Positions 1 to 54,940 of a DNA stretch of 54,940 nucleotides are shown here, piece by piece. The position numbers and the translations under genes were made by a program. The notes under the pieces are model-generated. The model did not search any database. It saw nothing but the letters and a program-made list of their open reading frames with translations, and was not told the origin of the DNA. Source of the stretch: Clostridia bacterium (GTDB taxonomy: Bacteria; Bacillota; Clostridia; Christensenellales; UBA1242). The stretch's first letter is position 1, and the number at the start of each line of letters is the position of its first letter. The DNA is taken from the NCBI GenBank assembly GCA_017481235.1, contig JAFUPL010000050.1, forward strand, positions 1 to 54,940. The letters are read 5' to 3'.

Positions 1-207
1 GATGTTTTCAAGGATTTCGGCTTGAATGTCAGCGTTAATTTGACGTCCATCTTCGTAGTATTGTGTACAAGCTTCAGTGCTGATGGTAAAGCCTTGAGGA
101 ACTGGTAGACCAATCTTAGTCATTTCAGCAAGGTTAGCACCCTTACCGCCAAGAAGTTCTCTCATACTTGCATTACCTTCACTAAATAAGTAAACAAATT
201 TCTTCAT
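1..207 (-). CDS. ppdK: Pyruvate phosphate dikinase, N-terminal part (runs off window)
   Basis: Manual translation [47 protein letters not shown] carries the PPDK N-terminal signature; AGGAG RBS upstream. Not in ORF track. Confidence 0.95.
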
Positions 208-296
208 AAATTCTCCTTTTAGACCCTTCTATAATACACTATCCTACAAAAAAAGGCAAACGATTTTAACCACTTGCCTTAATTTTTGTTAAATTA

Positions 297-713
297 TTAA
301 AATTCCACCACTTTTATGTCTTTCAACTTTTGTGTACCATAATATACTTCAACTGTATCTCCCACATTAAGTCCTTGACCTATATCTATTTGAAATGACC
401 ATTTAAAATATTGATTTGCATCATACTCTTGAGCGTCTCCGTCATGTGTAATTGTTACATTATCTAACTTTAACACAATATTAGCAAAATCAAAACTTTT
501 TGTTTCATTATTAGTATTAGTTACCCCTACTTCCAAATTATAGTAGTCGTCAGTAAGATGAAACACTCTTATACTTTCTATATCAAATCCTTCAATAGTG
601 GCAATAACTCCATTACTAGCATCATTATCTTTTTTGCCACAAGCGGACATTGTAAATATTGTAACTAGTAATAACACTGCAACTGAGCAAATCTTTAGAA
701 CTTTATTTTTCAT
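297..713 (-). CDS. Lipoprotein with a probable Ig-like beta-sandwich domain
   Basis: Start re-called at ATG 713 (AGGAG at 721-725); MKNKVLKICSVAVLLLVTIFTMSA-C lipobox followed by a beta-rich body. Confidence 0.75.
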   Translation of the reverse strand: MKNKVLKICSVAVLLLVTIFTMSACGKKDNDASNGVIATIEGFDIESIRVFHLTDDYYNLEVGVTNTNNETKSFDFANIVLKLDNVTITHDGDAQEYDANQYFKWSFQIDIGQGLNVGDTVEVYYGTQKLKDIKVVEF

Positions 714-780
714 GCACTTTCTCCTATATTTAATTATATCATACTCTTTTATATTTTTACAACTATTTAAAAATAAATTA

Positions 781-830
781 TTGACAACTTTTCTTTTACG
801 TGTTATTATATGAAAAATTTTAAGGAGAAA
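781..830 (+). promoter_or_regulatory. Sigma-A-like promoter plus RBS for the 835/1604 gene pair
   Basis: TTGACA-17nt-TATTAT, then TAAGGAG before ATG 835. Confidence 0.65.
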
Positions 831-834
831 CGTT

Positions 835-1593
835 ATGTTAATGGATATTGAATGTGGTCGTGGACCTGAAGAAACCAAAAAAGAAAAACAACCTAAACAA
901 AAAAAGACTAATGAACAAAAACGCATAATCGCTGCTCATATTGCCATGTATTGTATGTGTGCATCACTTATGTCTACCTTGCCAGGATTTATTGTTAAAA
1001 ATAATTACGATAAGGATATTAGAGAATTAGATAATAAACAAAATGCAATTTATGAAGAGTTTATGGCTTGTGAAGAGTTTAGCGATAGTTTTAAATCTGA
1101 ATTTACAAAAGCATCAAATGATTATGCTAATGGACTAATTACTTACGAAGAATTTGACGAAAAAGTTAAACACCTAAATTCAGTTAAATATGCTCAAGAA
1201 GTACTTGCAAGTTCAAATAATGAAGAATTAAAGATACAGGCTGAAGATATAAACACGCAAAAACAAGAACGCTCTGAAAAATATCAATCAAATCCTATCG
1301 TTAATGCAGGACTTATAGGTTTAGTTGGAATTGGTACAGCATCTATTGGAGCAATGGTAGCATCTTCTGTTTATGGTATTAAAGATATGATTGAAGAAAA
1401 ACGCAAAAACGAAAATCAAATTTGTAAAGATATTTTAAACGGTTCAACCAATGGTGACAACAACTGTAATCTTGCTTCAATGGCAGAACATGCAAAACAC
1501 CAAAAAATAATACAACTAAAAATAGAAAATGACGACTCGCTTGATTCTTTACGTATAGTTACAGAAGAGCAAGAAGACCAAAACACTTTATAA
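835..1593 (+). CDS. Hypothetical two-TM membrane protein (paralog A)
   Basis: Two hydrophobic segments flank a helical loop; aligns by eye with 1604..2257. Confidence 0.8.
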   Translation: MLMDIECGRGPEETKKEKQPKQKKTNEQKRIIAAHIAMYCMCASLMSTLPGFIVKNNYDKDIRELDNKQNAIYEEFMACEEFSDSFKSEFTKASNDYANGLITYEEFDEKVKHLNSVKYAQEVLASSNNEELKIQAEDINTQKQERSEKYQSNPIVNAGLIGLVGIGTASIGAMVASSVYGIKDMIEEKRKNENQICKDILNGSTNGDNNCNLASMAEHAKHQKIIQLKIENDDSLDSLRIVTEEQEDQNTL

Positions 1594-1603
1594 AGGAGTA
1601 ATT

Positions 1604-2257
1604 ATGTTAAGTTTAATGGAATTAATGGATTATGATCCAAATGAATTTGAAGAAATAAAAGAGAAAAAACGTAAAAATAAATTATGTAAAAAACGTTTGA
1701 TTGCTAAACGTATATTACTTGGCAGTACTTTAGCATTTACTATTGGTTTTACAACTGGAATGATATCCTCTACTATCAATCAAAATAAAATTGACAATTT
1801 AGAAAAAGAACAAGATAAAATATATGAACAATATATGCAAAGTGATGAATTTCAAACATACTCTAGAACTGAATTAAATAATTTGGCAGATAAATATTAT
1901 TTTGGAGAAATTGACTATGATACTTTTAAAAGCGAATTAGATAAAATATATTCAACTGAAACCGCTGATAAATTGCTTGAAAGTTCAAACCACGAATTGA
2001 AAGATGATATCAAACAAATTGAACACAAAATAACTGAAACTAATCAAAAATATAACAAAAGTGCTGTTAATATTGGAAGTATTGGTCTTTGGGGTGCTGG
2101 TATGCTTACTGCCCTATCAAGTGCAATAGTATATACATATTATGACCTTGAAACCGTTGGCAAAAGTAAAATAGCATATCAAGAATACGAAACAGGCCCT
2201 GTATTAATAAACAAAAAATCTAACAAAAAAGAAGATGAGGAAACTTTAACAAAATAA
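1604..2257 (+). CDS. Hypothetical two-TM membrane protein (paralog B)
   Basis: Same architecture; IYEQYMQSDEF/GEIDYDTF/LLESSN matches IYEEFMACEEF/GLITYEEF/VLASSN of paralog A; AAGGAG RBS. Confidence 0.8.
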   Translation: MLSLMELMDYDPNEFEEIKEKKRKNKLCKKRLIAKRILLGSTLAFTIGFTTGMISSTINQNKIDNLEKEQDKIYEQYMQSDEFQTYSRTELNNLADKYYFGEIDYDTFKSELDKIYSTETADKLLESSNHELKDDIKQIEHKITETNQKYNKSAVNIGSIGLWGAGMLTALSSAIVYTYYDLETVGKSKIAYQEYETGPVLINKKSNKKEDEETLTK

Positions 2258-2293
2258 AAAAGAGCATTGATTAATTTCAATGTTCTTTTTTTT
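2255..2293 (+). terminator. Intrinsic terminator
   Basis: AAAAAGAGCATTG...CAATGTTCTTTTTTTT hairpin followed by a T-tract. Confidence 0.7.
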
Positions 2294-2310
2294 CTAATTC
2301 TTGTAATGTG

Positions 2311-2415
2311 AAGGCTCCTTTAGTAGGGAGCTGTCAAACACAGTTTGACTGAAGGTATGAAATATTTCATATCATCCGTCAGTCTACGACTGCCACCTTC
2401 TTACTTAAGAAGGCT
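2311..2415. repeat. REP-like multi-hairpin element
   Basis: Five consecutive hairpins (GCTCCTT/AGGGAGC, GTCAAAC/GTTTGAC, TATGAAAT/ATTTCATA, CAGTC/GACTG, CCTTCTTA/TAAGAAGG); resembles clostridial GGGAGCTGTCA-type extragenic palindromes. Confidence 0.6.
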
Positions 2416-2430
2416 CTTTTCATATTTTCA

Positions 2431-3192
2431 TTATAATGAATAGCCTTTGTCTACAATCAATTCTTGACCGGTGATTGCACTTGATTCATCACTTGCTAGG
2501 AAAAGGGCTACGTTAGCAATATCTTCAGGTTTACAAATTCCTACTTCAAGGTTGCCATAGTTATCCATAGCGGTGTACATATCCTTGTCAAGATTGCCTG
2601 CGGTGTTGGTTGTCATAGGTGTAAGTACGCTACCTGGGCAAATTGCATTACATCTAATGCCAGTGCCAGCAAAACGCATTGCGCTATTGCGTGTAATACC
2701 TAGCATTGCTGCCTTGGTTGAACAATAAACTGAACCACCAAAGCCCTTAGCACCAGCGATTGATGAAACATTGACTATTGAACCACCGCCAGTTTTAAGC
2801 ATAACATTACTTGCATATTTCATACAAAGCATTGTACCAAAAGTATTAATGCGAGTTACCCATTCCCAATCGTTTACTTCAAACTTGTCGATAGGAAGAA
2901 GTCCCTTTTCAAGCACGCCAGCGTTATTAATCATAACGTCAACACGCTTGAACTTTTTGACTACCTTATCAAAACACTTTTTAACATCTTCTTCTTTTGA
3001 AATATCACAAGGTATCATCATATAATCGGCACCAAGTGCTTTTAACTTTTTAGCAATATTATCACGGCAACTTGCTCCAAGAGATGCTACCACAACCTTT
3101 GCACCTTCCTTTGCAAACAATTCAGCAATTGCCTCGCCAATACCTGAATTACCACCAGTAACAATGGCTACTTTATCTTTTAATCTATCCAT
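2431..3192 (-). CDS. Short-chain dehydrogenase/reductase (SDR)
   Basis: TGGNSGIG Rossmann motif, NNAG, catalytic YxxxK (YCSTK). Confidence 0.92.
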   Translation of the reverse strand: MDRLKDKVAIVTGGNSGIGEAIAELFAKEGAKVVVASLGASCRDNIAKKLKALGADYMMIPCDISKEEDVKKCFDKVVKKFKRVDVMINNAGVLEKGLLPIDKFEVNDWEWVTRINTFGTMLCMKYASNVMLKTGGGSIVNVSSIAGAKGFGGSVYCSTKAAMLGITRNSAMRFAGTGIRCNAICPGSVLTPMTTNTAGNLDKDMYTAMDNYGNLEVGICKPEDIANVALFLASDESSAITGQELIVDKGYSL

Positions 3193-3219
3193 AATTTCTC
3201 CCCTTTATATTGATAATTG

Positions 3220-5724
3220 CTAAGCTATATAAATACTTACATTTTTTACTTTTTGAAGTGACTTTTGCTTTATAATAGGTTTACCAGTTCCAGTGCGCGC
3301 AGTTACTGGAACATCATTTACATCGGTTACATTTAGGTTGCCCTTATTATCAGTTACCACCACTTCGCCTGTAACTACTGGTGATACTGCAAATACAACT
3401 TGCTCTGCCCCGCTAGTTAGTTTTAAACCTTTGCGATTGCGGGCACTAATAGGGAACTCGGTTAAACTTACGCGTTTAGCACTAGAAGTATCAGTTACTA
3501 CAAGCACCTTATCACCAAGGTTAACTTGAGAGGCAAATATAACTTTGTCACCTTCATTTAGACTCATGCCTATTACACCACTGCCTTGACGTTTTTGCTT
3601 AGGTACACTAGCATATTCAAAGTTAAGTGCCATACCAAGTTTAGTTACCATCAACACGCCTGCCATATTGTAATTTGGTTGAACGGCAACAAGTCGGTCA
3701 AAGTCGTGAAGACCAAGCGCATCTACTACTGGCTTATTAATCACAAATTCACTCATATCGCTACGCTTAATGTATCCATCTTGTGTAAACATTAATAATT
3801 CGCCGTTTTCCTTAAATTCGTCCATTTCAAAAATATTTACAACCTTTTCGTTAACTTCTGCCTTAGCAACTTGTGAAAGGTTTGTACCCTTACCATTAAA
3901 CTTGGTTACAGGAATATCTCCTACCGCAATTTTGTACATATTGCCAAGATTAGTAAACGCATAAATATATGAATTTGTGGTTGTTTTTAATATATCTCTA
4001 TGCAATACGTTTGCACTTTGATATTTATCAAATTTATTACTGCCTAGTTGAGCATTAATAACAATATTTTTAAGTCTTAAACCATCATCACTAACCGCCA
4101 CCAAACATTCAGTATTAACCAGTTTTTCAATAGGTGTAAGAATAAAGGTTTCATGCTCCTCCACCACTTCGGTTTTACGTGGAGTTGGGTAGCGCTTTTT
4201 GATATCCAAAATTTCACGTTTAACAACAGTAAGTTGTCTTGCCCTGCTTGACAATATCTTTAAATATTCTTCAATTTTTGCCTTTAAGTCTGCCATTTCT
4301 TGCTCAATTTTGGTAGTTTCAAGATTGGTTAAACGTGCCAACTTCATATCAAGGATTGCTACCGCTTGCACTTCGGTTAAACTAAAGCGTTCCATAAGTC
4401 TAGTTTTTGCTTGTGCGGTGGATTCGCTACTCTTAATTATTGCAATAACTTCGTCAATATTTTTAATAGCAACAAGCAACCCTTCCAAGATATGTACACG
4501 AGCTACCGCTCTATCATAATCATATTGAGTACGTTTACGTATTATATCTACTTGGAAATTTACATAGCAATTCAAGTATTCTAATAGTCCTAATTGCTTA
4601 GGAGCGCCATTAACAATTGCCACTACATTTAAGTTAAAGTTTTGTTGCATTTCGGTATGCTTTAAAAGTAGCGCTATAATGCTATCTGGGTCACCGTCCT
4701 TTTTAACAGTAACAACGGCGCGCATACCAGTTTTGTCACTTTCGTCAGTGATTTCAACAATATTGTTAAGTGCACCTTTAACTTTGTCCTTAACTTCCAT
4801 GATATGTTGTAAGAATAAAGATTTATTTACTTGATAAGGAAGTTCAGTTATAACAATATTGGTTTTGCCATTAGATAATTCTTCTTTATGGAATTTTGCA
4901 CGTAATGTTACTTTGCCACGACCAGTTTCGTACGCTTCAAACATATCCTTGCCAGTAGACATTATTCCGCCAGATGGAAAATCTGGACCTTTAACATATT
5001 TTAATGCCTCTTCAAGCGTAAGTTTTGGATTTTCAATATAGGCAACCGTAGCATCAATCATTTCGCCAAGATTGTGTGGTGGAATATTTGTGGCAAGACC
5101 TACGGCGATACCACTAGCACCATTTACAAAAAGGTTTGGGAAACGACCTGGAAAATAGTCGGGTTCTTTTAATGTGTCATCAAAGTTTAAACTATATGTA
5201 ACAGTATCCTTATCAATATCTTGCATAAGTTCTAGTGACAACTGACTAAGTCGTGCTTCAGTATAACGATATGCGGCAGGACGGTCACCGTCAATTGACC
5301 CAAAGTTACCATGGCCTTGAATAAGTGGTACATTGATAGTAAAATCTTGCGCCATACGAGTAAGTGCATCATACACCGAACTATCACCATGTGGGTGATA
5401 ACGACCTAGCACGTCACCGACGATTTTAGCACATTTTCTAAATGGTTTATCTGGTGTAAGACCTAACTCTTGCATAGTGTATAATATACGACGTTGAACA
5501 GGTTTTAGTCCATCTTCCACACGAGGAAGAGCACGGTCCATAATAACAAATTCCGAGTATGGAAGCATGCTTGAATGCATTACTTCTTCAACCGTTTTTT
5601 CATATATTTCACCATGCGGTGCTTCAATAATCTTTTTTGCTTTTGCGTCTAAGGAGCGCTTTTTAGTTTTTTTAGGGGTGTTGTCTTTTTCAAACATATT
5701 AATTTGGTCATCAAACTTATCCAT
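3220..5724 (-). CDS. parC: Type IIA topoisomerase subunit A, most likely topoisomerase IV ParC
   Basis: [28 protein letters not shown] and a C-terminal pinwheel; no canonical GyrA-box at the start of the CTD and no dnaA/recF context, favouring ParC over GyrA. Confidence 0.8.
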
Positions 5725-5727
5725 ATA

Positions 5728-7686
5728 CTAATTGCCCTCCTTTATTTTGATTGGTTTAAAGTTATCTACCTTATTAAAATTAGCATTTGCTGTGATATAA
5801 TCTTTACGACTTTTTGCGTCATCACCCATCCAAGTGGTAATAATTTGGTCAGCACGCACCGCATCATCAACTGTTACGCGCACCAAACTTCGCTTTGCTG
5901 GGTCCATAGTGGTTTCCCAAAGTTGTTCAGGATTCATCTCTCCTAGACCTTTATAACGTTGTAGTGTGTATGCCTTATTGCCTACTTGTGAAGTGATTTC
6001 TTGAAGTTCTTCATCAGTATAGCAATAATAATCTTCCGCTTTGGTTGACACCTTGTATAGCGGTGGCATACCTATATAAATATTTCCATTAGTAATTAGT
6101 GGTCGCATATATCTAAAGAAGAATGTAAGCAAAATTGCCCTAATGTGTGCACCATCTTGGTCAGCATCGCTAAGAATAATAATTTTGTTATACTTTAAAT
6201 TATCTAGTTTAAAATCTTCGCCAATACCGGTGTTAATTGCACCAATAAGCGTACGAATTTCGTCGTTTGCAAGCACTTGGTCAATACGCTTCTTTTCACT
6301 GTTTAACGGTTTACCCTTTAAAGGTAGAATTGCTTGATAATATCTATCCCTACCTTGCTTAGCACTACCGCCCGCCGAGTCACCTTCGACTATAAATATC
6401 TCATTGATATCAGGGTTACGACTTGAGCAATTTGCAAGTTTACCAACAAGCATACTACCTTCAATGCTATTTTTAGCCCTAGTCAAATCCTTTGCGCGTT
6501 TTGCCGCAGCACGAACCTTTGCTGCACCTTTTGCCTTTTCAATAATAATTTGACCAATATATTCGTTCTTTTTACTATTAAAGAAGTCTGTTAGTCCACT
6601 TACGCATATATTTTCAACTCGGGAACGTGCTTCAGGGTTACCAAGTTTGGTTTTGGTTTGACCTTCAAATTGCACATTTTTCATCTTAATACTAATAACC
6701 GCCGTAATACCTTCGCGGAAGTCATCACCAATAAAGGCAACGTCTTTTTCCTTTACAAGATTATTCTTTTTTGCAAAGTCGTTTAGTACTTTAGTAAGTG
6801 CCGTTTTAAAACCTACTTCATGCGTTCCGCCTTCTGGTGTTGGAATATTGTTTACATAACTAAATATATTTTCCGCATAAGTATCGGTGTATTGCAATGC
6901 AACGCTAACAAGCGTTTCGTCCACTTCGCCCTCGATATACACTGGTGGAACAAACAAAGGTTTTTTATCCGCGGTGATATTGGCAACAAAATCCGCAATA
7001 CCGCCCTCGTAACAAAATTGTTGACGCTTATTAGTACGTTCATCAATAAGTTCGATATTCATACCCTTATTTAGGTATGCATTTTCACGCAAACGTTCCG
7101 CCACCGTATCGTATGAAAAATGATTATCCTTAAACACTCTATCATCTGGCAAAAATTTTACATATGTACCAGTTTGATTAGTTGTACCTATCTCTTTTAG
7201 TGGTTCAGTAACAATGCCCGAAACTATTTTACCTTTCTTTTCAACCGATTCAAACTTGATAAAATACTTTTTTCCGTCCTTGCATACCGTTACTTCCAAA
7301 TATCTACTTAACGCGTTAACAACCGACGCACCAACGCCGTGCAATCCGCCCGAATATTTATAATTATGGTCGCTAAACTTACCGCCCGCGTGTAGTTGAG
7401 TGTATACCACTTCCACACCCGTCTTTTTTAGTTTTGGGTGCATACTAACTGGCACACCTCTACCATTATCGCTAACACTTGCCGAACCATCTTTATGTAA
7501 TGTAACAACTATCTTATTACCATGACCATTAGCCACCTCGTCAATACTGTTGTCTACAATTTCCCAAAGCAAGTGATGCATACCTTTATTGCCAGTAGTA
7601 CCAATGTACATACCTGGACGCATACGAACCGCGTCAAGACCTTCCAATACTACCAAATCTTTACTATCATAACTTGAATTTGCCAC
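5728..7686 (-). CDS. parE: Type IIA topoisomerase subunit B, most likely ParE
   Basis: LEGLDAVRMRPGMYIG, GGLHGVG, EGDSAGG, PLKGK, YKGLGEM; start re-called at GTG 7686 with AAGGAG RBS. Confidence 0.8.
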   Translation of the reverse strand: MANSSYDSKDLVVLEGLDAVRMRPGMYIGTTGNKGMHHLLWEIVDNSIDEVANGHGNKIVVTLHKDGSASVSDNGRGVPVSMHPKLKKTGVEVVYTQLHAGGKFSDHNYKYSGGLHGVGASVVNALSRYLEVTVCKDGKKYFIKFESVEKKGKIVSGIVTEPLKEIGTTNQTGTYVKFLPDDRVFKDNHFSYDTVAERLRENAYLNKGMNIELIDERTNKRQQFCYEGGIADFVANITADKKPLFVPPVYIEGEVDETLVSVALQYTDTYAENIFSYVNNIPTPEGGTHEVGFKTALTKVLNDFAKKNNLVKEKDVAFIGDDFREGITAVISIKMKNVQFEGQTKTKLGNPEARSRVENICVSGLTDFFNSKKNEYIGQIIIEKAKGAAKVRAAAKRAKDLTRAKNSIEGSMLVGKLANCSSRNPDINEIFIVEGDSAGGSAKQGRDRYYQAILPLKGKPLNSEKKRIDQVLANDEIRTLIGAINTGIGEDFKLDNLKYNKIIILSDADQDGAHIRAILLTFFFRYMRPLITNGNIYIGMPPLYKVSTKAEDYYCYTDEELQEITSQVGNKAYTLQRYKGLGEMNPEQLWETTMDPAKRSLVRVTVDDAVRADQIITTWMGDDAKSRKDYITANANFNKVDNFKPIKIKEGN

Positions 7687-8116
7687 GTTTAACTCCTTTA
7701 TAGTATAAATCATTTTGAATGTAAGGATAAGGCAATAACTCTTCCGCCTTTACCTTAATTACTTTGCCATTTTTAATATCTTCAACTATCACGAAAATAT
7801 CAAGTCCCATTTTATCAAACATATATCTACATACGCCACAAGGTGAAACCACACGTGTAGTGCCGTCAGCGTTCATCTTAACAGCCACAATGGTGTCAAA
7901 CTCACGCTCACCCGAGGCAAGTGCTTGACCATATGCTACTTGTTCAGCACAAATCGAATGTGATGTTTTGATATTAACACCTTTATATATCTTGCCCGAT
8001 TTTGCTTTAATTACACATCCAACATGCATAGAAATATTTGAATAAATATCGCTATTACTTTTAACTAGTTCAGTTGCAAGTTGTATTAATTCTAAGTCTA
8101 ATTTGTTTAATTTCAC
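7667..8116 (-). CDS. Cytidine deaminase family protein
   Basis: CAEQVA and PCGVCR zinc-binding motifs. Confidence 0.85.
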   Translation of the reverse strand: MKLNKLDLELIQLATELVKSNSDIYSNISMHVGCVIKAKSGKIYKGVNIKTSHSICAEQVAYGQALASGEREFDTIVAVKMNADGTTRVVSPCGVCRYMFDKMGLDIFVIVEDIKNGKVIKVKAEELLPYPYIQNDLYYKGVKRGKFKL

Positions 8117-8190
8117 TTAAGTCCCCCTTTTACTTAAGGTTAATTATATCAAAATAAAACAAATTAGGCAAATAATTTTAATTATGTTTA

Positions 8191-8222
8191 ACGTAAAATT
8201 TGCAATTTTCATATTAAATTAT
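8191..8222 (+). promoter_or_regulatory. Putative sigma-K promoter
   Basis: ACG-16nt-CATATTA resembles the sigK consensus AC-N16-CATANNNT; lies upstream of an aprX-like operon. Confidence 0.4.
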
Positions 8223-8567
8223 ATGGATATAAGAGAATTTTATAGGTCAAATAAAAATAATCATGACCATCAAACAAATAATTTTACTAACAACTTTAAT
8301 CAAAATGCTAACGATAATACATATCGCAATAAATCTAGTTCAATCAATCAAAATCAAGATTTTAGCGAATATCAAGACACCATTAATAAATACAAAGACT
8401 TGTCGCAACAAGATTTATACAAGGAGTTATTCACTCAAGCAAGTGAGTTAAAAGCACAAGGAAAACTTGACCAAAATATGCTAAACACACTATCAAGCAC
8501 TCTCGGACCAATGCTTAATGATGAACAACGCGAACTTTTAAATAATCTTATTGATAGGATAAAATGA
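8223..8567 (+). CDS. Small hypothetical protein with Asn-rich N-terminus and helical C-terminus, probably sporulation-related
   Basis: ORF overlaps the start of the S8 protease (ATGA coupling); start re-called at ATG 8223. Confidence 0.6.
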   Translation: MDIREFYRSNKNNHDHQTNNFTNNFNQNANDNTYRNKSSSINQNQDFSEYQDTINKYKDLSQQDLYKELFTQASELKAQGKLDQNMLNTLSSTLGPMLNDEQRELLNNLIDRIK

Positions 8568-9682
8568 TAGATAAAATTCACCCGGAGTTGCTTAGTGAAG
8601 TTACTACTTTAAACACCAAAAGTGTAAATTGTTTTTTGTATGCTAAAAATTTTGACCAATTACAATCAACATTAGACAACAATCATTTAGAATATATTTC
8701 ATATCCTTTTATGAAATGCTTTTTTGTTCATCTTAATAAAGACGATATTTTAAAATTTTCCAAATATGATAGTGTCGATTTTATCACCAAAAGCACTCGC
8801 GTATTTACTCTTATTGACCGCGCAAAGCAATTTATTGGCGTTGACAAATTTAAGTTTAATACTTTTCTACCACCTACTATCGCTTTTATTGACACTGGAA
8901 TTGCTCCACATCTTGATTTAATACTTCCTCGTCCTCGCATTGTGCATTTTAAGGACTTGATTAATAATCGCACATACCCTTACGACGACAATGGTCATGG
9001 CACATTTATAAGTGGAGTTGCTTGCGGTAGTGGAATATGTAGCAATTTTAAATATGCGGGAATATTGCCTAATGCAAACATTGTAATGATTAAAGCATTA
9101 GATAGCAATGGTGAAACCAGTTCGCAAACTATACTTGACGCCATGCAATACATATATGACATACGCAAAATTTACAATATCAAGGTTGTATGTATGAGTT
9201 TTGGTGCGGATTATAGTGGCACTAATGACCCCTTGCAAAAAGGCGCATTAGCGCTATGGAATAGTGGTTTAATTGTAGTTGCCGCCGCGGGAAACAGTGG
9301 TCCAGACAAACAATCTATCAAATCCCCAGGAACAAGTTCCCGAATTATAACCGTTGGTGGTCTTGATGACGGACGAATTGACAATAATATTAAAATTGCC
9401 GACTTTAGTTCACGTGGACCAGCAGATAGCAAATTTAAACCCGACTTAATCGCTCCTAGTGTGGATATAACTTCCACATCCAACAACTTTAAAAGCGGTT
9501 TTTATACTACTATGAGTGGCACAAGCGTTGCCACCCCTATTGTTGCGGGCATATGTGCAATGCTGGTTAGTCAAAACCCAAAATCTAGTCCCGACAAAAT
9601 AAAGCATACCCTACTTAACCTTTGTACTCCCCTAACTCACAACAAAAACGACGAGGGTTTTGGATATATTAAATTTAATTAA
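8564..9682 (+). CDS. S8 subtilase, AprX-like intracellular serine protease
   Basis: IDTGI (Asp), DNGHGT (His), AAAGNSG, SGTSVATP (Ser); no signal peptide. Confidence 0.9.
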   Translation: MIDKIHPELLSEVTTLNTKSVNCFLYAKNFDQLQSTLDNNHLEYISYPFMKCFFVHLNKDDILKFSKYDSVDFITKSTRVFTLIDRAKQFIGVDKFKFNTFLPPTIAFIDTGIAPHLDLILPRPRIVHFKDLINNRTYPYDDNGHGTFISGVACGSGICSNFKYAGILPNANIVMIKALDSNGETSSQTILDAMQYIYDIRKIYNIKVVCMSFGADYSGTNDPLQKGALALWNSGLIVVAAAGNSGPDKQSIKSPGTSSRIITVGGLDDGRIDNNIKIADFSSRGPADSKFKPDLIAPSVDITSTSNNFKSGFYTTMSGTSVATPIVAGICAMLVSQNPKSSPDKIKHTLLNLCTPLTHNKNDEGFGYIKFN

Positions 9683-9731
9683 AATCTGTAAATTGATTGT
9701 AAATTAAAACTTTTTTTGATATTATTAACTT

Positions 9732-10337
9732 ATGATACAATTTAAAAAAGTTAGTTATACATATTTTAGCAAGTTTTATACTTTGTTTGATTTTAGTTAC
9801 AAGTTTGACGCGGGCAATTATGCCTTAATTGGTGATAATATTAGTGGACCACTTACATTAATACGACTACTTGCCAAACTTGACACATGGTATAAAGGTG
9901 AAATTTTAATTAATAATGTAAGTCTTAAAAAGACAAATTATAAAAAAGACTTTAGTGTAGCATATATTAGCACTACACCTAAGTTTTTTAACAACAAAAC
10001 CGTATTAGACAATGTGTGTTACCCACTAAAATCACGTAATATAAAAAAACAAGAACGAATCAACATCGCCCTTGTAACACTAGCAAATTGGGGTTGGAAA
10101 GATAAGGCAAATATCAAAGTAAAAGATTTATCTAAAACTGACCTTATAAATCTTGCATTAATACGCGCAAGTGTGCGAAAATTAGATTTACTACTTTGTG
10201 AAGATATCTTTGACATACTACCGCCTAATATTTTAGACAAAATTTCCGCTACTACCAAAATTGTTGTATCTAACAAAGAAAATGATTTTGATGATTACAC
10301 AACTCTCATGTTTGGACTTGGAAATTTAAAAGAGTAA
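9732..10337 (+). CDS. Degenerate ABC-ATPase-like protein
   Basis: ABC-fold hallmarks (FKKVSYTY, GEILIN, TVLDNV) but Walker A reads GDNISGPLT, the signature reads LSKTD and Walker B reads LLLCED. Confidence 0.65.
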   Translation: MIQFKKVSYTYFSKFYTLFDFSYKFDAGNYALIGDNISGPLTLIRLLAKLDTWYKGEILINNVSLKKTNYKKDFSVAYISTTPKFFNNKTVLDNVCYPLKSRNIKKQERINIALVTLANWGWKDKANIKVKDLSKTDLINLALIRASVRKLDLLLCEDIFDILPPNILDKISATTKIVVSNKENDFDDYTTLMFGLGNLKE

Positions 10338-10369
10338 AAAACAAGACCTAAATAGGCCCTGTTTTTTAA

Positions 10370-10720
10370 TTACGCTTCAAAAGTTTCTTCAATTTCGTCT
10401 TCTTTAGGTTTAAGTTTTTTGTTAGCATTTCCTTTTTTTGCAATAAGTTTTTTATTATCATTACGTATAATGTTTGACACTTTTTCCACTGCATCACCTA
10501 CAGCCAAACCAACTTTTGTGTTTTTTGTAACAACAGGTTTTTTGATTCCTGAAATTTTACAATAAGCATCATTAGGACCATTATATCCCGCATCAATTAC
10601 TAACTTAATAGATTCAAAAGATTCAACAGTATCTAATCCCTTAATTGCTTTTTGAACTCCTTTATCGGTTTTCACACCTTCGTCAATACGACCAAATTCG
10701 TATCTTACTAATTTTTTCAT
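10370..10720 (-). CDS. Hypothetical protein, possible divergent HPF/RaiA-fold protein
   Basis: VQKAIKGLD and AVGDAVEKVSNIIRNDNKKL resemble the two HPF helices; GGGAGG RBS. Confidence 0.5.
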   Translation of the reverse strand: MKKLVRYEFGRIDEGVKTDKGVQKAIKGLDTVESFESIKLVIDAGYNGPNDAYCKISGIKKPVVTKNTKVGLAVGDAVEKVSNIIRNDNKKLIAKKGNANKKLKPKEDEIEETFEA

Positions 10721-10803
10721 AATTATATCCTCCCTTCTATACTTAATATATACTAAATTTTAATGGTTTTGTCAAATAAATTAATTATATTTTTTAAAAT
10801 TTA

Positions 10804-13275
10804 TTATTTAACTACAAAATTTAATTTATTATTTTTGCAATCTACCATAACAGTATTACCGTCTTTAATTTCGCCACGCAAGTACATATCGGCAAGTTCG
10901 TCCTCAATTGCATTGGTAATAAGTCTACGTAATGGTCTTGCGCCATAATCGGCATTTGTACCATTTTTAATCAAATACTTTAGCGTGCTAGCACTAAATT
11001 TAAGAGTAATATTTTTGTCCTTTAAATTTTTGTTAAGTTCGGCAAGCATATTTTTAGCAATTTCACTAACCACATCTTCTCCAAGTTTGTTAAACACAAC
11101 AATATTGTCAATACGGTTGATTAGTTCTGGACGGAAATACTTTTTAAGTTCATCTAATGCCACTTGTTTTAAGTCCATATCCGCTTGAGATTTGTCGCTA
11201 AATCCTAGTTCCATACGCTTGCTATTTAACTTGTCACTACCAACATTAGAATTAAGTACAATAATTGTATTTTTAAAACTTACCACACGACCATGACTAT
11301 CAGTTAACCTGCCATCTTCCAAGATTTGAAGCAACATATTAAATACATCTGGGTGTGCCTTTTCAATTTCGTCCAAAAGCACTACGCTATATGGTTTGCG
11401 ACGCACTTGCTCAGTTAATTGTCCGCCATCATCAAAACCAACATATCCTGGAGGAGAACCAATAAGTTTTGACACGCTATGTGCTTCCATATATTCACTC
11501 ATATCTAGCCTAATCATTTTGTCGTCGCTATCAAACAATGCGTTTGCAAGTGCTTTACAAAGTTCGGTTTTACCAACGCCCGTTGTACCTAGGAACAAAA
11601 AACTTCCAATCGGACGGCGTGCGTCACGCATACCAATACGACCGCGACGAATTGCCTTAGATACAACTTTGATTGCCTCATCTTGACCTTTAACACGTTC
11701 ACTTAAAGTAGTTTCCAATTTTAGCAATTTTTCACTTTCGCCTTCAGTTACTTTTGTAATAGGTATACCCGTCCACTTGCTAACCACTTCAGCAATCTCC
11801 TCTTCCCCAATCTCTGCTGGAGTTTCAGGTTGAGTGCTTGGTGAATTTTTAAGTTCTTCAAGTTGTTTTTTGATATCACTTATTTCGTCGCGAAGTTTAC
11901 TTGCTTTTTCAAAGTCTTCTTGAGTTACCGCATCTTCTTTGTTTGCGTTAAGTTGACTTAATTTGTCTTTTAATTCTTTTTCTTGTGTGCTTGAATAGTT
12001 GTTTTTAACTTTTGCCCTTGATGATGCTTCGTCAATTAGGTCAATTGCCTTATCTGGCAAACTTCTATCTAAAATATACTTGTCTGAAAGTTTAACCGCT
12101 GATACAATTGCCTCATCAGTGATTTTAACCTTATGAAACGCCTCGTAACTATCACGCAATCCTTTAAGAATAGTAATTGTATCATCTACACTAGGCGGAT
12201 TAACCATAATAGGTTGAAAACGACGCTCCAGTGCCTTGTCTTGTTCAATGTATTTGCGATATTCGTCGGTGGTAGTTGCTCCAATTGTTTGCATTTCGCC
12301 TCGTGCAAGATATGGTTTAATCATATCCGCTGGTGAAGTTTCGCCTTTGTCACTACCCGCTTGCGCAAGTGTGTGAATTTCATCAATAAATACTATTATA
12401 TTTTTACTGGTCATAATTGTTTCAATAGCATTTTTTAACTTTTCTTCCATGCTTCCGCGATACTTAGTGCCCGCCATAAGTCCACCAATATCAAGACTAT
12501 ATATTGTTTTGCCTTTTAAAATTTGAGGGACATCACCCGCTACAATTTTTTGCGCCAAACCTTCAACAATTGCCGATTTACCAACGCCCGCTTCACCAAT
12601 AAGTACTGGGTTGTTTTTGGTTTTACGGCACAAAATTTCAATCACACGTTCAATTTCGGCGTCACGTCCAATAATAGGGTCAATTTTACCTTGTTTTGCC
12701 CTTAATGTCACATCACTTCCCATTTGCAAAAGTTCGTCACTTAACTCACTAGTATGCACATCTGGAGTAGTTGCAAAATCCTCTTCTGCTTGTTTGTTAA
12801 TTTTTCCAACGCGAACAAATCCTTCGTCATTAAATCCATTTTGAGGTTGTTGCTTAGTTGATATAATGGCAAGCATTTTAGAACGCATTTCATACACGTT
12901 AAGTTTTAATGCTCCCGCCAAAATTTGAATAGCATAACTATCGTTTTGTGACAAAAGTGAAACTAGCATATGTTCGGTGCTAATATAGTTAGTGCCAGTG
13001 CGCTTTGCCACTTCATTTGAAATCACAAACAATTCTTTTGCCCTAGGCGAAAAGTCGCCAACACGTGCACCAAATCCGCTACCCATATTGTCAAGCACTT
13101 GCTCCATCACACTGGTTGTAACCTTATATGATTTTAATAATTTTGATGCTTGACAATCAACTTTAGTAAGTCCGTATAATATATGTTCTGTACCAATTGG
13201 ATTGCCATATTTACGTGCAACACTTTGCGCATACTGAATACTTTTGTTTGCTAAATCCGTTAAATTATATATCAT
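10804..13275 (-). CDS. clpC: ATP-dependent Clp protease ATPase ClpC
   Basis: Two Clp-N repeats (GTEH/STEH), Walker A GEAGVGKS and [11 protein letters not shown] middle domain, GARPLRR; downstream of ctsR-mcsA-mcsB. Confidence 0.95.
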
Positions 13276-13453
13276 ATTTTCTCCTTTTTATTTTTTACAA
13301 ATTATTAAAATATAATTAATAAATTAATTAAATTATTTTAATAATATTTACAATTAAAACAATTAATAATTGTATTGTTTTTAATCTGTTTTATAGTTTT
13401 TTTTAATTTAAATTTAATTAATTTTATTTTTTTATTATTTTTTTACTAATTTT

Positions 13454-14362
13454 TTATTTGAATATTTTTTGTAATTCAGTTGCTAATTGCTTAAAATCAT
13501 TTTCATATAATTTCACGCAATTTAATGCCTGATTTATTTGATTGCTTGTCAACTGAGTTTCAATTCCAGCATTAAATCCAACTAAAATATCACCAAGCAA
13601 AACATATGCTTCACTTACGCTAATTTTTAAACAATTATTTAATATTGCTTTTGCTCTACGAAATTTGTCTTCAACATCGTCACTGTCGTTTGATAGTTTC
13701 TTAGCGGTTTCAATTTCAAGTTTTATAAGTTTGTCGATATATGTTTTTGTAAGTTCGCAAATTTGTTTTTCGGTGTATCCCAAGGTTGCCCTAGTTCTAA
13801 TTACACATAATCCACTTTGACGGTCTAAATATGTTAAATCAAAAACCAGTTTTTCATTAGCGTTTGGAAGTTTGTCCAATGCATAAATTTGTGCAAGGGA
13901 AGGCAATATTACTTTAGTTTCAATGCTCATTCCGCTTCCAATACTTTTGATATCTGGTGTTAAAAATCCATATTTATCATTATATGCAAAATGTAATTTA
14001 TTACACAACTTTTTATCTACTTCTTTTGCTTTTGAATACGCCTCATAAATATTGTGGTGCTTTGAAAATATTTCAATATGATTTTTATTATTGATTTGAA
14101 CGGTTACATCATTGTCATGCGCACATCCTTGATTAGAACTCGCATACACAAAATCATGCTCAAGCATATCACTTGCTATCAAGTTGCCAACCACCTTTTT
14201 GCTCATTTCACTTAAAGGTACACACTTTAATCCACAAGCATTAGTCGCATTAAGGCATAGTTTTAATATTTCTTTTTGTTGTTCATCATAAATATTTGTT
14301 TCAAACTTACAATCTTTTAAGTTTCTTACAAACTTAACTTTTGAATATATTATATTACTCAC
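13454..14362 (-). CDS. mcsB: McsB-like protein arginine kinase homolog with degenerate catalytic motifs
   Basis: Operon position; SKVKFVRNL, FAYNDKYGFLT and TLGYTE match the McsB fold; the NEEDH and CPTN motifs are replaced. Confidence 0.75.
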   Translation of the reverse strand: MSNIIYSKVKFVRNLKDCKFETNIYDEQQKEILKLCLNATNACGLKCVPLSEMSKKVVGNLIASDMLEHDFVYASSNQGCAHDNDVTVQINNKNHIEIFSKHHNIYEAYSKAKEVDKKLCNKLHFAYNDKYGFLTPDIKSIGSGMSIETKVILPSLAQIYALDKLPNANEKLVFDLTYLDRQSGLCVIRTRATLGYTEKQICELTKTYIDKLIKLEIETAKKLSNDSDDVEDKFRRAKAILNNCLKISVSEAYVLLGDILVGFNAGIETQLTSNQINQALNCVKLYENDFKQLATELQKIFK

Positions 14363-14858
14363 CTTGCAACTCCTTAGTCAACTTTTTAATTTCTTTGTTG
14401 ATTACACCCGCGTCTTCATAACGTTCTTCTTTAATTGCTTTTTGCAAGTCCGCTTTTAAATTGGTCAGTTTTTGCTCTTTTGTAAGTGCTTTCTTTTGGT
14501 TTCCAACTTTAAATTCAATATTGTCAATTTTGTTTTCAGTGTATGGTTGAATACGTTTTACAATGTCCTCAATTTCTTCCTCAAATGTATTATAGCACTC
14601 ATCACAACCAAGTTCGCCCAACTTTTTAAATTGACTTAAACTCCAATTACATTTAGGACAAAATTTGTCGTCAAAATCATCAAATCCTAAAAAGTTAGTA
14701 AGACTTCTAAATTCATCAAAAATAGAATTGTAGGTTTTATTTAATACTCCCTCTTTTGTTGCACATTCTTCACATAGATGAGTAGATTTAACCTCACCAT
14801 TTATTACAAGCGTAGAATGATAACACGCTTCATGTTTTTTACATTTATCACACAACAT
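14355..14858 (-). CDS. mcsA: McsA arginine kinase activator
   Basis: Four CxxC motifs and a C-terminal UVR domain (AIKEERYEDA). Confidence 0.9.
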   Translation of the reverse strand: MLCDKCKKHEACYHSTLVINGEVKSTHLCEECATKEGVLNKTYNSIFDEFRSLTNFLGFDDFDDKFCPKCNWSLSQFKKLGELGCDECYNTFEEEIEDIVKRIQPYTENKIDNIEFKVGNQKKALTKEQKLTNLKADLQKAIKEERYEDAGVINKEIKKLTKELQGE

Positions 14859-14860
14859 AA

Positions 14861-15313
14861 TTAACTCCTTTTCATTATCTCTATTATAATCTCTTTTAGT
14901 ATATTTGCTCTTAGCATTTCTTCCATATTAAGCGGATTATTCAGTGCTTTTGTCGAAAGTGCTCGTTTTAATATTTGATTTTCACTTATAGTTAGCATTT
15001 TTCTTGATAGCAGATTATCTAATATTTGACCACCATCAGTTTCAGTCAATGGTTGCGAACACAGATTTATCAAATTTTGCAAATTAGCATTATTATTGCT
15101 TAATCTAGTTACTTTAATAAATCCTGCCCCTCCTCGCACGCTTTCAATAACGTAACCATTATTGACCGTAAATCTAGTGTTAAGCACATAATTAATTTGA
15201 CTAGGCGCACATGCAAAAAACTTTGCCAAATCATTACGACTAAGTTCAATAAAACTATCTTGCGCCAATGTCTTTAGTATAAATTGCTCAATTATGTCAC
15301 TTCTACTTGCCAT
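14861..15313 (-). CDS. ctsR: CtsR class III heat-shock repressor
   Basis: SDIIEQFI, CAPSQINYVLNTRF, ESVRGGAGFIKV; start re-called at ATG 15313 (GGGAGG RBS). Confidence 0.92.
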   Translation of the reverse strand: MASRSDIIEQFILKTLAQDSFIELSRNDLAKFFACAPSQINYVLNTRFTVNNGYVIESVRGGAGFIKVTRLSNNNANLQNLINLCSQPLTETDGGQILDNLLSRKMLTISENQILKRALSTKALNNPLNMEEMLRANILKEIIIEIMKRS

Positions 15314-15403
15314 ATATTTACCCTCCCAATTAAATTTTGTCACACCGACCAAGTGTTACTAACACGAGCGGTGTGTATCTCACTCAATATTAAAGGTTTC
15401 AAG

Positions 15404-15458
15404 TTTGACTTTCTTTGACCTTTAATACTATTATAATACCCAAATTTTCGTTTGTCAA
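15404..15458 (-). promoter_or_regulatory. Sigma-A promoter and CtsR box of the ctsR operon
   Basis: Minus strand TTGACA-17nt-TATAAT (15458..15430), followed by GGTCAAA-GAA-AGTCAAA heptad repeat (15420..15404) matching the CtsR operator consensus. Confidence 0.9.
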
Positions 15459-15538
15459 CCAATTTTGCCAAAAATTTTTAAAATTTTTTTATACACAAAA
15501 AACCCGTCCTTATAAAGAACGAGTTTTTATTGATTTAA

Positions 15539-16024
15539 TTAAAATATGGCTTTAAATATCATCCCCGCCACTATATAACTTAATAATAGTGCCGTCACAA
15601 GAATTTCAATGGAAATAATAACTTTCAGATACCATTTATCAATTTGACGCACTATCATAGCGTTTGTAAATGCCAGTCCTCCACCTATTCCGCCTACAAA
15701 TGCACCAGCAATTACACTTTTATTTATAATCCCAAATGTTAAGCACGCTACAAGGATTGATAATGATAAAACAATTTCGTACCATGTTAACTTTCGTGCG
15801 ACTTCAATGGTTTGACCAAAAGCATTAATAGTAATGCCTATTAACTGATTGCCCTTAATGGTAAACTTCTCTACCACATCATCTTTTTTATATTCATAAA
15901 CACTACGTTTAATTTTGGTTAAAATTACTCCATCATATACAATTGTACGTTTACCCGTCCAAAAACTCTCTTCAAACTCCAATACCTTATTATTGGTTTG
16001 TTCATTATTAATTGTAACTTTCAT
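15539..16024 (-). CDS. Hypothetical membrane protein (beta-rich N-terminal domain plus 3 TM)
   Basis: Starts 9 nt after the stop of 16034..19471, AGGAG RBS; three hydrophobic C-terminal helices. Confidence 0.75.
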   Translation of the reverse strand: MKVTINNEQTNNKVLEFEESFWTGKRTIVYDGVILTKIKRSVYEYKKDDVVEKFTIKGNQLIGITINAFGQTIEVARKLTWYEIVLSLSILVACLTFGIINKSVIAGAFVGGIGGGLAFTNAMIVRQIDKWYLKVIISIEILVTALLLSYIVAGMIFKAIF

Positions 16025-16033
16025 ACTTTTCTC

Positions 16034-19000
16034 CTAATATTCCCAAACAGCAACATTGCCATCATTATCATAATACCAGTAATTACCCGCATCTTCAGGT
16101 TTCTCACTAGAAAAATAATACACTCTAGCATTTATAGTACATTCAAGTTCAATAGCCTCAAATTGTTCCTGTGTTCCATTATAATAAATATTTTCCAAAC
16201 TGTCACAACCTTCAAAAACTTCTTCACCTATAATTTGGATACCCGAGCCCAACACCAAAGTAGTTAAATTAGTACAATTTTTAAAATTATAATTACGTAT
16301 AGTGGTTATAAGATTCGATTTCATAATAACAGTTTTTAAAGAGGTGCAACCATAAAAACTTCTATAGGTCATCTGTTCCACTTTTTCAGGAATAACCACC
16401 TCCTCTAATGACGAGCAATATTCAAACACTCCTAATCTGCCTTCATAACCAAATATTTTAAGATTGGTTGGCAATGTAACTCTTTTCAAGTTAGTACAAT
16501 TATAAAACGTTTGGTCTAAGGCGGTAACTTTATCTGGGATATCAATTTCCTTAAGTGCCGTACAATTATAAAAAGCATGATAACCTATTTCTTCCAAACT
16601 ATCTGGCAATACAACACTTTCTAGGTTTGTACATTCATAAAAACATTTTTCACCCATAGATTTTAAATTATTGGATAATTTTACATATTTAACAGAAGAC
16701 CCCATAAATATTTGATATCCCATTACAGTAACACTATCTGATATATATACATTTTCTATATTAGTATTAAAGAAAAATGTACTTCCATATAATTTTGTAA
16801 TATTATTTGGCACATACACGTTTTTATCTGTGCCAATATATTTATCTGCTATTTTATTTCCTCCTTCCCAGGAATAATATGTAAAATCATCTTTTGTATA
16901 ATATGCATTGATATACACATTAAAATCCATAGGCGTTGTTAAACTATAAGTAGTTTTATCTTCCCCATTTATAATAAGTTTAGTACATTCAACATCCGAG
17001 TACATATTATTATCAAAATAATAACAACCGCTTGGATTATAATAAGTTATGTTATATGGGAATTTTTCTCTTATTATTTCCTCACTTTTTAACACCTTGT
17101 TGTTTTTGTCTTTATAAGTAATTCTAAACTTTTCACTATTCCAATTAGGTCTAAGTATAAGATTTTCATAATTAGCTGTTGGAACGCTCCACATTATATC
17201 ATTATCTTGGTTTATCCACCCAAAAAAACCAGTATCTTCCTTAAAAGGTATTGGCAATTCATAAGGTTCCATTGCGTATGTATATTCTGTAATATACCTT
17301 TCGTCAGTTTCAATCCCTTCCATGTTATAAGTTATTGTATAGGTTATTGGTTTCCAATTAGATACAAAGTGTAAATCTCCAATTGAACCAGACGGAATTG
17401 TGACTGTTAGTTTAGGTGTTAAAATATCTGCACTAGTCCAACCTATAAATTCAAAATGCTTTGCCGATACATTAGGCAAATTAAAATCATCATCTTCAGA
17501 TTTATAAAATGCTTTTTCGCTTTCAAAAATAGGTTGTACATATTCATTATTTGTGCTATAACTAATAGTATAATCCCCTCGCTCCCAAACAGCCTCTAAA
17601 TGTAAAAGTCCATAACTAAATTGTTTAACTTGAGTAATTATTGTTTGCGTATTTAGTTTCCAACCTACAAACGTATAATGCTCTCTAGTTGGTATTGGCA
17701 ATGTAAATGTTGGGGTTTCATAAGTATATTCATTAATATAAGTGCCATTATTAATAGCATTACTTAGGCTTCCTAAATATTCATATGTTATTTTATAAGT
17801 TTGTAGTTCCCAATGAGCAACAAAATACTTTTCGCCGTAAGAATATTTAGGAATTACAACATTTAGTGTTGGCTTGGTTATTCCCTCTCCTGTCCAACCT
17901 ATAAATTTATATACATTATTATTACAAGTTATATTTGGTAAATCGAACTCCTCATAATATGTATAATAATATTTCATCTCTCGATTTCCTAGTGGAACAA
18001 GTTCATTGCTAGATGTATATGTAATTGTATATTTTACTGCTTGCCAATAAGCTTTTACTTCAACAACACCATTGTTGGTGGTTGTTAAATTCTTAAACTT
18101 GGTGGTGTTAGGATAGTAAACAACACTCGTTGTCGTCATAAGCCAATATTTAAAATTGTAGTGTGCGTAAGTAAATGTATTGTCGGGAAGAGTATATTCC
18201 TTGCCATACTCACATATCATATTTGACATAAAACCATTTCCGCCATTTGAGTTAAATCTAACAATATATGTATTTGCCTTCCATTTTGCATACAATGTTG
18301 TATTTACTTTTATCCCTTGATTAAAATCAAAAGGAATTGTACAATTTGAGTCAATATACCAACCTTCAAATTGATAACCTGTTTTAGTTATAGTTTTTGC
18401 TGAAACCTTTGCATTATATGCTATTGATGATGTAGCATACACTTCACCATCGCTCATAAAAGTTACAGTATGATTACCATGCTTTTCAGCAAGTTGAGCA
18501 AGCGTTCCATTAAAATCTCGTTTAACACTCTTAATTTTATTAATAGGTATTGCTAAATTCATATAATTAGTCGCAACACCATTTATCGTTATTTGTCCGG
18601 ATGTAATGCCTATAACCTCGCCCCTATTATTTACTAGTACTCCACCACTATTGCCATTGGTAATATCAGCGGTAGTTTGAATATATGTATTACCTTCGAT
18701 AGTATACGCTTTTTTTGATACAATGCCTTGTGTTAAAGTGCTATCCATACTGCCCAATGCATATGCTTGCGGATAACCTATTGCATAAACCGTTTCACCA
18801 ACTTTAACTTTATTGCTATTACCCAATCTCACGGGTTTTGATTTCTTAATATCAATTTGGATAATTGCAATATCTAAATCCTCATCATATCCAACAACTT
18901 TTTTTATATTATAAATTTTACCATTATTTAATTGAACTTTGCCACTAGTGCATTTTTTAATCACATGATAATTTGTAACCGCTAAACCTTTATCATTTAT

Positions 19001-19471
19001 GAAAAATCCTGTACCAGTTTGAATTGTATTAGAATATTCTGCCTTAATACAAAAAACTGATGGGTCCACCATTTTATATATTTGACTACTAGAATATTTA
19101 ATAGGTACAAGTGCTACAATTAATGATAGTAATAATACAATACACCCAAGTCCCGCCACCAAATACCAAGGTTTTAACTTTACAAACTTGGTAAATTCAA
19201 ATTTAGGTTTGGTATTAGATATGGTATTGTTTGTAATATTAGAGTTGGTATTATATATTTTATCTGGATTATTTGCCATATCAAAAAATTCAGATACTGT
19301 TATATTAAAAATATCCGCCAATTTTTCAATGGTAACCAAATCTGGTTCTGACAAATCATTCTCCCATTTAGACACCGCTTGATATGAAATATTAAGTTTT
19401 TCCCCTAATTGCGCTTGTGTTAAGTTATTCTTTTTTCTTAACTTGGCAATCAAACTTCCATATTTTTTCAA
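16034..19471 (-). CDS. XRE-HTH / TM / trypsin-like S1 protease / InlB-B (Listeria-Bacteroides) repeats / BspA-type LRR fusion
   Basis: LTQAQLGEKLNISYQAVSKWEND (HTH_3); TM WYLVAGLGCIVLLLSLIVALV; triad TNYHV/DIAII/GNSGG; repeated GYxFxGW...LYAKW; LRR_5 repeats LPDSLEEIGYHAFYNC; TTG start with GGAGG RBS. Confidence 0.85.
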   Translation of the reverse strand: MKKYGSLIAKLRKKNNLTQAQLGEKLNISYQAVSKWENDLSEPDLVTIEKLADIFNITVSEFFDMANNPDKIYNTNSNITNNTISNTKPKFEFTKFVKLKPWYLVAGLGCIVLLLSLIVALVPIKYSSSQIYKMVDPSVFCIKAEYSNTIQTGTGFFINDKGLAVTNYHVIKKCTSGKVQLNNGKIYNIKKVVGYDEDLDIAIIQIDIKKSKPVRLGNSNKVKVGETVYAIGYPQAYALGSMDSTLTQGIVSKKAYTIEGNTYIQTTADITNGNSGGVLVNNRGEVIGITSGQITINGVATNYMNLAIPINKIKSVKRDFNGTLAQLAEKHGNHTVTFMSDGEVYATSSIAYNAKVSAKTITKTGYQFEGWYIDSNCTIPFDFNQGIKVNTTLYAKWKANTYIVRFNSNGGNGFMSNMICEYGKEYTLPDNTFTYAHYNFKYWLMTTTSVVYYPNTTKFKNLTTTNNGVVEVKAYWQAVKYTITYTSSNELVPLGNREMKYYYTYYEEFDLPNITCNNNVYKFIGWTGEGITKPTLNVVIPKYSYGEKYFVAHWELQTYKITYEYLGSLSNAINNGTYINEYTYETPTFTLPIPTREHYTFVGWKLNTQTIITQVKQFSYGLLHLEAVWERGDYTISYSTNNEYVQPIFESEKAFYKSEDDDFNLPNVSAKHFEFIGWTSADILTPKLTVTIPSGSIGDLHFVSNWKPITYTITYNMEGIETDERYITEYTYAMEPYELPIPFKEDTGFFGWINQDNDIMWSVPTANYENLILRPNWNSEKFRITYKDKNNKVLKSEEIIREKFPYNITYYNPSGCYYFDNNMYSDVECTKLIINGEDKTTYSLTTPMDFNVYINAYYTKDDFTYYSWEGGNKIADKYIGTDKNVYVPNNITKLYGSTFFFNTNIENVYISDSVTVMGYQIFMGSSVKYVKLSNNLKSMGEKCFYECTNLESVVLPDSLEEIGYHAFYNCTALKEIDIPDKVTALDQTFYNCTNLKRVTLPTNLKIFGYEGRLGVFEYCSSLEEVVIPEKVEQMTYRSFYGCTSLKTVIMKSNLITTIRNYNFKNCTNLTTLVLGSGIQIIGEEVFEGCDSLENIYYNGTQEQFEAIELECTINARVYYFSSEKPEDAGNYWYYDNDGNVAVWEY

Positions 19472-19506
19472 AGATATTTTCCTCCGCTTGTTTTGTTTTC
19501 AAGTTT

Positions 19507-19561
19507 ATTATATCACACGCATATTAAAAATAGCAATATTTTGCACTCAACTTTTGGTTGA
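19507..19561 (-). promoter_or_regulatory. Promoter and palindromic operator-like site upstream of the HTH-protease-LRR gene
   Basis: TTGCTA-18nt-TGnTATAAT; inverted repeat TCAAC-TTTTG-GTTGA at 19547-19561, just upstream of the -35. Confidence 0.5.
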
Positions 19562-19642
19562 ATTACTTTATTTTTAGTGGAATTTAACACATTGTTGCAT
19601 ATAATATTTTAAAATTGTATTTATAATATAATAAACTCAATA

Positions 19643-20080
19643 CTAACAAGTCATTTCGCTAGTGTTAATCAAATTTTGTGCCCAATTATAATAATCTCTT
19701 TCTATCAGTTCTTTCTCCTTATTTGAAGCAATAGAATATTTGCTTACATATTCGTTTAAAATTTGACCTTCCTTAGTTTCAAATTTATAATCTTTAAGAT
19801 ATGATATTATTCTAACAATATTTTCTAATTTATTAATATAGTCTTCTTCATTATTTTTTAATGCGCTATATCCGTTTAGCATTATCCCGCGTAAATATTC
19901 TGCCTCATCTACAACGTTAGAACTAATCACCACATTTGCAGCATGATGTTTGGCTGCTGGAAAATTTTTTGCTTTTTTAATTGCCTTAAAATACGAATCG
20001 GCATTTACAAATACTGTCAATTCTTGTTCTTTTCCGCCACCACCATGTCCCGCTCTTAGTATAAATTTATAAAATAACAT
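19643..20080 (-). CDS. Hypothetical protein with GH...KHH motifs
   Basis: Start re-called at ATG 20080 (AGGAG RBS); RAGHGGGGK and PAAKHH motifs. Confidence 0.65.
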   Translation of the reverse strand: MLFYKFILRAGHGGGGKEQELTVFVNADSYFKAIKKAKNFPAAKHHAANVVISSNVVDEAEYLRGIMLNGYSALKNNEEDYINKLENIVRIISYLKDYKFETKEGQILNEYVSKYSIASNKEKELIERDYYNWAQNLINTSEMTC

Positions 20081-20166
20081 ATTTACTCTCCTAATCATAT
20101 TGTATCACATTGTATAAAAAAAATCAAGTGTTGCCACTCAATTTTAATATATTGGCGCAGTTTAAT

Positions 20167-20964
20167 CTAGTTCGTTTGAACCAGTATTTGATTATTAATT
20201 CTATTGTAAAAATCTTTAATTACTTTTTTAAATTCACTAGGTAATTTTGCTAATGCTTTATTTTTTAATTCCTTATCAATTCCAAACATGGCTTCTGCCA
20301 TACTTCCAACAATGCAGGCATTTGTATCTGTATCTCCACCAAAAGATATTGCAATACGTATACTTTCTTCAAAACTATTTGAATTAAATAGAGAATATAA
20401 GCATAAGTCAATTGTCTCCGCACAAGTGTAATTAAATTTTTCAATATTAGGTTTTGTAATTTTTAAATTTAATTTATTTATTATTTCTTGTTTGGATAAT
20501 CCTTGCCTTGCATAAAAAATTATCAATGCCACAGTTTTAGCGCAGTTTATTGCTTCATCGCTATTATGTGATGGAATTGTTGCAAGATAAGAATTTTTAA
20601 CAACATCTTTTTCAGTATTAAATAAAAATCCAACAGGTGAAATTCTCATCATTGCGCCATTGCCAGCACTTTCTCCTTGGTAATCAGACTTTGCCCACTT
20701 AACAAAATTTGGAGAAAACATTGTTTTAAAGTATGGAATATGATTTGGAATATAGGTGCTATAAATAATAGCATACTCTTTTAATTTATTTTCATAATTC
20801 ACATTATTTAATATTGCATCTGCAATAGCCATAGTTAAAATGGTGTCATCACTAAAAAATGAATTGTCTTCTATAATACTATTAATTTTTATAGGACGAC
20901 AATTTTTAATTTGTTCATATTCATATATTGACCCAGCCAAATCGCCAATTATAGCACCTAACAT
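20167..20964 (-). CDS. ADP-ribosylglycohydrolase (DraG/ARH family)
   Basis: MLGAIIGD, FSDDT, GNGAMMRISP, GGDTDT motifs. Confidence 0.92.
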   Translation of the reverse strand: MLGAIIGDLAGSIYEYEQIKNCRPIKINSIIEDNSFFSDDTILTMAIADAILNNVNYENKLKEYAIIYSTYIPNHIPYFKTMFSPNFVKWAKSDYQGESAGNGAMMRISPVGFLFNTEKDVVKNSYLATIPSHNSDEAINCAKTVALIIFYARQGLSKQEIINKLNLKITKPNIEKFNYTCAETIDLCLYSLFNSNSFEESIRIAISFGGDTDTNACIVGSMAEAMFGIDKELKNKALAKLPSEFKKVIKDFYNRINNQILVQTN

Positions 20965-21062
20965 AAATTTACCTCTAATTCATTATATCATATTTTTATG
21001 CAAACTCCAAAGCAATCCAATAAATAAAAAAGTACGAATTTGTGATTCGTACAATTCACTAA

Positions 21063-21150
21063 TGGCGCAAAGAGAGGGATTCGAACCCTCGGAAGCGTGA
21101 ACTTCACACGATTTCCAATCGTGCTCTTTCGACCACTCAGACATCTCTGC
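21063..21150 (-). tRNA. tRNA-Ser(GGA)
   Basis: GCAGAGA/TCTTTGC acceptor stem, anticodon arm CACGA-TTGGAAA-TCGTG, long variable arm, GGTTCGAATCC, encoded CCA. Confidence 0.95.
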
Positions 21151-21376
21151 TCGTCACAGTATTTGTTTGTCTTGCCTACACTCGAAAACCTAGTGCATTC
21201 ACGTGACACAAGATTGTTACTCTTCCCTTTCAAAGCATTTGCTTTGTATGGTTTTAATTAATGAACAAATCTAAAATATCAAAAATATTTAGTAACTAAA
21301 TAAATAAGCAAAAAAGAACTACTGCTATTGCAAAAATTATTAACCATTTAAATAATCTAAATATTTTCATAACTAA

Positions 21377-21405
21377 ATACTACCATACTTTACAAATAAT
21401 TGCAA
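21377..21405 (-). promoter_or_regulatory. Putative sigma-A promoter for tRNA-Ser with a long leader
   Basis: TTGCAA-17nt-TAGTAT with an extended TG. Confidence 0.45.
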
Positions 21406-21423
21406 CTAATATATAAAATTTTA

Positions 21424-21930
21424 CTAAATAAATCTACATAGGAAACACGCTAAAAAAGCACCTATTACATTACAAAATAATGCCAGCGGTATTGCAAAAA
21501 GAGTCTTTTTTACTTTTGTTGCCGCAAAATATATACTTGATACATAAAAAAGTGTATCACTACTTCCCATTATTACACTTGCGCATTTACCAACATAACT
21601 ATCAGGTCCATACATTGTAAAAATATCCTTAAGTAACACATACGCCGCATTACTACTAAAGGGGCGAATAATTGTAAGTTCAGTAACCTCGCTAGGGATA
21701 CCTAACAAATTAAATAGTGGTGAAAGTAATTTACATAGCACATCACTTAAACCGCTTGTCCTAAACAGTTCAATTGCAATAAACATTGCAATAATATATG
21801 GAAGAAGTGAAACTATCAAAGGAATTGACTCCTTTGCCCCTTTTACAAAACTAGCATACGCATCAACCTTTTTTATAAGCGCATACATTAATACGCATGC
21901 TATTAAGGTTGGAAGTAGTATATCCGCCAT
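21424..21930 (-). CDS. spmB: Spore maturation protein B
   Basis: YASFVKGAKE, RPFSS, YGPDSYVG, MGSSDT motifs; follows spmA. Confidence 0.88.
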   Translation of the reverse strand: MADILLPTLIACVLMYALIKKVDAYASFVKGAKESIPLIVSLLPYIIAMFIAIELFRTSGLSDVLCKLLSPLFNLLGIPSEVTELTIIRPFSSNAAYVLLKDIFTMYGPDSYVGKCASVIMGSSDTLFYVSSIYFAATKVKKTLFAIPLALFCNVIGAFLACFLCRFI

Positions 21931-21946
21931 CTACACCTCGACATAT

Positions 21947-22564
21947 TTAAATATTGCTATCCTTTGTAAATGTATTTTGATTATTTTTTATTTTATTAAC
22001 TTTAGAAATTTTATTTTTGCGATATAATAACTTAACTAGCACTATTCCTATAATTGTTGGAACAAAGGTTGACACTATTGTTGGCCAAATAATTACGGAC
22101 GGAGCAACGCTTCCCGCCAATGCTCTTAAACCAATAACCGTCGTAGGCAACACTTGAATTCCTGTAGAGTTTATCAACACCAACATTATCATAGATTTTG
22201 TAGCAATTTCACTGCCCTTGTCCATTCCTTGCATTGCCTTAATTCCAAAAGGAGTTGCCGCACTACCCAATCCTAATATATTTGAAGACACATTTAAACA
22301 TATATTCTTTTCAGTTTCTGGGTCAGTTGTTCCAAAAATAAATCTAATAGGTTTTTTTAACATAACCGATAACTTATGACTTAATTTCGTATCATCTAAC
22401 ACTTGCAAAATACCTAACCATATGGCATATATACCTAAAAATTCGATGCACATTTGCACCCCGTTGGCACTTGCACCCATCATAACTGTAAGTGCTTGCT
22501 CAGGCGCAGTTGCAACCAACACAAACAAACTAGACACAATCATAAACAGCCAAATTTTACTCAT
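21947..22564 (-). CDS. spmA: Spore maturation protein A
   Basis: IWLFMI, IWLGIL, NILGLGSAATPFGIKAM, PTTVIGLR motifs. Confidence 0.9.
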   Translation of the reverse strand: MSKIWLFMIVSSLFVLVATAPEQALTVMMGASANGVQMCIEFLGIYAIWLGILQVLDDTKLSHKLSVMLKKPIRFIFGTTDPETEKNICLNVSSNILGLGSAATPFGIKAMQGMDKGSEIATKSMIMLVLINSTGIQVLPTTVIGLRALAGSVAPSVIIWPTIVSTFVPTIIGIVLVKLLYRKNKISKVNKIKNNQNTFTKDSNI

Positions 22565-22569
22565 ACCTA

Positions 22570-22598
22570 AATTTATGTTAATGATTGGACAATTATGA
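22570..22598 (-). promoter_or_regulatory. Sigma-E promoter of spmAB
   Basis: TCATAAT-14nt-CATAAATT matches the sigE consensus; spmAB is sigE-dependent in B. subtilis. Confidence 0.7.
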
Positions 22599-22688
22599 TT
22601 ATTAAAATAAAGAAGACACTACACTTATGAAAATATTGAGTAAGGGTTTTCATTTGTCATACCAACCCCAAAAAACAATCACACTCTC

Positions 22689-22729
22689 TTTTGTCATACC
22701 GATTGAGTGTAGCAAATGGAGTGTATCTG
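22689..22729. repeat. Partial copy of the GTCATACCG REP-like element
   Basis: TTTTGTCATACCGA..TGAGTGTA..AAATGGAGTGTATCTG matches the left arm of 46091-46240. Confidence 0.65.
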
Positions 22730-22870
22730 ACTAACGTTCAATTAATGTTTAAGTTTATCAAGTAAGCAGTCATCAACTTGCTGACTGGGTTTATCGTTAT
22801 TAAAATACAGTTTTAAATTTGCAAGCGTCTTTTCAATATTAGTTAATACGTATATTGCTCGTTTTTCTTT

Positions 22871-23011
22871 TGCAGTAAATTATTAGGTGTAGCCCCTATG
22901 ACTATTTGTAGATGGGAAAATGGTGTACATGATATTAAGTCTAACGATTTAATTAAAGTTGCTTTATTTTTTGGCGTGTCAACCGATTATTTGGTAGGTC
23001 TAGAGGATTAA
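22871..23011 (+). pseudogene. 5'-truncated small XRE-family HTH gene
   Basis: Translates KLLGVAPMTICRWENGVHDIKSNDLIKVALFFGVSTDYLVGLED*; in-frame stop upstream, first HTH helices and start missing; similar to 45723..45920. Confidence 0.7.
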
Positions 23012-23084
23012 ATTTTATTAAAATGCATTAAATTAATTTTTTTACAAATAATACTTTTGAACCTGTTTAGGTTTAGGAGGATTT

Positions 23085-23258
23085 ATGTTCGGTCGTAACA
23101 AAAAAGAGAGAAATGCTCAAAATGCACAAAATGCAAGCAATTGTTCAAATGCTCAAAACAATAGTGCTAGAAATTCTAGTGCTAAAAATTGTTCAAATGC
23201 TCAAAATGCAAGAAATGCATCTAACAGCACTCGTAACACAACTAGAAATTGTAACTAA
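23085..23258 (+). CDS. 57-aa Asn/Ala/Ser-rich repeat peptide, possible small spore protein
   Basis: AGGAGG RBS; MFGRNKKERNAQNAQNASNCSNAQNNSARNSSAKNCSNAQNARNASNSTRNTTRNCN*; followed by a terminator. Below the ORF-track cutoff. Confidence 0.75.
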   Translation: MFGRNKKERNAQNAQNASNCSNAQNNSARNSSAKNCSNAQNARNASNSTRNTTRNCN

Positions 23259-23275
23259 TTCCTAGGACGAACACG

Positions 23276-23307
23276 AAAAAAAAGGTCTAAATCATTAGAC
23301 CTTTTTT
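23276..23307. terminator. Bidirectional intrinsic terminator
   Basis: AAAAAAAAGGTCTAA-ATCA-TTAGACCTTTTTT between convergent genes. Confidence 0.8.
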
Positions 23308-23330
23308 AATTATTAATTATAAATATAATA

Positions 23331-23561
23331 TTATTTTGACAAAGTTGGTTCATTTGCAAGTTCAATTTCTTCTTTAATAAAATCAACTACTGCAATTTTG
23401 TGATTACAATTAGAACAACGATAACAATCATTCCATGATTCGTAATTCATAATTTCACCATCTTCAGGACATGTGATTTGATTTGGAATTTCATATTGAA
23501 CTGGGATTAATTTAGTTATTCTACCAATCTTTTGCTTTTTAGTTAGTGTTATAACAGCCAT
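23331..23561 (-). CDS. Small zinc-ribbon-like protein
   Basis: CPEDG...CYRCSNC; AAGGAGG RBS and TTGAAA...TATAAT promoter upstream. Confidence 0.65.
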   Translation of the reverse strand: MAVITLTKKQKIGRITKLIPVQYEIPNQITCPEDGEIMNYESWNDCYRCSNCNHKIAVVDFIKEEIELANEPTLSK

Positions 23562-23759
23562 TTTATCTCCTCCTTACATTACTTGCATTATAGCACACAA
23601 GTTTATAGTTTTCAATACCTTTTTCAAAATTTGTCGAAAAATTTTAAAATACTTTGTACAAATATTGAAGTATGTATCAATTTAAAGATATAAAAATACT
23701 AGATTTTAATTAAAAATAAGATAAATTTAAAAAAAATTTGAAAAAGTTTTAAATTTCTC

Positions 23760-23788
23760 TTGCATTTTTTCATATATTATATTATAAT
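23760..23788 (+). promoter_or_regulatory. Sigma-A promoter of tRNA-Cys/tRNA-Leu
   Basis: TTGCAT-17nt-TATAAT with an AT-rich UP region. Confidence 0.7.
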
Positions 23789-23803
23789 AGTCATGTTGAT
23801 TGT

Positions 23804-23877
23804 GGCACCATCGCCAAGTGGTAAGGCCAAGGTCTGCAAAACCTTTATCATCAGTTCGAGTCTGATTGGTGCCTCCA
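23804..23877 (+). tRNA. tRNA-Cys(GCA)
   Basis: GGCACCA/TGGTGCC stem, anticodon arm AAGGT-CTGCAAA-ACCTT, TTCGAG loop, U discriminator, CCA. Confidence 0.95.
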
Positions 23878-23942
23878 ATTTACTTTTCTTTGAGGGTTAA
23901 TCCCCTCTTTGAAAATATTAATACATAGGACAACCTTAATAT

Positions 23943-24030
23943 GCCGATGTGGCGAAATGGCAGACGCAAGGGACTTAAAATCCCTCGGGGGGAAACTCCC
24001 GTGCCGGTTCGAGTCCGGCCATCGGCACCA
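23943..24030 (+). tRNA. tRNA-Leu(TAA)
   Basis: GCCGATG/CATCGGC stem, anticodon arm AGGGA-CTTAAAA-TCCCT, long variable arm, CCA. Confidence 0.95.
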
Positions 24031-24081
24031 AGAACACCTTTATGGTGTTTTTTTGTTTATGTCTACGTAGAAAAAGAGGGG

Positions 24082-24570
24082 TTAACCCCTCTTTTTTGCT
24101 ATTGCTGATGAAATTATTACCTTTAAAATCGATAATTCGCTTGAAGAAATAGTATCTTTTTTTATAGGGTAAGCCATTTGTCTATTTGGATACAAGAAGA
24201 TATAATTAGTTGTTTCTTTTATTTTTATAATATCTTTATAATAAACTTTACTAGAACTTATTTGTTCATTATTTTTAATTGCGTCAACTATCATAAATTC
24301 TTCATCAAACTCACATTCACAAATAATTTTAGTTTCGTCAGCCTTTTTGATTGCTTTGTTTATTGTCAATAATAAAACTAACCCAACCCCAAACAAAACG
24401 GCAAATATCCATAACAAAACCTCTAATATAAACATTTCCTTAAAAGTGGAAATAATAATATACGCTATTAGTCCAATTAATCCCACAATAATTGATATAA
24501 TGCAATTTCTCTTAGATGTCATACTTAATTCTGCTTGCACTTGTTTGTTAATTTCACATCGACACTTCAT
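24082..24570 (-). CDS. YcxB-like membrane protein
   Basis: Two N-terminal TMs; C-terminal YKDIIKIKETTNYIFLY...AYPIKK motif typical of YcxB. Confidence 0.75.
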   Translation of the reverse strand: MKCRCEINKQVQAELSMTSKRNCIISIIVGLIGLIAYIIISTFKEMFILEVLLWIFAVLFGVGLVLLLTINKAIKKADETKIICECEFDEEFMIVDAIKNNEQISSSKVYYKDIIKIKETTNYIFLYPNRQMAYPIKKDTISSSELSILKVIISSAIAKKRG

Positions 24571-24590
24571 AATTATACTCTCCTTAATAA

Positions 24591-26054
24591 TTATAATAAT
24601 TCCAAAATAATGCGGTTAGACACATAAAAATGTTGTGGCGCAATTTTTAGGAAACCATCTTCAATATATACATATCCGCCTTTAATAAGTGTTTGAATTT
24701 GATTTGCACGAGATTTTAGTAGGTCTTCGTTAAAACGTTTTCTAAACTTTTTCAAATTTAATCCAGTTGCAAGACGAAGCGATAACATAATATACTCAGT
24801 TCTGCGTTCGCTATCACGAATAAACTCCTTATCAATCACTGGCAACTCGTTATTGTTTATTTTTTCAATATACTCATCTAGGCGTGGAGTGTTGTTAAAT
24901 CTATAACCTTCCAAGAAACTATGTGCCGACACACCAAGTCCTAAATAATCTACATCTTTCCAGTATTTAAAATTATGTCTACTTTCATAAGTTGGAATGG
25001 CAAAATTGGATACTTCATAACGCACAAAACCCGCTTGCTTTAGCATTTTGTTAACTAATTCGTACATCTTAATACAAGCATTATCACCAAGAGGTTTTAT
25101 AATGCCCATTTTAATGTTTTTATATAATTGTGTGTTTTCCTCTACTTGTAACGTATATACAGATATATGCTTAACATTTCTTTCAATAAGATATTCTATA
25201 GTATCTCTTACCGCATCTAATGATTGACGAGGAAGTCCAATCATTACATCTGCGCTAATGTTAATAAATCCCATTTTGTGAAGTAAATTAAAAGTATTAT
25301 CTATATTATCAATAGTTTGAAACCTTCCAACGTTTGCCAAAATTTTACTATCAATACATTGCACACCAACGCTTACACGATTAACACCCGCGCGCAAATA
25401 TTCCATCAATTTACTCGATGTAACCGAATTAGGATTTACCTCAATTGTAAATTCTATATCACCCTCAAAGTGGAAAGTTGAATAAATTTTACGCGACAAT
25501 TCATATATAAATCCTTCATACATAACCGAAGGTGTTCCGCCACCAATATATATGCTATTAAACACCATTTTAGCACATTGTTTGCGGTACATATCAATTT
25601 CCTTAAATAACGCTTCCTTAAATTCTTTTTGAGCATCTAATCCCATTGAATATGACACAAAGTCGCAATAATCACATTTACGGTCACAAAAAGGAATATG
25701 AATGTACAAACCCAACTTGTCATCACGCATATTTTGTTGAACAATACGCACTTCCCACTCTTTACATTTTTGTTCGCGATATCGAATTTTGTCAAACTTT
25801 TTAATCTTTTTATTTGACCATAGTGCACGCTTTTTAGGTTTTTGATTTTGCTCTAGTTCTTCCTTACGCTTACGCTCAAGTTCTTCAAGACGACGTTCTA
25901 TTTTTTGGTCAACAGTTTCCTCTATCTCTTCTTGCTCCACCAATTCATCTTTCCAAGTAACTTTGCTTTCAGTTTCTTGTACTGATTCTCCAATATCTGC
26001 AAATTTTTCGTCAATTGGTTGAGTATTATTTAGTTCCAAATCCTTTTCTTCCAT
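24591..26054 (-). CDS. hemW: Radical SAM heme chaperone HemW with N-terminal extension
   Basis: YIHIPFCDRKCDYCDF, GGGTPS and the HNFKYW HemW signature; lepA-hemW synteny. Confidence 0.88.
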   Translation of the reverse strand: MEEKDLELNNTQPIDEKFADIGESVQETESKVTWKDELVEQEEIEETVDQKIERRLEELERKRKEELEQNQKPKKRALWSNKKIKKFDKIRYREQKCKEWEVRIVQQNMRDDKLGLYIHIPFCDRKCDYCDFVSYSMGLDAQKEFKEALFKEIDMYRKQCAKMVFNSIYIGGGTPSVMYEGFIYELSRKIYSTFHFEGDIEFTIEVNPNSVTSSKLMEYLRAGVNRVSVGVQCIDSKILANVGRFQTIDNIDNTFNLLHKMGFINISADVMIGLPRQSLDAVRDTIEYLIERNVKHISVYTLQVEENTQLYKNIKMGIIKPLGDNACIKMYELVNKMLKQAGFVRYEVSNFAIPTYESRHNFKYWKDVDYLGLGVSAHSFLEGYRFNNTPRLDEYIEKINNNELPVIDKEFIRDSERRTEYIMLSLRLATGLNLKKFRKRFNEDLLKSRANQIQTLIKGGYVYIEDGFLKIAPQHFYVSNRIILELL

Positions 26055-26063
26055 ATTTCCCCC

Positions 26064-27863
26064 TTAATCATCAATTTTTAATATTGATATAAATGCCTCA
26101 CTAGGAAGTTCTACACTACCTAATTTACGCATACGTTTTTTGCCTTCTTTTTGCTTTTCAAGTAGTTTACGTTTACGGGTAACATCACCGCCGTAACATT
26201 TAGCAAGCACGTCTTTACGTACCGCACTAATAGTTTCACGAGCAATTACTTTACCGCCAATAACTGCTTGAATAGGTATTTCAAATAAGTGACGTGGAAT
26301 AACTTCCTTTAACTTTTCACATAATGACCTACCACGACCATACGCCTTAGACCTATGCACTATAATTGACAATGCGTCACATATATCGCCATTTAATAAT
26401 ATGTCCATTTTAACAAGGTCACTTTCTTTGTAACCGCATAATTCATAATCCATACTAGCATAACCCTTTGACAAACTCTTAATTTTGTCAAAAAAGTCAT
26501 ACACAATTTCATTAAGTGGCATTATATAACTTAATTTTGTGCGATTAGCGTCCAGATATTGCATGTTTTTGTATTCACCGCGACGGTCACTACACAAATC
26601 CATAATATTACCCATATATTCAGGTGGAGTAATAATTTCCATCTTAACCATAGGTTCTTCCATGCTTTCAATTGATTGAACGCTAGGCATAAAACTAGGA
26701 TTTGATATCAAATATGCTTCCTTATTAACTTCCTTGATTTTATACTCAACACTAGGTGCAGTGGTAATCAAATCTAAATTAAACTCACGTTCTAGTCGCT
26801 CGTTGATAATCTCCATGTGAAGCAAACCTAAAAATCCACATCTAAAACCATGACCAAGCGCCGTACTGGTTTCCTTTTCAAAATGAAGTGACGCGTCATT
26901 TAATTGCAATTTTTCAAGTGCTTCTTTCAACTCTTCATACTTGCTACCATCAAGTGGAAATATACCGCTAAACACCATAGGTACCGCCACCTTAAATCCA
27001 TCAAGTGGCATAGGTGTAGGATTTTCAAGCAATGTAATTGTATCACCTACTTTGGTGTCGCTAACGTTTTTGATACTAGCGCAAATATAACCAACATCAC
27101 CCGCGCGCAAAATCTCGCATTCAACGTTTTTAGGTGCAAATATTCCAACTTCGGTAACCTCAAAACTTTTGCCAGTTTGCATAAATTTAATAATATCGCC
27201 TGCCTTAACTTTTCCATCTACAATGCGCACCATACTAACCGCACCCTTGTAACTATCATAGTAACTGTCAAATATAAGTGCCTTAAGTGGTGCATTAATG
27301 TCACCATGTGGTGGTGGCACATTTTCAACCACTCGTTGCAACGCTTCCTCAATATTAAGTCCTGTTTTAGCCGAAATACGTGGGGCGTCCTCCGCTGGTA
27401 TTCCTATAATATCCTCAATTTCCTTAATAACCTTTTCACAGTCCGCACTAGGCAAGTCTACTTTGTTTAAAACTGGAATAATCTCCAACTTTGCATCAAA
27501 TGCAAGATAAACGTTGGCAAGGGTTTGCGCTTGCACACCTTGTGAAGCATCTACAACCAAAATTGCACCCTCGCATGCCATAAGCGAACGCGAAACTTCG
27601 TAAGAAAAGTCTACGTGTCCAGGGGTGTCAATCAAGTTAAGCGTATATTCTTCACCTTTATAGTTGTATTTCATAGTAGTAGGTGTAAGTTTAATAGTAA
27701 TACCACGCTCGCGTTCAATGTCCATACTATCAAGCAGTTGCGCACTCATATCACGCTTGGCAACTGTATTAGTAAGTTCAATAAATCTATCCGCCAATGT
27801 GCTTTTCCCATGGTCAATATGTGCCACTATACAAAAATTTCTAATTCTATCCTGTCTGTCCAT
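26064..27863 (-). CDS. lepA: Elongation factor 4 (LepA)
   Basis: [52 protein letters not shown]; start re-called at ATG 27863. Confidence 0.97.
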
Positions 27864-28007
27864 AAATTTCCTTTGTTTACTATCCTTCATTTTAGTATAC
27901 CAAATTTTTTACAAACTTAAAAGTGTTTTGACCTATATTTTAATATTTTTATTTGTACAAGCAACAAAATTTACTGTTTTTCATATATTTACAGCAAGTG
28001 AGGTTGT

Positions 28008-28712
28008 ATGATATTTGAAAGCATTGGTGCTTTTTTAACACGTCTTACATTTTTCTATGCCTATGTTGACAATCATTCATCTTTCCCTAAACCGCTTAAT
28101 AAAGATGAAGAAAATATGTTGGTAGAAAAGATGAATAACGGTGACCACGAGGCAAAAATACGACTTATAGAACACAATATGCGACTGGTTGCACATATTG
28201 TAAAAAAATACTCCTCTACCGCTGAAGCAGACGACTTGATTTCGGCGGGGTCTATAGGATTAATTAAAGCACTTAACTCATACAATCTTGATAAAGGCGC
28301 ATCTCTTTCCACCTATTCGGCGCGTTGTATTGAAAATGAGATACTAATGCTACTTAGATCAAACAAAAAGCATATTGCTGTTGATAGTTTAGATGAAGCG
28401 CTGGGAAGTGACACTGATGATAATGATATTTCCCTTATGGACACAATTCCTGAAAAAGACGAAGAAGATGTGTTTTTAAAAGTAAACAATTCCATGCTGA
28501 TGGAAACCATTGATAAAATTATGAAACAAAAGTTGTCTAAGCGTGAATACTTTGTAGTTAAATATCGTTATGGTTTAAACAATTCGCCCGCCTACACGCA
28601 ACGTGAAGTTGCTGATATGCTTGATATTAGTAGAAGTTACATATCACGTATTGAAAAAAAAGCCCTAAGTATTCTAAGGACTTATCTTGATAAAGATGTG
28701 TTTTTAGAGTAA
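28008..28712 (+). CDS. sigK: Pro-sigma-K sporulation sigma factor, uninterrupted
   Basis: Hydrophobic pro-sequence, FPKPL, HNMRLVAHIVKKY, YSARCIENEILM, TQREVA..ISRSYISRIEKKAL. Confidence 0.9.
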   Translation: MIFESIGAFLTRLTFFYAYVDNHSSFPKPLNKDEENMLVEKMNNGDHEAKIRLIEHNMRLVAHIVKKYSSTAEADDLISAGSIGLIKALNSYNLDKGASLSTYSARCIENEILMLLRSNKKHIAVDSLDEALGSDTDDNDISLMDTIPEKDEEDVFLKVNNSMLMETIDKIMKQKLSKREYFVVKYRYGLNNSPAYTQREVADMLDISRSYISRIEKKALSILRTYLDKDVFLE

Positions 28713-28721
28713 CTCAAACTT

Positions 28722-28799
28722 GGCGGTTGCCGTTGTGCAATAGCACAACAAAAAAGGCAGTCGCCTTTTTTACAAAACTTTGTTTTGTTAGCAACCGCC
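28722..28799. repeat. Structured four-way-junction repeat, copy 1
   Basis: GGCGGTTGC/GCAACCGCC closing stem encloses three hairpins; directly repeated at 29422. Confidence 0.85.
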
Positions 28800-28807
28800 C
28801 ACTTATT

Positions 28808-29338
28808 TTAAAGACCAAATTTGATTGGTGGACGTGTAGACAATCCTCTTTCCTCTTTAACGTCTGTTAAAGTGCGTTGAATGTCAATAATATCCTCATT
28901 GCTTAACTTATCGGAATTATCAATAATCATTTGTTGAATTAGTGACTTATAGTCATTAGTTTTAATCGCCTTAGCAATGCTTGACGCGTGACGCTTTAAC
29001 GCAATATCTACAAGCATTCCTTGCTCTATATTTAATATTTGACTAGTAATATCTTTAATATTTGACTTAACCCATGGAGTATTATTAAAAATTATAGAGT
29101 ACTTAGCATTGTCCACACCTTGATATAAATTAATATGCCAATGAAGACGAGATTGCTTGTCATTATCAAAATAAGTTTTGGCATTATACAATGTTTGACC
29201 GAACACATTTTCCTCAAAATTAATCACTCCACCTTTACGTATTAAAATATTATAGTGGTTTGAAGTATTAGGCATACGATTGATAGTGATTTTAATTTTC
29301 CCATCATCTAGTTTTTCAATTGATACTAATTTATCCAT
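28808..29338 (-). CDS. Orphan hypothetical protein
   Basis: 176-aa ORF with its own TTGACA-17nt-TATAAT promoter (29391..29363) and AAGGAG RBS. Confidence 0.75.
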   Translation of the reverse strand: MDKLVSIEKLDDGKIKITINRMPNTSNHYNILIRKGGVINFEENVFGQTLYNAKTYFDNDKQSRLHWHINLYQGVDNAKYSIIFNNTPWVKSNIKDITSQILNIEQGMLVDIALKRHASSIAKAIKTNDYKSLIQQMIIDNSDKLSNEDIIDIQRTLTDVKEERGLSTRPPIKFGL

Positions 29339-29421
29339 AAGTTCTCCTTAATATTTAAGTGGATTATACATCAAATATATCTAGTTGTCAATACCAAAGT
29401 TTAAATTAATATCAAATTATG

Positions 29422-29501
29422 GGCGGTTGCATTTGCGCGTTAGCGCAAACAAAAAAGGCGACCGCCTTTTTAAACAAAACTTTGTTTTGTTGGCAACCGC
29501 C
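29422..29501. repeat. Structured four-way-junction repeat, copy 2
   Basis: Same closing stem and three hairpins, with compensatory substitutions relative to copy 1. Confidence 0.85.
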
Positions 29502-29541
29502 TTGTCACAACACGACCATTGTAATATTACTGAAACTCTTA

Positions 29542-30303
29542 TTACTTTTTTAACACCTCAATATTATCCACTATCATATTATTGGCATTAAGTTTAGCCT
29601 TAATATAGTCTTCTTCCGTCTTAACCGTCCAAGCAAGAATAGGAATATCCGTTTTGTTTACATATTTATTAGGCAAATTTTCAAGATTATACGACACAAA
29701 ATCAATATGTGAAAAGTTTTTAAAAAACAACTTCTTAATAGGTATTTTTTTATAAAACCTAAGGTGGTCACGCATAAAAAAACTTGATAATTGCCCTCTA
29801 AGTATATTAGGCATAACCTTATAGCAACGGCGAAGTGCAAAAGGATTAAATGATTGAATAAATACTTTACCCCTGTAATTTTCAAGTTCTTGTTTTAATT
29901 TTGGCACAAGTTTTTTCATGTTATTATTAGTTTTAATTTCAATAAGTATTGGAACTTTACCTTTAACCAAATCTAATACATCTTTTAACAGAGGAATTGT
30001 ATAACTTGTATCTTTTAACTTATACCTTTTAATTTCATCATAGGTTAAAAACTTGATAAATTCATTAACACCAGTCATACGAATTAAATTGTCATCATGG
30101 AATACTACTATTTGGTTATCACTGGTTAAATGAATATCAAGTTCTATGCCAAAATTCATTCCCATCGCCTTTTCAAACGCTGGCAAACTATTTTCTGGAT
30201 ATTCATTATGTACACCGCGATGTGCAAAAGGTCTACGAAGCAACTCGCGATATTTATCCTTATCAAACTCACGCTGTATAATTGGAATATTTAGTTTTTT
30301 CAT
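29542..30303 (-). CDS. Glycerophosphodiester phosphodiesterase (GDPD)
   Basis: AHRG, PENSLPAF, IELDIH, FHDD, IEIK, QSFN, AWTV motifs. Confidence 0.92.
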   Translation of the reverse strand: MKKLNIPIIQREFDKDKYRELLRRPFAHRGVHNEYPENSLPAFEKAMGMNFGIELDIHLTSDNQIVVFHDDNLIRMTGVNEFIKFLTYDEIKRYKLKDTSYTIPLLKDVLDLVKGKVPILIEIKTNNNMKKLVPKLKQELENYRGKVFIQSFNPFALRRCYKVMPNILRGQLSSFFMRDHLRFYKKIPIKKLFFKNFSHIDFVSYNLENLPNKYVNKTDIPILAWTVKTEEDYIKAKLNANNMIVDNIEVLKK

Positions 30304-30420
30304 ATTATAAATAACACTTCCTTTAAATAATTATATTATGCTAAATCATAAATATTTTAATAATTCAAAATAAGACAAAAATTTTAGACAAATACCCTTG
30401 TCTAAAACTTTAAAACATTT

Positions 30421-31062
30421 TTAATTTTTGTCTGTTACCCTAACAATAAACTTATAACCATATTTCTTGCATACGGTTTCAAAGCAACGATATAATTTAG
30501 AGTATGTTGCGGTTGCAACAAATGCGTCCCAATTAACATCTTTTCCGCCTAACAACAACTCCAACACGTCACCATTTCTTAGCGCGTCAACATAGGTAAT
30601 CTTGTTACAAATTTCAAATTCGGTTGAAGTAGATGCCAATTCGTCTTTAATACGGTCCGCACCAAAATCCATCTTGTCCGCCAAAATCATGCACGCCGAT
30701 ACAGTGTCGTAAAAGTTATCACCACGTCTACCCGTGTGACTAGCGATTGCACTACAAATCACGTTAATATCCTTTACTGAGAAATTGTGTTTTTTAAGAT
30801 ATGCACGTGCCATTTCAGCCCCTGTTTGCGCATGTAATGAACCGCCGTTTAAATGACCCAAATTATGCAATGCGCAAGCAATAAGTAATAAGTCATATTC
30901 CCTATCACTCATCTCAAAACACTTAGACAAAATCTTAGCATACTTAATAGTTCCTATTGTGTGAATAATGCCATAATGTTTGGGTTTGTTTTGATTAAAT
31001 ATGTCAATTTGCGTTAAAATTGCCATTACTTCTCTATCTTGTAAAATATCTAAATAATTCAT
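30421..31062 (-). CDS. HD-domain family protein (HD changed to HN)
   Basis: HYGIIH, ALHNLGH, HAQTGA, IASH, LADKMD pattern. Confidence 0.75.
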   Translation of the reverse strand: MNYLDILQDREVMAILTQIDIFNQNKPKHYGIIHTIGTIKYAKILSKCFEMSDREYDLLLIACALHNLGHLNGGSLHAQTGAEMARAYLKKHNFSVKDINVICSAIASHTGRRGDNFYDTVSACMILADKMDFGADRIKDELASTSTEFEICNKITYVDALRNGDVLELLLGGKDVNWDAFVATATYSKLYRCFETVCKKYGYKFIVRVTDKN

Positions 31063-31208
31063 TTTATCCCCTACTTAAAAATACTTATTATATTAGTTTA
31101 ACACAAATTGGTTAAATATTGCAACAAAAATCTACAAATAAACTAAAAAAAATCGATATAATATCGATTTTTTATCAATTTATTATTTAATAATACCTAT
31201 TTGACATA

Positions 31209-32168
31209 TTATCTTGAAAATAAATTATCTTGATTATCAATATATACATCATCGGGCAATCTTTCACCAATCGAGTTATAATATCCATCTTCATCTTCAT
31301 ATATAGGTGTGCCTTGAATATCAAAACCCACAAAACGTGTTTGCGAACCAAAATCTTCCTCGTGTTCTATTTTGTTTCCATCAACGTCATACACAACTTC
31401 AACTCCGCCACGTATTATTTGACCTGTTAGGGTTATAAAATGATTGCCTTGCATAAACACTGGAAATTTATTTACATCATAACCCACTATATGAGGTTCA
31501 CTAGTGTCAATTTCTTCATCTTTGTAACCAGTTAAATATTGTTTGTGCATATTCTTTAATTCATTTTTTGACATAAATTGATGTCCAGTTATAAATCCGT
31601 CTAGGTCCTCATTTGATGTTGTTAAATTACTTGCTTTTTCAAGTGCAACATCAATAGTTGCGCCCACTCTTTGCGAATATCCAAGTGCCACTTTGTGCAT
31701 AGTTTGCAATAATGCTTGTTCTATCAAGTTGTCGTCAAGTTCAATATCCAACTCATCTTCTCCAATTGCTTTTAAACGCCCCGCATTATATTCAATCAAA
31801 CTTGAACGCTTTGTTCCCACAATCAAATCCTTGATGTCATCAACCGATATTTTGCCATGTTTAGCACAAAAATCATACATTTTTTGCAATGTTCTACATC
31901 TAAAATCCAGGAAAAGCAACAAGTCTTCGCTAGATAAATTATCCAACCACTCACTTTTAGGTTTTACCCCTCTACGCTTAAGCAAATATCTAAATTCTCG
32001 TTCCCCTCTAAGACCAAACTTGCTTAGATACAAATTTTTAGTGTATCCAATGCATAATGGCAACTTATCCGTACCTATATTACTACTTAAAAACCTTGCA
32101 TACTCCTTATTTTTGTTAGAAACAAGTTTACGTATAATATTCCAGCATTCTCTTTCACTTAATTGCAT
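31209..32168 (-). CDS. Hypothetical protein with duplicated C-terminal beta motif
   Basis: GGAG RBS; IVGYDVNKFPVF and FVGFDIQGTPIY repeat; N-terminal half weakly resembles DinD/antirepressor domains. Confidence 0.7.
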   Translation of the reverse strand: MQLSERECWNIIRKLVSNKNKEYARFLSSNIGTDKLPLCIGYTKNLYLSKFGLRGEREFRYLLKRRGVKPKSEWLDNLSSEDLLLFLDFRCRTLQKMYDFCAKHGKISVDDIKDLIVGTKRSSLIEYNAGRLKAIGEDELDIELDDNLIEQALLQTMHKVALGYSQRVGATIDVALEKASNLTTSNEDLDGFITGHQFMSKNELKNMHKQYLTGYKDEEIDTSEPHIVGYDVNKFPVFMQGNHFITLTGQIIRGGVEVVYDVDGNKIEHEEDFGSQTRFVGFDIQGTPIYEDEDGYYNSIGERLPDDVYIDNQDNLFSR

Positions 32169-32371
32169 TACAATCTCCCAAATATTAAAATTTACCCAAG
32201 TAAATCTACTTCAAGTTTAGTTTACCCTAATTGTCGATTTTTGTCAAGGCAAAATCACTAATCTATCCAACTTTAATATAGTTTTACCTTAACTTATATC
32301 AAAAAAACTCTCACTTTTTAGGTAAGAGTTTTTTATTAATCTATTTGAATAGCCCTAAAACTATCAAACTA

Positions 32372-35300
32372 TTAAGATATCTCCCAACCACTAGATGTCC
32401 TTGTGTAAGTTACAGGCGTGTTAGCAGTGTATGTATGTGTTACATAATCACTTGTTCCAGTTCCCCACCACAACTTGGTTGTATGTGTAATTGTTTTAGT
32501 CTCGATCGTTGACAATATTCCACCCAAACCTCCAAGTGAACCATTTGTCTCAACACTATTAAAGTCAGATGCTCCACTATTGTTAATTGTAATCTTCGCC
32601 CCATCAGTTGTTGAACGTGCAGGACCAGCAAGACGACTACAAACTAGTTCACCATGTATAATTAACTGAGCGTCTCCCTTATCGGTTGGATATCTAACAG
32701 CAGTTAAGTGCGAAGTATCTTTAAACGTAGAATCATAAACTACTATATCATCAGCAGTTAATGTAGCACCACTATAAATAGACAACTTTGCACCTGGGAA
32801 TAACTTAATATCTTGAACGGTAAAATCATATGTTCCACTAAATAAACGTATATCAAATGTCCATGGTATAGGAAGATGGAATTTTTCACTTGTCATAGTC
32901 ATAGATATTGTAATTTTAACATCCATCTTAAGCGGATTCAAACTCATTCCATTATAAAAATTTAAAGTAGTAATTTCATCTTCTGACCACATTGTTATAT
33001 AACTATTTGAATTTGTTAATTGATAAATATAATCAGTGGTTGTTCCTACAAGATTAATATTAATACTTTGGATTTCATCGTCCATTTCAGCATTTGCATA
33101 ACCAATTACTTTGCATCCATACTTAATCTCAGTATATGTAGCAATATTGGCTAATTCGTATTGTGTAAATGGCGCAACATTTTTATTGTACGCAGCATAC
33201 ATATATGAACCACCACGATAATCATTAAGTATAAATGGTAAATATAATTCAGAACCACTATTTAATATAATTTGGCCTGACACGTCCGCGTCAGCTTTAG
33301 TAATATATCCTGTACACTTAATTATACCATTTGATATTATTTGACACTCTGCTCCAATTGCCATTTCAGCATATTTACCACCTGTGTGACCAGTATAATT
33401 ACTAATTACACGTCCACAAGTAAGTTGTCCTGCAATTTCAAGCGTTCCACCATTTTCAATTGTAAGATCATTGTAAAGTCTAATCAAACTGGTTCTAGTG
33501 CCATCTATTTTATCAAATAAGGTACCTGATTCGTGTATTGCAACATTGGTTACGCGCGTGCCTTCGCTATCATATGCCAATAGTAGTGTTACACCCGACT
33601 TAATTGTACAATCTGAACGGATTACCCCATAACGCAATCCAACAACCTCTCTTCCCATAGCAGGTACTACAATCACATCTCCACTAACAGAAGCAGTTAA
33701 CGCTTCCTCAATAGTTGTGTACTTTACGCTTCCTATATATGGAGTTTTAATCGGTGTTCCTGATTTGCTCCATGCATAATTCACATATGTAGTTTTAAAA
33801 TAGGTTGCATTACTTGTGGGATTATACATATCAATAAAGTCTGAATTAGAAGTCCAACAATAATCTGTATTAGTAAATGTTATATTATTTAAATTACTAC
33901 ATTCATAGAATGCTTTTTTCCCTATACTACTTACGGCGCTTGGAATTGTAATACCAGTTAACCCAGTGCACATATAAAAAACTTGTGCATCAATATTTGT
34001 CACGCTTGATGGTAATGTTATTTTTGTTATTTTAGAACTTTGAGCAAATGCTGCTTGTCTAATTGTCGCTAAATTAGTGCAACCCGCTAAATCCACACTA
34101 GTTAAAGTAGTGTTTTTACAGAAGGCATAATCACCTATTGAAGTTGTTCTACTATCCAATGTTAAACTTGTTTTAGTTTTATCATCTAAACGCAGTGCCA
34201 TATAATCTGTATCACTATTTTTATAATAATCTACTCCATTTATAGTTGTCAATTTACTTTCATCTCTAGCAGTAGTTTTTAATACTGAAGCATAATATGC
34301 AAGATAACCATTACCAGTTGACGCAATTGTAACATTCAAACTTGAACGATTATAAACCTCCGCCAAATCATAACAACCATTAAAGGCATTGCTTTCAATA
34401 GTTGTTAAAGTATTTGGCAATTCGATATACTTTAAATCACCACAATATCTAAATGCCTCAGCTCCTATAGTTTCTAGGTTTGATGGAAGTTTTGCAACTT
34501 TTAATTTAGAACAATAACGGAATGCATAATCATCAATTGTTGTTAGTGCCGTACAAGTACTTAGGTCTACATCAACTAATTTTGCATCACTACGGAAAGC
34601 ACTTGCTCCAATAGTTGTCAAATTAGTACAATTGCTTAAATCTATATGATTTAAATTTGTAACACTACGGAATGCATCACTATCAATAGTGGTCAAACCA
34701 TCGCAACCACTTAAATTAATACTAGTCAAAGCGCTATAATCCATAAATGCTCCAGCTTTTATAGTTGTTAAATTAGCACAACCACTCGCATTTAAATTTT
34801 GTACACTACTAGGAACAAAGCCAAAACTAGATATCTTAGTTCCACTCACATTCATATCAGTTAATTTACTACAATTATAAAATGGACTAGTTCCTATTGT
34901 TGTTAGATTGGTGCATCCGCCCAAGTCTACACTTGTTAAATCCATACATTCAAAAAAGGTCCAGGATCCTATTGTTGTTAGATTAGCACATGCACTCATG
35001 TTTATACTTTTTAAACTAGAACAACTCCTAAATGTATCGTCTAATTCCGTTATACTATTTGGTAATGTTATATTTGTTAAACTAGAACAACTCATAAATG
35101 TACCGTTTAGTTGCGTTATACCGATACAGTTACTTAGGTCCACACTGGTTAGACTATCACAATCATAGAATCCATAATTTCGTATAGATGTTGTTCTACT
35201 ATCTAATGTTATACTCGTTTTAGTTTTGTCACTTAAACCTAGTGCCATATAATCTGTTTCACTATTCTTATAATAATCTACTCCATCTATGGTTACAAAT

Positions 35301-36419
35301 TTACTTTCATCTTTTGGCCCATTTAATACTATTCCTGCATAATATGCTACAGAACCATGTGAGGACGCTCCTACCACTATATCTAAACTTGATCTATTAT
35401 ATACTTCTACTAGCGCATAACAATAAGAGAAAGCGTAATTTCCTATGCGAGTCATGGTTACTGGTAAATCAACACTAGTAATGCTCTTTTCAGAAAATAC
35501 CCCTTCAGCATAACCAGAAGCAGGATTATCAATCGGGGCCATGTTGAAGTGTCCTTCCTTAATGCGAGTCACTTGTTTGCCATTGTAGATTGATGGGATT
35601 ACTAGGTTATTTGGCAAGGCGGTTGTACCTCTTTTTACATAATATGTATCGGTAGTGCTATCTAATTCCAACCAATCGCTTGGAAGATTTGCAAATCTTG
35701 CATTAAAACTTTGTCCTTCCTTATATCTTACTGGGAATGTTGCAAATTCACTGTATGTTTCATCTGTAAACCATGCGTCAAAATAATAACCCTCTTTGGT
35801 TGGGGTTAGTAGTTGACTAATTTCTTGACCCTTTACTACGGTTTGACTAGATATCGTTTCGCCATTTGCTTTTATATCTACTGTACCCGCTCTTCCTTGA
35901 TACCACACTATGCTTGATTGGAATGTGGTTGGAATTTCACCTGTTGGCGTTACCACTATGTATATATATTTTGTTCCATGAGTTGATATTCGTTGCGCTT
36001 CGAATATGCTATTACTAGAAGTCACGTTATCTAGTTTTGTATCACTATATGCATAACTTAGCGTCACGTTGCTTGCATCTATTGACTTTAAATTAACCGC
36101 CATGTCATCATCCATAGGGTTATTAAATGTGTATTGATATGCAATGCTTGTTGCCTTTGCATTTATACCTGGGGTATATGTAAAATCTATACTTCCACTT
36201 CCCTTTTGGATACTTACTTCTCCTTCCTTAAAAGTGAAAGTTTGAGGTTTGATTATCTCAACCTCTTGTGATACCTCCGTATCACTAGATTTTATAGCAC
36301 CCCCCCCCTAGTGCATTACTTGGGTTAGGAGAACTATTTAGCACAAAACTAATTACTAATGCTACACACATTGTAAATGCTATGCTTACGCCTAGTACAA
36401 GTTTCTTAACTTTTGTCAT
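32372..36419 (-). CDS. Giant BspA-type LRR surface protein, frameshifted at a G9 tract (main ORF 32372..36115)
   Basis: Many LRR_5 repeats (LTTIGxxAFxxC), an InlB-B repeat and a beta-rich C-terminus; signal-peptide frame from ATG 36419 (AAGGAG RBS) joins the main frame if the G run is 8 or 11 long. Confidence 0.85.
36300..36308 (-). repeat. Homopolymeric G9 tract, putative slipped-strand switch
   Basis: C9 on the + strand in an AT-rich genome, exactly at the frame break. Confidence 0.8.
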
Positions 36420-36654
36420 AATTATCTCCTTTATAAAATTTACTATAATTATTTTAACAATTTAATATCAAAAAGTAAAATGATTTACAATATTTTTTAC
36501 ATATTTTTACAAATTTATTAAAATTTTTATATTTTTTAGATATTTGAGCATTGAAAACAACTCTTTTACAAAAAATTTTGATTAATAAAGCACTTAAAAT
36601 AAGGCACTTTGTTGATATTAACAAAAAAAATTGAAAAAATTTTGGAAAAGGGTA

Positions 36655-36682
36655 TTGACAAATCCAAAATATGTGGTATTAT
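36655..36682 (+). promoter_or_regulatory. Sigma-A promoter of rnpB
   Basis: TTGACA-16nt-TGnTATTAT. Confidence 0.7.
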
Positions 36683-36690
36683 TATAGCGT

Positions 36691-37041
36691 CAGCTTGGTC
36701 AGATGGTCGCAGGATAGTTGTAATGGCTATCGTGAGGAAAGTCCGAGCTTCACAGAGCAGGGTGCTGGCTAACTACCAGTCTAGGCAACTAGAAGGAAAG
36801 TGCAACAGAAATATACCGCTATACCCCTGAGTGGTTATTGTAAGGATGAAAAGGCGAGGCAAGAGCTCACCGCACACTTGGTGACAAGTGTGGTCCATGT
36901 AAACCCCACCCGAAGCAAGGTTAAGAAAAACGTTATTAGTTGCTCGCTAAGTTTTTCAAAAATACCGCTAAAATTGATACGGTAACGATTAATTTAGATA
37001 GATGACCATCAAATACAGAACTCGGCTTATAGACCAAACTG
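36691..37041 (+). ncRNA. rnpB: RNase P RNA (type A)
   Basis: GAGGAAAGTCCGAGC, GGAAAGTGCAACAGAA, TAAACCCC, AGATAGATG, ACAGAACTCGGCTTA conserved regions; P1 pairing CAGcTTGGTC/GACCAAaCTG. Confidence 0.95.
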
Positions 37042-37073
37042 CCACCTAAATGCTTTCATCCTTTTCGGATGAC

Positions 37074-37109
37074 AAAAAGAGGACGAAATTATCTCGCGTC
37101 CTCTTTTTT
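37074..37109 (+). terminator. Intrinsic terminator after rnpB
   Basis: AAAAAGAGGACG...CGTCCTCTTTTTT. Confidence 0.8.
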
Positions 37110-37187
37110 CGTATCATTTTAAAAATCCCCTATTGACAAATTATAGATTTATGATATAATACACTTAAATTTAAGGAGAAATTTATA

Positions 37188-37871
37188 ATGCAAAACTACG
37201 AATTTGATATTGATTATATTCATGATGGCGTGTTTAGTTCTAAAAATAATATTCGCGCTTATTGTCCTAACCGCGAAAGTAAAATTTTGCCAAACAAATA
37301 TAATATTTGTTGCACTAATCTACCACAAGGCACATATTCTATAAAAAATAGTAAAATCAATTTTCATTTTAACACTAGATATAGTATGGTTTATGGCGAC
37401 TTGTTTGATAGCGTGCGTGAAACTTATGAAAATTATGGAGATTTTTCGTTTAAAGTTTTAGGAGATTGCGAATTTATGCTTCAACTAAAAAGGTGTAAAC
37501 GCAAAGATATTGAGCAAATTGTGATTTCATTGCGTGAACAAGCAGTTAAAAATCAAAACAATCTACAACAAAAACAGGAAAGCTTGATTCAAAAAGACAT
37601 TAAATCACACACTGATTTAGGTGAAGAGTATAACCGCGAATCATTTTATGCTACACTTAACGAATGTGCTCAAGATGAATTTAAAATTGAGATTGACCCT
37701 AACAACACTCTAATTGATGCTGATACAATAAGTTTGCACTCAGCAAAATTAATTCAAGACCAAATTAAAATTGCACGTGAAAAACGTAAGTTGTTTAATC
37801 TTGAAAAAAGATATATCCAAGATAAAGAAAAATTAAATGCAAATGCTCAATCATTAAACAATCAATTATAG
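37188..37871 (+). CDS. Hypothetical protein (tandem paralog C)
   Basis: Own TTGACA/TATAAT promoter; shares LPxGxYxI, SLREQ, LIxKDIKS, LGExYNRxSF with 37888..38526. Confidence 0.8.
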   Translation: MQNYEFDIDYIHDGVFSSKNNIRAYCPNRESKILPNKYNICCTNLPQGTYSIKNSKINFHFNTRYSMVYGDLFDSVRETYENYGDFSFKVLGDCEFMLQLKRCKRKDIEQIVISLREQAVKNQNNLQQKQESLIQKDIKSHTDLGEEYNRESFYATLNECAQDEFKIEIDPNNTLIDADTISLHSAKLIQDQIKIAREKRKLFNLEKRYIQDKEKLNANAQSLNNQL

Positions 37872-37887
37872 ATTTAAGGAGACTTTT

Positions 37888-38526
37888 ATGGAAAATATTC
37901 AATTTACCGAAAAAGAATTAAAATACATTAATGCTAGTATTCTAGATAAAACACACGATATACATATAGATGGAATACAAACTATAAAAGCAACGTTGCC
38001 AAAAGGAAAATATAACATATTTGTTGCAGAATGTGAAGACCGTTTAACAATATGTGACGACTTAAGAGTTTTTTACAATATTAAAGCAACTCCATCATTA
38101 ATAAAAAACCGTTTTGGTGTTGAATTTGCTATCACTGCTAATATGAAAATTGAATTTAGTTTAGTTCATGAACGTTATGAATGTTTTGCATATATTATTC
38201 ATTCATTACGTGAACAAGTAATATGCAATCGCAAAATTTTAAAACAAAAGAAAGAACGTTTGATTGAAAAAGATATTAAATCACGTAGCACAAATTTAGG
38301 CGAAGACTACAATCGTAATTCATTTTTTGAAACCATATGGGAATGCACACAACTTGACGAAACCTTAGATGTAGATTTAAGTAAATCTCCTAAAGATAAT
38401 GATGTTAATTTGCTACAATTTGCAAAAATACAACAAGATAAACTTAGATTACGTAAAAAGCAACAAGAATTAGATATGGAAGCAATGGAAATTGCTATCC
38501 GCGAACAAGAATTAATGAAATATTAA
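37888..38526 (+). CDS. Hypothetical protein (tandem paralog D)
   Basis: AAGGAG RBS; same motifs as paralog C; coiled-coil C-terminus. Confidence 0.8.
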   Translation: MENIQFTEKELKYINASILDKTHDIHIDGIQTIKATLPKGKYNIFVAECEDRLTICDDLRVFYNIKATPSLIKNRFGVEFAITANMKIEFSLVHERYECFAYIIHSLREQVICNRKILKQKKERLIEKDIKSRSTNLGEDYNRNSFFETIWECTQLDETLDVDLSKSPKDNDVNLLQFAKIQQDKLRLRKKQQELDMEAMEIAIREQELMKY

Positions 38527-38628
38527 AGTATGAAAATATGAAGTCGCAACTTTCGTTGCTTATGAAAGTATTATTGATTAGTTATAATCTGTCATCAATT
38601 CTTCACTATTCATTTTTCATTAATCATT

Positions 38629-38663
38629 AAAACAACCTCTCATTATTTTGAGAGGTTGTTTTT
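38629..38663. terminator. Bidirectional terminator
   Basis: AAAACAACCTCTCA...TGAGAGGTTGTTTT between convergent genes. Confidence 0.8.
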
Positions 38664-40704
38664 ACGCACGTTCTACTGAACTCACTTTATTAATTTGACG
38701 TATTTTAGTAATAACCTTGTTAAGTTCGTCACTTGATTTTAAGCTAAGTGTTAGCATATATTCGCTAAGATTGTTTGGATTAATTTCAAGTGCATTGATT
38801 TTAACACCCATTTTTTCAAGCAGGTTACTAATTTGTGATAACACACTATTATCCGCAATAACATTAATACGTGCAAGATACATAGAGTTTTTATCTTCGT
38901 CCCAACTAACTGGAATAAAGCGGTTACTATCAAGAGTTTTAACATTAACGCAATCATGTCTATGTACCGTCACACCCTTTCCAAGCGATACAAATCCTAT
39001 AATTTCGTCACCTGGAATAGGCAAGCAACATTTTGCAAATCTTGTCATCATTCCCCTACTATTGTCTACAAGCACATTTCCACTAACCTTGATTGGTTTG
39101 TAAGTGGTTGGTTTTTCAACCTTAACTTGAGGCATTAAACGTTTGACAATGCTATCACTATTAAGCGTTCCGCCACCTATCATAGCATACATTTCATCAA
39201 TATTAGATAGCGAATATTTACTTAGTATTGAATTTAATTTATCGCTAGCAAGTAAAGTACTTACACTTACTTGATTATTTTTAGCACTAGTTTCAAGCAT
39301 TGATTTGCCTAGACGAATATTGTTTTCCACAAATTGTTTTTTGAAATAACTATTAATCTTTGTACGGGCGGAACTAGTTTTAACTATCTTTAACCAATCT
39401 CTTGACGGACCTTTGTTTTCTCCACCCAATAAAATTTCACACACATCACCATTTGAAAGTTCAGTGGTAAGTGGCACAAATTTTCCGTTAATTTTAGCAC
39501 CTATACATCTATTGCCAATATTGGTATGGACAGCGTATGCAAAGTCGATACAATTAGCACCTACTGGAAATTTGATAATTTTACCATTAGGTGTTTGAGC
39601 ATAAATTTCGCTATTAAACATATCCATTTTAATGTTTTGCGTAAACTCTTTACTGCTTAAATCCTTATTTTCATCAATAAGTTCTTTTAACCAGTTAATT
39701 GATTTATCAAAGTTGCTTGCCTTATGCCCCTTATCCTTATATATCCAGTGTGCCGCAACACCATATTCGTTAAAATGGTGCATAGCATGAGTTCGTATTT
39801 GAACTTCAACTGGGCGATTATTATCTGCCAATATACAAGTATGAATAGATTGATAACCATTTGGTTTAGGAGTTGCAATATAGTCTTTAAACCTACTTGG
39901 AAGTATTGAAAACATTGCATTAATACGACCAAGTATTGCATAACACTCTTCTACAGTATCAACCACTACACGCACCGCCATAAGGTCATATATTTGACCA
40001 AGCGTTAGTTGCTTTGATTTTAGTTTATTATACACACTTGCCAAGTGTTTTTCACGACCATAAACTTTGCCCTTAACACCCATTTCGGTCAATGCAGATT
40101 TAATTTTTTCAATGATTAATTGTACTTGTTGCTTTCTTTCTTCTTTATTAAGTCGCTCATCAAGAGATAGTTGTTCGTACATTTCAGGTTCTAAAAACTT
40201 AAAACACGCATCTTCCATCTTGTTCTTTATTTCATTCAAACTTAACCTCGCAGAAAGTGGTGCGTAAATTTCCTTAACCGACCTAACAAACAACTTTTGC
40301 TCGTCTACACTCATTAAGTTTAAGTGTTCTACCTTAAACACATTATATGCAAGCAAAATTATTAGTACTCTAACATCTTTTGACATTACAATTAACATGT
40401 TTCTAACACTTTCAAACTCTGCCTCGTTATCCAATGCGTGCTTAATCCCTACCGAATTAAGATTACGTAGCATATTGCTTACTTCCTCACCAAATTGGTT
40501 TACTATAACATCATAATCTATTTCTTCCTTAGGTTTTAGTATAAATAGCGCAGTTGCAATAAAACACGTATCATCAAGATTATACGCCTTTAAAATATCG
40601 TAAATATATATTATTGTATCTTGTTGTTGAGTTGTAAAATCTAACAAGTATGGTTGTAAACAAGATATTAATTTTTCATCTTTAATGTATAAATTTAATT
40701 CCAT
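38662..40704 (-). CDS. relA: Long RSH (p)ppGpp synthetase (Rel) with degenerate hydrolase domain
   Basis: YDLMAVRV, RFKDYIATPKPNGYQSIHT, EVQIRT, AAHWIYK, TGS (DFAYAVHT), ZFD (AKCCLPIPGD), ACT; no HD motif in the N-terminal domain. Confidence 0.9.
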   Translation of the reverse strand: MELNLYIKDEKLISCLQPYLLDFTTQQQDTIIYIYDILKAYNLDDTCFIATALFILKPKEEIDYDVIVNQFGEEVSNMLRNLNSVGIKHALDNEAEFESVRNMLIVMSKDVRVLIILLAYNVFKVEHLNLMSVDEQKLFVRSVKEIYAPLSARLSLNEIKNKMEDACFKFLEPEMYEQLSLDERLNKEERKQQVQLIIEKIKSALTEMGVKGKVYGREKHLASVYNKLKSKQLTLGQIYDLMAVRVVVDTVEECYAILGRINAMFSILPSRFKDYIATPKPNGYQSIHTCILADNNRPVEVQIRTHAMHHFNEYGVAAHWIYKDKGHKASNFDKSINWLKELIDENKDLSSKEFTQNIKMDMFNSEIYAQTPNGKIIKFPVGANCIDFAYAVHTNIGNRCIGAKINGKFVPLTTELSNGDVCEILLGGENKGPSRDWLKIVKTSSARTKINSYFKKQFVENNIRLGKSMLETSAKNNQVSVSTLLASDKLNSILSKYSLSNIDEMYAMIGGGTLNSDSIVKRLMPQVKVEKPTTYKPIKVSGNVLVDNSRGMMTRFAKCCLPIPGDEIIGFVSLGKGVTVHRHDCVNVKTLDSNRFIPVSWDEDKNSMYLARINVIADNSVLSQISNLLEKMGVKINALEINPNNLSEYMLTLSLKSSDELNKVITKIRQINKVSSVERA

Positions 40705-40713
40705 TTATTCTCC

Positions 40714-43095
40714 TTATTTTGTGGATTTGATTAAACTTAATTGATTATAAAATACGCTTGAAGTAAGTTCTTTTTTGTCCATTGATATATTAGTAATTTT
40801 ATAGTCGCCCTCAGTTTCAATTATTTCCAATTGTTTAAACACATTTAAGCACACCATAAATTGAATATACGACAATTTACGTTTAGTAGCATTAACAACT
40901 TTTTGATAAAATTGATAAGTGTTTGTCCCCACAATTTGATTTTCATACGCAAATTTAAGCACCTTAAAATACTCACCAAATATTTTACGGTCCACACTAA
41001 TATCGCGGAAAAACGAATAACTAAATGGCGTTTTGTGTGGAATATATATGGCCGATTTAGTAGTTTTGTTTAACGCAGAAATATATCCCAAATTAAGTAT
41101 TGGGTCAATAAATATTATTCGTTTAAAACTATTAAAATGATTAAAACTATTAGGCGCAAGCAAAATGGTATTAAGACCAGTTTCATCTTCCACTTCAAAT
41201 AATCGATTGCGGAAAATATTTAAGTTATCATAAATACTTTTGAAATTTAAATAACTATTATAATCATTCACAACGATTAATGTTCCGTATATGCTTTGCT
41301 CCATATCAACCAGCAAACGTATTAAATTATCTCTAGTGTAATTGATAAATTTATGATCACTAGCGTCGCCAAAAGATAACTGATTAAGATAATTATATGC
41401 TATTATACCTTTATCTTCTGGGCGATAGATATCTTCGTAGTCAATACTCTTAATAATTCCAGTTACACGCTTAATATTTTTAAATGTTTCAATATTTAAA
41501 TCGGTTAAAATATGACTTTTGGTATCACTTGCCAAAATATATTGCATTTGTGCCATATTAAAAGCAAGAAGTGACAAGTTAGGATATTTGATAAGCAAGT
41601 GTTCAGGGTGTGCCTTCATAGGACTTACTTCCGCACGCGAAGCAGTTAGTTTAAATACGGGTCTCATATTTTCATGACCACAAGGTTCCATTCGCTCAAC
41701 ACTTTCAATAAAGGCAACATTTGCTTCGTCTAAAGATATATCAAAATCATAAAGTTTTGTAGGCAAAAATTCGTCTTTAACTAGATTTTTGTCAACATAA
41801 TCGTTAAATTTTTCGCAAAATTCATCATAATGCTCAACTTTAAGGGTTAAACCCGCCGCCATAGTGTGTCCGCCAAATTTTTCCAATATATCACTCATGC
41901 TACACATCAAAGTGTGTACATTTACACCATTTACGCTTCTACATGACCCAGTTAACACACCATCAGTATCACTAAACAAACATGTTGGACGATGATATTC
42001 TTCGCTAAGTTTTGCACACACAATACCTAGCAAACCCGCTTCCCAATCACTAGACTTGCACACAATTGCCTTCATTGAATATATATCCAGCGTACTTAAA
42101 TATTCCTTTACATCATTGTAAATTTTATTACACAATTTTTGACGTTGAGTATTGTAATTTAGTATAGTTTTACATATTTTAGTAATTTCAGTAGGTTTGG
42201 TTTCCAAATATAATTTAAGTGATAAATCCGCATCTCCCATTCTTCCAGATGCATTGATTTTTGGCGCTAATTTAAATGCTATTTCGTTTGCTTTAGGATT
42301 TCTTCCAATTCCGCACTCATTAAGCAATTTTAATAATCCCTTAGGCAAAGTATCAATGCGCGTTAAACCAATACTAACAATAGCACGATTTTCAGCAACC
42401 ATTTCAACTATATCCGAAATTGTAGCAATTGCAGTTGTGGCAAGATATGGCATAATTGCGTCCATTCCGCCCAATGCTTGCACCACTTTTAAAGCAACTC
42501 CCGCTCCACACAAATATTTAAATGGATAGGTATTGCTAACTTTTGGATTAATAATCAAGCAATCAGGCATGTTTCCATCACTCTCATGGTGGTCGGTAAC
42601 TATAATGTCAATACCCTTAGACTTTAAATAATTAACTTCATCAACCGCAGTAATTCCGCAGTCAACAGTTATAATTAAGTCAGGGGTTTGACTGGTTAAT
42701 ATTTTGTTAATTGTATCCAAATTTAATCCATAACCATCAATATAACGATTAGGCAAAAATGTAGTTACATTAGCACCCAATTTAAGCAAATAATCATACA
42801 TTGTTGCCGTTGCCGTAATGCCATCTACATCATAGTCCCCATATATTAATATTTTACTATTGCTTGCAATATGTTTATTAATTTTTTCAACTACAAGCGC
42901 CATATTTTCAAACAAAAATGGATTATTAAGTTGCTTCAAATTAGGGTTTAAATATTCCCTTAAAGCACTTTCACTGTTAATACCTCTTGCAAACAAAAGA
43001 CGCACAACACGTTCGTCTAATAAAAATTGTTTAGACATTGAAGATACAAATTGTTGGTCAATTTGTACCCCTTCACAAGAATTTACATATTTCAT
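40714..43095 (-). CDS. recJ: ssDNA-specific exonuclease RecJ
   Basis: YGDYDVDG, TVDCG, TDHH, GSCRS, GGHTMAAG, plus Firmicute C-terminal extension. Confidence 0.95.
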   Translation of the reverse strand: MKYVNSCEGVQIDQQFVSSMSKQFLLDERVVRLLFARGINSESALREYLNPNLKQLNNPFLFENMALVVEKINKHIASNSKILIYGDYDVDGITATATMYDYLLKLGANVTTFLPNRYIDGYGLNLDTINKILTSQTPDLIITVDCGITAVDEVNYLKSKGIDIIVTDHHESDGNMPDCLIINPKVSNTYPFKYLCGAGVALKVVQALGGMDAIMPYLATTAIATISDIVEMVAENRAIVSIGLTRIDTLPKGLLKLLNECGIGRNPKANEIAFKLAPKINASGRMGDADLSLKLYLETKPTEITKICKTILNYNTQRQKLCNKIYNDVKEYLSTLDIYSMKAIVCKSSDWEAGLLGIVCAKLSEEYHRPTCLFSDTDGVLTGSCRSVNGVNVHTLMCSMSDILEKFGGHTMAAGLTLKVEHYDEFCEKFNDYVDKNLVKDEFLPTKLYDFDISLDEANVAFIESVERMEPCGHENMRPVFKLTASRAEVSPMKAHPEHLLIKYPNLSLLAFNMAQMQYILASDTKSHILTDLNIETFKNIKRVTGIIKSIDYEDIYRPEDKGIIAYNYLNQLSFGDASDHKFINYTRDNLIRLLVDMEQSIYGTLIVVNDYNSYLNFKSIYDNLNIFRNRLFEVEDETGLNTILLAPNSFNHFNSFKRIIFIDPILNLGYISALNKTTKSAIYIPHKTPFSYSFFRDISVDRKIFGEYFKVLKFAYENQIVGTNTYQFYQKVVNATKRKLSYIQFMVCLNVFKQLEIIETEGDYKITNISMDKKELTSSVFYNQLSLIKSTK

Positions 43096-43160
43096 ACTAT
43101 TTACCTACTTAAAGTTGGAAAACTTTAACAAAAAGTCGCCTACCAAAGGCGACTTTTATT

Positions 43161-44234
43161 TTACTCGATAGTAATATTATCATCACTTGATGGAGATTCA
43201 TCTCCACTATCTTCCTTAACTTCAATCACTTGATTTTCAGTATAATTATTTTCCAATTCGCCTTCCGCACTTTCAACGGTTTGTTTTGTTTTTACAACTT
43301 TTTCCTTTTTCACTCTTATTTTATCACTAACTTGAGTAATTGTCAAGCACCACAAGAAAGGTAGTGCATAAATTGCAACAAACATTGAAACTACAACAGC
43401 AAATAATACAATCAAACTTGCTTGCTTAATGCTAGATGGCATTAAAACTATAAAAATTAGCGCTAATGCGAATATTGCACCATACATAAACTTTTGTCTA
43501 AAAGCATTTGATTTTAAGGTATTAGCAAGTTGAGTTGAACGGTCATTTTTGTCTTTTAATTTATTTCGTTCCTTTTCCAATGAATCAAATATCATAAAGC
43601 ACTCACCCAATATCAACAAAAGCGTTATAATATTGATTGCTAGGAATGAACTGTTAATTGTTAATCTAAATATAGCAGTTAATGCCATTAACAAACCAAC
43701 ACCAAAAATTGAACTTCCTAAAGCAGTAATTGCACATGCCAAATTGTATCTACATGCACTATATATCACCGCTAAAGTAACAATAATTAAACCACAAGCA
43801 AATGCATAAATATAATCTTTACTTGTTAAACTTGCACCAACTTTTGAATGCTCAGAAAAATTAGATACACTTACTACCATTTCATCTGAAAGTTCAGCAT
43901 TAAACAAAGTTGTGTTTTTTATTTTACCATCATATTTTACCACTAATGTAGTAGTGCTTCCTTCACCCGCCACTTGAACCGAATAAAGTTGTGCGTCGTG
44001 ATTAGATAGACATAAATTAATATCGTCCGTATAATCACCTAATTTATCCGCTTGATATTCACTACCAACTGTTATCGAAAATGTGTTATAACCTTTAACA
44101 TCTGGACCACCTTTAAATCCAAATACACATAGCATTATAATACCTAATAAAAGAATGATGGCAAGTGTTATTAATACAATTTTGTTTTGCTTGATATATT
44201 GCTTTCCTGACTTAGAAAAATCTCTATTAATCAT
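43161..44234 (-). CDS. secF: Protein translocase subunit SecF (divergent)
   Basis: One TM, an extracellular domain (VGASL), five TMs; position between secD and recJ. Confidence 0.75.
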   Translation of the reverse strand: MINRDFSKSGKQYIKQNKIVLITLAIILLLGIIMLCVFGFKGGPDVKGYNTFSITVGSEYQADKLGDYTDDINLCLSNHDAQLYSVQVAGEGSTTTLVVKYDGKIKNTTLFNAELSDEMVVSVSNFSEHSKVGASLTSKDYIYAFACGLIIVTLAVIYSACRYNLACAITALGSSIFGVGLLMALTAIFRLTINSSFLAINIITLLLILGECFMIFDSLEKERNKLKDKNDRSTQLANTLKSNAFRQKFMYGAIFALALIFIVLMPSSIKQASLIVLFAVVVSMFVAIYALPFLWCLTITQVSDKIRVKKEKVVKTKQTVESAEGELENNYTENQVIEVKEDSGDESPSSDDNITIE

Positions 44235-45565
44235 TAGTTATTGCCCTCCTCTTTAGTAAAATTACATTTTTTGCCGTCTTCCGAATTAAAAGGCAAATAT
44301 AACTTAATCATTAAACGCATTAATGCTTGCGAACAGAATATATTTAATAGTGCTAGCACCATTGTAACAATACCAAATGATTGGATTGCCATATTAGGCA
44401 TCAATGCACATACAATACCAGCCAAAGCAAGCATTACGTTGATTGTAATTGTTGATACAACGGTTGAATTAATACCTTGTTTTAAACTTGTATGAAGTTT
44501 TTTGCCTTTTGCATATTCTTGACGCGCACTTTCAAGAGTGTTGGTTAATGCAACTACAGCCAAAACATATGAAAGTACTATTGCAAACACACCACTTAAA
44601 TTAATATGCACCAATGGAACAGATTGCAAGAAGAATAATCCTAATACAATGTAAAACAATATATTAAACATTGCCATAGCACCAATTTGCTTGTATTTAA
44701 GAATAAAGAACACCAAACTTGCAACCACCATTATTCCTAGTGCCACCCAAATATATAGCATAGGATTAGCAACATTTCCTCTTGCACCAGCACTTGCGCT
44801 AATTGCACCATAATAAGTACAAGTTAAATCAAGAGGCAACAAACCAACACGTAGTTGAACAGCGTACTTTTTAGTAGTTGCCATGTCAATAAAATCTTTA
44901 GTAGTCATACTAATAGATGAAGTTGTAATTGCAGTAGTACTGCTACCCATTTGTTGGTCACCTACTAACATGTAAAATGTTCCACTATCCCCAACTATTT
45001 CTTCAGTTTTTTGTTTGATATAATTTAATCTATCTTTTTTAAATGTAATTTCAACATAATACGCACTACCGTCTGGCGCTTGCAACGCTTCAATACTACT
45101 AATATCACTGCTGGTTGCAAAAATAGCATCAGTGTCACTACTATCACTACTTGAACTAAACACAAGTTGTTGAGGGTTGCTAATTAAAGATATTACTTCT
45201 TGACTATCGTCGCGGTCAATAATTCCACCCACCTCAACATACACGCCATTGTCACCATTACGTGCAATTGTACTATTTTTAAAACCACTGTCATCTAGTA
45301 TGTCTCTTAATCCTGAAAGAGTGTTGTCCATTAAAGCGTCATAATCTTGTTCATCACTAACATTGCGTGCAGTTGCATTGTATTTAAACATAACACCGCT
45401 ATTAATGTCACTACCCAGCACTAATTCATTAACAAAACTTGAATATTGATATTTTACACCACCTATTGATAATGGATATGTGAAACTTACAAAACTAGCA
45501 ACTAAACCCACAATCAACACAATAGTTAGTAAAATAATAAGCATTTTAGAACGATTTTTAGTCAT
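44234..45565 (-). CDS. secD: Protein translocase subunit SecD (divergent)
   Basis: LGSDINSG, VYVEVGG, LRVGLLPLDL...ISASAG (cf. GALP...VGPTLG), five C-terminal TMs. Confidence 0.8.
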   Translation of the reverse strand: MTKNRSKMLIILLTIVLIVGLVASFVSFTYPLSIGGVKYQYSSFVNELVLGSDINSGVMFKYNATARNVSDEQDYDALMDNTLSGLRDILDDSGFKNSTIARNGDNGVYVEVGGIIDRDDSQEVISLISNPQQLVFSSSSDSSDTDAIFATSSDISSIEALQAPDGSAYYVEITFKKDRLNYIKQKTEEIVGDSGTFYMLVGDQQMGSSTTAITTSSISMTTKDFIDMATTKKYAVQLRVGLLPLDLTCTYYGAISASAGARGNVANPMLYIWVALGIMVVASLVFFILKYKQIGAMAMFNILFYIVLGLFFLQSVPLVHINLSGVFAIVLSYVLAVVALTNTLESARQEYAKGKKLHTSLKQGINSTVVSTITINVMLALAGIVCALMPNMAIQSFGIVTMVLALLNIFCSQALMRLMIKLYLPFNSEDGKKCNFTKEEGNN

Positions 45566-45722
45566 AACTTCTCCTAATTTCCTAGTTATTATAGTTGATT
45601 AATCAATTTATGTCAACTATTTTTTACCCCCTAAAATCAATTTATCTAAACTAAATACAAAGTTTATATAATATTTGCCTAAAATTTATATAAAATACTT
45701 AATTTTTAAAAGTCTTTTACAC

Positions 45723-45920
45723 CTATAGTCCAACCAAATAATCAATACTAACTCCAAAATATTGCGCTAAATTTATTAATTTACTAACAGTCAATGTCCT
45801 TTTACTATTTTCCCAATCTCTAACCATACAATAATGGCAATTTGCAATTTTACCTAACGCTTCAATACTTAACCCCCTCTTTTCTCTTAATCTTTTTAAT
45901 CTAATACCAAAATTTTTCAT
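45723..45920 (-). CDS. Small XRE-family HTH regulator
   Basis: FGIRLKRLREKRGLS...WENSKR...FGVSIDYLVGL; AGGAGG RBS. Confidence 0.85.
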   Translation of the reverse strand: MKNFGIRLKRLREKRGLSIEALGKIANCHYCMVRDWENSKRTLTVSKLINLAQYFGVSIDYLVGL

Positions 45921-46090
45921 ATTTCCTCCTTCGTAAACATAAGTATTATATAAAATTTATTTAAAAAAGTTTTTACCATTCTGTAAACAGAACGGAAATT
46001 TTAAAATAAATTTCAAAATTATTATATACCTTATCTTTAATAATTTTAGCAATTATGGCAATCGTCATGGATTTTTTTAATTACAGTATA

Positions 46091-46240
46091 TTTTGTCATA
46101 CCGACTGGAATGAGTGTAACGAATGAAATGGAGTGTATCTGGTTTATGGTTAAATATTGCAATTTATGTTAACTGTAATTAAACTTTTAACCAGATACGC
46201 TCCACTCACAACTGAAGTTGTTCGGTCGGTATGACAAAAT
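46091..46240. repeat. REP-like long inverted repeat (GTCATACCG family)
   Basis: TTTTGTCATACCGAC...GGAGTGTATCTGGTT pairs with AACCAGATACGCTCC...GTCGGTATGACAAAA. Confidence 0.8.
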
Positions 46241-46398
46241 AAGCATATAACGCGCAAACTTCCACTCTATATCTACATATCTTCATAAAAAAATAGTGGA
46301 TAACCACTATCTTTTTTTAATAATATTTAATGTTTATAAATTTATCCTCAAATTCTTCATTATTCATTTTTCATTCTTCATTGCGATTTTAACCTAAA

Positions 46399-46794
46399 CT
46401 ATTTCTTTTTAATAATATTTAATAAAATCGCACATACTCCGCCAACAAGTGCCGAAAAGATGATATCTGTTAGTATTGCAACGCTAAAATTAATTCCACC
46501 ATTAAGGATTGAAAATACAATAAATGTTATTACCGAGTAAATTGCTCCCGTTATCAAACTTTTTACAAGCAATCCGTTGCCGTCTTGTTTGTTTAAAACA
46601 ACAATAGCAACTAAAATACTTAGCACTTTAATAATTTGGTCAATTAGTGAAATCGTTCCAGAACTCAAATCCACAAATTTTAATACAAACGCAAATAGTA
46701 ATACCAACAATATTGATACAACCACTCCAATCAAACTAACCTTTAAAATAGGCGTAATTTCACTTAGGTTAATCTTTTTTAATTTTTCTTTCAT
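46399..46794 (-). CDS. TIGR04086/YrzE-like four-TM membrane protein
   Basis: Four TMs; position immediately downstream of yajC as in Clostridia. Confidence 0.7.
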   Translation of the reverse strand: MKEKLKKINLSEITPILKVSLIGVVVSILLVLLFAFVLKFVDLSSGTISLIDQIIKVLSILVAIVVLNKQDGNGLLVKSLITGAIYSVITFIVFSILNGGINFSVAILTDIIFSALVGGVCAILLNIIKKK

Positions 46795-46917
46795 AAACCT
46801 CTCCTTAATAAAAATCGTTGTTACAATTTTTCTTACAAAATATAGTTATGAAAAAAAAGACTAATATATTAGTCCTTTTTAATAAATTTAAATAAATTTT
46901 TTGAATTATTTTGTAGA

Positions 46918-47295
46918 TTATTCCTTATCTTCTTCTACATCTTCTACTTCTTCATTATCAGTTTCGGTTGTAGCATACTTAGGTTCGTTTTTGTCAAACA
47001 CATAATACACAGCGTTAGAATGTACTTTAACATAACCAAACTTCTTATCAGTACCAGACTTGATAACAAAATACTTATGTTCGCCTTCGGTGGAAACTTC
47101 AAAAATTTCACCAACAACGCCAGTATCTGTCATAACCTTGTCACCAACCTTAATATTATCGCGAAGGTCTTGAAGTTGAGTATTGAACTTACGACGTTTC
47201 ATATAACCCAAAACCATCAAAACTACCAAGAATAATAAGATTGCCAACATTAAAATGCTACCAACATCAACCGCTAAAACATTAAAAAAGTTCAT
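46918..47295 (-). CDS. yajC: Preprotein translocase subunit YajC
   Basis: One TM followed by IKVGDKVMTDTGVVGEI; tgt-yajC synteny; start re-called at ATG 47295. Confidence 0.85.
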   Translation of the reverse strand: MNFFNVLAVDVGSILMLAILLFLVVLMVLGYMKRRKFNTQLQDLRDNIKVGDKVMTDTGVVGEIFEVSTEGEHKYFVIKSGTDKKFGYVKVHSNAVYYVFDKNEPKYATTETDNEEVEDVEEDKE

Positions 47296-47427
47296 ATTAT
47301 CCCCCACAATTAAAATTTATCACAAATAGGCATATAATGTCAAACATATTTATAAAATAAAAATAAATTTTACATATTTTTGACAAAAATTTGAAATTTA
47401 TACAACAAATTTACAAAAAACGCTATA

Positions 47428-48639
<1,212 letters not shown>

Positions 48640-48650
48640 CTATTTAAATT

Positions 48651-50306
48651 TTATACCATTTCAATAAAATTATCGCTAGTTAGAACTGGAGTTGTAACAC
48701 TTCCCGCAATGCCGTTACGAGTGTAATTAAATTTAATGCAATCACCTTCGCGAACTAGTAGCATTGCATCAATCATTTTAAACATGCGGTCAATTTCAAT
48801 CACTATTGTTTCATCTTCCTTAATAATTTCAACGCTAGTAAGTATATCACCTACTTGTTGACCAATATCCTTTGCTAAACTTTCGCTTTCAAAACTTTTT
48901 ACACCAATAGTTTCAGCAATTTTCATTGTTCCAGTAGTTTCATCATAGTATCCCTTTGAAGATTGTATTTCAATAGTTACGCCTAATAATACTCTTTTAA
49001 ACTTTCTAGTTTCACCATCACACATGTTCATAATACTATCTGCCACACGTGTTGCTACATTGGTAGGAATTGCATAACCAGTGTTTTCATAACTTGTTGT
49101 GTCGGTCGTTTTAGCATTTACAATACCAATTAAACGACCAAACCCATCAAACAATCCGCCACCGCTATTGCCTCCATTTACAGGTGTGTCAATTCTAAAT
49201 TCTCTAAGTGACACAGGTGATTTATCAATAGTAACATTAATATATTCGCTATCAATACTAATAATGCCGTTAGTAACCGCTATTCCACCCGCACCAGGGT
49301 TACCCACAGCAATTGCGGTAGAACCAACATCAACTAAATCCGAATTATACACTTCTACTTCTAAAGCATCACTATTTTTTAATACATCACTATTGGTTAC
49401 CTTTAATACTGCAATGTCATACTTTTCTGAACCTCCAACATATTCCGCCTCAATTGCTCCATAACCATAGTCAATAATAGGTTTGCCTTCAACATCAAAT
49501 TCAAAGTTACTTGAATAGTCTTCGTTGTTGTTTTCATTGTTATAATAACTTAAATAATACAAATCTGCCGTATCAATACTTTCGCCACCATATAGATATG
49601 TTGTAAACTTAGTTGCAATTCCATCACTTGATTGAGAATCTGCACTAAAGCATACATGATAGTTAGTAATAATATACGCATCGCCTTTTTCTTTATCCAA
49701 CTTATAAATCACTCCAGACCCAGCACCCCAACTAATCGAATCTTTTACGCCATAAGTAGGTCCTGTAATAGGATTGTATCCCGTTTGAGTGTTGTAATCT
49801 ACAATTGAAATGTCATGTTCAACATATATAGAAACCGCCGATCTTAAAGCACGTGAACTTGCTAATGCATTTGTATCTATTTGAATATCTAAATATTCAT
49901 CAATAAAGTCGATTAATGTATAACCTTCTTGCTTAGTATCTTTCACTTGATTGTACAAGTCGTTGATTGTAATATTGCTATATAGATTTTCACCATCTTG
50001 ACCGTTAACAATAGTAAACTGTTCAGTTTTTCTATCAGTATAAGTAATGGTATAAGTATCCACCAATCCCACACTATCGGTTTTGGCAATTGATGAAATT
50101 GACACACCTTGCTCACCATTAGTAATTGTAAATTCCTCAGTTTTGCCATTTGTGTATGTGATTGTATAAGTATCTGTTATACCATTACTGGCAGTTTTTG
50201 TAATAGATTTAATTGAAACCGCTTCCGCACCAGCATTACACCCAACAAATAAAAATGCTATAGGTAAAATTAATACAACCAGTAAACATTTAATAAATTT
50301 TTTCAT
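48651..50306 (-). CDS. HtrA-like S1C serine protease lipoprotein with PDZ-like C-terminus
   Basis: LFVG-C lipobox, ITNYHV / YDIAVL / GNSGG triad, two N-terminal DTYTITYT repeats. Confidence 0.85.
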   Translation of the reverse strand: MKKFIKCLLVVLILPIAFLFVGCNAGAEAVSIKSITKTASNGITDTYTITYTNGKTEEFTITNGEQGVSISSIAKTDSVGLVDTYTITYTDRKTEQFTIVNGQDGENLYSNITINDLYNQVKDTKQEGYTLIDFIDEYLDIQIDTNALASSRALRSAVSIYVEHDISIVDYNTQTGYNPITGPTYGVKDSISWGAGSGVIYKLDKEKGDAYIITNYHVCFSADSQSSDGIATKFTTYLYGGESIDTADLYYLSYYNNENNNEDYSSNFEFDVEGKPIIDYGYGAIEAEYVGGSEKYDIAVLKVTNSDVLKNSDALEVEVYNSDLVDVGSTAIAVGNPGAGGIAVTNGIISIDSEYINVTIDKSPVSLREFRIDTPVNGGNSGGGLFDGFGRLIGIVNAKTTDTTSYENTGYAIPTNVATRVADSIMNMCDGETRKFKRVLLGVTIEIQSSKGYYDETTGTMKIAETIGVKSFESESLAKDIGQQVGDILTSVEIIKEDETIVIEIDRMFKMIDAMLLVREGDCIKFNYTRNGIAGSVTTPVLTSDNFIEMV

Positions 50307-50539
50307 ATGATACCCCTTTTATTTTAAAAGATGTTTTTATTAATTTTTATGTTTATCATTATAATACATAGTTATACCCATAGTCAAATAATTTATTAAA
50401 TTTTTGGAATAATTTTGTTAAAATTTTTTACTATTTTAATATATTTACATACATCATATTATCGCTTTTTGATTTATATATTTAATTTCATTTAGGGCGT
50501 AAAAAAACTAAGAGTTGATACCCTTAGTTTTTAATTGAA

Positions 50540-51052
50540 TTAGTCTTTTGCTTTGAAAACTTTACCGCAAACAGCAGCAATAACGTTAACAATTGCAACA
50601 ACCCAAAGACCAGCACCAACACTGTATGCTTCTTTAGCAGCCTTTTCAGCAGCGTCACCAAACTTTGCAGCTTGGTCAATAAGTTCGCCACGGATACCAA
50701 AGTTAGCAATTAGTGTAAGGATTGAAACTACAGCCAAAGCAATTAATGCATATGCGCCAATAGTGCTAATAATTGCTGGAACTTTGACAACGTTTAATGC
50801 TGATAATAGTTGAAGAACTGCTACAACAATTAAAACAATAGCAAGAACAACTAAAATCCAAGCAAAGATACGATACCAAGTAACAGCAGTCATATCTGCT
50901 TCGCCCCAAGCCTTATCAGTTAACACCTTCCAACCTGAAACATTTTCCTTATCACCAATGCCATAATCCATTGATAGAATAGGTAATGATAGGAAAACTA
51001 GTGATAACACTCCTGCCAATCCTGAAATGATTGCTCCTAAAAACTTTTTCAT
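50540..51052 (-). CDS. Four-TM membrane protein
   Basis: Four hydrophobic helices; AGGAGG RBS and TTGACA promoter. Confidence 0.75.
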   Translation of the reverse strand: MKKFLGAIISGLAGVLSLVFLSLPILSMDYGIGDKENVSGWKVLTDKAWGEADMTAVTWYRIFAWILVVLAIVLIVVAVLQLLSALNVVKVPAIISTIGAYALIALAVVSILTLIANFGIRGELIDQAAKFGDAAEKAAKEAYSVGAGLWVVAIVNVIAAVCGKVFKAKD

Positions 51053-51315
51053 AAAAACCCTCCTTTTGATATTTTTATTGTATCAAATATGTTTGTAATT
51101 TGTCAAACATATTTAACAAATTTATTATTATTTTATTAAATTTTTATTGATTTTATGCTATTTTTAATAACTTTAATGAATATTTTACTTATATTTGCGT
51201 TATTTTTTGTTTTTTATAATCATATTTTACATGGTATGTTTAAATTTATAAATATTAGTGTAAAAAATATTTGCTATTTTTTTACTTTTTAAATATAATA
51301 GTATTAGGAGTTTTT

Positions 51316-52089
51316 ATGATATTAGAATTTGACAACGAACCTTATGCTGTAGTAGAACCAAAAAGTTCCATTAAACGAAGTATTAAAAATTTCCCATCAA
51401 CAGCAGTATCTTTTTTTTCAAAAGCATTAATGCATAAATTTATAGACCTGTATCACCCTAAAAAAATTGCCGAACTTTCACATAGTTCAGGTACATACCC
51501 TATTTACGTAATTAATGAAGATGGAGTTGATATTGCCGTTTATCAATCTATGATTGGTGCGCCTGCTTGCGTATTACAATATGAGGAAATGATTGCTTTG
51601 GGTATTAAAAATCTTGTACTAATTGGTTCTTGCGGATGTTTGGATAATCATATTGAAGAATTTTCAATTATTATACCTCATGAAGCAGTTAGGGACGAAG
51701 GCACTAGCTATCACTACTATCCTAAAAATGATGAAATCCGTATGAATGCAAGGGTGGTTAAAATACTTGAAAAAGTTTTAAAACAACGTGAATATAGTTA
51801 TATTAAAGCAAAAACTTGGACCAATGACGCATTTTATCGTGAAACTAAGTCAAAAGTTAAAAGTAGACGTGAAATGGGTTGTAGAGTTGTGGATATGGAA
51901 TGTTCGGCAATGATTGCTGTGGCACGATTTAGAAAAGTCAATTTTGGTCAACTATTCTACTCTGCCGACAACCTTGATAGTGACTACTGGGACCCACGAC
52001 ATCTTCGAAACTATGCACTTAACAAGCGTCATCATATGATACCGCTTGCTATTGCTTGCGCTAAACAAATGTATTTCGATATGAAATAG
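51316..52089 (+). CDS. Nucleoside phosphorylase (PNP/UDP family)
   Basis: GAPA, IGSCG, RDEGTSYHY, WTNDAFYRET, VDMECSA; start re-called at ATG 51316 (AGGAG). Confidence 0.9.
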   Translation: MILEFDNEPYAVVEPKSSIKRSIKNFPSTAVSFFSKALMHKFIDLYHPKKIAELSHSSGTYPIYVINEDGVDIAVYQSMIGAPACVLQYEEMIALGIKNLVLIGSCGCLDNHIEEFSIIIPHEAVRDEGTSYHYYPKNDEIRMNARVVKILEKVLKQREYSYIKAKTWTNDAFYRETKSKVKSRREMGCRVVDMECSAMIAVARFRKVNFGQLFYSADNLDSDYWDPRHLRNYALNKRHHMIPLAIACAKQMYFDMK

Positions 52090-52154
52090 TAATTAATTAC
52101 ATAAATAAAAACTTTAAAAATTGTTTACATTAAAATAAAAGGGGAATTACACTT

Positions 52155-53432
52155 ATGAAAAAAACAAATTTATTAAAATCATTGTGCGCAGTCGCAGTTG
52201 CTGGAACTTTATTAATATCTGGTTGTTCTATACTTCAACCTCACCAACACGAACACACCAAATCCCAAATTGTCAACCCTACTCAAACTGAGATGGGTTA
52301 CACTTTGCACACTTGCTATTGTGGTGAAACTTTTAAAGATAACTATACTTGTCTTATAACTTTTGAAAACAGCGAGTCATCAAACACTTCTCTACCTCAA
52401 ATTGAACCACAAATAGTAAGTAAAGACAGTATTTTTAATGGTGTTGCAAATGTTGATAACTATTACACACAAGAATATCGAAATTATATAACGGATAGTT
52501 TTTATACAAATTTATATCCTGGTCAAATTATATCTAATTGTTGCACTATCCAACTTGTATGGAATTCACTATTATCAGCACCTACTCAAACACAACTAGA
52601 CTTTGCTTCATTAATTCAAAAAATTGCAAAGTTAGAGGAAATTTCTAAGCAATACAACATTGACAAAAATTCTACTGCTGACCCTCAAATAAGAGTAATG
52701 CAATATATACGTCAAAGTAGATATAGTGGTTTTATTTATAATGCACCTGCTGGTACAATAGAAAGCGATTTTGCTCAATATGTAATCGACAATCAATTCC
52801 CATTAGACATACAATCACTTCAAACAATTAATACCATTACAATCCCTACAACTGGTGAACAAGTAGATTTTGTGCATATGATGTACACAATAAATGTAAT
52901 AGCACTTAATGGTATTGACCCTACAGATGAAAAGACACTTAATAATTTTCAATTACATGATTTGGCTGGTTGGGGTGGCGACCTATGTCAATTAGCAAAG
53001 GAATTAAAAACAAATAATGTTGCTGACGACCAACTTGTAAATCAAGCAATTTCATTATTTAATAGTGTGGATAGCAGTTTTAGTTGTTATGATGTGCGTG
53101 CAGATTTTGATGCTATCAATATAGCAAAGTTATATAATACTCTTGCTAGCAACAAATCAATATCTTATGCTATGACACAATATTATGGAGCGGTAAACGC
53201 TAATCAACGAAAAGTAGACGTATTACTTAATGCCTTCCCAGAATTTATTAATGCTGAAACTGGCGAATTAACTAAAACTCAAACTGAAATGACAGCTGAT
53301 ATCATCACACGATTAAGTTCTAATTCTGGAATTAGTGGTTGGTGTATGATGAATAGTTTAAACTTCACTACCGATGCCCTAAAATTTAGTGCTGTAGCAA
53401 ATGCATTTGCAAATCATTTTGTTGGTGAATAA
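52155..53432 (+). CDS. Lipoprotein with His/Cys repeat module and DFxH...DLAGWGGDL domain
   Basis: LISG-C lipobox; HEHT..PTxTExGYTxHTCxCG module; C-terminal VDFVHM, DLAGWGGDL, DVRADFDAINI. Confidence 0.7.
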   Translation: MKKTNLLKSLCAVAVAGTLLISGCSILQPHQHEHTKSQIVNPTQTEMGYTLHTCYCGETFKDNYTCLITFENSESSNTSLPQIEPQIVSKDSIFNGVANVDNYYTQEYRNYITDSFYTNLYPGQIISNCCTIQLVWNSLLSAPTQTQLDFASLIQKIAKLEEISKQYNIDKNSTADPQIRVMQYIRQSRYSGFIYNAPAGTIESDFAQYVIDNQFPLDIQSLQTINTITIPTTGEQVDFVHMMYTINVIALNGIDPTDEKTLNNFQLHDLAGWGGDLCQLAKELKTNNVADDQLVNQAISLFNSVDSSFSCYDVRADFDAINIAKLYNTLASNKSISYAMTQYYGAVNANQRKVDVLLNAFPEFINAETGELTKTQTEMTADIITRLSSNSGISGWCMMNSLNFTTDALKFSAVANAFANHFVGE

Positions 53433-53611
53433 ATTAAAAATAGACGATTAATTTCGTCTATTTTTTAATACCAACTTGTAGTTTGGTATAACTAAATTTA
53501 TGTTTAATTATAGTATGTTTTTAGTTATAGTTATGTGTAAAATTATTATAATAAAAAAATAAGTGTTCCAACCAACACTTATTTTTATTAGGATTAAAAC
53601 TTATCCATTAA

Positions 53612-54283
53612 TTAAAAGTTTCCGTTTGCTTGTGCAGCAACTTCAGCAGCGAAGTCATCTTTACGTTTTTCAATACCTTCACCAACTTCCCAACGAATAA
53701 ATCTACGAATTGTGATTTTTTCGCCGATAACAAGAGTTAATTCGTTGATAATATCTTGAACTTTCTTGTCTGGGTCTTTGATGAATGGTTGATTTAGAAG
53801 ACAAACTTCTTCATAATGCTTATTTAACTTACCTTCGATAATTTTTTCCAAAACTGCTTCAGGTTTGTTAGCATTTTTAGGGTCATTTTTAAGTTGAGCA
53901 ATAAAGATTTCCTTTTGTTCAGCAATATAAGCAGCACTTAAATCTGCTGGACTAACAGCAAGAGGATTAGTAGCAACTACTTGCATAGCAAAATCTTTAG
54001 CAGCTTCTAGCAACTTTGGATTTTTAGCAGCAAAGTCAGTTTCAGTGTTAACTTCAACCATTGCTACTTTTTGGTGAAGATTCATGTGGTCATAAATACC
54101 CATTGTACCTTCAGCAGCAATACGTCCAGCTTTCTTTTCAACTTTCTTAGCACTATTTTTGTTTAAAATTTTGATGGCTTCGTCAACGTTTCCGTTAGCT
54201 TCAGTCAAAGCCTTTTTACATTCCATCATGCCAACACCAGTCATTTGACGTAGGTCAGCAACCATTTTTGCGGTAATTTCCAT
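53612..54283 (-). CDS. tsf: Elongation factor Ts (short form)
   Basis: [37 protein letters not shown]. Confidence 0.96.
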
Positions 54284-54300
54284 AAATTTAATCTCCCCTA

Positions 54301-54864
54301 TTATTTATTTTCTTCAACAACTTCTTCTGCAGGTTGTTCTTTTTCATCAGCAATCTTATTAGTAACTGTTGATTTCACAACTGCGTCCATAGAAACTTCT
54401 TCATCACTTGCGTTCATATCACGAAGTGTAACACCATCACGACCTTCAATAATAGCGTCAGCCAATGCGTTAAGAATTAACTTAACTGAACGAATAGCGT
54501 CATCATTAGCAGGAATGCACACATCAACATCATCAGGGTCACAGTTAGTGTCAACGATACCAACAACTGGTATACCTAGACGCTTAGCTTCCTTAACACA
54601 AATGTGTTCAGTTTTAGGGTCTACCATAATGATAAGTCCTGGAAGTGTAGTCATGTCCTTAATACCTAACAAATTAGCTTGTAATTTGTCACGTTCGTTT
54701 TTAAGTTTGATAACTTCCTTCTTAGGTAGCAACTCAAAGTCACCCATTTGTTCCATGCTGTTAAGCTTGTTCATACGATTGATACGTGTACGAATAGTAC
54801 TAAAGTTAGTTAAAGTACCACCTAACCAACGACTATTTACATAGTACATACCAGCACGTTCAGC
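54301..54864 (-). CDS. rpsB: 30S ribosomal protein S2, C-terminal part
   Basis: [27 protein letters not shown]; sequence beyond 54864 is a duplicated segment. Confidence 0.95.
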
Positions 54865-54940
54865 TTTAAGTTTGATAACTTCCTTCTTAGGTAGCAACTC
54901 AAAGTCACCCATTTGTTCCATGCTGTTAAGCTTGTTCATA
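54865..54940. repeat. 76-bp exact duplicate of 54700..54775 at the window end
   Basis: Identical sequence encoding [25 protein letters not shown] twice. Confidence 0.9.

Follow-up and report, generated by a model that had tools for sequence, protein, structure and literature searches.

On balance, the minus-strand gene at 16034-19471 of the stretch analysed here probably codes for a transmembrane transcription regulator of a hitherto uncharacterised family, with a surface protease and a binding module outside the cell. New here is a conserved three-part DNA site ahead of the gene, which is present in all 11 genome loci compared. The stretch, hereafter the window, comprises 54,940 nt from a Clostridia bacterium (Christensenellales; UBA1242; GCA_017481235.1, contig JAFUPL010000050.1, positions 1-54,940 of the forward strand), whose genome is a 1.04-Mb metagenome-assembled genome of gut Clostridia in 53 contigs. 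From the N- to the C-terminus, the protein consists of an XRE HTH, a disordered linker, a TM helix, an HtrA-type S1 protease, Flg_new repeats and a BspA-type LRR block. The gene, its parts and the gene behind it are as follows:

16034-19471, minus strand: HTH-TM-protease-Flg_new-LRR gene, 1145 aa; TTG start, frame open over 1145 codons
19271-19471, minus strand: XRE (Cro/C1) HTH, residues 1-67 (Pfam HTH_3 and AlphaFold); predicted on the cytoplasmic side
19196-19270, minus strand: N/T-rich linker, residues 68-92; about 25 residues, flexible, disorder predicted
19103-19195, minus strand: single TM helix, residues 93-123 (hydropathy and AlphaFold)
18512-19090, minus strand: HtrA-type S1C protease domain, residues 128-320 (Pfam, TIGR02037 and structure match)
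16832-18472, minus strand: six to seven Flg_new (Listeria-Bacteroides / InlB B) repeats, residues 334 to about 880 (Pfam and TIGR02543)
16037-16831, minus strand: BspA-type LRR block (LRR_5, LRR_8) with an aromatic C-terminal tail, residues about 881-1145 (Pfam)
15539-16024, minus strand: small gene of 161 aa, family not known; starts 9 nt past the stop of the 1145-aa ORF

A Pfam scan of the 1145-aa protein gave 12 family matches at E <= 0.01. The HTH_3 match (residues 8-62; 57.5 bits vs. a cut-off of 23) marks a recognised DNA-binding domain, which the AlphaFold model folds into a five-helix bundle at residues 4-67 with pLDDT above 90. Its recognition helix reads Y30-Q-A-V-S-K-W-E, and the nine residues G5, R12, T18, Q19, L22, S34, K35, W36 and E37 are invariant in 34 sequences, so that the HTH is, as judged from this alignment, under strong constraint. 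The linker differs in length and sequence among loci and has pLDDT values below 50 at residues 76-92. One hydrophobic segment is found at 97-115 by hydropathy, and AlphaFold places a helix at 93-121. The cytoplasmic flank of this helix is K-rich (KPKFEFTKFVKLKPW), with five lysines on the N-terminal side vs. two on the outer side; the conserved motif IPxKYS is located where the helix leaves the membrane on the outside, and no signal peptide precedes the HTH in the 1145-aa protein. We predict a cytoplasmic HTH and a protease outside the cell, and both the K-rich flank and the AlphaFold model agree with the same topology put forward in an earlier note on this DNA.

The protease domain matches Trypsin_2 at residues 153-289 (Pfam, 108.3 bits) and has an intact triad, H169/D200/S275, placed by the motifs TNYHV, DIAII and GNSGG. 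Its best match is HTRA1 (3nwu, E 7.9e-24), and DegP, DegQ and MucD match too. The TIGR02037 match (134.9 bits vs. a cut-off of 416.2) is confined to the protease part, all NCBIfam scores being far below cut-off. Flg_new was matched at 90.6 bits over three stretches (Pfam) and TIGR02543 over four. Clear [YF]x[FL]xGW repeat cores lie at residues 366, 438, 521, 599 and 673, and a sixth core (GFFGW near 745) and a degenerate seventh were judged by eye; the earlier count of about six InlB-B repeats is a fair one. The LRR block matches LRR_5 (145.9 bits over three stretches) and LRR_8 in Pfam and weakly resembles the adhesin HupY/LrrG (65 bits, far below the cut-off). The earlier note had read the ORF as a succession of XRE, TM, trypsin, InlB-B and LRR parts, and Pfam, motifs, hydropathy and AlphaFold recovered each of them in its place. 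It had also not recognised the architecture as a described system, and no published account of it turned up in our literature searches; the architecture is, in addition, recurrent in relatives.

A protein of this kind might owe its domain order to misassembly alone, or be a pseudogene. We consider this so improbable as to be negligible, since 155 of 343 fetched relatives have the HTH and then the protease in line, the same domain order is found in 11 genomes, the frame is open over its full length, and contigs from other samples bridge the domain junctions, which the earlier note had seen as a possible weak point. Single 6.3-kb contigs in two runs cover 15400-19700, although these runs may be the source of the present DNA. 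Contigs from another sample span 18827-19529 (the promoter/HTH/TM/protease junction) and 18196-18775 (the protease/Flg_new junction), and a run from another study provides contigs at 19101-19373 and 18454-18664. The family is represented by 222 cluster representatives out of 1.84 billion at E <= 1e-30, and an N-terminal HTH and protease occur together in 86 of the best 120 homologues. Its distribution is patchy: of 150 genomes sampled from one family 7 had a member, and none was found in 7 genomes of the family to which the window belongs or in 400 genomes sampled across the order. A sister group of 380-475 aa lacks the stalk (HTH-TM-Trypsin_2; about 32 among 120 listed proteins). Relatives are named in their sources merely as 'InlB B-repeat-containing protein'.

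The DNA ahead of the gene contains four elements:

19577-19582, minus strand: distal half-site TTCCAC; begins 20 bp upstream of the palindrome's TTCAAC half-site
19546-19562, minus strand: candidate core operator TTCAAC-CAAAA-GTTGAG; inverted repeat, 10 bp between the centres of its half-sites
19507-19536, minus strand: putative promoter, TTGCTA (19536-19531), 18-nt spacer and TG-n-TATAAT (19515-19507); 10 of 12 matches, TG present
19481-19485, minus strand: ribosome-binding site GGAGG, 9 nt upstream of the TTG start

The core contains a perfect palindrome, TCAAC-CAAAA-GTTGA (19561-19547, minus strand), 10 nt upstream of TTGCTA. The earlier note had pointed out this palindrome upstream of the -35; it is present as described, but it is only the core of a larger element of three half-sites. 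The whole site, TTCAAC-N14-TTCAAC-N5-GTTGAG (TTCmAC for the distal half-site), precedes the gene in the 11 loci, where N-terminal identity to the window's protein is 38-64%. The core operator is perfect in seven loci and one to three changes away in the other four. A TTCAAC-like hexamer occurs at the 20-bp offset (21 in L147) in 11 of 11 loci, its variants being TTCCAC, TTCTAC, CTTCAC and ATCAAC. From the end of the site to the extended -10 (TGnTATAAT/TATACT) the distance is 31-33 nt in 10 of 11 loci; L147 is the exception, with a -10 only 22 nt past the operator. AGGAG-like sites lie at the matching position in the other loci. In the window the -10 hexamer TATAAT lies at 19512-19507 (minus strand), and the promoter-like match alone is not significant (34 sites in the scan vs. 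30.1 in shuffles).

The site is also unique in its genome. With a leave-one-out matrix built from the other 10 loci, it scores 45.3 bits, and the next best of 2.08 million genome positions scores 13.6. Perfect copies of TCAAC-N5-GTTGA number 11 in the 1.04-Mb genome; 10 lie inside ORFs and the sole intergenic copy is the one described here. The conserved site ahead of the gene suggests that the protein controls its own production. The earlier note had proposed autoregulation and asked whether the site and the 15539 gene recur beside homologues. The site was found at all 11 loci; together with its uniqueness and the match between helix and site described below, this speaks in favour of autoregulation. 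Because the operator lies upstream of the -35, regulation would lean towards activation.

The site could be bound by a factor other than the HTH. In such a scheme, HTH and TM helix would serve only to anchor the protein or to bind other proteins, in the manner of RodZ; the protein would work as a protease and adhesin at the surface, and the site would belong to another regulator. Among the best 120 homologues, 15 are HTH-less, 14 of them with a query-like LRR; they have the protease and LRR ectodomain all the same, so this outer part can do without the regulator. In HTH-less relatives the ectodomain follows a signal peptide of plain or lipoprotein type. Relatives with zinc-ribbon, TM and Trypsin_2 exist, and HTH-TM proteins with this HTH type and many other C-termini are common in Bacillota. 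At least 12 further LRR_5 ORFs, besides a 4856-aa Flg_new ORF, are found in the host genome, which places the ectodomain in a common surface family. RodZ itself, a cytoskeletal protein, resembles the present protein in its N-terminal XRE-like HTH, its one TM segment and its extracytoplasmic C-terminus. The RodZ HTH binds MreB, and RodZ is a conserved core gene. In contrast, the present gene is patchy and has its own conserved candidate operator, and neither HTH_25 nor the RodZ C-terminal domain is among its Pfam matches.

A further argument against a mere anchor is that recognition helix and site vary together. All seven loci with the helix S-Y-Q-A-[VI]-S-K-W-E have a perfect site, and the four deviant sites belong to loci with a changed first recognition-helix residue, Y30S in L001, L021 and L151 and Y30F in L152; these counts ignore kinship and the association is confounded, since branch length is greatest in three of the four deviant loci (L021 1.87, L152 1.48, L151 0.83 vs. 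a median of 0.55). The four occupy separate tree tips. In addition, XRE dimers typically bind 5-N5-5 inverted repeats, and the core operator is such a repeat. A separate regulator would have a regulon of one, as the site accompanies the gene in 11 genomes and has no second copy here. According to our analysis, the anchor scheme is unlikely.

The protease might act on the protein itself. The earlier note had proposed self-cleavage that releases the regulator: a ligand-activated protease would cut its own or a neighbour's juxtamembrane segment, and a site-2 protease would free the HTH as a soluble regulator. In its favour, seven of the 11 loci, the window's among them, have an intact triad, KPWY and IPxKYS recur across loci as conserved motifs next to the membrane, and the linker is predicted to be disordered (AlphaFold). 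A second step would be required for release, because the membrane separates the external protease from the HTH within the cell. A Peptidase_M50 site-2 protease is encoded in the genome (378-aa ORF, 205 bits), which says little because M50 was found in all 14 control genomes. Against this scheme, four of the 11 loci form a clade (support 98/96) in which H and S, and partly also D, are gone while HTH, TM and the upstream site persist; two of the four retain the small downstream gene. Each genome of this clade holds a single family copy, so no active family paralogue could cut in trans. Catalytic motifs are likewise absent in 8 of 34 and 27 of 86 relatives in wider sets. The loss of the triad argues against obligate self-cleavage, which is unsupported as a general route, and we regard the self-processing scheme as decidedly unlikely.

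Returning to a membrane-held regulator, we posit that the HTH binds the three-half-site operator, which ends about 10 bp ahead of the -35 in the predicted extended -10 promoter of the gene itself. Binding would autoregulate a two-gene operon made up of the 1145-aa gene and the small 3-TM protein. Since the product enters the membrane during synthesis, its own promoter would be the nearest DNA target. The earlier note had placed a 3-TM gene 9 nt downstream, and ORF spacing and structure model agree with it: the 161-aa protein has an eight-strand beta domain (2-76) followed by three TM helices and is without a signal peptide. Of the 11 loci, eight have the small gene adjoining or overlapping, with spacings from -52 to +10 nt, and three lack it; its homologues stand alone in 4 of 200 other genomes. 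Its product may be a partner of the regulator, as the earlier note had suggested. Outside the cell, the HtrA-type protease would sit against the membrane, followed by the Flg_new stalk and the BspA-type LRR head, and this outer part may by itself act at the surface as protease and binding module. In our view the HTH would report the state of the ectodomain (bound ligand, bound substrate or oligomeric form) and not self-cleavage.

A tentative extension, which we think unlikely, is a one-protein route from the surface to the promoter. Held out on a stalk that spans the wall, the LRR head would bind a host or particle ligand, and binding would alter the oligomeric state of the HtrA fold; the dead protease in a third of the family may have been kept as a sensor or scaffold. 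With centres 20 and 10 bp apart, the three half-sites would lie on one DNA face, and an HtrA-style trimer might bring three tethered HTH domains onto them. The result would be contact-dependent positive feedback on the protein's own synthesis. If true, a genome of about 1 Mb would here possess a self-contained sensing circuit that requires neither kinase nor soluble regulator.

What is known of membrane-tethered regulators comes largely from a handful of Gram-negative cases, and a recognisable sensor domain is missing from the majority of those catalogued (PMC10269533). The present family adds an example of Gram-positive type whose ectodomain is very large and modular, with a clear candidate operator open to testing, and its natural active- and dead-protease variants separate catalysis from signalling. 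The likely regulon of one makes heterologous reconstitution simple. The family also suggests a way for bacteria with very small genomes and few regulators to tune costly surface proteins, and provides an initial way into the function of the LRR and Flg_new surface proteins that abound in uncultured gut Clostridia.

Among known regulators, BcrR has an XRE-type HTH and four TM segments. It is a one-component transmembrane regulator of a Gram-positive bacterium (Firmicutes) and is without an ectodomain (PMC3968067), whereas the present protein has a large one. Membrane-held one-component regulators are an established class (PMC10269533; PMC3968067), in which the HTH is the commonest DNA-binding domain (PMC10269533). 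ToxR/ToxS, TcpP/TcpH and VtrA/VtrC have a small membrane partner encoded directly downstream (PMC9214523; PMC11323476). ToxS-type partners have a periplasmic domain, whereas the small protein here has a cytoplasmic beta domain and three TM helices in the model. ToxR, TcpP, CadC and VtrA share with the present protein a membrane-tethered cytoplasmic DNA-binding domain, extracytoplasmic or in-membrane sensing and control of genes from the membrane, here predicted from sequence, but their domain is an OmpR-type winged helix and not an XRE (HTH_3) domain. A protease, repeat stalk or LRR was present in no described transmembrane transcription regulator found in our literature searches.

The protease links the protein to HtrA, DegP, DegQ and DegS (MEROPS S1C) through its chymotrypsin fold and His-Asp-Ser triad. 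Gram-positive HtrA likewise holds its protease domain just outside the membrane on an N-terminal anchor, and DegS is a precedent for an HtrA fold that senses the envelope. The HtrA/DegP family, whose basic unit is a trimer, has one or two C-terminal PDZ domains, whereas no PDZ domain follows the protease among the Pfam matches of the 1145-aa protein. Also unlike HtrA, the N-terminal tail is a whole HTH, the C-terminus is a Flg_new stalk with an LRR block, and a third of the relatives are catalytically dead. An XRE HTH fused to a serine protease domain is shared with PrlP (Streptococcus suis) and HdiR, in which a LexA-like XRE HTH and an S24 serine protease are tuned by self-cleavage (PMC12273997). 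Those proteins are soluble and cytoplasmic, with an S24 Ser-Lys fold in one compartment, whereas the present protease is S1 and lies across the membrane from the HTH. With its LRR_5 and Flg_new blocks, the protein finally resembles the BspA-like LRR and InlB B-repeat surface proteins of Bacillota and Bacteroidota; unlike BspA-like proteins, it is anchored by an N-terminal TM helix behind a DNA-binding domain and carries a protease between anchor and stalk.

Contig C30 of a 1.04-Mb genome (53 contigs, 88.8% complete) makes up the window, which has a G+C content of about 30% and occurs in runs recorded as gut metagenomes. The features on which the argument draws are as follows.

10804-15458 (-), ctsR, a 167-aa ORF, an McsB-type ATP:guanido phosphotransferase gene and clpC (Pfam CtsR, ATP-gua_Ptrans, AAA_2/Clp_N)
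15539..16024 (-), small gene of 161 aa, starting 9 nt after the stop of the main gene
16034..19471 (-), main gene, 1145 uninterrupted codons from a TTG start, with a ribosome-binding GGAGG 9 nt before it
19546..19562 (-), core of the putative operator, with a distal hexamer at 19577..19582 (-)
19643-20098 (-), upstream neighbour, a 151-aa ORF without a Pfam or NCBIfam family
20167-20964 (-), ADP-ribosylglycohydrolase gene (PF03747, 107.9 bits)

According to Pfam, the 1145-aa protein consists of an HTH_3 domain (residues 8-62), a Trypsin_2 domain (residues 153-289), Flg_new repeats, and LRR_5 and LRR_8 at the C-terminus. An earlier note, made from the sequence alone, had described the locus correctly in every particular. 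The triad H169, D200 and S275 is present, and the protease domain is HtrA/DegP-like by NCBIfam (TIGR02037, 134.9 bits where the cut-off is 416.2) and by a search of solved structures, where HTRA1 was the best match (3nwu, E 7.9e-24), followed by DegP, DegQ and MucD. These matches cover the protease domain only, and neither search found a PDZ domain after it. The core motif [YF]x[FL]xGW occurs five times, with a sixth and a degenerate seventh copy discernible by eye; repeats were counted by motif, as an iterative HMM count strayed onto unrelated segments. An AlphaFold model of residues 1-340 (34-sequence alignment, mean pLDDT 84.1) comprises an HTH of five helices at 4-67, a disordered stretch at 76-92, a single long helix at 93-121 and the protease barrels at 128-315. 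The HTH is predicted to lie inside the cell and all else outside, because a Lys-rich flank precedes the TM helix and there is no signal peptide.

The earlier note had not recognised this combination of individually common domains as a described system and had considered that it might be a chimera. Contigs cross the domain junctions and relatives repeat the domain order, so the architecture is not an artefact: positions 15400-19700 are covered in single contigs of two runs, which may be the source of this DNA, and both the promoter/HTH/TM/protease and the protease/Flg_new junction are crossed by contigs of a different sample and of a different study. Among the best 120 of 529 homologues with E <= 0.001, drawn from 8000 scored candidates, 86 carry the HTH at the N-terminus with the protease domain after it, and both domains stand in line in 155 of the 343 proteins fetched across three homologue searches. 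The first 340 residues matched 222 of 1.84 billion cluster representatives at E <= 1e-30.

The HTH-TM-protease family is patchy and centres on Clostridia whose genomes measure about 1 Mb, as judged from the counts in sampled genomes. Full-length relatives were found in three named genome records (L001, L002 and L021, three of the 80 loci kept), each with a single copy in a genome of 1.0-1.4 Mb, and seven more carriers appeared when 150 further genomes, spread evenly over their family, were sampled; sampling that family again yielded no others. The 340-aa N-terminus found none in 400 genomes sampled across the order. With the TM-protease part as query, a 200-genome sample of the order gave ordinary HtrA-sized ORFs only, with no strong match in its seven genomes of the window's own family. 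Two HtrA-like loci (32-34% identity) among the matches listed in a metagenome search were left out of the comparison. The gene is present once in the window's genome; a stretch at C14:6253-6987 (+), 30% identical to residues 97-326 (TM and protease) but interrupted by two in-frame stops, a TGA and a TAA, may be a decayed paralogue. The same contig holds a 70-aa HTH ORF (C14:241-420).

Among the 120 best homologues, fifteen carry the protease but lack the HTH; 14 of them carry LRRs like those of the query, and five begin with what a simple pattern classes as a lipoprotein-type signal peptide. A sister group of 380-475 aa (about 32 of the 120 listed proteins, among P0129-P0234) consists of an HTH with the sequence SRQSISLWEN, a TM helix, Trypsin_2 and a small C-terminal domain with no stalk, and its catalytic His and Ser are intact in all 16 members inspected; some members end in a Cys-rich tail. 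Shorter zinc-ribbon-TM-Trypsin_2 relatives also exist (P0168, P0174, P0175, P0180). The window's genome encodes at least 12 other LRR_5 ORFs, of the BspA type, on C26 (four, 872-1350 aa), C6, C33, C45, C39, C35, C28, C40 and C27, and a giant Flg_new ORF of 4856 aa on C46, so that surface repeat proteins take a large share of the coding capacity of this 1-Mb genome. Because of these variants and the abundance of such ORFs, we take HTH-TM-protease to be the core invention, with stalk and head drawn from the lineage's stock of surface modules. A BspA-type LRR/Flg_new-like protein was also matched in 47 of 151 genomes of a related family. An XRE HTH of the QAVSKWEN type heads many other Bacillota proteins (loci L005-L080), which have one to six TM segments or are soluble and about 160 aa long, and occurs twice in the window's genome (a 204-aa ORF on C53 and a 360-aa ORF on C47).

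A putative operator of three half-sites, conserved and genome-unique, stands before the gene's own operon. Its core is the palindrome that the earlier note had proposed to seek in homologues. Alignment of the window with ten relatives' loci (L001, L002, L021 and L146-L152) revealed in all 11 a TTCAAC-like hexamer, 14 nt (15 in L147) and then TTCAAC-N5-GTTGAG, while the AT-rich spacers around these blocks vary freely and the N-termini of the other proteins are 38-64% identical to that of the window. From the end of the operator to a TGnTATAAT or TGnTATACT it is 31-33 nt in 10 of the 11 loci. In L147 (G279, 1399-1529) a -10-like hexamer follows after only 22 nt, and the site would overlap the -35 position. 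A position matrix derived from the ten relatives' loci and scanned over both strands of the window's genome (2.08 million positions) scored the window's site at 45.3 bits, against 13.6 for the runner-up. The perfect 15-mer has 11 genomic copies, where composition predicts about one; the other ten all lie inside ORFs, nine in ORFs of 131-1278 aa and the tenth where ORFs of 74 and 145 aa overlap. The 16-mer has one to six copies in the genomes of five relatives, always including the one before the gene. From this conservation, the matrix scan and the intra-ORF position of the other 15-mers, the site appears to travel with the gene and to have no second target in the window's genome, which is what autoregulation predicts. 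A search for relatives without the HTH, meant as an operator control, yielded LRR and Flg_new matches almost exclusively; the protease was matched only in genomes known to have the HTH form. The CtsR box, the LexA Cheo box, CIRCE and OmpR-type direct repeats were considered as known operators and ruled out by sequence. Nor is the inverted repeat the terminator of the upstream gene, since a terminator scan found none there.

Assuming a start about 7 nt after the -10 of the predicted promoter, the inverted repeat lies at about -61 to -47 and the distal hexamer at about -82 to -77. Both are upstream of the putative -35, a position that for such a candidate operator favours activation, or repression via upstream contacts, over simple occlusion. 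With their centres 20 and 10 bp apart, the three half-sites would all lie on one helix face. The core is perfect in seven loci, whose recognition helix reads S-Y-Q-A-[VI]-S-K-W-E-N. The four loci with deviant cores (L001, TTAAC...GTAGAG; L021, GTAGAG; L151, GTTGAA; L152, TCTAC...GGTTAG) are exactly those whose helix has S-S-Q (L001, L021, L151) or S-F-Q (L152) in place of S-Y-Q, and they occupy four separate tips when the 11 N-termini are placed on a maximum-likelihood tree. From an alignment with the 434 repressor, we take Y30 to be the first residue of the recognition helix, at a base-contacting position. General divergence could give the same pattern across the 11 loci, because three of the four, L021, L152 and L151, also stand on the longest branches (1.87, 1.48 and 0.83; median 0.55). 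Autoregulation by the protein's own HTH, as the earlier note had suggested, is nevertheless the best-supported reading, gaining from the conserved, unique site and from a covariation confounded by branch length; we lean slightly towards it.

The same note had envisaged that self-cleavage might release the regulator. Catalytic His and Ser are missing in four of the 11 loci (L021, L149, L150 and L151), and Asp also in two. These loci form one clade (support 98/96), come from genomes with one gene copy each, and all retain HTH, TM helix and operator; L150 and L151 also retain the small gene. More widely, at least one triad residue is lost in 8 of 34 aligned relatives, and the triad motifs in 27 of 86 by a motif test that may miscall a few. 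Since the triad-less clade keeps its other parts, the regulatory module outlasts catalysis, which disfavours self-cleavage as the general mechanism of the family; in the active clade it is possible. The window's genome also encodes a site-2 protease, but the search matched one in each of its 14 control genomes as well.

The small gene adjoins or overlaps the main gene (-52 to +10 nt) in eight of the 11 loci, and none follows in L021, L149 and L152. Its product is modelled (pLDDT 86.3) as a beta domain of eight strands and then three TM helices. Neither Pfam nor NCBIfam assigns it a family, protein clusters gave only Bacillota 'hypothetical protein' entries, and a fold search gave nothing at E <= 0.001 (best FAIM-NTD, 3mx7, E 0.03). 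Of 200 other genomes from the order, 4 encode homologues at 22-34% identity, with no HTH-protease gene in the surrounding 8-12 kb. A predicted complex with residues 1-135 of the main protein scored 0.01 (mark 0.32). Its position downstream of a regulator is like that of the partners of ToxR, TcpP and VtrA, but it differs from them in that the beta domain is probably cytoplasmic, with three TM helices after it. Where the window has T at position 15723, all four runs have G in their contigs, which changes codon 101 of the small protein from Asn to Thr. The terminator scan found no terminator-like site between the small gene and the ctsR cluster, and ctsR has its own perfect promoter, TTGACA-17-TATAAT, at 15458-15430. 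The 167-aa ORF between ctsR and the phosphotransferase gene has a sub-threshold DUF7685 match only and occupies the position of mcsA in other Bacillota. Of the upstream neighbours, neither the 151-aa ORF nor the ADP-ribosylglycohydrolase gene was seen next to the main gene among the other listed loci. Elsewhere in the window lie three tRNA genes (21066-21150, 23804-23874, 23943-24027) and a class A RNase P RNA (36691-37045, 280.8 bits).

Full-text literature searches turned up no account of an HTH-TM-S1 protease fusion, and the source databases name its relatives only as 'InlB B-repeat-containing protein', 'trypsin-like peptidase domain-containing protein' or 'helix-turn-helix domain-containing protein'. 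One-component regulators held in the membrane form a recognised class, of which BcrR is a Gram-positive member (PMC3968067). In the main text of a census of such regulators, HTH is the commonest DNA-binding domain, about 57% of the proteins are without any other recognisable domain, and neither trypsin nor peptidase is named (PMC10269533). In PrlP a soluble XRE HTH is fused to a self-cleaving S24 peptidase (PMC12273997). Set beside these systems, the architecture is genuine, recurrent and, as far as the searches reach, undescribed, and the gene product is best read as a variant of the transmembrane transcription regulator.
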